Program-made: the position numbers and the translations under genes
The notes under the pieces: model-generated
What the model was told of the DNA's origin: nothing
What the model saw: only the letters and a program-made list of their open reading frames with translations
Databases searched by the model: none
In this document: positions 1-64,000 of the stretch, one piece after another
How the letters are laid out: every line of letters starts with the position of its first letter
Position numbering within the stretch: the stretch's first letter is position 1
NCBI GenBank assembly: GCA_964016885.1
Contig: OZ024761.1
Coordinates: 17,112,001 to 17,176,000 of the forward strand
Direction of reading: 5' to 3'
DNA: 64,000 bases
DNA from: Eledone cirrhosa
Taxonomy: Eukaryota

Positions 1-640
1 GAGAATCTTGGTAAAATATAGAGGAATCTTGGTAAAATATAGGTAGGTGTATCTTAGTAAAATATAGGAGAATCTTGGTAAAATATAGGAGAATCTTGGT
101 AAAATATAGGGGAATCTTGGTAAAATATAGGTAGGTGTATCTTAGTAAAATATAGGAGGATCTTGGTAAAATATAGGAGAATCTTGGTAAAATATAGGGG
201 AATCTTGGTAAAATATAGAGGAATCTTGGTAAAATATAGGTGTATCTTGGTAAAATATAGGGGAATCTTGGTAAAATATAGGGGAATCTTGGTAAAATAT
301 AGGGGAATCTTGGTAAAATATAGGGGAATCTTGGTAAAATATAGAGGAATCTTGGTAAAATATAGGGGAATCTTGGTAAAATATAGGGGAATCTTGGTAA
401 AATATAGGAGTATCTTGGTAAAATATAGGGGAATCTTGGTAAAATATAGGGGAATCTTGGTAAAATATAGGAGTATCTTGGTAAAATATAGGGGAATCTT
501 GGTAAAATATAGAGGAATCTTGGTAAAATATAGAGGAATCTTGGTAAAATATAGGGGAATCTTGGTAAAATATAGAGGAATCTTGGTAAAATATAGGGGA
601 ATCTTGGTAAAATATAGGGGAATCTTGGTAAAATATAGGT
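1..640. repeat. 21-bp minisatellite (atcttggtaaaatatagggga)
   Basis: Direct inspection; 7-aa periodic ORFs. Confidence 0.97.
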
Positions 641-649
641 GTTACATAC

Positions 650-749
650 CATAAAACCACTGGAATGAAATTATCTCGAAGAACCCAATAATGATCAGAG
701 GAAGGCCAACCACGGAATTGTCAATCAGGTTTAACCAGTACAGGCCAGA
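650..749 (-). CDS. SLC6 exon: TM10 (SGLYWLNLIDNSVVGLPLIIIGFFEIISFQWFY)
   Basis: 100 nt, cag/gtatgt; G.Y...L.D and E....W.YG motifs. Confidence 0.94.
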
Positions 750-861
750 CTGGAGCAGATACAGAAAATAAGACAGAGATAGATAGATAGATTGGGAGAG
801 AGTGGGTGAGAGGAGAGAGAGAGGGGGAAATGTAGATTTATAGCTACATACATTTTCAATG

Positions 862-1092
862 GGACTACTACTACTACTAAGGTGATAATGATGATGATGA
901 TAATGATGATTATGATGTTGATGATAGTAATGATGGTGTTGATGGTAATGGTGATGATGGTGATTATGATGGTAATGATGATGACGATGGTGGTAATGAT
1001 GACGATGGTGATGATGGTGATGGTGGTGATGGTGATGAAAATGATAGTGATGATGATGGTGATGGCAATACTGGTAATGATGGTGGTGGTGG

Positions 1093-1142
<50 letters not shown>

Positions 1143-1200
1143 GTAGTGGATGATGATGGTAATGATATTGATGATGATAGTGATAGTGACAATGGAGGTA
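862..1200. repeat. (ATG/GTG)n low-complexity microsatellite
   Basis: Direct inspection. Confidence 0.95.
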
Positions 1201-1216
1201 TCAATGGTTATCTCAC

Positions 1217-1354
1217 CCTGGTCACCATAATCAAACCACATGCGTAAGAAAGAAGGATGACACAACTTCGTAATATCATGGAGTTCCTGAACTTGAGTAA
1301 AGTCTCAGAATATTCATCAGTGATTCCAGTGAAGATATTTTCACAGAGGGAGAA
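1217..1354 (-). CDS. SLC6 exon: end of TM8 and TM9 (FSLCENIFTGITDEY...ILLSYACGLIMVTR)
   Basis: 138 nt, phase 0-0, cag/gtgag. Confidence 0.93.
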
Positions 1355-1379
1355 CTGAAAAGAGAAGATAGATGGCGGG

Positions 1380-1424
<45 letters not shown>

Positions 1425-1625
1425 AAAGTTTTATTTAAGATTGTTGGGTTACAACGAGTAAATATTTTATAACTGATATAAAAGCACTCAACAGTTTCTG
1501 GAGTAGGTTTACGATATTAAACAAATGGAAACTATATTTATAAAACCATATTTATGTCAATAATTGTCAATAATTATTTATGTCAATAATTGTCAATAAT
1601 TATTTATAAAACAGCTTATGTATTG

Positions 1626-1691
1626 TATTTTGTCTGAGGAAGGCATACCATAGTTTTAATATGATATCCCAGAAATATATATAACAAAATA
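1626..1691 (+). ncRNA. Type I hammerhead ribozyme, partly degenerate
   Basis: tattttgt CTGAGGA agg-c-atacca...tgatat-c-cca GAAA tatatat A acaaaata; stem I has a compensatory G-C. Confidence 0.7.
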
Positions 1692-1731
1692 AATATGGTT
1701 TTATAAATATAGTTTCCATTTGTTTAATATC

Positions 1732-1766
<35 letters not shown>

Positions 1767-2112
1767 CTTGATCACCTTGACCGACCAGTCTGTCGGGCGT
1801 CCATTCGGCGCCGCTGGTCACAGCTCGTCGTGTTGTTTTAGCCATAAGATAACGCCATCCCACCGGCTGGGCGGGCAGGCCCCGGTACTCATTTCTACAG
1901 CTGATACTGAACTTTACAGTGGAATGATAGGGACCCCAGTACCTATCATCTCATTTCTACAGCTGAGTAAACTGGAGCAATGTGAAATAAAGTGTCTTGC
2001 TCAAGGAAACAACACATCACCCGGTCCGAGAATTGAACTCACAACCTTTCGATTGCAAGCCCAATGCTCTAACCACTAAGCCATGTGCCTTCACAGGGTC
2101 GTTGGGGAATAT

Positions 2113-2862
2113 GTCATTTTTTATATTCCATGTGCCATTACCAACCTCAATTTTCTCTATAACCTTCGTTTTGTGTAGAAAATTACACTTTTCATATATA
2201 CTAACCTACGCAAATCCGGAAAATGGCACTGGAACAAGACAACACCACTTCAAATCAACATTTGAAAAGATGGCTTTTGCAGACCCATCGAAACCGGTCA
2301 TTTTTTATATTCCATGTGCCATTACCAACCTCAATTTTCTCTATAACCTTCGTTTTGTGTAGAAAATTACACTTTTCATATATACTAACCTACGCAAATC
2401 CGGAAAATGGCACTGGAACAAGACAACACCACTTCAAATCAACATTTGAAAAGATGGCTTTTGCAGACCCATCGAAACCGGTCATTTTTTATATTCCATG
2501 TGCTATTACCAACCTCAATTTTCTCTATAACCTTCGTTTTGTGTAGAAAATTACACTTTTCATATATACTAACCTACGCAAATCCGGAAAATGGCACTGG
2601 AACAAGACAACACCACTTCAAATCAACATTTGAAAAGATGGCTTTTGCAGACCCATCGAAACCGGTCATTTTTTATATTCCATGTGCCATTACCAACCTC
2701 AATTTTCTCTATAACCTTCGTTTTGTGTAGAAAATTACACTTTTCATATATACTAACCTACGCAAATCCGGAAAATGGCACTGGAACAAGACAACACCAC
2801 TTCAAATCAACATTTGAAAAGATGGCTTTTGCAGACCCATCGAAACCGGTCATTTTTTATAC
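2113..2862. repeat. 184-bp tandem repeat, ~4 copies
   Basis: Identical ORF starts at 2223, 2407, 2591, 2775. Confidence 0.95.
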
Positions 2863-2956
2863 CCTTTATTATTTCCTTACCTTATAAAATTATGTTTTTT
2901 CACAAAAAAGTATTCTGTCTCTTATATATTCCATGTGCCATTACCAACCTCAATTT

Positions 2957-3040
<84 letters not shown>

Positions 3041-3090
3041 ATTTTGTTTATCGTGAACTTGTGCGCCGATTTTCCGATACTCGATTATTC

Positions 3091-3134
<44 letters not shown>

Positions 3135-3357
3135 AAAAAAAATATGGGTCGGTCAACTTTCGTCGAACCGGACCGAGGAAACAATGTTTCCGTTGGTCTT
3201 TCCAGTTGCTTGTACTATCTATCGGCCGCAACTCCAAGTAGAAATATATATATATATATCCAGGGGGTGTAACTTGGAGTTACTGCAGGTTCACCCGGTA
3301 GAGCACTCGATGTTTTGGTTCATTTTTGTGATGAGGTGTAGAGCTATACAGAGTGTA

Positions 3358-3596
3358 ATATATTGAAAGGATAACAAGGAGGATTGATTACTCCTTCATT
3401 GCATTTATTGGTAGGTGACGCGCGTTTCGCCACTGATGCTATAAGCATTTTAAGAGGGTCCGTCGAGCTGCCGATTATTGAGTCGGGTAAGATCAATACA
3501 GATCGAACCTTGAGCTGATCAGTGGCGAAACGCGCGTCACCTACCAATAAATGCAATGAAGGAGTAACCAATCGTCCTTGTTATCCTTTCAATATA
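3358..3596. repeat. Inverted repeat, ~80-bp arms
   Basis: 3358-3438 pairs with 3518-3596; contains GAAACGCGCGTC. Confidence 0.85.
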
Positions 3597-4439
3597 TATA
3601 TATACGACCATGACTTCTGGCGTCACGCAGTAATACAGAGTACCCGACCTCCCATGGGTACAAGCTGAAACATATAGACAATATGCCCCCACTCCCCCCA
3701 CCGCAAGGTGGTCGTGGAGGTGCCACGGCAAAAAAGCACCCAGCACTCACTGTAAATGAGGTTGGTGTTAGGAAGGGCATCCAGCTGTAGAAATCAAGCC
3801 AAATCAGTTCCTGTATGAGCAAGACATGGTCAGCCGACCAGACACTGCCCACAACAGGACAACCCGTCTAACCCATGCTAGCGTGGAAGAACGGACGTAA
3901 AACGGTGATGATGAAGGTGTGGTAAGAAACTGGATGTACCATAACATGCCAGTATAGTTGATACTTAGGGTAGTAGAGTGGCTAATAGGATCTAGCTGTC
4001 GAAACGGCTGGAGCTCAGCCATCGAGATTCTGACTCTTTTCCTATATATAAATTGGAGTGAAAGCAACTGGTGCGTGTGTTTCTTATTGGCAACATGACC
4101 CTCCCAAAGCATAACAATATCGGTTTCAACACACATTTTCAGATAAAGAATCTTGCTAAACAAATTCAGAAACGAAATATATATATAAAAACATATATAT
4201 ACAGTGTAAGCCCGCCATTCACGGTCCAGGCGTTCGCAGTCCTGGTTATTCACAGAATTTTTCTTAGAACCTAACTAAAAATTGTTCATGCAAACGACCG
4301 CATATTCGCAGAATCGTAAATATCTTCCATGATTTTTTTTATGGCTTTTTTCGGGGCAATAAATATTTTGCAACATTGTTGTTCATATACATGCAGCATA
4401 CAGTCTGCCTTTTATTTTGAAGAAAAAAACTTTTTCAGT

Positions 4440-4800
4440 TAGCTGCAGTTGTAGCTCCCTGAACTTTCTCCAACCCAAACTCACACTGCTAACTATGGTT
4501 TTGGAACACCCTCCTCCACTGCTGATTTGGTCCATCCAGGTAACAGAAACTATTTACCACTTCTAAAGAGCCCTGTGGGCATTTGAAGGAGATAGTATCC
4601 TGAGAGCTTTTGCTACTTCCCCTGTGCACTGGCCACATGTAAAAACCTACGTTCCTTATTAGCCTGCCTGAGATCCCACTGCATCTCTTGTGTACCCTTA
4701 GTTTGCATGTGGGACACAGGAGGGAATTTCCTGATTTGGTCAATATAGACCCATCCAACCCTTGCAAGCTGGGAAAGCAGACGTTAAACAATGATGATGA
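4440..4800 (-). mobile_element. RTE LINE fragment (PHD/FCYL region)
   Basis: CPTCKLRVHKRCSGISG...VVNSFCYL, similar to 29385-30113. Confidence 0.8.
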
Positions 4801-4945
4801 TGATGATGGAGTTAAAAATAAAAGATGAAATAGAAAGATAAAGAGTGAGAAGAGGAAAGATGGGAAAAATAAACTGAGAAAAAAACACACATGCGTATTC
4901 AGTCAGCCATTTTGGAGATATATATAAAGCGACTGCTTTACGTAG

Positions 4946-5018
<73 letters not shown>

Positions 5019-5157
5019 GAATTTCATATACATATCTATATACCTCCCTATGTTGGTAAGTTCATGTACATGCACTCACTCAAATCTCAACCTCATACAA
5101 CAGCCAGCCCTTTCACAGTCCAAAGTCCATCCTTCAAACCTTTGCACAAACAAACCT

Positions 5158-5191
<34 letters not shown>

Positions 5192-5225
5192 TTAAAAGAA
5201 TAGAGGTGTAACACACAAGTTATGA

Positions 5226-5600
5226 TATATTGGTAAACGGAAAAGAAAATGCTGACAAATTGTTCACAGTGAAAAATAGTTTAATTAGGAATAAGTGAGA
5301 ATTAGTAATAGTATTGGTTAGTATTCAGTTTTGGTTTTAAGTTTTACCGGTTGCGCATTTCTAATGCTTTTCAAAAATAATTTTGAGATAGAGCGTCCGT
5401 GATGTTTGCTCTAATCTGATCAGAGCAAACATCACGGACGCTCTATCTCAAAATTATTTTTGAAAAGCATTAGAAATGCGCAACCGGTAAAACTTAAAAC
5501 CAAAACTGAATACTAACCAATACTATTACTAATTCTCACTTATTCCTAATTAAACTATTTTTCACTGTGAACAATTTGTCAGCATTTTCTTTTCCGTTTC

Positions 5601-5607
<7 letters not shown>
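5226..5607. repeat. ~190-bp-arm near-perfect palindrome; related element at 62460-62890
   Basis: Arms are reverse complements around ~5416. Confidence 0.9.
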
Positions 5608-5645
<38 letters not shown>

Positions 5646-5803
5646 ACACACATATATATATATATACACACATATATGAATATATGTGTGTGTGTATGGC
5701 TGGGATATATTTGATATTAGGTATACTGGATGAAGGTTGACCTGCAGCTAAACAATACCAACAACAACAGACATATAGAAAGAGAACAAAATGGTTTTCT
5801 TAC

Positions 5804-5916
5804 CAAACTACTGGCTCCAAGTGACCACATCATTAGAAAAAACAATGCTGACCACAATGCAGCCAGAGGCATCTCGGCAAGACATTCAGGATATGCCACA
5901 AATGCTAAGCCAGGAC
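5804..5916 (-). CDS. SLC6 exon: EL4/TM8 ([38 protein letters not shown])
   Basis: 113 nt, cag/gtaag. Confidence 0.96.
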
Positions 5917-5965
5917 CTGTAATAGATAACGTATATATATATATATGTATATATATGTATATATA

Positions 5966-6013
<48 letters not shown>

Positions 6014-6505
6014 GGAGAGATGACCCCTTAGCCTTTGTCAAGGCAGAATTCTAGGAGAAGGAAAACTCTGATATAACACCTGCAACCCTGATGGAATCCA
6101 ATGATGTTGACTTGTTCTTCTTTTTGGTAAATATCATCTTGGTTAAGAGAGTGGGACTGGTTTTGTGCAGTGCCTTTGCTCACTATAAAAGCTTCACGGC
6201 ACAGGCATTGCTTTATATCTGGAGATCTCTCTGCACTTGTCATCACATGGTACCATGGGCCCAGGACTATGTGTCAATAATTGTCACAAGTATAGTGTTT
6301 GTACCAGAGTTTTCAAGTCGCTGGCTGGACTAAAATGTCACACTCGTTCAGCGCATCGGTAGGGGTTCTCCTACATGGATATAAAGTAGTGGCCGTACTC
6401 GAAAACGAGTTGGCAGCCAACATATATATATATATATATCATCCTCATCATCATCATCACCACACTACCACATTACACCACCTTACCATCCTATCAACAT
6501 CTAAC

Positions 6506-7855
6506 CAGAGGTTCTCAAACTTTTGGGGCCACCCCCTCACAGCCACGTAATATCCTCAGCGCCACCAAACCCTATTTCCAGAAAGACCTGCCAACACACA
6601 AATTGTAAATAATATATAAATAAAATCGTTAATTTATATATAATAAATAATTGTTTCTACTTTTTGGCACAAGGCCAGCAATTACCCAGTACATTACTGG
6701 TACTTTATTTTATCGACCCCGTAAGGATGAAAGGCAAAGTTAACCTTAGCGGGATTTGAACTCAGAATGGCAAGGGCTGCAACTCTATGCGTCAAAGCAT
6801 GGCGTCCGACCCTCTACCGATACTGCCAATTCACCGCACGTATAATAAAAAATACAATTCGTTTTTGAATTTGTTTTACAAGATTTCTTATCTGAAATCG
6901 TGTGTTGAAACAGATATTTATACTTTGGGAGGGTCATGCTGCCAATAAAAACACATGCACCTGTTGGGCTTCACTTCAATTTATTATAAGTTTCCGGTTG
7001 TTTGGTTGGTTCGATAACCAGAAGGTTGTTTATATATTCATCATCATCATCATCATTTCATTTTACGTCCGCTTTTGCCTGCTTGCAAGGGTGGGACGGG
7101 AACTGATTCTGGCTTGATTTCTACAGCTGGATGCCCTTCCTAACACCAACCTCATTTACAGTGAGTGCTGGGTGCCTTTTTGCCGTGGCGCCTACACGTC
7201 CACTTTACAGTGAGTGCTGGGTGCTTTTTTGCCGTGGCGCCTACACATCCACTTTGCAGTGGAATGATAGGGAACCCAGTCCCTATCATCTCATTTGTAC
7301 AGCTGAGTAAACTGGAGCAATGTGAAATAAAGTGTCTTGCTCAAGGAAACAACACATCACCCGGTCTGAGAATTGAACTCACAACCTTTCGATTGCAAGG
7401 CCAATGCTCTAACCACTAAGCCATGTGCCTCCATTGTCAAATAATATAATATATACTATGTATAAATGAATATTATATATTTTTTATTTTACTATATTTA
7501 TATATAATATGTATCATTTGATATTTAACCCTTTAGCATTTACATTATTTTATATTTACTATCGTATTTTCATGGAAAAGGCTTTACCTCACATAATATC
7601 GAATCTATGAGATTTTGATGTTATTTATTTTGAGAACAATACCTTAACATCAGTATGAGTGGTCAGTTACGGCCAGTTTGAACAGAAAGAAGTGAGAGAA
7701 TTTTGGCTGGATATGGCCGGTTTAAATGCTAAAAGGTTAATGTATTATTATATCATCTCTACCCACCCCACTTCCCCCTTAGGCTTCATTGCCCCCTGGA
7801 CCTTCTCAATGCCACACGGAGGGGGGGGGGGTAGCGCCCACTTTGAGAACCTCTG
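6506..7855. mobile_element. hAT-like MITE expanded by nested insertions
   Basis: TIR cagaggttctcaaa / tttgagaacctctg; near-TSD catctaac/atctatac. Confidence 0.65.
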
Positions 7856-7880
7856 ATCTATACAGAGTAGTAATACATAC

Positions 7881-8005
7881 CATCATCCACAACTTGATCT
7901 AGTGGTACTCCTTTCTTGTGCGCCATAAAACCCAGCACTGAGAAAATGGCAAACCCAGCAAAGAAACTTGTGAGGCAATTGATGAAGGGCAGTAGAATAC
8001 TGTCT
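7881..8005 (-). CDS. SLC6 exon: TM7 ([42 protein letters not shown])
   Basis: 125 nt, cag/gtatgt, conserved N..TS..AGF.IFS.LG. Confidence 0.96.
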
Positions 8006-8033
8006 CTGTTGGGAGAGAAGATATTTAATTAAT

Positions 8034-8244
8034 TTAACCCTTTAGCATTTACATTACTCTATATATACTATTATATTTTCATTGTAAAGGCCTTACCTCA
8101 CATAATTATCTCAGATAATATCGAATCTATGAGATTTTGATATTATTCATTTTGAGAACAATACCTTAACATCAGTATGAGCGGCTGATTACAACCGGTT
8201 AGAACAGAAAGAGGATATGGTGAGTTTAAATGCTAAAGGGTTAA
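8034..8244. mobile_element. TTAA-flanked (piggyBac-type) MITE; copies at 7526-7740, 13989-14187, 32544-32944, 48429-48735
   Basis: ttaaccctttagcattta...taaatgctaaagggttaa termini and shared interior. Confidence 0.8.
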
Positions 8245-8599
8245 ACCTTTCGTTAACCTTCTTCTTCTTCTTCTTCATAGCCCACTTATTTTTGAGAGGG
8301 TTGTTGGGGCAGAATCTGCAAACAACTCCTTCCAGTGGGTGCTGTCAGAAGCAACTGTTTCCAACGGTTACCCTATGTTGATAATTGTGGTTTAGTGGTT
8401 CGAGTGTTGGGCTCTGATTCATGAGATTGTGAGTTTGATTCCTGGACTGAGTGATATGTTGTGCCCTTGAGCAAGACATTTCATTTTACGTTGTTCCAGT
8501 CCACTCAACTGTAGAAATGAGTGGCAGCGTCATTGCTGCCAAGTTGTATCAGCCTTTGCTTTTCCCTTGGACAACATCATATATTGTATATCTATCTAT

Positions 8600-8848
8600 C
8601 TAAGGCGGGTAAAATTCCCGAGATCCATGGACGAGTTCTCTCCAGCGGTCTCTGTCCCTCATTATCGCTGCCATGTCCTGCGTCTCCAACAGACCAGTGT
8701 CTGTCCTTAGGGCATCAACATACGTTAACCTTGGTCTTCCTCTTCTAGTGTGTCCATGTAGGGGCTCCCAAAGGAGCACTGAGTGCAATGTCAACTCTGG
8801 ATGTCGGTGAGCATGTCCAGCTAACCTCAGTCTCCTCTGTGTCACTGT
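8600..8848 (-). mobile_element. Second LINE family, 3' end
   Basis: RRLRLAGHAHRH...LLWEP.HG...RGRPRLTYVD; second copy at 61586. Confidence 0.85.
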
Positions 8849-9033
8849 GTATATATAGATCGGGAAAAAAGACGTGACTATTTTACGTAAGTGGCTTTGG
8901 TTTGAAAACAAAGCCAGTCATCTTTATATATACATATATACATATATATATATATACATATATACATATATATATATATACATATATACATATATATATA
9001 TCATCATCATTTTACGTCCACTTTCCCTTTGCA

Positions 9034-9064
<31 letters not shown>

Positions 9065-9979
9065 TACATACATACATACATACATACATATTTAAGATTG
9101 TATATCTGGGTACAAACACTTAATCTTATCTATTGATATAGCCTATTTTCTTCTCTTCCTTAGGACCTACTTTTCAATCCTTAAATATTTTGTAGCGCAA
9201 TACTCAGCTGTGTTATATTATCTCTCAGTACAGAATGTATCACTCTGAACATCTTGTACCACATGATACTACACTAGCAAGATTACATCACATTACAGTT
9301 TGTTGACTTTAGTTTAGTTTACTGCCAAATTTTCACAATTTTTCCACGAATATACTGTATATACTCAAATATATGCTGACCTCACTATTATATATATATA
9401 AGAATGAAAGGCTAAGTTAAGGGTTAAAGTACACATATGTGATCAAATAGAATATTGTGTAGAGCACCAGAACAAATACCGCAAACCAACCTACAACACC
9501 ATTCTACCATTCTACCATACAAGGTTCACAGGCTGACCAAGATACTCTCATGGAATGACCAAATGAGGCTTATTTTTCAACATAGACCCTGAAAACAACC
9601 AATGCAGTTATTAAAAGAAGAGCTGAAATTAATGTATGCACGATTTCGCAGCTCTAGCATCAATCCTTCACAGTCAGCTTATGAACTTTACAACTGACCC
9701 GCGTTTATATCAAATATTTTTGCATTTGGTGAAGGCACGTGGCTTAAAAGTTCATACGCTAACCAAGATACTCTCATGGAATGACCAAATGTGGTTTATT
9801 TTTCAACAGTGTCCCTGGAAATAAACAATGCAGTTATTAATAAGAAGAGTTGAAAATAATGTATGCAATATTTCACCATTCTAACATCTCTGCTTCATAG
9901 TCAACTTATGAACCTTTCAACCTATCCTCGCATTACCATTCTACCATTCTACCCAGATAAACTAAAGTAATGGAATTAC

Positions 9980-10083
9980 CGAAGAGTGTTGTTATGGAAT
10001 TTGTTGTAGCTGGACATTGTGATCAGACCGCCCATGCAGGTGCTGACTGAGAAAAATATCTGGACAGCTGCATCCACCCATAC
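9980..10083 (-). CDS. SLC6 exon: TM6 ([34 protein letters not shown])
   Basis: 104 nt, cag/gtaa, conserved TM6 motif. Confidence 0.96.
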
Positions 10084-11608
10084 CTGCAAAATATAATTAA
10101 ATGAATATATATATAAATAAATACACACACACACACATATATATGTATATATATGTATAAATATATTTATATTTTTAATTATCGTGTCTATAGTCTGCCT
10201 TTCATAGGTTATAGATTCCATACACTGGTGGTTTTTTCCCTGTATTATTGATAACGCACTATATATCTCTCTCTGGTGTGTTACCTTCTCAACATATTAT
10301 ATTCTAAAGGGCTCAGGATCTCTTCCCCTTTGAGCACATTATTTACAGGGAATAACGACGGCCTATGCCTCCGTTAATTTATCGTGATATGTATAAATAT
10401 ATATATGTGTGGCCGTGTCTTGCTCATACAGTACTGTTTCTGGCTTATTTTCTATGGCCGGATGCCCTTCCTAATGCCAACCGCATTTACAGTGTGTGCT
10501 GAGTGCTTTTGTCAAGACACCTACACGACCACTTTACAGTGTGTGCTGGGTGCTTTTGTCAAGACACCTACACAACCACTTTACAGTGTGGACTGGGTGC
10601 TTTTGTCAAGACACCTACACAACCACTTTACAGTGGGGATTGGGTGTTTATTGTCGTGACACCTACACAACCACTTCATAGTAAGGGCTGGACACTTATT
10701 GTTGAGGCTTCAGGGGGACAACTTTATGGTGAGGGTTGGGGACTTGGATGGGGTGGGGCAGAAAGCTAGAAATTGGGGACATAGGTATAGGTATAAGGGT
10801 GGGATGATTACAGTAAGGGAGGTGTATGGAAAGGAAGATGGTCAGGGAAGGTGTTGCCTACTAGATATATGCCTCAATTCAAGCATATGGAATGGCGCGT
10901 GTTCTGTATATATATATATATCTTTATATTTTTATATATATAAAAGCGAGGATGTGTGTGTCTGTGTACAACTTTGCATACTTAAGGCTTTTACAATTAC
11001 CAACTGAATTTGACCAAATTTTCTGTGCACGTTGCACAGGTCGCTAAGATTGTCACATCACAAACATTTTTCAAATCGACACACGTTGAGCAATAAAAAA
11101 TCGATATCAAAATTATCGGTAGAAAAATTGATGTAAGGGAGATAACAAACTTTATTGGCAATCCTTCTAAAAAAGGGAGATAACCAACTTTTCAGAAATA
11201 TAAACATCACATTCATTTGAAGATAAATCACTAATATTATCGTTTGTTTCTATTTATTCTTTGTTGCACTTTCAAAGTTAAAAAAACACTTGTTGTTTTA
11301 ACTTGTTTCACTATATTAAGTGTTAATTTTCGCGTTAAGGGCCTAATCTCGCAGCAGTCTATATATATTTTAAAACTTTCATAAGCCATGTTGATACAAA
11401 AAAAAATTTGTTGCACTTTCAAAGTTAACTGTAACACTTCAATTCATACATTTTGACTTGACAACTTTTCACCAAATATGCCCCATAAAAGAAAGTATGC
11501 ACATATTGGCGATCGGTCGAAGAAAACAATGCGTGTAAATGACGCTCCACCGATAACCGAAAATAGACAATCACTAAATGCGGTGAGTACAGTTATTGCA
11601 ACATCTAT

Positions 11609-11675
11609 ATATATTTTATCTGATGAGAGCGTACTAAGGTTTTGGTACCCTTGAAATATATATAATAGAATAAAT
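11609..11675 (+). ncRNA. Type I hammerhead ribozyme
   Basis: CTGATGA 11620-26, stem II gag-c-gtacta/tggtac-c-ctt, GAAA tatatat A, stem I pairs with one G-U and one mismatch. Confidence 0.8.
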
Positions 11676-11843
11676 ATGGTTTTATAAATATAGTTTCCAT
11701 TTATTAATATCATTGATATATACATATATATATACATACATACTTTTATATACATATACATACGCATACATAATGCATACAGACATATACACACATCCAC
11801 AAGCATCTAAACAGTGACGCTAGATATTACTGAAGCATTTTAC

Positions 11844-11978
11844 CTGGGCATGTTGTAGTTTTGACACATCTGGTCGAAGGTAGAAGTAGATACCATTTAG
11901 AGAACCTTCTAAAGTAGCACCTTTGGCAATGAGACAAGCCAATAAAATGTATGGAAAGAGAGAAGTGAAATAAGCAAC
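11844..11978 (-). CDS. SLC6 exon: TM5 (VAYFTSLFPYILLACLIAKGATLEGSLNGIYFYLRPDVSKLQHAQ)
   Basis: 135 nt, phase 0-0, cag/gtaa. Confidence 0.96.
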
Positions 11979-12821
11979 CTGGAAACATATGGAAGCAGAG
12001 AAGTGACATAAATAACTTGGAAATACTGTATATGGATGTAGGGAAGCAGAGAACTTGATAAAAAACACAAAGTATTTGTTTTGCAAGTTTTCTTATCTGA
12101 AAACGTGTGCTGAAAGAGATATTCTTATACTCTGGGAGGGTCATGCTGCCAATAAAAACACATGCACCAGTTAGCTTTCACTTCAATTTATTATAAACTT
12201 TTAGTTGATTAGTTTAATAATGGGATGGTTGTTTATTTTTTTTTTTGTCAAAGTTCTTTTGTAACACATTCTGTGACCTCCTCAATGACTAATTTGTTAT
12301 TTTGTGTCTATCCTTTGTTCTGTTCTACACCATCTTGTTTTTGTGAGCTGTGTGCTGTGTACTTGGGTAGTGCATGAGTTATATCCGGGTGTGTGTGTGT
12401 TTTTATTTATGTTTATTTACTTGTTACTAGTTGGTTGCTTGTTCTATATGTGTGTGTTTTGTTTGTTTTAATTGTTTGATTCTTGCGCGTCACAGTATGT
12501 CTTTATTTTGTCCTTAAATTAAACTAGTTATGGTGTTGCTATTTCACTCATGTTTTGTTTAGTTTTGGTTGGAGTTCATTTATATTTATTGCTTCAGTAA
12601 TCTACAAAACAGCGTGAGTTATGTAATAAATATCTGATAAGTTTCAGATTGCCAGTCTAAGGCGGTAGAAATATATACAGGGCAAAGGTTGATAAATAAA
12701 ACAAAACAAAGTAATGTTTTTATTATCCAGTATATTTCAACATAATATTTCAGGGTTAATATCCTCATTTCAAAAAAAAAAAAAAAAGAAGATAAATGAA
12801 GAAAAGTAAGGCCATACTGAC

Positions 12822-12954
12822 CTTTCCAAGGGATTTGATTCCTTTTAGGAGGACAAAGAAGACAATGAACCAAGCTAGAAGTAGGCAAAGGCTGAGATCC
12901 CATTCCAGTGAGGCCAACTCATAGATACTGTTGGTCATCTTCAGAACTCGATTG
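12822..12954 (-). CDS. SLC6 exon: TM4 (NRVLKMTNSIYELASLEWDLSLCLLLAWFIVFFVLLKGIKSLGK)
   Basis: Manual translation, typical L.CL..AW....F....KGIKS.GK; aag/gtcagt boundaries. Confidence 0.94.
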
Positions 12955-14189
12955 CTTCAATACAAAAATATGTGGGAGGAATTCGTTAGAATTAAGCATT
13001 AAAAATAAAACAAATTACCATAGTTGCTATTGGATGCCCCTTCGTATAAGATGCCTCCTGGTTTTACAAGTATAAAGGGATTGAACAACAACATTGATGA
13101 TTAACATATTTGCCAGCCTATTGGACATACATTTTTTTCCCCCAAAAAACATTTAAAATCTTCCCGGCATCCAATATGTTCACATCACCGATGGGAGGCC
13201 AAAGGGAGGGTGAGGACAATCATGGTTTAAAAAATTTAGTTTGTATTACTATTAGTATTATTAATACAGTAATACAATGCCAGGAGTGCCACCGGTAGAT
13301 AGTATCAGCAATGGAAAGACCAATGGAAAAGTTGTTTCCTTGGTCCAATTTGATGAGGTCCACCCTACTCGGCAAGTGAATGAGATCTGGGATCTTATCG
13401 ATCGATCAGAGCAAGCAAGCGAATACAATGCAATTTATATAAGTAAAATAATATCGAACTTATATAAGAGTTTCTGAAGACTTAAAGTAATTTTGCCTCT
13501 TGCTTTGTGTGTGTGTTTTTTTGCTGATATACTGGAAGTTGCTTTGTCTGCATGTATTAATAACAGTAGATTTTATTTCAGCTATTGGGGACATAGTAAA
13601 TCTGCAGATGTTGTACAATGAAAAGAACAATGAAATAATTTTTTAATAACATTATGAAGAAATATACTAAAATTCTTTTTTTCTTAAAATGTCCTTGTAA
13701 AACTAGGAGGCTTCTTATATGAAGGGGCATCCAATAGGCCAGCAAATATGGTATTCCATCATTGTTGTCATTGTTTAATCCCTTTTTTTTTAAAAATGAA
13801 ATACACTCTATTTTCAATTAATTAATGAAGAATTTTGTGGCATTTACAAAAAATTATTACTTATTAATTATTTCAGGAGGGTCACGTTGCTGATAAAAAC
13901 ACCCACCAGGTGTGTTTCACCTCAGTTTTATTAATAGTTAGGTAACTAATCCATTTCTTCTCATTTAGTTTAGTAACTGGGTACTTGCTTAACTCTTTAG
14001 CATTTAAATTGGCCGTATCCAGCCAGAATTTTTTCACCTCTTTCTGTTCAAACAAGTTATAACCGGTTGCTCATACTTATGTTAAGGTATTGTTCTCAAA
14101 ATAAATAATATCAAAATCTCGTAGATTCGATATTATGTGAGATAAAGTGTTTACCGTGAAAATACAATGGTAAATATAGGGTTAATTCA

Positions 14190-14460
14190 TTATCATCATC
14201 ATCGTCATCATTTTTATGTCTGTTTTTTTCCACGCTTGCATGGGTTGGACAGGTCCTTCTCAGCACAGCATATCTCCACTCGTCACAATCCTGTGTCATC
14301 TCCTCTGTGAGTTTCAGTGATTTGCTCTCAGCTCTCATCACCTCAGCCCAGGTCTTTCTTGGTCTACCTTTACTGCAGCTTCCTTCCACTGGTATTTCGT
14401 GGCACTTCTTCACCCAACAATTATTGTCTATGAGTATCCCATGACCAAATCAACACAGTC
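14190..14460 (-). mobile_element. RTE LINE 3' end
   Basis: KKCHEIPVEG...KGRPRKTWAEV, same tail as the 53932 copy. Confidence 0.85.
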
Positions 14461-14864
14461 ATATTTAATTATCAAAGCTCTTTCGTCACAAATGCTGTGA
14501 CCTTTTCAATGACTCTTCATGTTCCTCTTTGTTTTCATCTCCTATTTACTGCCTCTTGTTTACTTTCATTAGAAATATGGTAATGAAGGGGTTAAGTACT
14601 TCAATAATACACTAATAACAATAATTAATATGATTACATTTGTTAAATAGAAGCACACAAACAAATGATAATATGCATATGCAATCACACCACAGTAGGC
14701 TGTGATTTGAGGGAAATTTGGTTATTGCTTTTAGCAGGTCAAGTGATTGCATAGAAGCTCCCTTACTGGTTCATATGGGAAGTCTTTGATCAGAGTTGGG
14801 AAAACAGGATGGGAAGAGGATAGGAAGTCAGGAAGACAAGAGGATCATGGGAAGAGAGTAAGTC

Positions 14865-17520
14865 AAGATAAGAAGTTGAGAGGATTATGGGAAGAGAGGA
14901 AGTTGAGAGGATTATGGAAAGAGAGGAAGTAGAGAGGATTATGGGAAGAGAGGAAGTAGAGAGGATTATGGGAAGAGAGGAAGTAGAGAGGATTATGGGA
15001 AGAGAGGAAGTTGAGAGGATTATGGAAAGAGAGGAAGTAGAGAGGATTATGGGAAGATAAGAAGTTGAGAGGATTATGGGAAGAGAGGAAGTAGAGAGGA
15101 TTATGGGAAGAGAGGAAGTTGAGAGGATTATGGGAAGAGAGGAAGTTGAGAGGATTATGGGAAGAGAGGAAGTTGAGAGGATTATGGAAGAACAAGAAAA
15201 GAAGAGGATGAAGGAAAACAAGAGCATGACAAGTAGATAGGAAGCAGAGAGGATTATGGGAAGATAGGAAGTTGAGAGGATGATGGGAAGACAAGATGAT
15301 TATGGGAAGATAAGAAGTCTAGAGGATTATGGGAAGATAGGAAGTCTAGAGGATTATGGGAAGATAGGAACTCTAGAGGATTATGGGAAGATAAGAAGTC
15401 GAGAGGATTATGGGAAGATAAGAGGTTGAGAGGATTATGGGAAGATAGGAGGTTGAGAGGATTATGGGAAGATAGGAAGTCTAGAGGATTATGGGAAGAT
15501 AGGAATTCTAGAGGATTATGGGAAGATAGGAAGTCTAGAGGATTATGGGAAGATAGGAAGTCTAGAGGATTATGGGAAGATAAGAGGTTGAGAGGATTAT
15601 GGGAAGATAGGAAGTCTAGAGGATTATGGGAAGATAGGAATTCTAGAGGATTATGGGAAGATAGGAAGTCTAGAGGATTATGGGAAGATAGGAAGTCTAG
15701 AGGATTATGGGAAGATAAGAGGTTGAGAGGATTATGGGAAGATAGGAACTCTAGAGGATTATGGGAAGATAGGAAGTCTAGAGGATTATGGGAAGATAGG
15801 AAGTCTAGAGGATTATGGGAAGATAAGAGGTTGAGAGGATTATGGGAAGATAGGAACTCTAGAGGATTATGGGAAGATAGGAAGTCTAGAGGATTATGGG
15901 AAGATAGGAAGTCTAGAGGATTATGGGAAGATAGGAAGTCGAGAGGATTATGGGAAGATAAGAAGTCGAGAGGATTATGGGAAGATAGGAAGTCTAGAGG
16001 ATTATGGGAAGATAAGAGGTTGAGAGGATTATGGGAAGATAGGAACTCTAGAGGATTATGGGAAGATAAGAGGTTGAGAGGATTATGGGAAGATAGGAAG
16101 TCTAGAGGATTATGGGAAGATAGGAAGTCTACAGGATTATGGGAAGATAGGAAGTCTAGAGGATTATGGGAAGATAAGAGGTTGAGAGGATTATGGGAAG
16201 ATAGGAACTCTAGAGGATTATGGGAAGATAGGAAGTCTAGAGGATTATGGGAAGATAAGAGGTTGAGAGGATTATGGGAAGATAGGAACTCTAGAGGATT
16301 ATGGGAAGATAGGAAGTCTAGAGGATTATGGGAAGATAAGAAGTCGAGAGGATTATGGGAAGATAGGAAGTCTAGAGGATTATGGGAAGATAGGAAGTCT
16401 AGAGGATTATGGGAAGATAGGAAGTCTAGAGGATTATGGGAAGATAGGAAGTCTAGAGGATTATGGGAAGATAGGAAGTCTAGAGGATTATGGGAAGATA
16501 AGAGGTTGAGAGGATTATGGGAAGATAGGAACTCTAGAGGATTATGGGAAGATAGGAAGTCTAGAGGATTATGGGAAGATAGGAAGTCTAGAGGATTATG
16601 GGAAGATAAGAAGTCTAGAGGATTATGGGAAGATAGGAACTCTAGAGGATTATGGGAAGATAAGAGGTTGAGAGGATTATGGGAAGATAGGAAGTCTAGA
16701 GGATTATGGGAAGATAGGAAGTCTAGAGGATTATGGGAAGATAGGAAGTCTAGAGGATTATGGGAAGATAGGAAGTCTAGAGGATTATGGGAAGATAGGA
16801 AGTCTAGAGGATTATGGGAAGATAGGAAGTCTAGAGGATTATGGGAAGATAAGAGGTTGAGAGGATTATGGGAAGATAGGAACTCTAGAGGATTATGGGA
16901 AGATAGGAATTCTAGAGGATTATGGGAAGATAGGAAGTCTAGAGGATTATGGGAAGATAGGAAGTCTAGAGGATTATGGGAAGATAGGAAGTCTAGAGGA
17001 TTATGGGAAGATAAGAAGTCTAGAGGATTATGGGAAGATAGGAACTCTAGAGGATTATGGGAAGATAAGAGGTTGAGAGGATTATGGGAAGATAGGAAGT
17101 CTAGAGGATTATGGGAAGATAGGAAGTCTAGAGGATTATGGGAAGATAAGAGGTTGAGAGGATTATGGGAAGATAGGAACTCTAGAGGATTATGGGAAGA
17201 TAAGAGGTTGAGAGGATTATGGGAAGATAGGAAGTCTAGAGGATTATGGGAAGATAGGAAGTCTAGAGGATTATGGGAAGATAAGAGGTTGAGAGGATTA
17301 TGGGAAGATAGGAACTCTAGAGGATTATGGGAAGATAGGAATTCTAGAGGATTATGGGAAGATAGGAAGTCTAGAGGATTATGGGAAGATAAGAAGTCTA
17401 GAGGATTATGGGAAGATAAGAGGTTGAGAGGATTATGGGAAGATAGGAACTCTAGAGGATTATGGGAAGATAGGAATTCTAGAGGATTATGGGAAGATAG
17501 GAAGTCTAGAGGATTATGGG
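14865..17520. repeat. 24-bp purine-rich minisatellite (agaggattatgggaagataggaagtct-type), ~105 copies
   Basis: 8-aa periodic ORFs on both strands. Confidence 0.97.
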
Positions 17521-17535
17521 TAAAATTTACCGTAC

Positions 17536-17650
17536 AAGAAGTATTCTTCACTCGCAGTCTTTGAGGTATAGTTGTAAAAATATGGATCTATGATGGTCTT
17601 CCATGATGGCGGTACATCTCCAGGGGAATTAAACAACATTGTGAGGTTAG
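17536..17650 (-). CDS. SLC6 exon: second part of EL2 (NLTMLFNSPGDVPPSWK...KTASEEYF)
   Basis: SEEY motif; the phase-2 donor GTACGG is required to join the next exon in frame. Confidence 0.88.
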
Positions 17651-18112
17651 CTAGAACCAAAAATAGGAGTTTATTTTTTAATCTGGTCAGGAACAAACCC
17701 GTAGCTTACTAATTCACTGAAATAGTGATTTCCAACATAGGTACAAGGCTACACATTTAGGATGGGTCGAGTAGTGTTAGGGAGGATGATAAGACTTTAA
17801 CTGTGGTGAGGAGAACATTGTGTGTCTATATGTGTATGTGTGTGTTTGTTAGTGTGTAAGTGTGTTTGTGCATGATTGTATGTGTATGTATGCGTTTGTG
17901 TATGGGTGTTTGTGTGTGTGTGATTGTGTTTGTGTGTCTGTCTGCGTGTTTGTATATGCATGATTATGTGTGAGTTTATGTAATTGTGTGTGTGTGTTTG
18001 TATGTGATGTATGCGATTCTGTTTGTATATGTGCGTGTCTCTGTCTGTGTGTGAGATTCTGTCTGTGTGAGTGTGTGTGTGCGCGATTGTATGTGGGTAT
18101 ATATAATTTACT

Positions 18113-18144
<32 letters not shown>

Positions 18145-18487
18145 CTCAAGGGTCATGCCCCAGCATGGCCACCGCAGCTCAACTCGATGAGTTGAAACCT
18201 CTTAAAAGGAATAACAGAATTGTGGAATAGACAAGAACATAGAATGCAATAACAGAGCTTATACTTATGTCTACATTGAGGGAGGGTGTTATTAACCCTT
18301 TTGGCACTGTTGGCGACATAAATCACCAATAGAGTAATCTCCCCTTAATTCATAATACAGTGTCAAGGGAAGCAATTCATCAAAGAAATTCAGCCTCCAG
18401 AAGGTTAAACAGGCCTTTGCTGTCAGTCAGAGACAATGCTTGACTGTCAGTGTTGCAGAACAGACAAGAACAGAGGCTTATACTTAC

Positions 18488-18775
18488 GTCTACATTGAGG
18501 GAGGGTGTCATTAAACAAGCCTTCGATGTCACTCAGAGACAGCGCTTGATTGTTGATGCTGTTGTTGTTGTCGGTGGTGGTGATGGCGGCGATATTGGTG
18601 TAGTTGGGGCCGTATAGAGAGGTGGTGCAATTACATGTGTTCCACTCATTGTTGCAAGTAAGCCACGGCAGAGATGAAGTGAAGGAGGAGAAGAGGAAGA
18701 AGACGGAATAGGCCACAATTACATTGTAGTAGATTGTGATGAGGAACACCAGAATCAACATGGAGTAACCTACAC
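18488..18775 (-). CDS. SLC6 exon: TM3 and first part of EL2 ([23 protein letters not shown]...[15 protein letters not shown]...)
   Basis: Within ORF 18447-18860; cag/gtaagt boundaries; 288 nt. Confidence 0.95.
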
Positions 18776-18792
18776 CTGGAATGACAAAATGT

Positions 18793-18852
<60 letters not shown>

Positions 18853-18888
18853 ATTAACAAATGGAAACTATATTTATAAAACCATATT

Positions 18889-18955
18889 TATTTCATTATA
18901 CATATTTCAAGGACACCAGGTTAAATTATGGTGTGCTTTCATCAGATAAAATATA
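18889..18955 (-). ncRNA. Type I hammerhead ribozyme (sense to SLC6 pre-mRNA)
   Basis: Reverse complement: tattttat CTGATGA aag-c-acacca...tggtgt-c-ctt GAAA tatgtat A atgaaata. Confidence 0.8.
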
Positions 18956-19802
18956 ATATAGAGCAGTTTTATAAATAAATATTGACATACCCTTAAAGAA
19001 TGCAACCATTACTGTTGGAAGCTCCCGGATAGTGACACATTTGTTGAGTGCTTTATATCAGTTATAAAAATATTTGCTTGTTGTATCCCAACAATTTAAA
19101 TAGAACTTTTACATATATATATATATATATATATAATAGCAGAGGTAGTATATATAAAACCCGGGAGTGGGGATATTCCCAGGTCCCATTAAAATGCCCA
19201 ATACCTCGCAGACCAAAAATGAAATCAAAATATAGGACAGATAATGAAAAGTGAAGACAAATTCATTTACAAAACAATAATTGTTTCTACTTTAGGCACA
19301 AGGCCAGCAATTACCCAGTGCATTACTGGTACTTTATTTTATCGACCCCGTAAGGATGAAATGCAAAGTCAACCTCGGCGGGATTTGAACTCAGATCGTA
19401 AAGGGACGTAACTATGTTGGAAACAAAACAATAATACAAACAAATATTGTTGATTGCATTGGTCAGGTAAAAAAAGGTTTCTCAGAAAAGTTGAGTGTTG
19501 CTATAAGGAAAAAAATAGGACCCCCATTAGGGTGTCTTAATATTATTGAAATTTGCTGAAATTTTATGAATAGGCATCAAATCTTGTCATTTACCTCTGG
19601 TTTAAATTTCATATTAATCGAAGGGAAAAAGTTTTCAGAGGGGGTTTGAGCCCCCGGGGAGCCTTTGATAAAAAATGAAATAAACGTAAGAAATCAAATG
19701 GGCATGAGCCCCACACACGTGTCAAGTTTCATCAAGATCGGTTTGGTAGTTTTTGAGTTTTAGGTTCACAAACAAACACACAAACAGACAGAAATTGCCA
19801 TT

Positions 19803-19859
<57 letters not shown>

Positions 19860-20655
19860 TTATATTATATGTGTGTATGTGTGTGTATATGTATATATAT
19901 ATATATATTGTATGTGTGTATGTGCGTATATATATATATACATGTATGTGTAAATGTATATATGTGTGTGTGTGTGTATGTATGTATGTGTGTGATTATA
20001 TATATATATATATATGTGTGTGTGCATGTGTGTGTAAATGTATATATGTGTGTGTATGTATGTATGTGTGTGTGTATATATATATACCCTTGCAAGCAGG
20101 GAAAAGCGAACATATGATGATGATACAGGGTGTCCCAAAAAATGCATACACACTTTGATTACCTGTACAGGCAATATTTATTAGAATGCTGTTGAAATGT
20201 GGTTTTTGTGTGTGTGTGTGTATGTATATCATTCATTATTCATTTCATTTTACGTCCGCTTTTCCCTGCTTGCAAGGGTGGGACGGGAACTGATTCTGGC
20301 TTGATTTCTACAGCTGGATGCCCTTCCTAACCCCAACCTCATTTACAGTGAGTGGTGGGTGCTTTTTTGCCGTAGCACCTCCATGACCACTTTCCAGTGG
20401 AATGATAGGGACCCCAGTCCCTACCATCTCATTTCTACAGCTGAGTAAACTGGAGCAATGTGAAATAAAGTGTCTTGCTCAAGGAAACAACACATCACCC
20501 GGTGTGAGAATTGAACTCACAACCTTTCGATTGCAAGCCCAATGCTCTAACCACTAAGCCATGTGCCTCCATATATATATACATATGTATCAATGCCAAA
20601 ACAATTATAAGAGTGCCACCCTTGCAAGCAGGGAAAAGCGGACGTATGATGATGA

Positions 20656-20689
<34 letters not shown>

Positions 20690-20798
20690 TTGCTGAAGTT
20701 GATGTGTACCAGTTAACAAACACGCAACAATAACAGCAACAACAACAACAATAGCGAGAGCAATAGTAACAATAATAACAACAGCTATGTGGACTCAC

Positions 20799-20930
20799 CT
20801 TTGAAAGGGGGACAGTGTCTAAATATTGCCAATGGCCCCAGACCACTGAACTGACCAACAGAAATCTCCATAAAGAACAAAGGAACACCAATAGTGACCA
20901 GACATATCACATAGGGAATTAGAAAGGCAC
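20799..20930 (-). CDS. SLC6 exon: TM2 (GAFLIPYVICLVTIGVPLFFMEISVGQFSGLGPLAIFRHCPPFK)
   Basis: Manual translation; cag/gtgagt boundaries; 132 nt, phase 1-1. Confidence 0.96.
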
Positions 20931-21299
20931 CTGTAAGTAAAGATATGTAACTCTTCCATTACTGATACCATTACTTGTAAACTGTGTTAAAAATTCTATG
21001 TATCAACCACAAGAAGATTTCTGTTATCTTTACGCGTGAAAATCATTACTCTATGTGGATTTCTAAAAGATAGGTTTTGTTTTCCTTATATCTCCAGAAT
21101 TATGTCAAATAGTATGTGTAATGGCTTGTACGAAAGATGGCTGTATTTGTTGTATATTTATATATTTGTGTGTATGTGACTTGGAAACTGTGTTAAAGTT
21201 CTATGTATCAGCCATTACGGTTCTCACTTCCCAACCACCTACCCCACCTGCACCACATTCGGTATACATGCCTGACGCTGTATGCTAACCACTCCCTTG

Positions 21300-23905
21300 T
21301 GAATATATCATAGAACAGACAAGGGGCGGACGGAGGCTCCGTAAGCCGTAGTGTAGGCAACTCGTCTAGGAGAGCTACCACTCCGAATAAATTGGTGCAG
21401 GGTAGAGAAGTCCCCTAAGTCCAGTAAGACAACTTCCCTAGGGCTGGTGGCACGAATAAAAACACCCAGTCCATGCTGTAAAATGGAGGGGTAGATAGGG
21501 CCCCTGAGTCCAGTTAGACGACCTCTCTAGTGCTGGTGGCACGAATAAAAGCACCTAGTCCATGCTGTAAAGTGGTGCTGGTGTTAGGAAAGGCATCCAA
21601 CCAGTATAATAAATGCCAAAATTATGAGCACAACAAATAAGAATTGCAACAACTGCGTCAACAGCAATAACCCTAACCATGTTAGAGCTGTGCATGGTAG
21701 TGAGGTGGCTAGTGAGGCCATGTGTGAGAACCCCACGACCGTCATCAGGCAATCACACAACAGGAAAAAGAATGAGACGTCGCACCTCGGAGTTGCCACA
21801 CTTAATGTTGGCACTCTAGTAGGTAGATCTGGTGAGATAGTGGAGATGCTGGAGAGAAGACATGTGGATGTGTGCTGTGTGCAAGAGGTGAGATGGAGAG
21901 GTGCCTCTGCAAGATTAATCACAGGCAAACATCATAGTTATAAGCTGTTCTGGGTGGGTAATGATGATGGGTTAGGTGGGGTGGGCATATTACTGGCTGA
22001 GAGATGGATCAATAAGACAATAGAGGTAGTTAGAGTTAGTAATAGAATAATTAAGCTTAGATTAGTTGTAGGCAAGAGACTGCTGACAATCATCTCTGCC
22101 TATGCTACCCAGGCAGACCTAGGTAAAGAAGAGAAAGACTGCTTTTACGAGCAACTTTTACAAACACCTCAATGACAGAGGACAGAGACATCGTTATGCT
22201 AGAGGGGGACTTCAATGGACATGTTGGACAGCTCCAGGATGGATACACTGGGGTACATGGTGGGCACGGTTACGGCTCAAGAAATGAAGGAGTAAGGCTT
22301 CTTGAATTTTGTGATGAAAATGCACTAACCATTTGCAACACTAACTTCCAGAAGCCTACCAACCACCTAATAACCTACAAATCAGGCGAGCACATAAGCC
22401 AGATTGACTTCCTGCTAGTTAGACAGCGGGACAGACAGATGGTGTCAAATACTAAGGCATACCCCAGGGAAGAATGTACCCCACAGCATAGGTTAGTTGT
22501 TAGTGATATCTCAGTAAGCAAGAGAAAGAATGAGACATACAGGAAGGTGTGGAAAAGAAAGGTCTGGAAGCTAAAAGACCTTTTATTAAAATATAAATTT
22601 AGCAAAGCCCTTCAAGATGTGTATGACAAAAAAGAAGACGATTTAGAGTTGTATGACAAAGATGATAACTGGAATTTCTTGCATGACAACTTACTGCAGG
22701 CTACTGAAGAAACTTGTGGTTCGGGCAGAGCTTCAACCAGACAGAGAGTGACCTGGTGGTGGAACAGCATGGTAGATAGGTCCATTAGAGACAAAAGATT
22801 GGCATGGAAGGCTTGGAAAAACGGTGGGAGTAGAGAAGGATATACAGCCGCTAAGAGAGAAGCTAGACGTCAGGTGTACTTAGCACGCAGGGAGGCTGAG
22901 AGTAGGAGATTTGCCAATGTCCTGCGACGGGAAGATCAGAGACTTGCGGTGTTCTGCACTGCAAGGCAGTGTGTCAGTGCAAATCAGGTTGTTGTTGGAG
23001 ATAAGTGTGTCCGGAATGATGCCGTTGTACTTAGTGTCATGAATAATCAAAAAAAGGAGGCCTGGAAATGTCATTATGAGAGACTGATGAATGTGGAGAA
23101 CGAATGGGAGAGAGAGAATTTAACCTTAGAATATCCGACACAGGGACCAGCTATTGAGATTGATGAATATAGGGTCCAAGAGGTAATTAAGGAAATCAAG
23201 AATGGTAAGGCTGCTGCACCGTCGGGGATAGTTCCTGAGATGCCGAAGGCATCAGGAGAAGTAGGCACTAAACTAGTTGCACGCATCATTAATCAAACTA
23301 TATATGGTGGTGTCATACCCAAAGACTGATGCAGCAGTATTCTCATAAATTGCTACAAAGGTAAAGGGGATGCTCTAGAGAGGAGAAATTATAGGGGTAT
23401 AAAACTGATGGATCAGGTTATGAAAGTGGCAGCGAGAATATTAGCGCAACTGATAGAGAAAGGGTTAAATTAGATGAGATGCAGTTTGGTTTTGTGCCTC
23501 GGAAAAGTACAACAGATGTCCTCTTCTTAGTGAGGCAACTACAAGAGAAGAATAAGCCACTATACTTAGCTTTTGTTGACCTAGAGAAGGTCTTTGATAG
23601 GGTACCCCGATCTGTCATCTGGTGGTCTCTAAGGAAACTAGGTGTAGAGGAATGGCTTGTGAGGACAGTGCAAGCTATGTACAGGGGTGCTGTCAGTAAA
23701 GTGAGAGTAGGAATGGAGTTTAGTGAGGAATTCCAGATACAAGTAGGTGTACATCAGAGTTTGGTCCTCAGCCCGCCCTTGTTCATTATAGTCCTCCAAG
23801 CCATAACAGAGGAGTTTAAGACTGGCTGTCCATGGAAACTTCTCTATGCTGATGATCTGGTTCTTATAGCAGAATCAGTAGAGGAGCTAGAGAATAAATT
23901 CTGGA
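21300..23905 (+). mobile_element. RTE-clade LINE, degenerate: 5'UTR, APE endonuclease and RT, 3'-truncated
   Basis: ATLNVGTL, VQEVRW, GDFNGHVG, QIDFLL, QHRLVV; RT QFGF, AFVDLEK.FD, LLYADDL; frameshifts near 22172 and 23460, stop at 23329. Confidence 0.95.
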
Positions 23906-24363
23906 AAAGCGGACATAAAAGGATGATGATCATGATATCATCATCATCATCATCATCATCATCAGGTTTAGCGTCCGTGTTCCACGCTTGCATGGGTTTG
24001 GACGGGGGTTTTCCCACTTGAGGCAAGAGTGATTGTCTTGCTCGCATAGGACTGTCTGGCGGGTTTTCTACAGCTGGATGCCCTTCCTAACACCAACCAC
24101 ATTTACAGTGTGGGGCTGGGAAGTTTTTACCATGTTGCCTACACGGCCACATTACAGCGTGGACTGTCTGGCGGGTTTTCTACAGCTGGATGCCCTTCCT
24201 AATATATATATATATACTTAAGAAAATTAACAAAGAGAGGAAAAGACAATGAACGAAAAACAATTTTTTAAGAAGATAGACGTTAACTGACAATGATGAT
24301 GATGATGATGGAACAACAAAACAAAAACCTGAACACAAAAATAATGAAATTTTTGTTGCTCAC

Positions 24364-24568
24364 CTCCTCCATTTTTATAACAGAGGTATGGAAAACGCCA
24401 AACATTCCCCAGTCCTACAGCAAACCCGACACACGTTATGAAGAATTCAATCTGTTTCCCCCAAGCTCCTTTTTGTTTGTTTTTCTCTCCTCCTCCTTCT
24501 TCTTCTGGTGATGATGATGAGTCTTTATCGGTTTCTGTCTTCCTGGTGTCAACACCATTTGTATCTTC
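24364..24568 (-). CDS. SLC6 exon: N-terminus and TM1 (EDTNG...[33 protein letters not shown])
   Basis: SLC6 signature; cag acceptor, gtgag donor, ends in phase 1. Confidence 0.96.
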
Positions 24569-24745
24569 CTGCACAATTTTTAAAAATAAGAAATGTATAT
24601 ATTATCCACACACATGTACACACACACACACACACACACACACATGCACACACACACATGTACATACATGTACGTACACACACACACACATGCATACATA
24701 TATGCACCCTCTCCACACACATATATATGCATACATACACATACA

Positions 24746-26024
24746 TATGGTGGCTGCCAACTCGTTTTCGAGTACGGCCACTACTTTATATCCATGTAGG
24801 AGAACCCCTACCGATGCGCTGAACGAGTGTGACTTTTTAGTCCAGCCAGCGACTTGAAAACTCTGGTGCAAACACTACACTTGTGACAATTATTGACACA
24901 TAGTGCTGGGCCCATGGTACCATGTGACGACAAGTGCAGAGAGATCTCCAGATACAAAGTAATGCCTGTACCGTGAAGCTTTTATAGTGAGCAAAGGCAC
25001 TGCACAAAGCCAGTCCCACTCTCTTAACCAAGATGATATTTACTAAAAAGAAGAACAAGTCAACATCATTGGATACCATCAGCGTTGCAGGTGTTATATC
25101 AGAGTTTTCCTTCTCCTAGAATTCTGCCTTGACAAAGGCTATGGGGTCATCTCTCCCGGTGATTTTGGATGGCCATTGACTCTTAAGAGCTCCTTTGCCC
25201 TTTGACAGGTTTTGTTTTTAGTCCTGCAGGATGTTCAAAGTCACCCTCCTCACCAAGAAACCTTGGTGGGGTTGCCAGTTTAGTCGCCAACGACCCGACC
25301 ATGGGACAGGTTGTACTGGGATACATGTTACCAGTAGCACCAACTGGTGACCTGACACTACATATATATATACATACATACATACACATATATATATATA
25401 TATATATATATATGGTGGCTGCCAACTCGTTTTGGAGTACGGCCACTACTTTATATCCATGTAGGAGAACCCCTACCGATGCGCTGAACGAGTGTGACTT
25501 TTTAGTCTAGCCAGCGACTTGAAAACTCTGGTACAAACACTACACTTGTGACAATTATTGACACATAGTGCTGGGCCCATGGTACCATGTGACGACAAGT
25601 GCAGAGAGATCTCCAGATATAAAGTAATGCCTGTGCCGTGAAGCTTTTATAGTGAGCAAAGGCACTGCACAAAGCCAGTCCCACTCTCTTAACCAAGATG
25701 ATATTTACCAAAAAGAAGAACAAGTCAACATCATTGGATACCATCAGCGTTGCAGGTGTTATATCAGAGTTTTCCTTCTCCTAGAATTCTGCCTTGACAA
25801 AGGCTAAGGGGTCATCTCTCCCGGTGATTGTGGATGGCCATTGACTCTTAAGAGCTCCTTTGCCCTTTGACAGGTTTTGTTTTTACTCCTGCAGGATGTC
25901 CAAAGTCACCCTCCTCACTAAGAAACCTTGGTGGGGTTGCCAGTTTAGTCGCCAACGACCCGACCATGAGACAGGTTGTACTGGGATACATGTTACCAGT
26001 AGCACCAACTGGTGACCTGACACA
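24746..26024 (-). mobile_element. Tandem pair (~665-bp period) of an RTE-5'UTR-derived non-autonomous element; inverted partial copy at 6010-6421
   Basis: Near-identical direct duplicates; ctaggagaaggaaaactctga motif typical of RTE leaders. Confidence 0.7.
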
Positions 26025-26637
26025 TACATATACATGCATACATACATACATGCGCCCTGTCCACACACACACACATGGATACATATATGCACTCTCTTTA
26101 CACACACACATGCATACATATATACACATACATGCATACATACACATACATGAACCCACTCCACACACACACATATATTCATGCACCCTCTCCACGCACA
26201 CATACACATATATAAACACATACATCCATGCACTCTCTCCACATGCACACATATACATATATGAATTCACCCTCTCCGTATATACATACGTATACACATA
26301 TACATACATATATGATGGCTGCCCTCTCGTTATCGAGTATGGCCATTGCACGATATACCATTATTAATAATTATTAATTAATTCTATCATGCAATGCCTG
26401 TGCGTGAAGATATGTTTAAAGTGAGGAAAGACTGTGCACTGAGCCAATCCCATTCTCTGAGGGACAGTAGCTATAACCCAAAAAGAAGAAAAGATCAACA
26501 TCATCGGTAACTACTGAGCTGCAGGTTTTATATCGGAGTTATCCCAGTTTCCTGAGTTGCCTTCTCCTAGAAGAATGCCCTGACAAAGGCTAGGGGTCCT
26601 TCACTCCCAGTGGTTTAACTGCATACGCACATACATA

Positions 26638-27533
26638 CGAGGTGTGTCAGAAAAGTTCCAGGGCTGATGTCACAAAAGATTTATTTCAAACCCAAACTTC
26701 ACACTAAGAGTTTTCTCCTTCAAAGTAATCCCCCTGGAGTCTAATGCACTTTTCCATCCTTTTCTGCCATGCTTCCATGCACTCCTGGAAGGATTCTTCC
26801 GGGATCCTCTGCAGTTCCGTCGTCACGGCCTTTTTGATGTTACCCATGTCTTCAAAACGGGTCCCTCCGGGTCGTACTCGAAGATCCATGACTCATCACC
26901 GGTGATGACTGTCCCTAGCAAGTCTGGTTCGGTTTCAAGACGCTCGAGGATGTCCTGGCATATTTGCATGCGTCGACCCTTCTGGTCATCGTTCAGCAGT
27001 TTTGGCACCATCTTCGCGCAGACTTTCCGCATGTCCAAATCTTCACAGTAAGAATCTTCCAGACGCTGTCCTGATTCATGCCCAGTTCATTTGCCATCAG
27101 TCGAACAGTCAGCCGACGATCACTACGCACCATCTGCCTGACGCGCTCAACGTTGACCTCAGTCCTGGTTGTAGAGGGCCTTCTGCTCCTGGGGTTATCT
27201 TCCACGTCCTTGCGTCTTTTTTAAACCACTTGCACCAGTCAAAAACACATGAGCGTGACATCGTCTCATCTCCATACACTTGCTGCAGCAATCCCAGTGC
27301 TTCTGACGGAGTTTTCAAGTTTGTTCGTTGCTCTGTGCTCATTACTTGAAGACCCGAAACAGAGGACATGTATATAAAATTATGAAGAAAAAAGTTTGAT
27401 CACTGCAGAGAGCTAAGATAACAGTTACATACTCCAGGGGGATTACTTTGAAGGAGAAAACTCTTAGTGTGAAGTTTGGGTTTGAAATAAATCTTTTATG
27501 ACATCAGTCCTGGAACTTTTCTGACACACCTCA
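26638..27533 (-). mobile_element. Mariner (Tc1/mariner) transposon relic with ~103-bp TIRs and internal deletion
   Basis: HTH VYGDETMSRS, RKVCAKMVPK, VITGDESWIFEYDPE, KCIRLQGDYFE; TA at left; IRs 26638-26740 and 27431-27533. Confidence 0.93.
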
Positions 27534-27999
27534 CATGGATACATACATAGCCTCTCCATACACACACAAATACATGGTGATTGATGATTCATTTCATAAT
27601 ATTGCCACCTCTTCAAAAGCCATCAATAAGTACCTGACTATGGTCACGTATGTGGCTCTTAAGACCGACCCGAGCCGCATGTTTTCTCACAAATACCATA
27701 CTTAAAACAAATATAATTATCTGACCTCCATGACAAAAGATCAACTCAGTCAGCCTGTGTCTCGCCAACCACATGTGATTTTTGGTGATTAATGAGACGA
27801 GTTCTAGAAAGGAAGACTCTTTCACACATATTATATCTAAATTTAGGACTGAAATCTTCTTACGCAGTAATACAGAGGTCCCAACTTCCCATGGGCACAA
27901 GCCGAAGCTGAATCATATATATAGTATGTAGCACTCCACCCCACCCACTCCTATACATCCCCCATGAGGACAAGCTGAAGTATAGATCCAGTGAAGCCT

Positions 28000-28790
28000 C
28001 CAGCCCACACTGTATAGTGGTTGTGTAGGTGTCATGACAAAAAGCACCCAGTCCACACTGTATAGTGGTCATGTAGGTGTCACAGCAAAAAGCACACAGT
28101 CGACACTGTAAAGTGGTCATGTAGGTGTCACAGCAAAAAGCACACAGCCCACACTGTAAAGTGGTCATGTAGATGTCACAGCAAAAAGCACACAGTCGAC
28201 ACTGTAAAGTGGTCATGTAGGTGTCACAGCAAAAAGCACACAGCCCACACTGTATAGTGGTTGTGTAGGTGTCATGACAAAAAGCACCCAGTCCACACTG
28301 TAAAGTGGTCATGTAGGTGTCACAGCAAAAACCACACAGCCCACACTGTAAAGTGGTTGTGTAGGTGTCATGACAAAAAGCACCCAGTCCACACTGTAAA
28401 GTGGTCATGTAGGTGTCACAGCAAAAAGCACACAGCCCACACTGTATAGTGGTTGTGTAGGTGTCATGACAAAAAGCACCCAGTCCACACTGTAAAGTGG
28501 TCCTGTAGGTGTCACAGCAAAAAGCACACAGCCCACACTGTATAGTGGTTGTGTAGGTGTCATGACAAAAAGCACCCAGTCCACACTGTATAGTGGTTGT
28601 GTAGGTGTCACAGCAAAAAGCACCCAGTCCACACTGTATAGTGGTCATGTAGGTGTCACAGCAAAAAGCACCCAGTCCACACTGTAAAGTGGTTGTGTAG
28701 GTGTCACAGCAAAAAGCACACAGTCCACACTGTATAGTGGTTGTGTAGGTGTCACAGCAAAAAGCACCTAGCACTCACTCTGAATGAGGT
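28000..28790. repeat. 48-bp minisatellite inside a SINE-like element
   Basis: 16-aa periodic ORF; followed by the SINE motif ggcatccagctgtagaaa and tail. Confidence 0.93.
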
Positions 28791-29289
28791 TGGCATTAAG
28801 AAGGGCATCCAGCTGTAGAAACTAAGCCCAAATCAGTTCTGTATGAGGAAGACATGGTCACCTGACCTGTCATTGCTCACAACAGGATAACTCGTCTAAC
28901 CCATGCCAGCATGGAAAAATGGATGTTAAACAGTGATCATCATCATCATCATCATCACCGTTTTACGTCCGTTCTTCCACGCTAGCATGGGTTAGACGGG
29001 TTGTCCTGTTGTGTGCAGTGTCTGGTCGGCTGACCATGCCTTGCTCATACAGGAACTGATCTGGCTTGATTTCTACAGCTGGATGCCCTTCCTAACACCA
29101 ACCTCATTTACAGTGAGTGCTGGGTGCTTTTTCGTGGCGCCTCCACGACCACCTTGCGGTGGGGGGTGTGGGGGCATATTGTTTATATGCTTCAGCATGT
29201 ACCCATGGGAGGTCGGGTACTCTGTATTACTGCGTGACGCCAGAAGTCACGGTCGTGTGTCATTGTCTTTGAGAGGTGTAATTGGGTAA

Positions 29290-30212
29290 GGTCGGCTTTT
29301 ATCACCTCATCCCAGGTCATCTTGGGTCACCCCACTCCGCAGTTTCCATCGACTTCTAGTGCTCTGCACCTTTTTATGCAGCTGTCATCCTTCATACGCA
29401 TACCAGCGCAACTGCCTCTCCTGCACACAGCATTTGATTCCTCTTATGCTCAGTCTCTCTCTCAATTCATTTATGCTTTGTCGTTCACGTATATTACTGT
29501 TACACATCCATCGGAGCATGCAGGCTTCGTTTCTCTCTAATCTACGTAAGTCTTCCACCTTCAGCGCCCAGGTCTCACTACCATGCAACATCGCTGTTCG
29601 GATACACGCATCATACAGTCTGCCTTTCATTCTGAGGGAGAAGCCTTTTGCAGCTAGCAGTGGTAGTAGTTCCCTAAACTTCTTCCATCCCGTTCTTACC
29701 CTAGTTATTGTACTTTCTGAACACCCACCTCCGTTGCTAATTCGGTCACCTAGGTAGCAGAAGCTGTCTACTGTTTCTACAGGGCCCTCCCAGAGATTGG
29801 TGGTACTTGTTTCCTGTGGCTGTTTGCTGCTTGCTGTTTCAGCACAGCTGCTGCATGTGAATCCTACATTCTTAATTAAGCTTCCTGAGATCCCGCTACA
29901 TCTCTTGTGTACCCATTGTTTGCATTTGGGGCAGAGAATGGAGTTCCTACCTACACCTTTCCTACATGCTGAGCAAGGCCATTTCCCCGAGGGGATCTGG
30001 GTTCTGTTTTCTCGTCTACTTACAAGGACCTTAGTCTTGGTCATGTTGACTTTGAGACCCTTTCTCTCTAGTCCCTGCTTCCAGGTTTGGAATTTATTCT
30101 CTAGTTCTACCATAGATTCAGCTATGAGTGCGAGGTCATCAGCATACAGGAGTTCCCATGGGCATCCGGTCTTAAACTCCTCCGTTATTGCCTGCAGGAC
30201 TATGATGAACAG
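29290..30212 (-). mobile_element. RTE-clade LINE 3' fragment (RT end, PHD finger, C-terminus)
   Basis: LLYADDL, LKVNMTKTK, C4HC3 finger, FCYLG, GWKKFREL, LHGSETW, QLRWY. Confidence 0.93.
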
Positions 30213-30679
30213 GATGATGATGATATATACACAGATATTTCATACAATATATATGATCAACACAATAAAAGCTTGCCAAACAAGGGGTTAGGAGGATCCT
30301 TCAGTTTGTGTCAAAAGACACAACAACTTCACCTCTGCACTCGATAAGCCTCTACGTAAGCCGGATGCAGACCCCCTTGACCTGTCATATACTACAAAAT
30401 GTGTGTGCGTCAACACAAATGACCATAATAAAAGTTGTCAATCCTTATAAATAATAGTGAACATCGGGTCAATTATCTCTGGAGGCAGAAAAATGGAAAA
30501 AAATGGAAAAATGGAAAAAAATGGAAAAAAAAAATACAATACGGTGCCCCAGCATGGCCTCAGCCGGATGGCTGAAACAGGTAAAAGAGTAAAAGAGTAA
30601 TAGTGGTAGTGGCAGCTGATTAAGTATTATTGTGGTCACGTGTTGGGATGCACAAATTTCAAATTATATGAACGAGTCA

Positions 30680-31815
30680 AGACAAAAGCACCCAGTCCAC
30701 ATTGTAATGTGGTTGTGTAGGGGTGATGACAAAAAGTGCCCAGTCTCTACTGTAAAGTGGTCGTGTCGGTGACAACAAAAAATGCCCAGTCCGTACTGTA
30801 AAATCGTCGTGTAGGTGACATGACAAAAAGCACCCAGTCTACGCTGTAAAATGGTCGTGTAGGTGACATGACAAAAAGCACCCAGTCTATGCTGTAAAAT
30901 GGTCCTGTAGGTGACATGACAAAAAGCACCCAGTCTACGCTGTAAAATGGTTCTGTAGGTGACATGACAAAAAGCACCCAGTCTACGCTGTAAAATGGTT
31001 CTGTAGGTGACATGACAAAAAGCACCCAGTCTATGCTGTAAAATGGTCATGTAGGTGACATGACAAAAAGCATCCAGTCCCTACTGTAAAGTGGTCCTGT
31101 AGGTGACATGACAAAAAGCACCCAGTCTACGCTGTAAAATGGTTCTGTAGGTGACATGACAAAAAGCACCCAGTCTATGCTGTAAAATGGTCCTGTAGGT
31201 GACATGACAAAAAGCATCCAGTCCCTACTGTAAAGTGGTCCTGTAGGTGACATGACAAAAAGCACCCAGTCTACGCTGTAAAATGGTTCTGTAGGTGACA
31301 TGACAAAAAGCACCCAGTCTATGCTGTAAAATGGTCATGTAGGTGACATGACAAAAAGCATCCAGTCCCTACTGTAAAGTGGTCCTGTAGGTGACATGAC
31401 AAAAAGCACCCAGTCTATGCTGTAAAGTGGTTCTGTAGGTGAGATGACAAAAAGCACCCAGTCTATGCTGTAAAGTGGTTCTGTAGGTGAGATGACAAAA
31501 AGCACCCAGTCTATGCTGTAAAGTGGTTCTGTAGGTGACATGACAAAAAGCATCCAGTCCCTACTGTAAAGTGGTTCTGTAGGTGACATGACAAAAAGCA
31601 TCCAGTCCCTACTGTAAAGTGGTTCTGTAGGTGACATGACAAAAAGCACCCAGTCTATGCTGTAAAGTGGTTCTGTAGGTGACATGACAAAAAGCATCCA
31701 GTCCCTACTGTAAAGTGGTCCTGTAGGTGACATGACAAAAAGCACCCAGTCTATGCTGTAAAGTGGTTCTGTAGGTGAGATGACAAAAAGCACTCAGTAC
31801 ACACTGTAAATGTGG
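30680..31815. repeat. 48-bp minisatellite inside a SINE-like element
   Basis: gtaggtgacatgacaaaaagcacccagtctatgctgtaaa.tgg.tct units followed by SINE tail. Confidence 0.93.
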
Positions 31816-32076
31816 TTGGCGTTAGGAAGGGCAACCAGCTGTAGAAACCAAACCAAAATCAGCCCCGAGTGAGCTAAACAGGGTCCTCTGACCTGATTCT
31901 CTCCCAAAGGGTCAGCCAATCCTAACATACTAGCGTGGAAAATGGACATAAAACGACGATGATGATGATGATGATATGAAATATGAATTATTAGATATCA
32001 AAATATGAAATGTGAAATGCTAAAATATCAAAATATGGAATATGAAATATTTGTAAGAAAGATACATTAAACTCAC

Positions 32077-32097
32077 TGTGGGACTGTGAACTTCCAT
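32077..32097 (-). CDS. SLC6 putative first coding exon (MEVHSPT)
   Basis: ATG at 32097 followed by GTGAGT donor; phase 0 matches the next exon; short, so tentative. Confidence 0.55.
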
Positions 32098-32971
32098 AAC
32101 ACCTGGCTGTGTTTTGCTGTCGCAACAAATTGGCACACAGTGCACCACTCGCGGATGTAGTAGTGGTGGTAGTGGTAGTAGTAGTGGTGGTGGTGGTGGT
32201 AGTGAAAGTAGTAGTAGTAGTGGTGGTATAAATAATAATACATGATAATGTTTAATTATATAATCTATAAGTACTATTTCCTCACTTTTGTTGTTGTTAT
32301 TACTGTTATTGTTGTTGTTGTTACTGTTATTGCTGTTGTTGTTATTGTTGCTCTTATTGTTGTTGTTCTTCTTCCATTATGACCTTTGAACTCTCCCAAC
32401 AGGACATAATAAAGTTTTTACCTGTCTTTATTTTATTTTTATTTTTTACTTTACCATAACATACATTTTAGTGTTATATTTGTGTGCGTTTCTGATGTGT
32501 ATCTTGTGTGTGTTTGTGTTCATATTTGTATGTGTATAAGTATTAACCTTTTAGTATTTACATCACTCTATATGTACTATTATATTATCCCGCCGACGAG
32601 GTTAACTTTGCCTTTCATCCTTATGGGGTCGATAAAATAAAGTACCAGTCACGCACTGGGGTCGATTTAATCGACTTTCCCCTCCCCCCAAATTACTGGC
32701 CTTGTGCCTATATAAGAAACAATTATATTTTCAAAGTAAAGAAAGTAAAAACTTTACATTTACTTTACAAAGTAAAGACTTTACCTCACAAAATTATCTC
32801 ACATAATATCGAATCTATGAGATTTTGATATTATTTATTTTGAGAACAATACATCAATATGAGTGGCTAGTTATGTCCAGTTTGAAGAAAAAGAGCTGCA
32901 AGAGTTCTGGCTGGATATGGCCGGTTTAAATGCTAAAGGGTTAATGTTTTACAGTTTACCAATTTCATGAA

Positions 32972-34007
32972 CAGGGGCATAGGCCTTTGAATTACACAGC
33001 CTATTCAAGAGGTCAAGCCATGTGGGACAATGTTAAGAATGCCAGACATTATAGCCTAGGTTAATCAACGAAACTGAAATTCATAAACAAGCCTGTCGTT
33101 AATATTAAAATATTCAATCACTGTTTTGCTGGTTTCAGAAATTAGACTGTGGCCATCAATCAAACATCAATCAATAAAATAATATATCAGACTTGGACTC
33201 TCCAACAAAAACGTACTTGGGGTAATGATATGATTGACAAAATCCCTTCCATACAGTACCCCAACATGGCCACCGTCTAATTTCTGAAACCAGTAAAATA
33301 AGTAGCCCCAACATGGCCACAGTCTAATTTCTGAAACCAGTAAAATAAGTAGCCCCAGCATGGCCACAGTCTAATTTCTGAAACCAGTAAAATAAGTAGC
33401 CCCAGCATGGCCAGTCTAATTTCTGAAACCAGTAAAATAAGTAGCCCCAGCATGGCCACAGTCTAATTTCTGAAACCAGTAAAATAAGTAGCCCCAGCAT
33501 GGCCAGTCTAATTTCTGAAACCAGTAAAATAAGTAGCCCCAGCATGGCCACAGTCTAATTTCTGAAACCAGTAAAATAAGTAGCCCCAGCATGGCCACAG
33601 TTTAATTTCTGAAACCAGTAAAATAAGTAGCCCCAGCATGGCCACAGTCTAATTTCTGAAACCAGTAAAATAAGTAGCCCCAGCATGGCCACAGTCTAAT
33701 TTCTGAAACCAGTAAAATAAGAAGCCCCAGCACGACCACAGTCTAATTTCTGAAACCAGTAAAATAAGAAGCCCCAGCATGGCCACAGTCTAATTTCTGA
33801 AACCAGCAAAACAGTGAAAGTGTAAACATATCAAATTTATGTACAGAGATTCAGGTCTTGATTGAATATTTTAATATTAACGACAGGCGTGTTTATGAAT
33901 TTGTGTTTCGTTGATTAACCTAGGTTATAATGTCTGGCATTCTTAACATTGTCCCACATGGCTTGACCTCTTGAATAGACTGTGTAATTCAAAGATCTAT
34001 GCCCCTG
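32972..34007. mobile_element. Foldback-like element: ~150-bp inverted termini enclosing a 47-bp tandem array
   Basis: 32972-33120 is the reverse complement of 33859-34007; CAGGGG termini. Confidence 0.75.
33256..33812. repeat. 47-bp tandem repeat, ~12 copies
   Basis: gtagccccagcatggccacagtctaatttctgaaaccagtaaaataa. Confidence 0.95.
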
Positions 34008-34218
34008 ACACACACACACATATACAGACATAAACATACACACATACATACACATTCTGAGTTTATCAGGTGTTGATTATGTTGTATAGATTACACTAAG
34101 AGGACACAAGTGTTTGTTATTAGTTCTCTGTCCAGGCAGAATTGTTAGAGTATTGTATGGTGGGACAGTTTCACGGCTGGGTGGTTGTATGGTTGGATGG
34201 TTTGGATAAACTAGTTAT

Positions 34219-34650
34219 CAAACATGTACAACATCTGATTTCAGATCAAGTCACTTACCAAACATGTACAACATCTGATCTCAGATCAAGTCACTTACCA
34301 AACATGTACATCTGATTTCAGATCAAGTCATTTACCAAACAAGCACAACACCTAATCTTAAATCAAATCACTTACCAAACATGTACAACTCCTGATCTCA
34401 GATCAAGTCACTTACCAAACATGTACAACACCTGATCTCAGATCAAGTCATTTACCAAACAAGCACAACACCTGATCTTAAATCAAGTCACTTACCAAAC
34501 AGGTACAACTCCTGATCTTAGATCAAGTCACTTACCAAACATGTACAACTCCTGATCTCAGATCAAGTCATTTACCAAACAGGTACAACACCTGACCTCA
34601 GATCAGCTCATTTACTATACAACAAATGAACTCAGATCAAGTCTCTTGCC
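34219..34650. repeat. 40-bp tandem repeat
   Basis: aaacatgtacaacatctgatctcagatcaagtcacttacc units. Confidence 0.9.
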
Positions 34651-35435
34651 AAAACAAATTCAGCACCAAAATACATTTTAAATGTAATCTTTTAAATTAA
34701 ATTGTTTATTTACAAATTATTGCACAGCATTTAGTGAAGATAAAGCCATTATTAGCATCAGATGGATGATATAGCAGTGTCTGTTGTGGTTTACCATGGA
34801 ACTTTAGTAGGGATGGCAGTTCTTGGAAAAGAGAGCTCACCAAAGCTCATCAAAACTGGAGGTGAACATATGCTGTTGAAGTTTGCAAGTAAAGTTTGTG
34901 CATTTGTTGTGCCATCATCTCCACCACCAGCATCATCATCCTCACCAACACCATCATGATTGTCATCACCATCACATTCACTACCACCTCAAGAAGAAGA
35001 AGAAGATGAAGACAAAAGAGGAAAACAGAAGATAGAAGAAGACAGAGGAAGACAGGAGACAAGTAAAAGAAGCATCTTTTCATTCACATTTCACAATTTC
35101 ATATCCTGTTCTAACCCCTTCCATATCACTCTGTCTGTAATCAGCACCTGTCCATTTTAAAGTGTTCAAATCTACTTCAAAACCTTCCTTAATTAAGTTA
35201 TGTTACAAACACAAGTGAATAAAAAATGTTATTTTGATTTTACTAAATCCATCCAAAATTTGTGAATTTTTTTCAAAATTATGTAAAAGACAGGTGCACT
35301 GTGTATTTTGGTAAAAATATGACCAGGAAATGGTTAAAACTACATCCCTGGTGTTGTTTGATTTGTCATGTGCTTTTGTGTTAATTTATTGAGCAAAGGG
35401 ATTGTGAGCTATCATTGAAACTGGCCTGGTTCTCT

Positions 35436-35496
35436 TTATAATTCGCCTGGTTCACCATTCCACTGACATTTCATATATAGTTCTACTTGGGATTTC
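35436..35496 (-). CDS. Ankyrin gene putative terminal exon (GKSQVELYMKCQWNGEPGEL*)
   Basis: Polypyrimidine acceptor, phase 2 fits, TAA then AATAAA at 35385-35390. Confidence 0.6.
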
Positions 35497-35911
35497 CTGA
35501 AGAAAGGAAAAAAATAACAGAAGAGTTTTGCTTCACTATTATTATTTGAACAGGAGAGAAGGGCAGTGCACATAACTCTTTATGGGGGCTTCAAGATTGA
35601 TGGGATGGATGGAAGGAGGGAGAGAGAAAAGTATGCTCAGATTTCTAAATCTTGATCATATCTTAATTTAAAAGGATTTTCAATCAAGCCTATATAATTG
35701 TCAGAGATTGAATCATTTGACACAATTGTTTAAGGGACACACCGACAGAGAGACAAGGGAAGGAGGAAAGAGAGAGAGTGAGAGAGAGAGAGAGAGAGAG
35801 AGCGAGAGGGAGAGAGAGAGAACATGATTATTTACATAGGCCTAAAGCTCATGTAACAGTATAAGTAGAATGTGTTATAATTAAATGTTCCAGGGAACAA
35901 CTCATACTGAC

Positions 35912-36059
35912 CCTTTAGGTAGAGGTAAGGGTAGACTTGATCTATGTGTTTGGATTTGTCTTGACGGGAACAGGTTTTCTGAAGAATCAGCTGAAAGACG
36001 CCGTTTGTCAACTTCTTGTGTCTCCTTCTTGCAAATGGGACACATGATTTCGTTGTTGA
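35912..36059 (-). CDS. Ankyrin gene exon 8 (VNNEIMCPICKKETQEVDKRR...LPLPK)
   Basis: Strong ttttcag acceptor, gtcagt donor, phase 1-2, open frame. Confidence 0.75.
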
Positions 36060-36077
36060 CTGAAAATATATAGAAAT

Positions 36078-36278
36078 ATGAAGGTCGGGCTGAAACGTTC
36101 ATAGGCTGACTATGAAGGAGTGATGCTAGAGCTGTGAAATCTCGCATGCATTGATTTCAACTCTTCTTCTTAATAAGTGCATTGTTCTCTTTCCAGGGAC
36201 TATGTTGAAAAGTAAACCTCATTCGGTCATTCCATGAGAGTATCTTGGTCAGCCTATGAACTTTAAAGTCGACTCTCA

Positions 36279-36349
<71 letters not shown>

Positions 36350-36562
36350 CACACACATATACGTACATACATATATATATACAAGGGTAGCCTGAACACT
36401 CCATAGGCTGACTATGAAGGAGTGACGCTAGAGCTGTGAAATCTCGCATGCATTGATTTCAACTCTTCTTATTAATAAGTGCATTGTTGGAAAATAAACC
36501 TCATTTGGTCAATCCATGAGAGTATCTTGGTCAGCCTATGAACTATTCAGCCAACTGTCGTA
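36078..36562. mobile_element. Two adjacent mariner-type MITEs (~190 bp); related copies at ~9520-9930 and 41972-42174
   Basis: TIR-like ta.gagggt.ggctgaa.agttcataggctgac / gtcagcctatgaact..cagc.aac..tcgta. Confidence 0.75.
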
Positions 36563-38120
36563 CTTGAGTTTTGACCTGGTCAGTGAAGACCTGGACAACC
36601 CATATTAGAAGAGAAAATGGACATTGCACGATGATGATGATGATGATGTGGCTAAGTATTCCACAGACATGAGTACTCATAACTAGATTCTCAGGGAGAT
36701 TCGGCATGATGCAGTGTGTGACATAACTGACTGAACTTTTGAATTACATCTTGTATTATAGAATATGTGGCTGAGTATTCCACAGACATATACAGTCCAT
36801 CATGTATTATAGTGTGTGTCTGAGCATTCCACAGACACGTGTACCTTTAACGTAATTCTCAGGGAGATTCAGTGCCTGACTCACTGAATTACAGATACAG
36901 TCTATCTTGTATTTTAGAAAATGTGGCTGAGTATTCCATAGACATGTGTACCTTTAACATAGTACTCAGGGAGATTCAGAATGATGTAGTGTATGACAAT
37001 GTTGCACCTTTGAATTACATGTACAGTCCATCTTGTATAAGATTGTAAGTGGCTGAGCATTCCACAGACATGTGTACCTTTAACGTAGTTCTCAGGGAGA
37101 TTCAGCAAGACACAGTGTGTGAGAAGACTGGATGTTTCAACTACAGGTAAAGTCCGTTTGGCAGGCTTCCACACAGTTTCTGTCTCCCCAAGGCTTAAGT
37201 ACACTTGTCCAAGATGTTAATCAATTGATTACTTACTTGTACTTATGGCAGCATTCACCCAGGGTGAGTTGAGCCAGCTCCATCAAAGGAATTCATAGTG
37301 TAAGCTTGTTTCAATGGAGTTTCTTTGAGTGATTGGTTTCACAAGCGGTGCCCAGACGCAAGTATATGCACTTTAGGATAGTGCAATCCAAGCATTGCAT
37401 TGGTTATAGTGCCAAGCTCTTGTTTTCACACCCAACCCAATTTGGTGGAGCCAGTGCCGTGATGGGGAAGCATGGGCAGAGGGAGTTTGGTCGGCAGAGG
37501 TGATAAACACAACCAATTTGAGCCATCTTGTAGGTCAGCAGGAGTTCACCCCCACTGCTCAGCTCAAACATACCGACCCTTGTCACCACACATGGGAGGG
37601 CGTTTGGCTAGCAGAGGTGACAAACACAACCAATTTGAGCCATTTTGTAGGTCAGCAGGAGTTCACCCCCACTGCTCAGCTCAAACATACCAACCCAAGA
37701 TGTCACACAATAGGATTGAACGCGAGGCTTCATGATTGCAAAGTGAACCTCTGAACCACTTGGCCTGGCTGCGTATGGGAATAAACAGGCTGACTAAAGA
37801 ATACAAATCTTTGATAAACCAAAGTTTGTTTGAAATAGTTCAGTTGCCAGACGTAGAACACACAGAGTAAGGGTGGATCATATTAAGATAAGACATTACC
37901 TCTTAGAATATATGTGTGCGAGAGTATGTGTTTGTGTGTGTGCATGTGTATGGATGGGTGGGTGTGAATATATGTATATATATGCGTGAATGTATGTGTA
38001 TATATTTATGAGTAAGTGTAAGTATGTATATAACCCGTGCTAGCCTAAAAACAATGGGAAAACAATGATGATTAGAGACATATATACAAACACATACGCA
38101 CACACACATATATATATATA

Positions 38121-39300
38121 CTAGCAGAATGGCCCGGCGTTGCTCGGGATTCTAAACATAGATTGGCATGTTTATATTACTTATAAAACATTATAGCAAG
38201 AATATAAATAATTGTTTCTACGTTAGGCACAAGACCAGCAATTACCCCAGTGCATTACTGGTACTTTATTTTATCGACCCCCGTAAGGATGAAAGGCAAA
38301 GTTAACCTCGGCGGGATTTGCCAATTCACCGCAATAGCAGAGAATATGCAATGAATGTAAGACAATTATGTAGTGAGAGTATACATATAGGTGTTATATG
38401 TTATAAGTATTATAAGATATATAAGGGTGGTGGATTGGCAGTATCGGTAGAGGATCGGACGCCATGCTTTGCAGCACAGTTACGTCCCTTTACGGACTAA
38501 GCTCAAATCCTGCCTTGATTAACTTCGCCTTTCATCCTTACGGGGTCGATAAACTAAAGTACAAGTAATGTACTGGGTAATTGCAGGCCTTGTGCCAAAA
38601 GTAGAAACAATTATAAGATATATTAGTTTTAGGCGAAAAGATTTAGGTGAAAAGTTTTATAATGTTTGTCATAAAGTTTATGTAGAAAATGGTGATATCT
38701 ATAGTTGTGAAGTGTTATTTCTGCTCTGTAGTATATCTGATATTTTACATTGAGCTAATAATCTTATGGGTAATCAGGTAAAACACAATATTACCCATAT
38801 CTTATTTATAATTATATATATATATATTATATATATTATATATATATAATATATATATATATTATATATATAAGTATAACTATCTTTACACTAAATTAAT
38901 TAAAGTTGGTTAGAAGCGAAGTCAATGCAGACAGGCAGACAGACAGATATTATAAGCGTGTGACGTTATAGCTATGTATCTAATGCAGACAGCCAGACAT
39001 ACAGAGACATATTGTAAGGGCGCGACGTTATAGCTATGTATCTATCTAAAAAGAAAGACTAAGAAAGAGCGAGGAATGTCGTATAACTGGAAGTGTTGAC
39101 ATTTGAAAATTTTAAAGAAGTGAATATTTAAATAAACGATAAAATATCTTTAATCTTTTAACGAAATTTAGAAGACAAAAATACCCTCACTTTCTTACTT
39201 GGAAAAAGTTACATCTATGGTGCAAATTTGATGCTTTTTGGTCCAGCCGTTTGGCGAAAAGTTTGTTACATACATATGGCCGTCAGCTTAATAATATAGA
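38121..39300 (-). mobile_element. Non-autonomous Helitron-like element with nested SINEs
   Basis: Minus strand starts TC (TCTATATTAT), ends with a cccgagcaacgccggg hairpin and CTAG, inserted between A and T. Confidence 0.7.
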
Positions 39301-39352
39301 TATATACATATGTATGTATGTATCAATTAGTTTAATACTTTGTGTGTGTGTG

Positions 39353-39401
<49 letters not shown>

Positions 39402-39452
39402 TTATATATATATTTATACATATGCATGTATCAAAACATTACTATTTAACAC

Positions 39453-39897
<445 letters not shown>

Positions 39898-40396
39898 TAC
39901 CCATAAGATTATTAGCTCAATGTAAAATATCAGATATACTACAGAGCAGAAATAACACTTCACAACTATAGATATCACCATTTTCTACATAAACTTTATG
40001 ACAAACACACTTAGAGATTATGACATAACTTAACATGCCCCACCCTTACATTGTGCATTAACCAACACATCCTGGAGTTCAGAATCCACCAATTAGAAAA
40101 CAGATAGCCTTATACCATATGAAAACTAAAGGAAGAAAAAAATCAATTGCTGAATCATATGTCCACTGAACTTTTGCAAACGTGGAAGTATATGCCTGCA
40201 GCATATCAGCTCCTTCACATCATTTTGTTAACAATTGATGACGTCACACAAGTGCCTGTTGCTGTTGTAACAACTGCACACTGGTGTCACTGAAATACGT
40301 ATTATGCAATAAATATGATTATGTACCATCTGTCTTAACATTAATTCATACACACACATACACATACATATATAAACATACATACATACATATATT

Positions 40397-40427
<31 letters not shown>

Positions 40428-40743
40428 ATATATATATGTATATATATGTGTGTGTGTATATATGTGTGTGTATATATATATATGTGTGTGTATATATATA
40501 TATATGTGTGTATATATATATGTACATATATGTGTGTGTATATATATATATGTGCGTGTGTGTATATATATATATATGTATATATATGTGTGTGTGTATG
40601 TGTGTCTGTATATATGTATATAAAGTTGACCATGGTGGGGTTTGAACTCAGAGTGCAGAGATCCAGGCCTGAAGAAGAAAAACCAAACCAAATAGAAAAA
40701 GATTGGAAAAAAAAAATCAAAATGGCTTCTGCTTGTGGCTTAC

Positions 40744-40908
40744 CAGCTTTCTGTATGATCCCTAAGTGTCCAGATTTTTTAGCAAGGATTATTGGGATAT
40801 CATTCATTGTATTGGTTACAGTCAGCTTTCCTCCATGGTTCAAGTAGCAACTGAAACACTCTGCTTTGCCTCTCTTTGCTGCGAGATGTCCCACAGTGCA
40901 TCCTGTGC
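40744..40908 (-). CDS. Ankyrin gene exon 7 (GTGCTVGHLAAKRGKAECFSCYLNHGG...LAKKSGHLGIIQKA)
   Basis: ANK consensus; aag/gtaagc; an alternative in-frame acceptor lies 6 nt downstream. Confidence 0.92.
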
Positions 40909-41685
40909 CTTTTAGTTGAAGAAACAGAAGATGGCAATGTTTGATTTCATTCAGATGGATTGAATTTAATGGATATGTAACTGTAATAGGACAGAGCCTT
41001 AACTAATATCTTAACTATAATATGAATCTTAACAATATGACGGCCTTAGTTTTAATTTGATAGTCTTAACTGTACTATGACAGTCAGAACTAATGTTACC
41101 ATCTTAACTGTAATACAACTGTCCTATCTATACTATGACAGGTCTAACTATACTATGACAATCTTAAATATGTTATGACAGTCTTAAATATATTATGACA
41201 GTTGTAACCATACGATGACAGTCATAATTATACTATAACAGACTTAACTTTAATGTGGCATCTTAAACTTGGCAGAGCCCATACTAGCTCCATGTCTGAA
41301 TACAGTTGATTTCTTCCACAACAGGAGAGAGAGAGGATGTATGTGTAAAAGAGAGAGAGGGTAAGTGAAAGAGAGAGAAAAGGAAAATGTAAGAGAGCGA
41401 GAGATAGGGTGAGTGACAGAGAGAGAGGGAAAGAGCAGATGTTAAAAAGTGATGTATTGACCTCAGTATTAGACTGGTACTTTATTTATCAACCTCAAAA
41501 GGTAAAAAACAAAAAAACAAAAATGGCAAATTTGAAAACAGCAGGATTTGAACTCAAAGCATAGAGAGATCCGAGATGAATACCACCAGAGTATTCTATT
41601 GGACATTCTAACAACTCTGCCAATTCACTGCTGCCTGTGATAAAAGGGAGGTAAGAATGAATTTAGAAAAATAAATAACAGTTAC

Positions 41686-41791
41686 CATCTTGAATATTTG
41701 GATCAACAGCAACAGCAGCAGCAGCACCGCCACCATCAGCAGTGTGAGTGAAAAGCCAGTGGAGTACAGTTATTGAGCCATAATATCCAGC
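41686..41791 (-). CDS. Ankyrin gene exon 6 (AGYYGSITVLHWLFTHTADGGGAAAAVAVDPNIQD)
   Basis: Completes the ANK repeat begun in exon 5; phase 0-1. Confidence 0.9.
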
Positions 41792-42464
41792 CTGGGAGTT
41801 TGACACAGAAAATAAAAGAAAGATAGAAGGAAGACAAGGCAGTTTACTCTCAGGTCTCGAATAATCGTTTCCCACTCCCACCCTTTCACTTATTAATTTT
41901 TCAGATTGCTAGGACCAGGAAGACCACTGACAAAGGTAGTACTCAATACATGTTGAAATGCAGAGAGGGTGTGCGAGGGTTGGTTGTAAAGTACATAAGC
42001 TGACCAAGATACTCTCATGAAATGACCAAATGAGGTTTATTTTTCAACAAAGTCCCTGGAAAGAAACAATGCAATTATTAATAAGAAGAGTTGAAATTAA
42101 TGTCATGCAAGATTTCACAGCTCTAGCATCACTCCTTCATAATCAGCCTATGAACTTTACAGCTAACCCTCATATATATCAAATTTTCAGTATTTGGTGA
42201 AGCTACATGGCTTAGTGGTTAGGGTTAGGGTTAGGGGGTCCGACTCATAGTCATAAGGCCATGAGTTCAATTTCAAGCAATGGGTTGTGTCCTTCAGCAA
42301 TACACTTTATTTTATGTTGCTCCAGTTCATTCAGCTGGAGAAAGAAAAATTAGTTGTATCTGTGATTCAAAGAACCAGCCATGTGTCATGTTGAATCTCC
42401 CTGAGAATTACTTGAAGGATATACATGCCTGTAAAATGCTCAGCCACCATGAAACATGTAAAGT

Positions 42465-44765
42465 CTGTTGTTGGTGGCAGTAGTGGTGGTAGTGATGGTG
42501 TTGTTGTTTAAGGTGGTGGTGGTGATGTTGTTGGTGGCAGTGGTAGTGATGGTGTTTAAGGTGGTGGTGGTGATGTTGTTGGTGGCAGTGGTAGTGATGG
42601 TGTTTAAGGTGGTGGTGGTGATGTTGTTGGTGGCAGTGGTAGTGATGGTGTTTAAGGTGGTGGTGGTGATGTTGGTGGTGGCAGTGGTAGTGATGGTGTT
42701 TAAGGTGGTGGTGGTGGTGATGTTGTTAGTGGTAGTGTTGTGTGAGTGCATGTTATGCAGTAGAATGGTAACAGGTCAGGTCAGAGGTCATACTATGCCA
42801 TAGCATGGTGTCAGGTCAGGTCAGAGGTCATATTAGGCCATAGAATTGTCAGGTCAGAGGTCATATTATGCAGTAGAATGGTGTCAGGTCAGGTCAGAGG
42901 TCATATTATGCAGTAGGATGGTGTCAGGTCAAGCCAGGGGTCATATTGTGCAGTAGAATGGTGTCAGGTCAAGTCAAGGGTCATATTGTGCAGTAAAATG
43001 GCGTCAGGTCAGGTCAGAGGTCATATTATGCCATAGAATGGTGTCAGGTCAGAGGTCATATTATGCCATAGAATGGTGTCAGGTCAGAGGTCATATGCCA
43101 TAGAATGGTGTCAGGTCAGAGGTCATATTAGGCCATAGAATTGGGTCAGGTCAGAGATCATATTATGCAGTAGAATGGTGTCAGGTCAGAGATCATATTA
43201 TGCAGTAGAATGGTGTCAGGTCAGAGGTCATATTATGCCATAGAATGGTGTCAGGTCAGAGGTCATATGCCATAGAATGGTGTCAGGTCAGAGATCATAT
43301 TATGCAGTAGAATGGTGTCAGGTCAGAGGTCATATTATGCAGTAGAATGATGTCAGGTCTGGCCAGAGGTCATATTATGCAGTAGAATAGTGTCAGGTCA
43401 AGTCAGGTCGGAGGTCATGTGACACAAATGCATATCTGTGTCACATTATAAATCTATAATTAAGGTAAAAACGAGCTTGTGAGAATAAATAGCAGGTGAT
43501 AGGTTGGTAATAGTAGTGGACAGGTGTGTAACTGAGAGCATCAGTATGTACAGGTGTGTAGTAAAGAGCAACATTAGTGTACAGGTGTGTAGTAAAGAGC
43601 AACATTAGTGTACAGGTGTGTAGTAAAGAGCAACATTAGTGTACAGGTGTGTAGTAAAGAGCAACATTAGTGTACAAGTGTGTAGTGTCCAGGCATGCAA
43701 TAGAACAACAGCAGTGTACAGGTGTTTTGTAGAGCAACAGTAGTGTACAGGTGTGTAGTAGAGAGCAATAGCAGTGTACAGGTGTGTAGTAAAGAGCAGG
43801 ATTAGAGTACAGGTGTGTAGTGTACAGGTGTGTAGTGTACAGGTGTGTAGCAGAGATAACAAGAAGCCAGTGGGAGCAGTGTTTCAATAGCATCACAGAC
43901 TTAGTAAATGAATAAACAGGAATTTGATGAAAAGGAAATGATATGAATTGTTAAGACTGACATTAAAGAAGATATCAAAGACTATGACAATATCCTGATA
44001 TCAATTAGTGAATATAAGATATTGTGATAACAATCAGGGAATATATTCTGATATTATATCAATCAAAGAATATATTATGATATCAATAAGGGAATATAAG
44101 ATATTGTGATATCAATCAGGGAATATAAGATACTATGATATCAATCAGTGAATATAAGGTATTGTGATATCAATCAGGGAATATAAGATACTATGATATT
44201 AATAAGGGAATATAAGATACTATGATATCAATCAGTGAATATAATATATTGTGATATCAATCAGAATATAATATATTATGATATCAATCAAGGAATATAG
44301 CCTGATACTATGATATCAATCAGGGAATATAAGATACTATGATATCAATCAGGGAATATAAGGTATTGTGATATCAATCAGCGAATATGAGATATTATGA
44401 TATCAATCAGGGAATATAAGATATTATTATATCAATCAGTGGATATAAGATACTGTGATATCAATCAGGGAATATAAGATATTATGATATCAATCAGTGT
44501 GGATATAAGATGTTGTGATATCAATCAGGGAATATAAGATATTATGATATCAATCAGTGGATATAAGATATTGTGATATCAATCAGTGGATATAATATAT
44601 TTTGATATCATCAGTGGATATAATATATTATAATCTCAATCAGTGGATATAATATATTGTGATATCAATCAGAGAATATAATATATTGTGATATCAATTA
44701 GTGAAGATATGAATACATGATATCAATCAACAAAAATACGATATCACGATATCAGCAGGTCAATA
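42465..44765. repeat. Cluster of four different minisatellites (48-bp GT-rich; ~35-bp gtcaggtcagaggtcatattatg; ~30-bp gtgtacaggtgtgtag; ~29-bp gatatcaatcagggaatataag)
   Basis: Direct inspection. Confidence 0.9.
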
Positions 44766-46750
44766 TAATATATTATTATATCAAACAATGAGGTGATAAA
44801 ACAATAATGTGTTATCATCATCATCATCATCATCTTTGTTTAGTGTTGATTTTTTCATGCTTGCATGGGTTAGACGAATTATCCTCACCAGGAGGCAAGT
44901 CTGGCCATAGTTGGCGAGGACTGTAAATTTGGCCGGGTACTTTACAGCTGGATGCCCTTCCTAACACCAACCACATTTACAGTGTGGCTAAGTAACAGAT
45001 ATTTCCCTCATACAGAAGAAATCACTCATCCAGTTTCTTGTTCTTGTATTCTATGTTTGTATGTTCTTACTGATAGGAAGAAAATTGACAGTGTTTAGAA
45101 CACCAGGTAGAATTGTTTGTGATATTCATTCCAGTTCTCTGTTCTCTAAGTTCAAATGCAACCAAGGTCAACTTTGCTTTTTTATCCTTTTGAGGTTGGT
45201 AAAAATAAGGTACCAGTTAAGTACTGGGGCTGAATCTTCCACTATATCTCCTTCTCACTTTCTTTCTAACACTCTCTCTCCTTCTCTGAAAAAAATCATT
45301 AGTTTTCTGACCTGGAGAGAGAGAGAACGGATGGGCTTCACCAGGATTCTAAATGCCCAAGAAACACTGTATGTCTGTGACTACAGCGCTTCTATAATTC
45401 CATGAAGAGTTATGGGTCCTTACATACATGTTTTTATCAGGTTAAACTTTGTCACCCACCACCAAAAAACAAAACAAAAAAAAAAAACAACAAAAAAAAA
45501 AAACACACACACAAAACAAAGAATACCCAGCAGGATCTCGTAAGTGTCAAACCATACTACTGGCATCAAATAAGAATGAGGAGTAACCTATGAAATAAAG
45601 GAGAAAGATCAGGTGAAGAGTCTTCGACATACTTAGCATGACTACAACATTTACATCAGGTACGGGCAACCTTTTATGAGCAGTGGGCTGCATTAGATGT
45701 GGCTCATCATTAGGTGAGCTGCATGACTAAAAATATTAGGCTTGCCATTAAATTAGGTATACTATTAAATTATTAATCTTGCCATTAAATTGAACATGGC
45801 ATTAAATCAAACTTGCCATTAAATTAGGCATATAATTAAACCAGACACACCATTAAATTAAACATGCAATTAAATTAGGCATGCCATTAAATCAGACATT
45901 AAAAAGCATGCCTTTAAATCAGACTCACCATTAAATTAAGCATGCCATTAAACTAGGCTTGTAATTAAATTAGACAAATCATTGAATTAAGCATGCTTTT
46001 CAGAAAGCCAAACAGTCCCGTTTTCCCATGAAGGGGTTAAATAGGCAGTATGACAGTTGAGCTGGATCAACTATTAATCTTATTTTCCTCAGTAAAAAAA
46101 GTCCTTAAAAAACAAACAAACAAAAATAAACTGCAACCAACTAACCTTAAGTGTGTAGATAGTGATTGTTATTTACCCTTAGAATATATACACCCAGTTG
46201 ATAGCAAACAGCAGGTGTCGTGATGTGTAGATAGTGATTGTTATATACCCTTAGAATATATACACCCAGTTTTTAACATAAAGAAGAGTAGTGATCTTCA
46301 TCATCATGTTTGTGTGTGTGTATATATATATATATACATATATATACATGTGTATATACATATATATATATGTGTGCATATATATATATGGAGGCACATG
46401 GCTTAGTGGTTAGAGCATTGGCCTTGCAATCGAAAGGTTGTGAGTTCAATCCTCAGACCGGGTGATGTGTTGTTTCCTTGAGCAAGACACTTTATTTCAC
46501 ATTGCTCCAGTTTACTCAGCTGTAGAAATGAGATGATAGGGACGTAAAATGAAATGATGATATATATGTAGGAGGTGAGTTTTATTGTGGTACAATAAAG
46601 CAATGCAGATATCGGATAAGTAGCACTCTACAGTTTGTAGGACTGGAGTATAAAATACATGGAACTCTTTTAACCATCTTTTGATCTTATATATTATATA
46701 TATATATGTATATACACACATACATTATATATATATACACACACATTATG

Positions 46751-46781
<31 letters not shown>

Positions 46782-47749
46782 GTGTATATATATATATAAA
46801 ATGCATGCTAGAAAAATGGACGTTAAACGGTGATATATTTCATCATCATCATCATTTTAATGTCCACTTACCCTGCTAGCAAGGGCTGGACGCATTAGCG
46901 ATCACTTTGAGAACCTCTGCTTTAGTGTCTATTCACCCAGTTTATAACATACAGCAGAGTCCACTCTATCCAAGATGGCTTTTATTCAATTGCCAACCAC
47001 TTCATAGAGTTTACTGTGTGCATTTTAACATGGCAGCACTAACATTAGAGGGGCTGTCCGGTCCACAGCAACACTAACCCTCTTGGTGCTGTGGGCGACA
47101 GAAGTCGCTGATAGAGTAATCTCTCCTTAATATGTAATACCGTGTCAAGGGAAGGAATTCATCAAAAAAGAAAAAATTCAGCCTCCTGAAGGCTAAATAC
47201 TTTTGTTTCTACTCTACATAGCATCTTTTTTATCTCTCAAGGCAAAACATGTCCAACAGTGTGATTAGATGGGATGGGATAGGGTGGGGTAGCAGGTGTG
47301 AAGGGCACAAAAGTTGAAAGAGGATAGAGAAGGAGGCGATATGAGTGTGGAATGGAGTAAACTGTGATGGGATGCTAGGGGGTGGAAGAAGAGAGAGAAA
47401 GAGAGGTGGGGATATGAAAGTGGAAAGTGTGATATAATGCTAGGGGGAAGAGAGAGAGGGAGAGAAGGTGTGGATATGAGTGTGGAAACTGTGATAGGAT
47501 GCTAGAGAGCGAGAGAGAGAGAGGGAGACAGTTGTAGCTACATGTTGGTTGTTGGTAGTGGGTAAGAGGATGAGTATAAAAACAGCATGAGCAATGTGAT
47601 GAGATAGTAGGGATGTGTCATAGTAGGAATGAGTGATTCATGGTTAGTAACAGAGAAGTGAGAGGGTGAGAGGGATAGACATCAGCTGAGTCATATGGGT
47701 GGGGAAGGGGGGGGGGGGGGGGGCAGCGAAAGATGGTTAATGGTAGGTG

Positions 47750-48250
47750 ATACTGCACAACACTACATGTTATATCAGCTACTGCTACACAACACTACAT
47801 GTTATGTCAGCTACTACAACACAACACTACATGTTATATTACTACTTATGCAGAACACCACATGTTATGTTAGTACAACAGAACACTACATGTTATGTTA
47901 TTATTGTTACATAACACTACATGTTATATTATTACTGCTGCAAAACACTACATGTTATGTCACTACAACACTACATGTTGTTATTACTACAACATAACAC
48001 TACATGTTGTACTAACTACTACAACACTACATATGTCAGCTACTAAAACACAATACTACATATACTAACTACTGCTGCACAACACTACATGTTATATTAG
48101 TACTGCAACACAACACTACATGTTATGTCGGCTACTGCAACACAATACTACATATACTAACTACTGCTGCACAACACTACATGTTATATTAGTACTACAA
48201 CACAACACTACATATTATACTAACTACTGCTGCACAACACTGCAACACAC
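47750..48250. repeat. Degenerate acaacactacatgtt minisatellite
   Basis: Direct inspection. Confidence 0.85.
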
Positions 48251-48746
48251 CCAGGGCACAACTCTATTGCACCACAATGACTTACACAGCTGCACAATAC
48301 TTACTGTACCACATCATCATAGCCTTACAGCCATCTATCATCATATAAATACCCAATCAATCAAATGGTTATAGTTTCCCCTTTTCATTGATCATTGATA
48401 GACAAACACACACACACAAAAGAAAGGTTTAACCCTTTAGCATTTAAACCGGCCATATCCAGCTAGAATTCTCTCACTTTTTCTGTTCACACCAGCTGTA
48501 ACTAGCTGCTCATACTTATGTTAACCGTTTAGCATTTAAACTGGCCGTATCCAGCCAGAATTCTCTCACCTCTTCCTGTTCAAACCAGCTGTAACTGGTT
48601 ACTCATACTGATATTAAGGTATTGTTCTCAAATAAATAATATCAAAATCTCATATATTCGATATTATGTGAGGTAAAGTGTTTACTGTGAAAATACAATA
48701 GTAAATATAGAGTAATGTAAATGCTAAACAGTTAAACCCCTGTATT

Positions 48747-49810
48747 TATCAGGTGAGCCAGCGATTGGTTATTTTTATCATTGATCATTGATAGACAAAC
48801 ACACACATACATACAGAAGAAAGGTTTGAACACCTGTAATTACCAGGTGAGCCAGCGATTGGTTATTTTTATCATTGATCATTGATAGACAAACACACAC
48901 ATACATACAGAAGAAAGGTTTGAACACCTGTAATTACCAGGTGAGCCAGCGATTGGTTATTTTTATCATTGATCATTGATAGACAAACACACACATACAT
49001 ACAGAAGAAAGGTTTGAACACCTGTAATTACCAGGTGGGCCAGCGATTGGTTATTTTTATCATTGATCATTGATAGACAAACACACACATACATACAGAA
49101 GAAAGGTTTGAACACCTGTAATTACCAGGTGAGCCAGCGATTGGTTATTTTTATCATTGATCATTGATAGACAAACACACACATACATACAGAAGAAAGG
49201 TTTGAACACCTGTAATTACCAGGTGAGCCAGCGATTGGTTATTTTTATCATTGATCATTGATAGACAAACACACACATACATACAGAAGAAAGGTTTGAA
49301 CACCTGTAATTACCAGGTGGGCCAGCGATTGGTTATTTTTATCATTGATCATTGATAGACAAACACACACATACATACAGAAGAAAGGTTTGAACACCTG
49401 TAATTACCAGGTGAGCCAGCGATTGGTTATTTTTATCATTGATCATTGATAGACAAACACACACATACATACAGAAGAAAGGTTTGAACACCTGTAATTA
49501 CCAGGTGAGCCAGCGATTGGTTATTTTTATCATTGATCATTGATAGACAAACACACACATACATACAGAAGAAAGGTTTGAACACCTGTAATTACCAGGT
49601 GAGCCAGCGATTGGTTATTTTTATCATTGATCATTGATAGACAAACACACACATACATACAGAAGAAAGGTTTGAACACCTGTAATTACCAGGTGAGCCA
49701 ACGATTGGTTATTTTTATCATTGATCATTGATAGACAAACACACACATACATACAGAAGAAAGGTTTGAACACCTGTAATTACCAGGTGGGCCAGTGATT
49801 GATTATTTTT
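48747..49810. repeat. 94-bp tandem repeat, ~11 copies, overlapping the ankyrin exon 5 donor
   Basis: taccagg recurs at 48841 + n x 94 up to 49781. Confidence 0.95.
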
Positions 49811-49965
49811 GTTGCTACAGTTTATCTTGACACCATGTTTGAGCAGGTAACGGAGACATTTGAGATTGTCATGTTGAGCAGCATACTGAGCAGCATCCAG
49901 TCCTTGGCTGTCAGTTATGGAAGGATCAATTCCTTCATCCAAGATATACTTGAGACAGTTAACAC
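49784..49965 (-). CDS. Ankyrin gene exon 5 (SVNCLKYILDEGIDPSITDSQGLDAAQYAAQHDNLKCLRYLLKHG...NQSLAHL)
   Basis: ANK consensus; cag/gtaatt; phase 1-0. Confidence 0.94.
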
Positions 49966-50432
49966 CTGTAATGACAATAATCAGGGGAGGACATTAATAA
50001 CATCAACAGCATTGGGTATAGGAGGAATCAGATATCATATGCAACATTGTCCAACGCTCTACCGATACTTTTTAATAATAGTGGTTTCTTATGTAGGCAC
50101 AAGGCCTACATAAGGAGGGGAGGGGAAAGTCGATTAAATCGACCCCAGGGCGTGACTGGTACTTTATTTTATCGACCACGTAAGGATGAAAGGCAAAGTT
50201 AACTTTGGCAGGATTTGAACTCAGATCATAAAGGGCCATAACTCTTTGCTGCAAAGCATGACGTCAGACCCTCTACTGATACTGCCAGTCCATTAATACT
50301 TTTTAATAATAATTGTTTCTACTTTAGGCACAAGGCCAGCAATTACCCAGTGCCTTACTGGTACTTTATTTTATCGACCCCGTAAGGATGAAAGGCAAAG
50401 TTAACCTATTATTATTAATACTTTTTAATAAT

Positions 50433-50645
50433 AATAGTTTCTTATATAGGCACAAGGCCAGCAATTTTGGGGGAGGGGATAGTCGATTAAATTGACCCGT
50501 GTGTGACTGGTACTTTAATTTATCGACCCGGTAAGGATGAAAGGCAAAGTTAACCTCGGCGGGATTTGAACTCAGAATGGCAAGGGCCGTAACTCTATGC
50601 TGCAAAGCATGGCGTCCGACCCTCTACCGATACTGCCAATCCGCA
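50433..50645 (-). mobile_element. Second tRNA-headed SINE family; copies at 6648-6836, 19277-19415, 32589-32725, 38208-38317, 38428-38612, 50075-50405, 52060-52230
   Basis: B box GAGTTCAAATCC then conserved gcctttcatccttacggggtcgataaaataaagtacc core. Confidence 0.85.
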
Positions 50646-50699
50646 ATAATAAGACAAAAGAAAAGAGATTATTTGTTTGTTTGTTCTTGTCTTACTTAC

Positions 50700-50870
50700 T
50701 TCCATACTGTGCAGCGTAATGCAGTGGTGTCTTGTTGAGATTACAGGTCACATTCAAGCTGGGTATGAGGTCATCACGGGCCAGAAGCTGCAGAACATGT
50801 AAATGGTTCCTCATGGCTGCCAAATGGATTGGGCGTCGGCCAAAATTGTCGCCTAGCAACAGATTAGCTC
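50700..50870 (-). CDS. Ankyrin gene exon 4 (GANLLLGDNFGRRPIHLAAMRNH...NKTPLHYAAQYG)
   Basis: ANK consensus; cag/gtaagt; phase 1-1. Confidence 0.95.
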
Positions 50871-52263
50871 CTGGTCAAACAAAGACGGGTTTTATTTTTA
50901 ATTTTATTGGCGATTTTCTTTTCTTTTTGTTTAATTTTTTTTTTTTTTTTTTTGTTTTTACCCATTCATTAAATTTCAGCTGGATTTTTTTATATATATA
51001 TATATATATATACACACACATATATACATATACACACACATATATATACACGCACACACATATATATATAGAGATATATACATATACACATAAAAATATA
51101 TATAGATATATATACATACATATATACACACACATATATATATAGATATATATATACATACATATACACACACACATATATTTACATACATACATACATA
51201 TATACATACATACACATATATATATATATATCATCATCATCATCATCATCAACGTTTAACGTCCGTGTTCCACGCTTGCATGGGTTTGGACGGGGGTTTT
51301 CCCACTTGAGGCAAGAGTGATTGTCTTGCTCGCATAGGACTGTCTGGTAGGTTTTCTACAGTTGGATGCCCTTCCTAACACCAACCACATTTACAGTGTG
51401 TGGCTGGGAGGTTTTTACCGTGTTGCCTACACGGCCACATTACAGCGTGGACTGTCTGGCGGGTTTTCTACAGCTGGATGCCCTTCCTAACACCAACCAC
51501 ATTTACAGTGTGTGGCTGGGAGGTTTTTACCGTGTTGCCTACACGGTCACATTACAGCGTGGACTGTGTGTTTTTTTGTCGTGACACCTACACGATCTCA
51601 TTTGTTTCGGCCTCGATATATACATAAATATATATATACATACATACATATATACATAGATAAATATATATATATATATATACATACATACATATATATA
51701 TAGATAAATATATATATATATATATACATACATACATATATACATAGATAAATATATATATATATATATACATACATACATATATATATAGAGATAAATA
51801 TATATATATATATATACATACATACATATATATATACATACATATAATGAAAAATTCAAATTACCTCAAATCGGACCAAGGAAGCAATGTTTCCATTGGT
51901 CTATCCAATTTCTGATACTATCTACTGGCCACAATTCCTATCAGAATATATCATCATTTTACATTTGAACAGGAGATGAACTTATAACATAAAGTGCCAC
52001 AACCCTATGCCGCAAAGCATGTTGTCCAACGCTCTACCAAACAACCGCCAATAATAATAATTATTACTACTTTTGGCACAAGGCCAGCAATTATCGCACT
52101 GCATTATTGGTACTTTATTTTATAGACCCCATAAAGACAAAAGGCAAAATTAACCTCAGTGGGGTTTGAGCTCAGAACGTAAAGGGACATAACTCTATGC
52201 TGCAAAGCTCTACCGATATTGCCAAGCCACCAATAATAAGCAGTCAATCACAGAAGCACTTAC

Positions 52264-52465
52264 CTTTTGATGCCAAACATCTCAAGCAATGTTCCTCTCC
52301 GTGGAGGGCGGCCATATGTACAGCTGTGAAGCCATCGTGATCTTGAGTATCTAGATTAGGGGACAGCTTCAAGAGGAAAATTAAACAGGGCACATGGCCT
52401 CCAATACAGGTCTCATGTAAAGTTGTTCGACCACATAAAGACTTGGAATAAGGATCATGACCTTC
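52264..52465 (-). CDS. Ankyrin gene exon 3 (EGHDPYSKSLCGRTTLHETCIGGH...DGFTAVHMAALHGEEHCLRCLASK)
   Basis: Two ANK repeats; tag/gtaagt. Confidence 0.94.
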
Positions 52466-53703
52466 CTAATAAAAGAACAAGAAACAGTAATAAAACAGCA
52501 AAAAAATATTTAAAAAAAAACAGTAAAAGGAAAAAAAAACACAAAAAACAATAAACATAGTAAAAACCCAGTGAAGAAAAAACAGTAAAAAACAGAATTA
52601 AGACATTTTACAGAATGGGGATTCACTAACCCTCCCCCCTCTTTTTTTGTTTATTGTATTTCTAATGAAATATACTGCCTTGCATTCAATTTACTGTATA
52701 TATTCGTATATAAACCGAAGATTATGTGAGCCCCCACCCCTAAAAACGATTGTAAAATGGTGTGTTTGGGGGAGGAGTTCACCTATATTTGTAATCTAGA
52801 CAATGTCTTGATTTGCTGCCTCTGATTATAAAGGTTTGGATTTTTCCCTATTTCACAGACATAAAATGGGGATCAGCTTATATTCAAGTGTATACATCAT
52901 CACCATCATCGTCATTGTTTAATGTCCATTTTCCACTCTAGCAGGAGTAGGACGAGTTGTCCCACTGTGAGACAACCAGGTCGAAGGGCCATGTTTTGCT
53001 CCCACAGAACTGATTTTGACTTGCTTTCTACAGCTGGATGCCCTTCCTAACGCCAACCTCATTTACAGTGAGTACTGGGTGCTTTTTGTTGAGACACTAC
53101 ACGACCACTTTACAGTGTGGACTGGGCACTTTTTGTCATGTCACCATCACAACCACTTTACAGTGTGGGCTGGAGGCTTCATTGGATGTATACTTTAGCT
53201 TGTCCTCATGGGAGATATATAGGAGTGGGTGACACCTACAGGACCACATTTACAGTGAGTACTGGGTGCTTTTTGTTGACACCTACACGACCACATTTAC
53301 AGTGTGCCCCCCCCCCCCCCCCCCCGGCTTTCAGCTGTAGTGGGGTGCAAGATTGAATTGGCCAGAGGGGACCCTGTGTGTGTGCTGTGTGTGTGTTTGG
53401 GGGGCTAATGTGACCCTTGGCTTTCAGCTGCAGTGGGGTATAAGATTGAAGTGACAGAGGGAGACCCAGTCAGGAGGTTAACATGACCCCTGGCTTTCAG
53501 CTGAAGTGGGGTGATCGACTGACGGGACAGAGGAGACACAGTCAGGGGTTAATGTGACTCCTGGCTGTCAGCCGTAGTGGAGCATAAGGTTGAAGTGACT
53601 GAGGTGACCCTGAAATATCTGAAAACCTAGAGACTCAGCCATGGGTTAAAAATGGTCCTGCAAATACTAGCAGCAGTCAAAAGAGAATTAGAAGTGACTT
53701 GAC

Positions 53704-53861
53704 CTGAATTAGTTTCTCGAGGAGATCCAGTTGTCCATAACCACAAGCCTGAAGAATTGGACTTTTGTCCAAACTGTCTCTACATTTCTGGAACTCTGTG
53801 TGGAAGGATGAACCACTTCTTGTCTGTTGACCAGTCTCTGAATATAGGAGATGCGGTTTCT
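53704..53861 (-). CDS. Ankyrin gene exon 2 (EKPHLLYSE...KSPILQACGYGQLDLLEKLIQ)
   Basis: Open frame ending in an ANK half-repeat; phase 1-0. Confidence 0.88.
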
Positions 53862-53931
53862 CTGGTGTTTTTAAATAGAAAAATATATAAATATTATAAA
53901 TATTATATATATATAAATATTATATATATAG

Positions 53932-54198
53932 AATGTAGTGTACGGGAGAGGAGACTGAGGTGGTATGGACATGTGATGCGCATGGAGGATGACCGATGGG
54001 TGAAGAAGTGCCAGGAAATGCCAGTTGAAGGAAGACGTGGTAGAGGTAGACCACGAAAAACATGGGCGGAGGTGGTGAGAACAGACCTCAGATCATTGAA
54101 GCTCACGGTGGAGATGACGAGGGACCGTGACGAGTGGAGAGATGCTGTGCTGAATAGGACCCGTCCCACCCTTGCAAGCAGGGAAAAGTGGACGTAAA

Positions 54199-54245
<47 letters not shown>
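53932..54245 (+). mobile_element. RTE LINE 3' end with (ATG)n tail
   Basis: RERRLRWYGHVMRM...GRGRPRKTW, stop, then (atg)n. Confidence 0.9.
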
Positions 54246-54462
54246 AAACAAAAAATTATATATATAGGTGATTATATATATAACACAAAAACAAGATGGG
54301 GTAGGACAGAACAAAGGAGAGGCACAAAAACAAAGAAAAGAATGGCAAGGGCCGTTCTGAGTTCAAATCCCACCGAGAATATATATGTACTAATAATATG
54401 TGGTTCAGTAGATTCGTAGTTTAATGTAAAACTTCGCTTTATTCTCGAAATATATATATATA

Positions 54463-54537
54463 CGTTTTATGCTGATGAATGGGCTGGACGTTTCTGTAAG
54501 GATCGCCTAGTTTCCTGAAACCTTTGGTAATGGAATA
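54463..54537 (+). ncRNA. Hammerhead-like motif, second family, degenerate stem I
   Basis: CTGATGA 54472-78, long imperfect stem II, GAAA-CC-ttt-GG-TA; 3' half repeated near 62320-62350. Confidence 0.5.
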
Positions 54538-54934
54538 ATTATATTTTGTTGTTTATTATGTAATTAAATAATATAATGTAATTAAATAATATATTATTGA
54601 ATTATATATATATATATATATATACATATAATATATATATATATAGAGAGAGAGAGAGTAGGGTGTCACATCCAAGCCCATGCCAAGCTGGTAATAGGCC
54701 TAACATATTGTGTAATATCTCATCACCACCACTTCTAACACCCCCAACCACTACCCCCACCCACTAACACTACTATTTCCACTAGTATCACCACCACCAC
54801 CAAATGGTGTAAATAAAAACACAAACTTGTGACAAACGAATAAAATGAAAATATTTAGGAATGTTTTTGAAGATTGTTGTTTTTGTTTTTCTCTAAACCT
54901 TGCCCCAATTCTTTAAAAAAAAGCCACTACTCAC

Positions 54935-54956
54935 CTGCGCTTCCATCCATCACCAT
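54935..54956 (-). CDS. Ankyrin gene exon 1 (MVMDGSA)
   Basis: ATG then CAG|GTGAGT donor; phase 1 matches exon 2; ETS site just upstream. Confidence 0.75.
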
Positions 54957-54998
54957 AACAACGGTTACAATAACAAATCTGTAAACACAAATACCGCA

Positions 54999-55006
54999 CC
55001 GGAAGT
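54999..55006. promoter_or_regulatory. ETS/GABP motif CCGGAAGT near the ankyrin gene start
   Basis: Exact motif ~45 nt upstream of ATG. Confidence 0.5.
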
Positions 55007-55445
55007 AACCTTTGGCCCGATTATTTGTTATTTATTTACATGTTTTTTAAAAAGTTAATTCTAAAAAAAAGCGTTTTGATCAGATCATTACATCTAACGG
55101 TTCTTTTCATTAATGATTGCTTAAAGAAACTGTTATTTATTGTTATTATTATTATTATTCTTACCAGCAACGCACCGGGATCTATTTAATCGACTTTCTC
55201 CTCCCTCCCAAAAATCATTGGCCGTTGGCCCTAAATCAGAAACCATTATTATTATCATCATTACGGATTATCATTACTATATATATTTTCTCCGTTTTCT
55301 TCTTCTTGATATCTTCAAAGAACAACTGAGAGGAAAGACAATTTGAGAATGTGACGGAAACATGCATTTATAATATAAATATCTATTTTATGTGTGTGAT
55401 TCTGAAAACAAGGTCGGTGAGGTTTTCATCACAACGAAATAGAAA

Positions 55446-55480
<35 letters not shown>

Positions 55481-55699
55481 AATATACCAGGATTATCCAG
55501 TAACAAAAGACCCTTATTCAGCAGAGTACTCGATACTTGGGATAGTAGAGGCCGAGCTCTTGCCGTGTCGACATCAAATTCCAGACAAATACACACTCTC
55601 TCTCTCTCTATATATATATATATAGGAAAAGAGGACGGACCCTGACGGCTGACCTCCGGCCGTTTCGACAGCTAAATCCGAACTGTTGTTATATATATA

Positions 55700-56150
55700 T
55701 ATCTCCCAGTAAACATTATAAACAGAGAATGTGTTACTGGACATGTGGTGCGATACGAAGTGGTTATATATAATACAGTAAACCTTATAAAGATGCGTGT
55801 TACTACACATGTGGGGACTGGTCTAATAAGGTTATATATAATACAGTAAATATTATAAACAAAGGGGATTACGATACATGTGGGAACTGACAAACAAGGT
55901 TATATATAAACAGTAAACACGGGGGGGTTACAATACATGTGGGGTTAGACAAACAAGGTTATATATAAACAGTAAACACGGGTGTTACAATACATGTGGG
56001 GCTAGACAAACAAGGTTATATATAAACAGTAAACACGGGTGTTACAATACATGTGGGGCTAGACAAACAAGGTTATATATAAACAGTAAACACGGGTGTT
56101 ACAATACATGTGGGGCTAGACAACCGAGGTTATATGCATGTGGGGCTAAG
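55700..56150. repeat. 57-bp tandem repeat in the intergenic promoter region
   Basis: acaaacaaggttatatataaacagtaaacacgggtgttacaatacatgtggggctag units. Confidence 0.88.
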
Positions 56151-56503
56151 GCAAACGTGGTTATAATTCATACAGTAAACACGGAGGGACGCGATAAATG
56201 TGGGGCTAAGGCAAAAGAGGAACGGGGTTGTATATCATACAGAAAAATTATAAACACGGAGGTGTGTTACCATAAATGCGAGGCTGGGGAAAATGTGGGT
56301 AGGGGCAAATACGGTATTTACAACAGGCAGATTAATTTGATAAAACACGAAATAAGTATAAAAGTATTACAAAAACACAAAATAATAATAACAATAATTA
56401 TTATTATTGTTATTATTATTAAAATAATTATTACTAAAAAAAAAAATTATTATGTCTGTCAAAATTTACGATGAAAAACTGAAAAATAATTCGAAGTGAA
56501 TAG

Positions 56504-56526
56504 TGACGTCAGAAAGCGCGAATTTT
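56504..56526 (+). promoter_or_regulatory. CRE palindrome TGACGTCA plus an E2F-like GCGCGAA element upstream of the WDR76-like ATG
   Basis: Exact motifs ~80-100 nt upstream of ATG in an otherwise CpG-poor region. Confidence 0.5.
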
Positions 56527-56602
56527 GGGTCACTTGATGGAAATAGTTATTGTTGGTTGGTTTACGTATTTGTGGTTCTTCCCGGTATTTTCTGTCAGAA
56601 AC

Positions 56603-56668
56603 ATGAGTAAAGTCAATAGAAAAAGAAACTACAGTCAGATTTCTGAAGAGAAACATGTCGAGATTCAG
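56603..56668 (+). CDS. WDR76: WDR76/Cmr1-like gene exon 1 (MSKVNRKRNYSQISEEKHVEIQ)
   Basis: ATG in AACATGA context, CAG|GTAAAT donor, CRE motif upstream; identity inferred from exon 3. Confidence 0.6.
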
Positions 56669-56800
56669 GTAAATTTATATGTGTTTATATTTTCATTTTT
56701 CTTTCATTCAAAATTGTCTTGTGTGTGTGTTTATTTTTGATCTGTTACGTAATGTTTTCAACTACACTATTTTTAGATTCACGCAATAATGTTATGTATG

Positions 56801-56873
<73 letters not shown>

Positions 56874-57610
56874 ATGTATGGCGATGGTAATGATTTCAAA
56901 CGAATTAAATAGCTCTAGTCGTGTAATAACTTCAAATAAATGAATAAAATAAAAAAATGAAAATAAAATTATTTTGTCATTTTCACGAAATCAGTTGCAC
57001 AAATACAATATATATAAAGTGACAATAATAATTGCAACTTTATTTCATATTACAATAATATAAGTTTTAAGTTTTATTACAATTGTTTTTGTATTAAGAG
57101 CCGGGTTTGATCATTCGATCTGATCCCGGCTCTTAATCGACACGTCTTCATATATGAGAGTTTACATGGGTAGTCACAATATATATATATATAACATATA
57201 TTGAACTTTTTATCACATAGAAATACATACATATAATCAATTAAGTGTCCCTAGGAACCTTATAAATATAATACACCAAAATATATAGAGTGTATCAAAA
57301 TATATCTTCCTATGTTTATAAAAGTTGTAAATAAAATCAGATGTTATTGGTACACCCTGTATAATCAAAGCAAGAAGAAAAATGAAAAAAAAACCAACAA
57401 ACAAACACCAATTCATTCGTTATATAACAGTTCGGATTTGCAAAAGGAACAAATCAATAGAAAGAAAAAGAGGTGGAAGGGAGACGTTCAACATCTATTA
57501 CACAATACAACAGGGAAGGTTGGTGGTCCCTTTTAAAAAAGATTATGTAACAGTTCTAGTCCTGTAGAAATCATTTCTATGTAATATAAATATATATATA
57601 TATACACACA

Positions 57611-57977
57611 TACGAGGAGATACTGAAAAGTTCTTGGCTTTGATTAAAAGAAAATACAGGAGGATCAGTTAATTGTGATTTTATTCAACATATTACCCTC
57701 TTAGCAGGGCCTCCAAGACAAGACCACTTTGGGGCCAGAAGCAGGCAAAGATTTTTCTCAAAATGGATGGTTGCATGGTTGTTGTGGGGCCTTAGTTCTT
57801 GGGCCCCGGAACAACCGGCTGGACCCTCCCTCCTCCCATAGGCCCTGCCTCTCAGATTCACACATTTATTGCAGCGGTTCTTCAGTTTTTCTAAGCCCCA
57901 TAAAAAGAACTCAGAAAGTTGGGCTTCCAACCAGGCCCCGATCAAGCCAGGAAGGAACTTTTCAACATCTCGTCGTA
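57611..57977 (-). mobile_element. Mariner-derived short element
   Basis: tacgaggagatactgaaaagttc...gaacttttcaacatctcgtcgta termini; LEKLKNRCNKCVNLRG transposase tail. Confidence 0.75.
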
Positions 57978-58199
57978 TATAGTTGGCATATGTACTGGCT
58001 ACCATGTTGAACTTTGGTACTGACTGTCAAGTTGAACGTTCTCACCCTCTCTTTACATCTATTACTCTATCTACCGCTTATTTCTCCCCCTCTCTTTACT
58101 TCTATAACTCTATCTCCCTCTTGAAGGGAAATCTAGAGTGATATTGTCAGTGATGTGTTTTTTCCCCTTAATTTTTACATGGAATACTTCCTAATGAAG

Positions 58200-58343
58200 A
58201 ACGGTACTGATGTCGAAGAGGACCAACATGGTACCGAGAACCACACAAACATTAAAGTGAAGAAAACTACTGACAAAGACGATGAGAAAACAACCAAGAC
58301 GTATACTTCAGTACTGAATGAAAGAAATGATTTCGATTTCAAG
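58200..58343 (+). CDS. WDR76: WDR76/Cmr1-like gene exon 2 (NGTDVEEDQHG...ERNDFDFK)
   Basis: 144 nt, phase 0-0, aag/gtatgt, hydrophilic open frame. Confidence 0.6.
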
Positions 58344-58420
58344 GTATGTTGTTGTTGTTGTTGCTGTCGTTACTGTTGTTATTGGTGCAGTTGTTGTTCT
58401 AACATAATTTCACGACTAAA

Positions 58421-61372
58421 ATAAGTTCAGGACTTTATTTCTCATATCTTGTCCAACAAACTATCATAGGTTCAGGACTGTATTTCTCATATCTTGTCCA
58501 ACAAACTATCATAAGTTCAGGACTGTATTTCTCATATCTTGTCCAACAAACTATCATAAGTTCAGGACTGTATTTCTCATAACTTGTCCAACAAACTATC
58601 ATAAGTTCAGGACTGTATTTCTCATATCTTGTCCAACAAACTATCATAAGTTCAGGACTGTATTTCTCATAACTTGTCCAACAAACTATCATAAGTTCAG
58701 GACTTTATTTCTCATATCTTGTCCAACAAACTATCATAGGTTCAGGACTGTATTTCTCATATCTTGTCCAACAAACTATCATAAGTTCAGGACTGTATTT
58801 CTCATAGCTTGTCCAACAAACTATCATAAGTTCAGGACTGTATTTCTCATAGCTTGTCCAACAAACTATCATAAGTTCAGGACTGTATTTCTCATAGCTT
58901 GTCCAACAAACTATCATAAGTTCAGGACTGTATTTCTCATAGCTTGTCCAACAAACTATCATAAGTTCAGGACTGTATTTCTCATAACTTGTCCAACAAA
59001 CTATCATAAGTTCAGGACTGTATTTCTCATAGCTTGTCCAACAAACTATCATAAGTTCAGGACTGTATTTCTCATAGCTTGTCCAACAAACTATCATAAG
59101 TTCAGGACTGTATTTCTCATAACTTGTCCAACAAACTATCATAAGTTCAGGACTGTATTTCTCATATCTTGTCCAACAAACTATCATAAGTTCAGGACTG
59201 TATTTCTCATAGCTTGTCCAACAAACTATCATAAGTTCAGGACTGTATTTCTCATAGCTTGTCCAACAAACTATCATAGGTTCAGGACTGTATTTCTCAT
59301 ATCTTGTCCAACAAACTATCATAAGTTCAGGACTGTATTTCTCATAGCTTGTCCAACAAACTATCATAAGTTCAGGACTGTATTTCTCATAGCTTGTCCA
59401 ACAAACTATCATAAGTTCAGGACTGTATTTCTCATAGCTTGTCCAACAAACTATCATAAGTTCAGGACTGTATTTCTCATATCTTGTCCAACAAACTATC
59501 ATAAGTTCAGGACTGTATTTCTCATAGCTTGTCCAACAAACTATCATAGGTTCAGGACTGTATTTCTCATATCTTGTCCAACAAACTATCATAAGTTCAG
59601 GACTGTATTTCTCATATCTTGTCCAACAAACTATCATAAGTTCAGGACTGTATTTCTCATAGCTTGTCCAACAAACTATCATAGGTTCAGGACTGTATTT
59701 CTCATATCTTGTCCAACAAACTATCATAAGTTCAGGACTGTATTTCTCATATCTTGTCCAACAAACTATCATAAGTTCAGGACTGTATTTCTCATAGCTT
59801 GTCCAACAAACTATCATAGGTTCAGGACTGTATTTCTCATAACTTGTCCAACAAACTATCATAAGTTCAGGACTGTATTTCTCATATCTTGTCCAACAAA
59901 CTATCATAAGTTCAGGACTGTATTTCTCATAGCTTGTCCAACAAACTATCATAGGTTCAGGACTGTATTTCTCATATCTTGTCCAACAAACTATCATAAG
60001 TTCAGGACTGTATTTCTCATATCTTGTCCAACAAACTATCATAAGTTCAGGACTGTATTTCTCATAGCTTGTCCAACAAACTATCATAGGTTCAGGACTG
60101 TATTTCTCATATCTTGTCCAACAAACTATCATAAGTTCAGGACTGTATTTCTCATAGCTTGTCCAACAAACTATCATAGGTTCAGGACTGTATTTCTCAT
60201 ATCTTGTCCAACAAACTATCATAAGTTCAGGACTGTATTTCTCATAGCTTGTCCAACAAACTATCATAAGTTCAGGACTGTATTTCTCATAGCTTGTCCA
60301 ACAAACTATCATAAGTTCAGGACTGTATTTCTCATAGCTTGTCCAACAAACTATCATAGGTTCAGGACTGTATTTCTCATATCTTGTCCAACAAACTATC
60401 ATAAGTTCAGGACTGTATTTCTCATAGCTTGTCCAACAAACTATCATAGGTTCAGGACTGTATTTCTCATATCTTGTCCAACAAACTATCATAAGTTCAG
60501 GACTGTATTTCTCATAGCTTGTCCAACAAACTATCATAGGTTCAGGACTGTATTTCTCATATCTTGTCCAACAAACTATCATAAGTTCAGGACTGTATTT
60601 CTCATAGCTTGTCCAACAAACTATCATAAGTTCAGGACTGTATTTCTCATAGCTTGTCCAACAAACTATCATAAGTTCAGGACTGTATTTCTCATAGCTT
60701 GTCCAACAAACTATCATAAGTTCAGGACTGTATTTCTCATAGCTTGTCCAACAAACTATCATAAGTTCAGGACTGTATTTCTCATAGCTTGTCCAACAAA
60801 CTATCATAAGTTCAGGACTGTATTTCTCATAGCTTGTCCAACAAACTATCATAGGTTCAGGACTGTATTTCTCATATCTTGTCCAACAAACTATCATAAG
60901 TTCAGGACTGTATTTCTCATATCTTGTCCAACAAACTATCATAAGTTCAGGACTGTATTTCTCATAGCTTGTCCAACAAACTATCATAGGTTCAGGACTG
61001 TATTTCTCATATCTTGTCCAACAAACTATCATAAGTTCAGGACTGTATTTCTCATATCTTGTCCAACAAACTATCATAGGTTCAGGACTGTATTTCTCAT
61101 ATCTTGTCCAACAAACTATCATAAGTTCAGGACTGTATTTCTCATAGCTTGTCCAACAAACTATCATAAGTTCAGGACTGTATTTCTCATAGCTTGTCCA
61201 ACAAACTATCATAAGTTCAGGACTGTATTTCTCATAGCTTGTCCAACAAACTATCATAAGTTCAGGACTGTATTTCTCATAGCTTGTCCAACAAACTATC
61301 ACAAGTTCAGGACTGTATTTCTCATATCTTGTCCAACAAACTATCATAAGTTCAGGTATGTATTTTTCATAC
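58421..61372. repeat. 45-bp minisatellite, ~65 copies, filling intron 2 of the WDR76-like gene
   Basis: 15-aa periodic ORF; ttcaggactgtatttctcata.cttgtccaacaaactatcata.g. Confidence 0.97.
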
Positions 61373-61449
61373 CTTCTCCGACATTCTAACAAAACTTCAG
61401 AGCTATTTTGAAAATCAAACTCTCCTCTTCTCCTATCTCTTCTTCAAAG

Positions 61450-61536
61450 ATCTCAAAAATTTCGGAATATGAACGCAAACGAGCAGAAAATGTACGAGAC
61501 AATGCAAGATTCATGGCATCCATTGGTATCATACAG
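61450..61536 (+). CDS. WDR76: WDR76/Cmr1-like gene exon 3 (ISKISEYERKRAENVRDNARFMASIGIIQ); gene continues to the right
   Basis: Matches the N-terminal helix S.YERKR..NI.EN..F.ASL recalled for WDR76/Cmr1; WD40 domain not in window. Confidence 0.65.
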
Positions 61537-61585
61537 GTATGTAAACCACAGCTCATTTATATACAGTGTATTTATTTTCTATTTC

Positions 61586-62132
61586 TAGGGCGGGTAAAAT
61601 TCCAGAGATCCATGGACGAGTTCTCTCCTGTGGTCTCTGTCCCTCATCGCTGCCATGTCTTGCATCTCTAACAGACCAGTGTTTGTCCTTAGAGCATCAA
61701 CATATGTTAACCTTGGTCTTCTTCTTCCAGTGTGTCCATGTAGGGGCTCCCACAGGTGCACTGAGTGCAATGTCAACTCTGGATGTCAGTGAGCATGTCC
61801 AGCTAACCTCAGTCTCCTCTGTGTCACTTTTGGGAGGCTCCCATACAGTTCTGAGTTTTTCATCCTCAGTGTATACTGATTAATGTTCAGAGCCATCCTC
61901 AGCATTCTCGTGTAGCACCCATCCACCATCTGAGTGAGTTTCTTGGTCAGTGTCCATACAACAGCACCAGCTCAGAGCAGGAGAGTTAAGGCGAAAAAGA
62001 TATCAGATGCTGAATTTGTCGATGACATAGTTTTGGTGACAAATACAGTGAAGGAGGCAGAGGATTTGATGCAGGAGGTTGAGACTGTGTCGATGAGTGT
62101 GGGGCTGAGAACGAATGAGACTAAAACAGTGT
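61586..62132. mobile_element. LINE relic: minus-strand 3' end joined to plus-strand RT fragment
   Basis: 61586-61955 matches the 8600 family; 61965-62130 encodes DAEFVDDIVL...VGLRTNETKT (FADD-like region). Confidence 0.75.
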
Positions 62133-63140
62133 ATTTATATATATATGATGGCTGCCCCTTCGTTATCGAGTATTGCCATTGCATGATAAAATTAAAAAAA
62201 TATACACACATATATATTAATAATTAACGGTGCTGCAATCAAATGTGGCTTTTTAGTCCATGATTGACAAAAGACAGTTCAGAGTTTAATCCAATTTGAA
62301 AATTTCCAGTCATAGTAGTTTCTTGAAACCTTTGGTAATGGAATAATTATATTGTGTTGTTTATTGTGTAATTTAATAACTCTGTACTATATATAGAGCA
62401 CTTTTCTTTTCTTTACCTTTTCTACGGAAATACTTAACACACACACATATATATATATATAGTTAAAAGAATAGAGGTGTAACACACAAGTTATTATATA
62501 TTGGTAAACGGAATAGAAAATGCTGACAAATTGTTCACAGTTGAAAAATGGTTTAATTAGGAATAAAAGAGTATTAGTGATTGTATGGGTTAGTATTCAG
62601 TTGTGGTTTTAAGTTTTTAAGTTTTTACCGGTTGCGCATTTCTAAATGCTTTTCAAAAATAATTTTGAGATAGAGTGTCCGTGCTGTTTGCTCTGATCTG
62701 ATTAGTTTTGGGAATTCTACCTGTTTTTATGTTAAAAAAGTGGCTCCAGCATTGCTTAAAAACTTAAAAACTTAAAACCACAACTGAATACTAACCCATA
62801 CAATCACTAATACTCTTTTATTCCTAATTAAACCATTTTTCAACTGTGAACAATTTGTCAGCATTTTCTATTCCGTTTACCAATATATATATATATTAAT
62901 TCAAAATATTAATAAATATAGACATTCAACGTAATCAAAATATATTTTATTATATATATTTTGGAGGTACTGTGCTGTTTTTTCAGTACGTCCTCACTTT
63001 CTCCTACTCACCCTCTCCATTATATTTAGTTTGTCATGTTAGTACTTAAGGTATATAAATATTGAGTTTTGTTGAAATTAATCACTGCCAAGACTGGAAT
63101 TGAACCATCAGCACAGTTGAGGTATGTCACACATCAATTT

Positions 63141-63212
63141 ATATATTTTATCTGATGAGGACGTACTGAAAAAACAGCACAGTACCTCCGAAATATATAT
63201 AATAAAATATAT
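63141..63212 (+). ncRNA. Type I hammerhead ribozyme (intact)
   Basis: Stem I atatattttat/ataaaatatat (11 bp), CTGATGA 63152-58, stem II gga-c-gtactg/cagtac-c-tcc, GAAA, stem III tatatat, AUA cleavage site at 63201. Confidence 0.85.
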
Positions 63213-64000
63213 TTTGATTACATTGAATGTCTATATTTATTAATATTTTGAATTAATATTAATAACTCCAGAAAACTTTTACTGTTGAGTGCTTCTAATC
63301 TATTGTAAAATTATATTCATTGATTAATCAATGAACCTTGTTTATCTTTTGGTTAAAGTTATGTTGGTATCACAACATCCAGTCTGAAACAAATGAGGGC
63401 GTGTAGGTGTCACGACAAAAAAACACACAGTCCACGCTGTAATGTGGCCGTGTAGGTAACACGGTAAAAACCTCCCAGTTCCACACTGTAAACGTGGTTG
63501 GTGTTAGGAAGGGCATCCAGCCGTAGAAAACCCGCCAGACAGTCCTATGCGAGCAAGGCAACCACTCTTGCCTCAAGTGGGAAAAACCCATCCAAACCCA
63601 TGCAAGCGTGGAATATCAACGTTAAACGATGATGATGATATATGTGTATGTTTGTGTATATATAATATGTATCTAATTTACATAATGGTGCAAGATTTAA
63701 GTGGAATGTAAAGTAGTCAACACAACACTGTAAATCAATGAAACATTCACCAAAGTCCAATTCTGTTTCAGGCCAAAGATATGTTTAATGCTACGATGCC
63801 AAGGAAACAGAAAACTCATGCAAAACCAAAACCAAAACAAGTTTCGAAACCAAAAAGGTAAAAAAATTTTTTTTTTTTTAATTGTTGGCTTCCCCGATGG
63901 CACGATTGGTTAGTGTGCCATACTTATACCCATGTTTATTACCAGTGGGAAGATATGCAGAAGTTCAAGTCCCACTAGGGGCAGATAATTTTGAAAATTA

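Follow-up and report, generated by a model that had tools for sequence, protein, structure and literature searches.

Minimal type I hammerhead ribozymes are known from the pLTRs of metazoan Penelope-like elements (PLEs), where they combine a tiny palindromic helix III with a long helix II, form covariation-rich families, occur mostly as single motifs dispersed with truncated elements and partly as opposite-strand pairs 100-700 bp apart, and have a low activity, with weak cleavage predicted for dimers (Cervera and de la Peña 2014, PMC4209133; Lünse et al. 2017, as reviewed in PMC6765202). The hammerheads described here, from Eledone cirrhosa, share this architecture, dispersal, covariation and pairing on opposite strands, as well as the predicted weak dimeric cleavage. 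They differ in a longer, AU-rich helix I (at least 8 bp), in a copy number well above the 2,000-9,000 per genome given in those sources, and in the pair G10.1-C11.1, which has been called highly conserved in PLE hammerheads (PMC4209133) and is not conserved here.

Within the PLEs, the Hydra clade is marked by the motif DKT, a CxCX5C linker, CxxC and CxH, the lack of a CCHH motif and a (TA)n target (Craig et al. 2021, PMC8557442). According to the same study its elements are generally short (<3 kb, a tendency rather than a definition), carry a tail of 30-40 bp, often at one end only, and have hammerheads with frequently a U at position 11.1; all 26 Hydra hammerhead rows of its File S2 show a C15.2-G16.2 pair and GUH triplets, none of them showing AUA or U15.2-A16.2. 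The supplement also contains Hydra-1_Obim of Octopus bimaculoides, whose hammerhead has a different sequence. Since earlier publications thus already describe hammerheads both for Penelope pLTRs and for Hydra elements, the ribozyme found here is an expected one in a new host family, and the suggestion of an earlier note on this DNA, that the family is undescribed in this lineage, can stand at most for this one family. For Octopus vulgaris, the main text of a repeat annotation reports 30 recently active Penelope families and mentions neither ribozymes nor Hydra (PMC13282606); the present family may be among them. A search confined to the literature, with few subscription papers among it, on hammerheads and Hydra-clade Penelope elements in octopus and other cephalopods did not find this family. 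New, in our reading, are a very abundant autonomous family of the known Hydra/PLE type, a hammerhead variant absent from the published Hydra table, and a pairing of two kinds of insertion ends.

The window, i.e. the whole 64-kb stretch of DNA that was analysed, contains hammerhead cores starting at positions 1634, 11620 and 63152 on the forward strand and at 18945 on the reverse strand (Table 1). All four loci have the layout that had been read from them in the earlier note (stem I - CUGANGA - stem II - GAAA - UAURUAU - A - stem I'), and the core (C3 U4 G5 A6 N7 G8 A9 ... G12 A13 A14 A15.1, U16.1, H17) is complete in each. Correctly given there were also the halves of stem II, the C·C mismatch at 10.4/11.4 (position 4 of stem II), the swap to G-C in stem I of the 1634 copy, which lies at 2.2:1.2, and the predicted cleavage position, which corresponds to A17. 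The 1634 copy shows two further mismatches, A·A where stem II begins (10.1:11.1) and C·A further out, both of which had gone unmentioned, and its minimum free energy structure is not a hammerhead (fold z -0.94). The 63141 copy is the only one of the window that folds clearly better than shuffled sequences, the other three (z -0.94 to -1.59) folding no better than these. A fifth copy is inverted and faces the 63152 copy head-to-head; its 5' truncation falls within the core, and its G12 is changed to A. Comparison with Rfam Hammerhead_1, which had been proposed as a check, detected no window copy at E≤1: the 91 Rfam matches at this threshold comprised microsatellite-driven miRNA matches and tRNA-like SINE heads and no hammerhead family, so that Hammerhead_1 misses this AUA, (AU)4, C·C variant.

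Table 1. Hammerhead motifs and insertion arms in the window (S and L, the short and the long, tailed 3' end)
Feature	Position	Strand	Basis
Solo pLTR arm of the Hydra-type PLE, subfamily C, ending at the L 3' end	62995..63355	+	94-96% identity to both L119 pLTRs; end class
Type I hammerhead	63141..63212	+	sequence, fold z -3.17, pair counts
Stem I of the 63141 hammerhead	63141-63151/63202-63212	+	
CUGAUGA of the 63141 hammerhead	63152-63158	+	
Stem II of the 63141 hammerhead	63159-63168/63180-63189; C·C at 63162/63186	+	
GAAA of the 63141 hammerhead	63190-63193	+	
Palindromic stem III of the 63141 hammerhead	63193-63200 (A63193-U63200); predicted cut after A63201	+	
Inverted arm of the 63152 insertion, S 3' end in (TA)n; core truncated, no complete ribozyme	62893..62996	-	
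Arm of subfamily A with its S end in (TA)n; holds hammerhead 1623-1694 (core 1634, mismatch A·A at 10.1:11.1)	1592..1740	+	
Partner of the preceding arm in the 1634 insertion, inverted, with its L end in (TA)n and without ribozyme core	1416..1562	-	
Single arm of subfamily D with its S end in (TA)n; 5' truncation immediately before hammerhead 11609-11675	11609..11723	+	
Arm resembling subfamily B with its S end in (TA)n; holds hammerhead 18886-18956 (core 18945)	18841..19035	-	
Partner of the preceding arm, inverted, with its L end in (TA)n; comprises the tail only (+66 to +145 from the cut site)	19041..19118	+	

Covariation was counted in 49 copies hand-picked to span the subfamilies, with a shuffle control that takes the copies as unrelated. 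With relatedness ignored in this way, 93.3% of the helix cells were paired, compared with 37-54% when the partners were slid, and pairs changing on both sides were found for nine of nine pairs in helix II and four of eight in helix I, helix III being invariant and uninformative. Conservation of the core was counted in 272 copies aligned by BLAST, a partly circular set, as many of the loci had been found with patterns containing the core: the full core is kept in 245 of them, N7, which is a position free to vary in hammerheads, differs from U in 43, and every other core position differs in at most 8, mostly by scattered single changes or gaps. Pair counts and core conservation together indicate that the structure is under selection, and they support the earlier identification of a type I hammerhead with a covarying stem II, a minimal palindromic stem III and an AUA triplet.

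Both sides of the C·C mismatch are conserved (C at 10.4 in 256 and at 11.4 in 264 of the 272 copies). At position 11.1, 224 copies have U and 42 have C, the pair 10.1:11.1 being mostly A-U or G-U; a G10.1-C11.1 closing pair is present in the 63152 copy and not conserved in the family. Compared with the Hydra clade, the hammerhead has a longer stem II with the C·C mismatch, a stem III of AUAURUAU and an AUA triplet, and set against the 26 tabulated Hydra rows the AUA cut site, the (AU)4 palindromic stem III and the conserved C·C appear to be new. Distant hammerhead families have unrelated stems I and II and keep the C·C and the AU palindrome; their copies (L099:1984-2315, L171:1933-3245 and L094:574-659) stand in part as head-to-head pairs. 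Forming stem III in a monomer is calculated to cost about 2-3 kcal/mol, and pairing of two palindromes as a duplex to yield only -2 to -3 kcal/mol, from which a weak cutter is predicted whose cleavage depends on a dimer or a protein; with AU-rich helices and so costly a monomeric stem III, activity may be very low.

The proposed connection with Penelope-like elements was borne out, RT/GIY-YIG ORFs being found beside hammerhead pLTRs. At locus L031, same-strand hammerheads 3.7 kb apart enclose a frameshifted RT and GIY-YIG ORF between pLTRs that are 96.7% alike, and the same pLTR-ORF-pLTR order, again with pLTRs about 97% alike within the copy, is found at L119, the full-length, frameshifted element both of whose pLTRs match the arm that carries the 63141 hammerhead. 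A genome search with the endonuclease piece gave 147 scored matches among 77,739 candidates, from which 20 loci were fetched, chosen for long open frames; a matching hammerhead is present at all 20, and four have an uninterrupted ORF of 735-745 aa with RT and C-terminal GIY-YIG. From hammerhead to hammerhead the unit measures 3,676-4,416 nt (9 copies) and consists of the pLTR, a 5' leader of about 190-210 nt after the cut site, the RT/GIY-YIG ORF, a long 3' UTR and the second pLTR. One of these proteins, P0001, is encoded by a single ORF of 745 aa, is about 50% identical to the L119 protein and has 236 full-length database relatives, the 120 best listed being 32-48% identical and mostly having the same motifs. 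Pfam gave no match for the whole of P0001 and, for five ORF pieces, one sub-threshold match (GIY-YIG, PF01541, E 1.5e-4), on the L031 piece. In the ORF of L070, an asparagine-rich stretch whose length varies among copies lies between RT and endonuclease (residues about 480-520); N-rich inserts have been described for rotifer Penelope (PMC3846280).

Within 1.5 kb, tblastn matches the ORF at 15 of 30 loci of type C and at 7 of 20 of type D, and in the window itself tblastn with P0001 found no ORF remnants. The pLTRs arising from partial tandems, the inverted 5'-truncated copies and the tail were all seen, as in EN+ Penelope-like elements. The designation as a non-autonomous retroelement family could not be upheld, as all four subfamilies of the window are tied to a same-orientation RT/GIY-YIG ORF elsewhere in the genome and uninterrupted ORFs flanked by a hammerhead pLTR exist; judged from their sequences, the short copies go back to an autonomous element whose insertions were truncated at the 5' end. 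Taken together, we hold with high confidence that the motifs are the pLTR hammerheads of an autonomous Hydra-clade PLE present in tens of thousands of 5'-truncated copies; its ribozyme is predicted to be weak, and its insertion likely involves priming from two ends in (TA)n on uncut RNA.

Assignment to the Hydra clade was made from motifs, target and hammerhead, and is probable on these grounds. P0001 contains DKT (residue 118), with neither DKG nor DKA, YRDD (352), CxCx5C (604), VVY..YVG (623-640), CxxC (702) and CxH (729). It has no CxxC between VVY and YVG, which we take to be the position of the CCHH motif, and thus no CCHH. (TA)n of at least four units abuts 101 of 112 insertion ends. Shared with the clade and with Hydra-1_Obim, to which the likeness of the protein was judged by eye from the supplement, are the single ORF with RT and C-terminal GIY-YIG and all these motifs; shared with the clade are also the (TA)n target, a hammerhead near the 3' end, the common U at 11.1, and truncated copies that are tandem or inverted with a tail on one end. 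The element departs from the clade in its unit of about 4 kb, which exceeds the published size owing to the long 3' UTR, in its tail of about 90-100 nt, and in its tens of thousands of copies and at least four subfamilies. At the N-terminal motif, which is RWK in Hydra elements, three of the four intact ORFs have RWR and P0001 has RSR. The first RT match found beside a hammerhead (L026/L034) had raised the Naiad/Chlamys PLEs, which are described as having an N-terminal GIY-YIG, a DKA motif and no canonical hammerhead (PMC8557442); they were rejected, the endonuclease being C-terminal, the motif DKT and a hammerhead present. Near L025, a GIY-YIG fragment of the CxxC type is separated by (TA)n and has the opposite orientation, and was therefore assigned to another element. 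At L035:4955-5590 (-), a GIY-YIG fragment with a CxxC linker adjoins a hammerhead copy across (TA)n and presumably belongs to a different, Neptune-like Penelope clade.

The genome retains hardly any copy that begins or ends at the ribozyme's cut site. Among 100 copies anchored 3' of this site, at most one has its start within 1 nt (read by eye), 2 of 112 arms have their 5' end at the site, and 117 copies run into (TA)n at the cut site compared with 57,452 that read through, which suggests that integrated copies come from uncut RNA. By analogy with its relatives, cleavage by the ribozyme after A17 would require either pairing of two copies through the 8-nt AU palindrome or binding of the protein encoded by the element, and the ribozyme would trim or destroy read-through transcripts instead of defining integrated ends. 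The hammerhead fold might alternatively be kept for a non-catalytic task, as a protein-binding or RNA-pairing signal beside the priming sites, with no cleavage in vivo, an explanation that would leave the identity of the element unaffected. The non-canonical 10.1:11.1 pair, the C·C mismatch conserved even in the distant families L099, L171 and L094, and the missing genomic trace of cut RNA would all fit; however, every catalytic position is kept while N7 varies among subfamilies whose proteins are only about 50% identical, and published Hydra hammerheads likewise have U at 11.1 (PMC8557442), so that we consider this rather unlikely. The predicted weak, conditional cutter is retained as the preferred reading.

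Counted from the cut site, the insertions have two fixed 3' ends, S at about +50 to +60 and L at about +140 to +160. Among 174 copies, the 3' end falls at +30 to +69 (S) in 82 and within +130 to +159 (L) in 75, and 9 run on into the ORF; the S and L sites both carry a short AUAU in the leader, next to (TA)n. As both sites lie just 3' of the ribozyme, nearly every truncated copy contains it, which accounts for the appearance of a dispersed ribozyme family. The 5' ends are scattered from -4 kb to +100. In a first set of head-to-head insertions (duplicates L136 and L140 left out), one S and one L end were combined in 55 of 56 (binomial p 8e-16 against 50%), and in a held-out set the same was found for 27 of 29 classifiable insertions, after leaving out L203 (the same place as L117), L200 and L206 (an arm continuing towards the ORF) and L205 (not head-to-head); both sets together give 82 of 85. 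The exceptions, all S+S (L191 and L208 of the held-out set, L052 of the first), may be independent neighbouring insertions. Single-arm insertions also occur, e.g. at window position 11620, either member of a pair can be the long arm, and the arm at 62995-63355 lacks (TA)n after its L end, unlike most copies.

The two arms of an insertion represent the same sequence variant (median identity 0.987), each being at least as like the other as any other copy in 24 of 30 cases, and they often overlap by hundreds of bases. Such overlaps require either that strands are displaced on a single RNA or that two templates of the same source are used, so that twin priming of the L1 type alone is insufficient; to our knowledge, the RTs of PLEs lack RNase H. 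Among 12 L arms that start beyond +40, seven begin at +65 to +73, just 3' of S. The pairing of S and L ends suggests twin priming, in which each side of the cut target likely initiates copying, at one of two fixed sites. The GIY-YIG domain would cut both strands of (TA)n, one DNA end would prime reverse transcription at S and the other at L, aided by microhomology between AUAU and (TA)n, and both cDNAs would stop early and then be joined 5' to 5'.

This scheme has to be weighed against the proposal that the inverted arms arise from a single self-primed cDNA, folded back and later resolved by the endonuclease, without priming from two ends. Self-priming has been proposed for Penelope inversions (PMC3846280) and endonuclease-mediated resolution for the tail (PMC8557442), and the close likeness of the two arms agrees with it. 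At L072, L121 and L128, however, the long arm is the one with the S end and is truncated in the ORF, and the short arm holds tail sequence that is absent from the long arm; one cDNA cannot supply this, and S arms whose missing tail is carried by the partner exclude a simple fold-back. At window 18841-19118 and similar insertions, moreover, the L arm (+66 to +145) has no overlap with the S arm at all. We therefore regard an origin by self-priming as quite unlikely and keep to priming from both DNA ends.

Uncut template and ends at two sites agree with in vitro work on the Poseidon element PAc of Anolis, in which reverse transcription starts at two internal sites, both target strands are cut and extended, the ribozyme is assisted by protein and uncut RNA is the main template (Frangieh et al. 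2024, PMC11167929). The two systems have in common two RT starts that lie 3' of the ribozyme and bracket the tail, an AT-rich target and the uncut RNA template. In contrast, the PAc starts as described there are located within the ORF, have no homology to the cut DNA and do not differ between top and bottom strand, whereas both sites are here in the 5' leader, their AUAU matches (TA)n, and each insertion has one of each. The near-strict S+L pairing and the lack of copies from cut RNA constrain integration models for Penelope-like elements. A more far-reaching proposal is that programmed twin priming is the rule behind the inverted-repeat-plus-tail structure of PLEs, with a dimeric RT/EN, S and L used on the same uncut RNA, the polymerase from L often stalling at the one from S, and the hammerhead acting as a gate or pairing signal; in this full form we find it plausible but, on balance, slightly doubtful. 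If true, programmed twin priming has made the ribozyme motif one of the commonest in this genome. The term twin priming is absent from the PLE papers turned up by our literature search on Penelope and pLTRs.

Another explanation would be a non-autonomous, retrozyme- or SINE-like family, in which a short non-coding hammerhead unit is amplified through circular RNA or in trans. Retrozymes consist of tandem non-coding units with a hammerhead in each (bioRxiv 10.64898/2026.07.22.740005), and non-LTR retrozymes share with the present copies the type I hammerhead and an origin from PLE pLTRs, from which animal retrozymes derive (Cervera 2020; bioRxiv 10.64898/2026.07.22.740005). Short ribozyme-bearing copies do vastly outnumber those bearing an ORF, and a common 5' boundary, near window 62995, is seen in many C-type copies. 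Yet no short head-to-tail hammerhead arrays occur among the scanned loci: same-strand pairs of the same family stand 3.7-4.4 kb apart around an ORF, and the others are dispersed or head-to-head. In addition, 5' ends are scattered and the cut site is neither start nor end of integrated copies, a cognate ORF exists for each of the four subfamilies, and the copies are dispersed truncations of a coding element instead of non-coding tandem repeats. This explanation is thus largely refuted and very improbable for the family as a whole; a minority of solo pLTRs may be transcribed from a promoter of their own and moved in trans. The preferred reading remains an autonomous element with truncated copies.

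The high copy number claimed in the earlier note was confirmed for the 3.0-Gb genome, in which a relaxed pattern gave 63,897 matches (12 in controls) and a strict one 13,664 (none in controls). This corresponds to about one motif per 47 kb, the four of the window being somewhat above the mean of 1.4. A chance motif or assembly artefact, which the AU-rich low-complexity context and the lack of an Rfam hammerhead match might suggest, is refuted by these counts, by the four matches to core plus stem III in the window (mean 0.01 in shuffled sequences, none of 100 shuffles reaching four) and by the contigs of two public runs of unspecified kind, which cover the element in 30 of 30 and 29 of 30 bins and may be the assembly's own source and so perhaps not independent. 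The Hydra clade has been described from about 27 families as a minor one; here it accounts for about 64,000 ribozyme-bearing ends, and this abundance, together with uninterrupted ORFs, makes the element a ready substrate for biochemistry.

Several other repeats were noted in and around the window. A near-perfect 192-bp palindrome lies at 5225-5609; part of it recurs upstream of the L071 insertion, whose flank also resembles window 62830-62890, so that another repeat may supply (TA)n targets. A long satellite array with a 27-bp period and a strong G skew extends from 14728 to about 18000. tRNA-like SINE heads are located at 2026-2083, 7366-7423, 20504-20561, 39569-39626 and 46399-46456, and inverted matches of 250-430 bp occur among these SINE copies and among other repeats of the window. 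At 3.6 kb beyond the 3' end of the window, an open frame (L036:3573-3965) is probably a host exon, with what we take to be a WD-repeat-like stretch.
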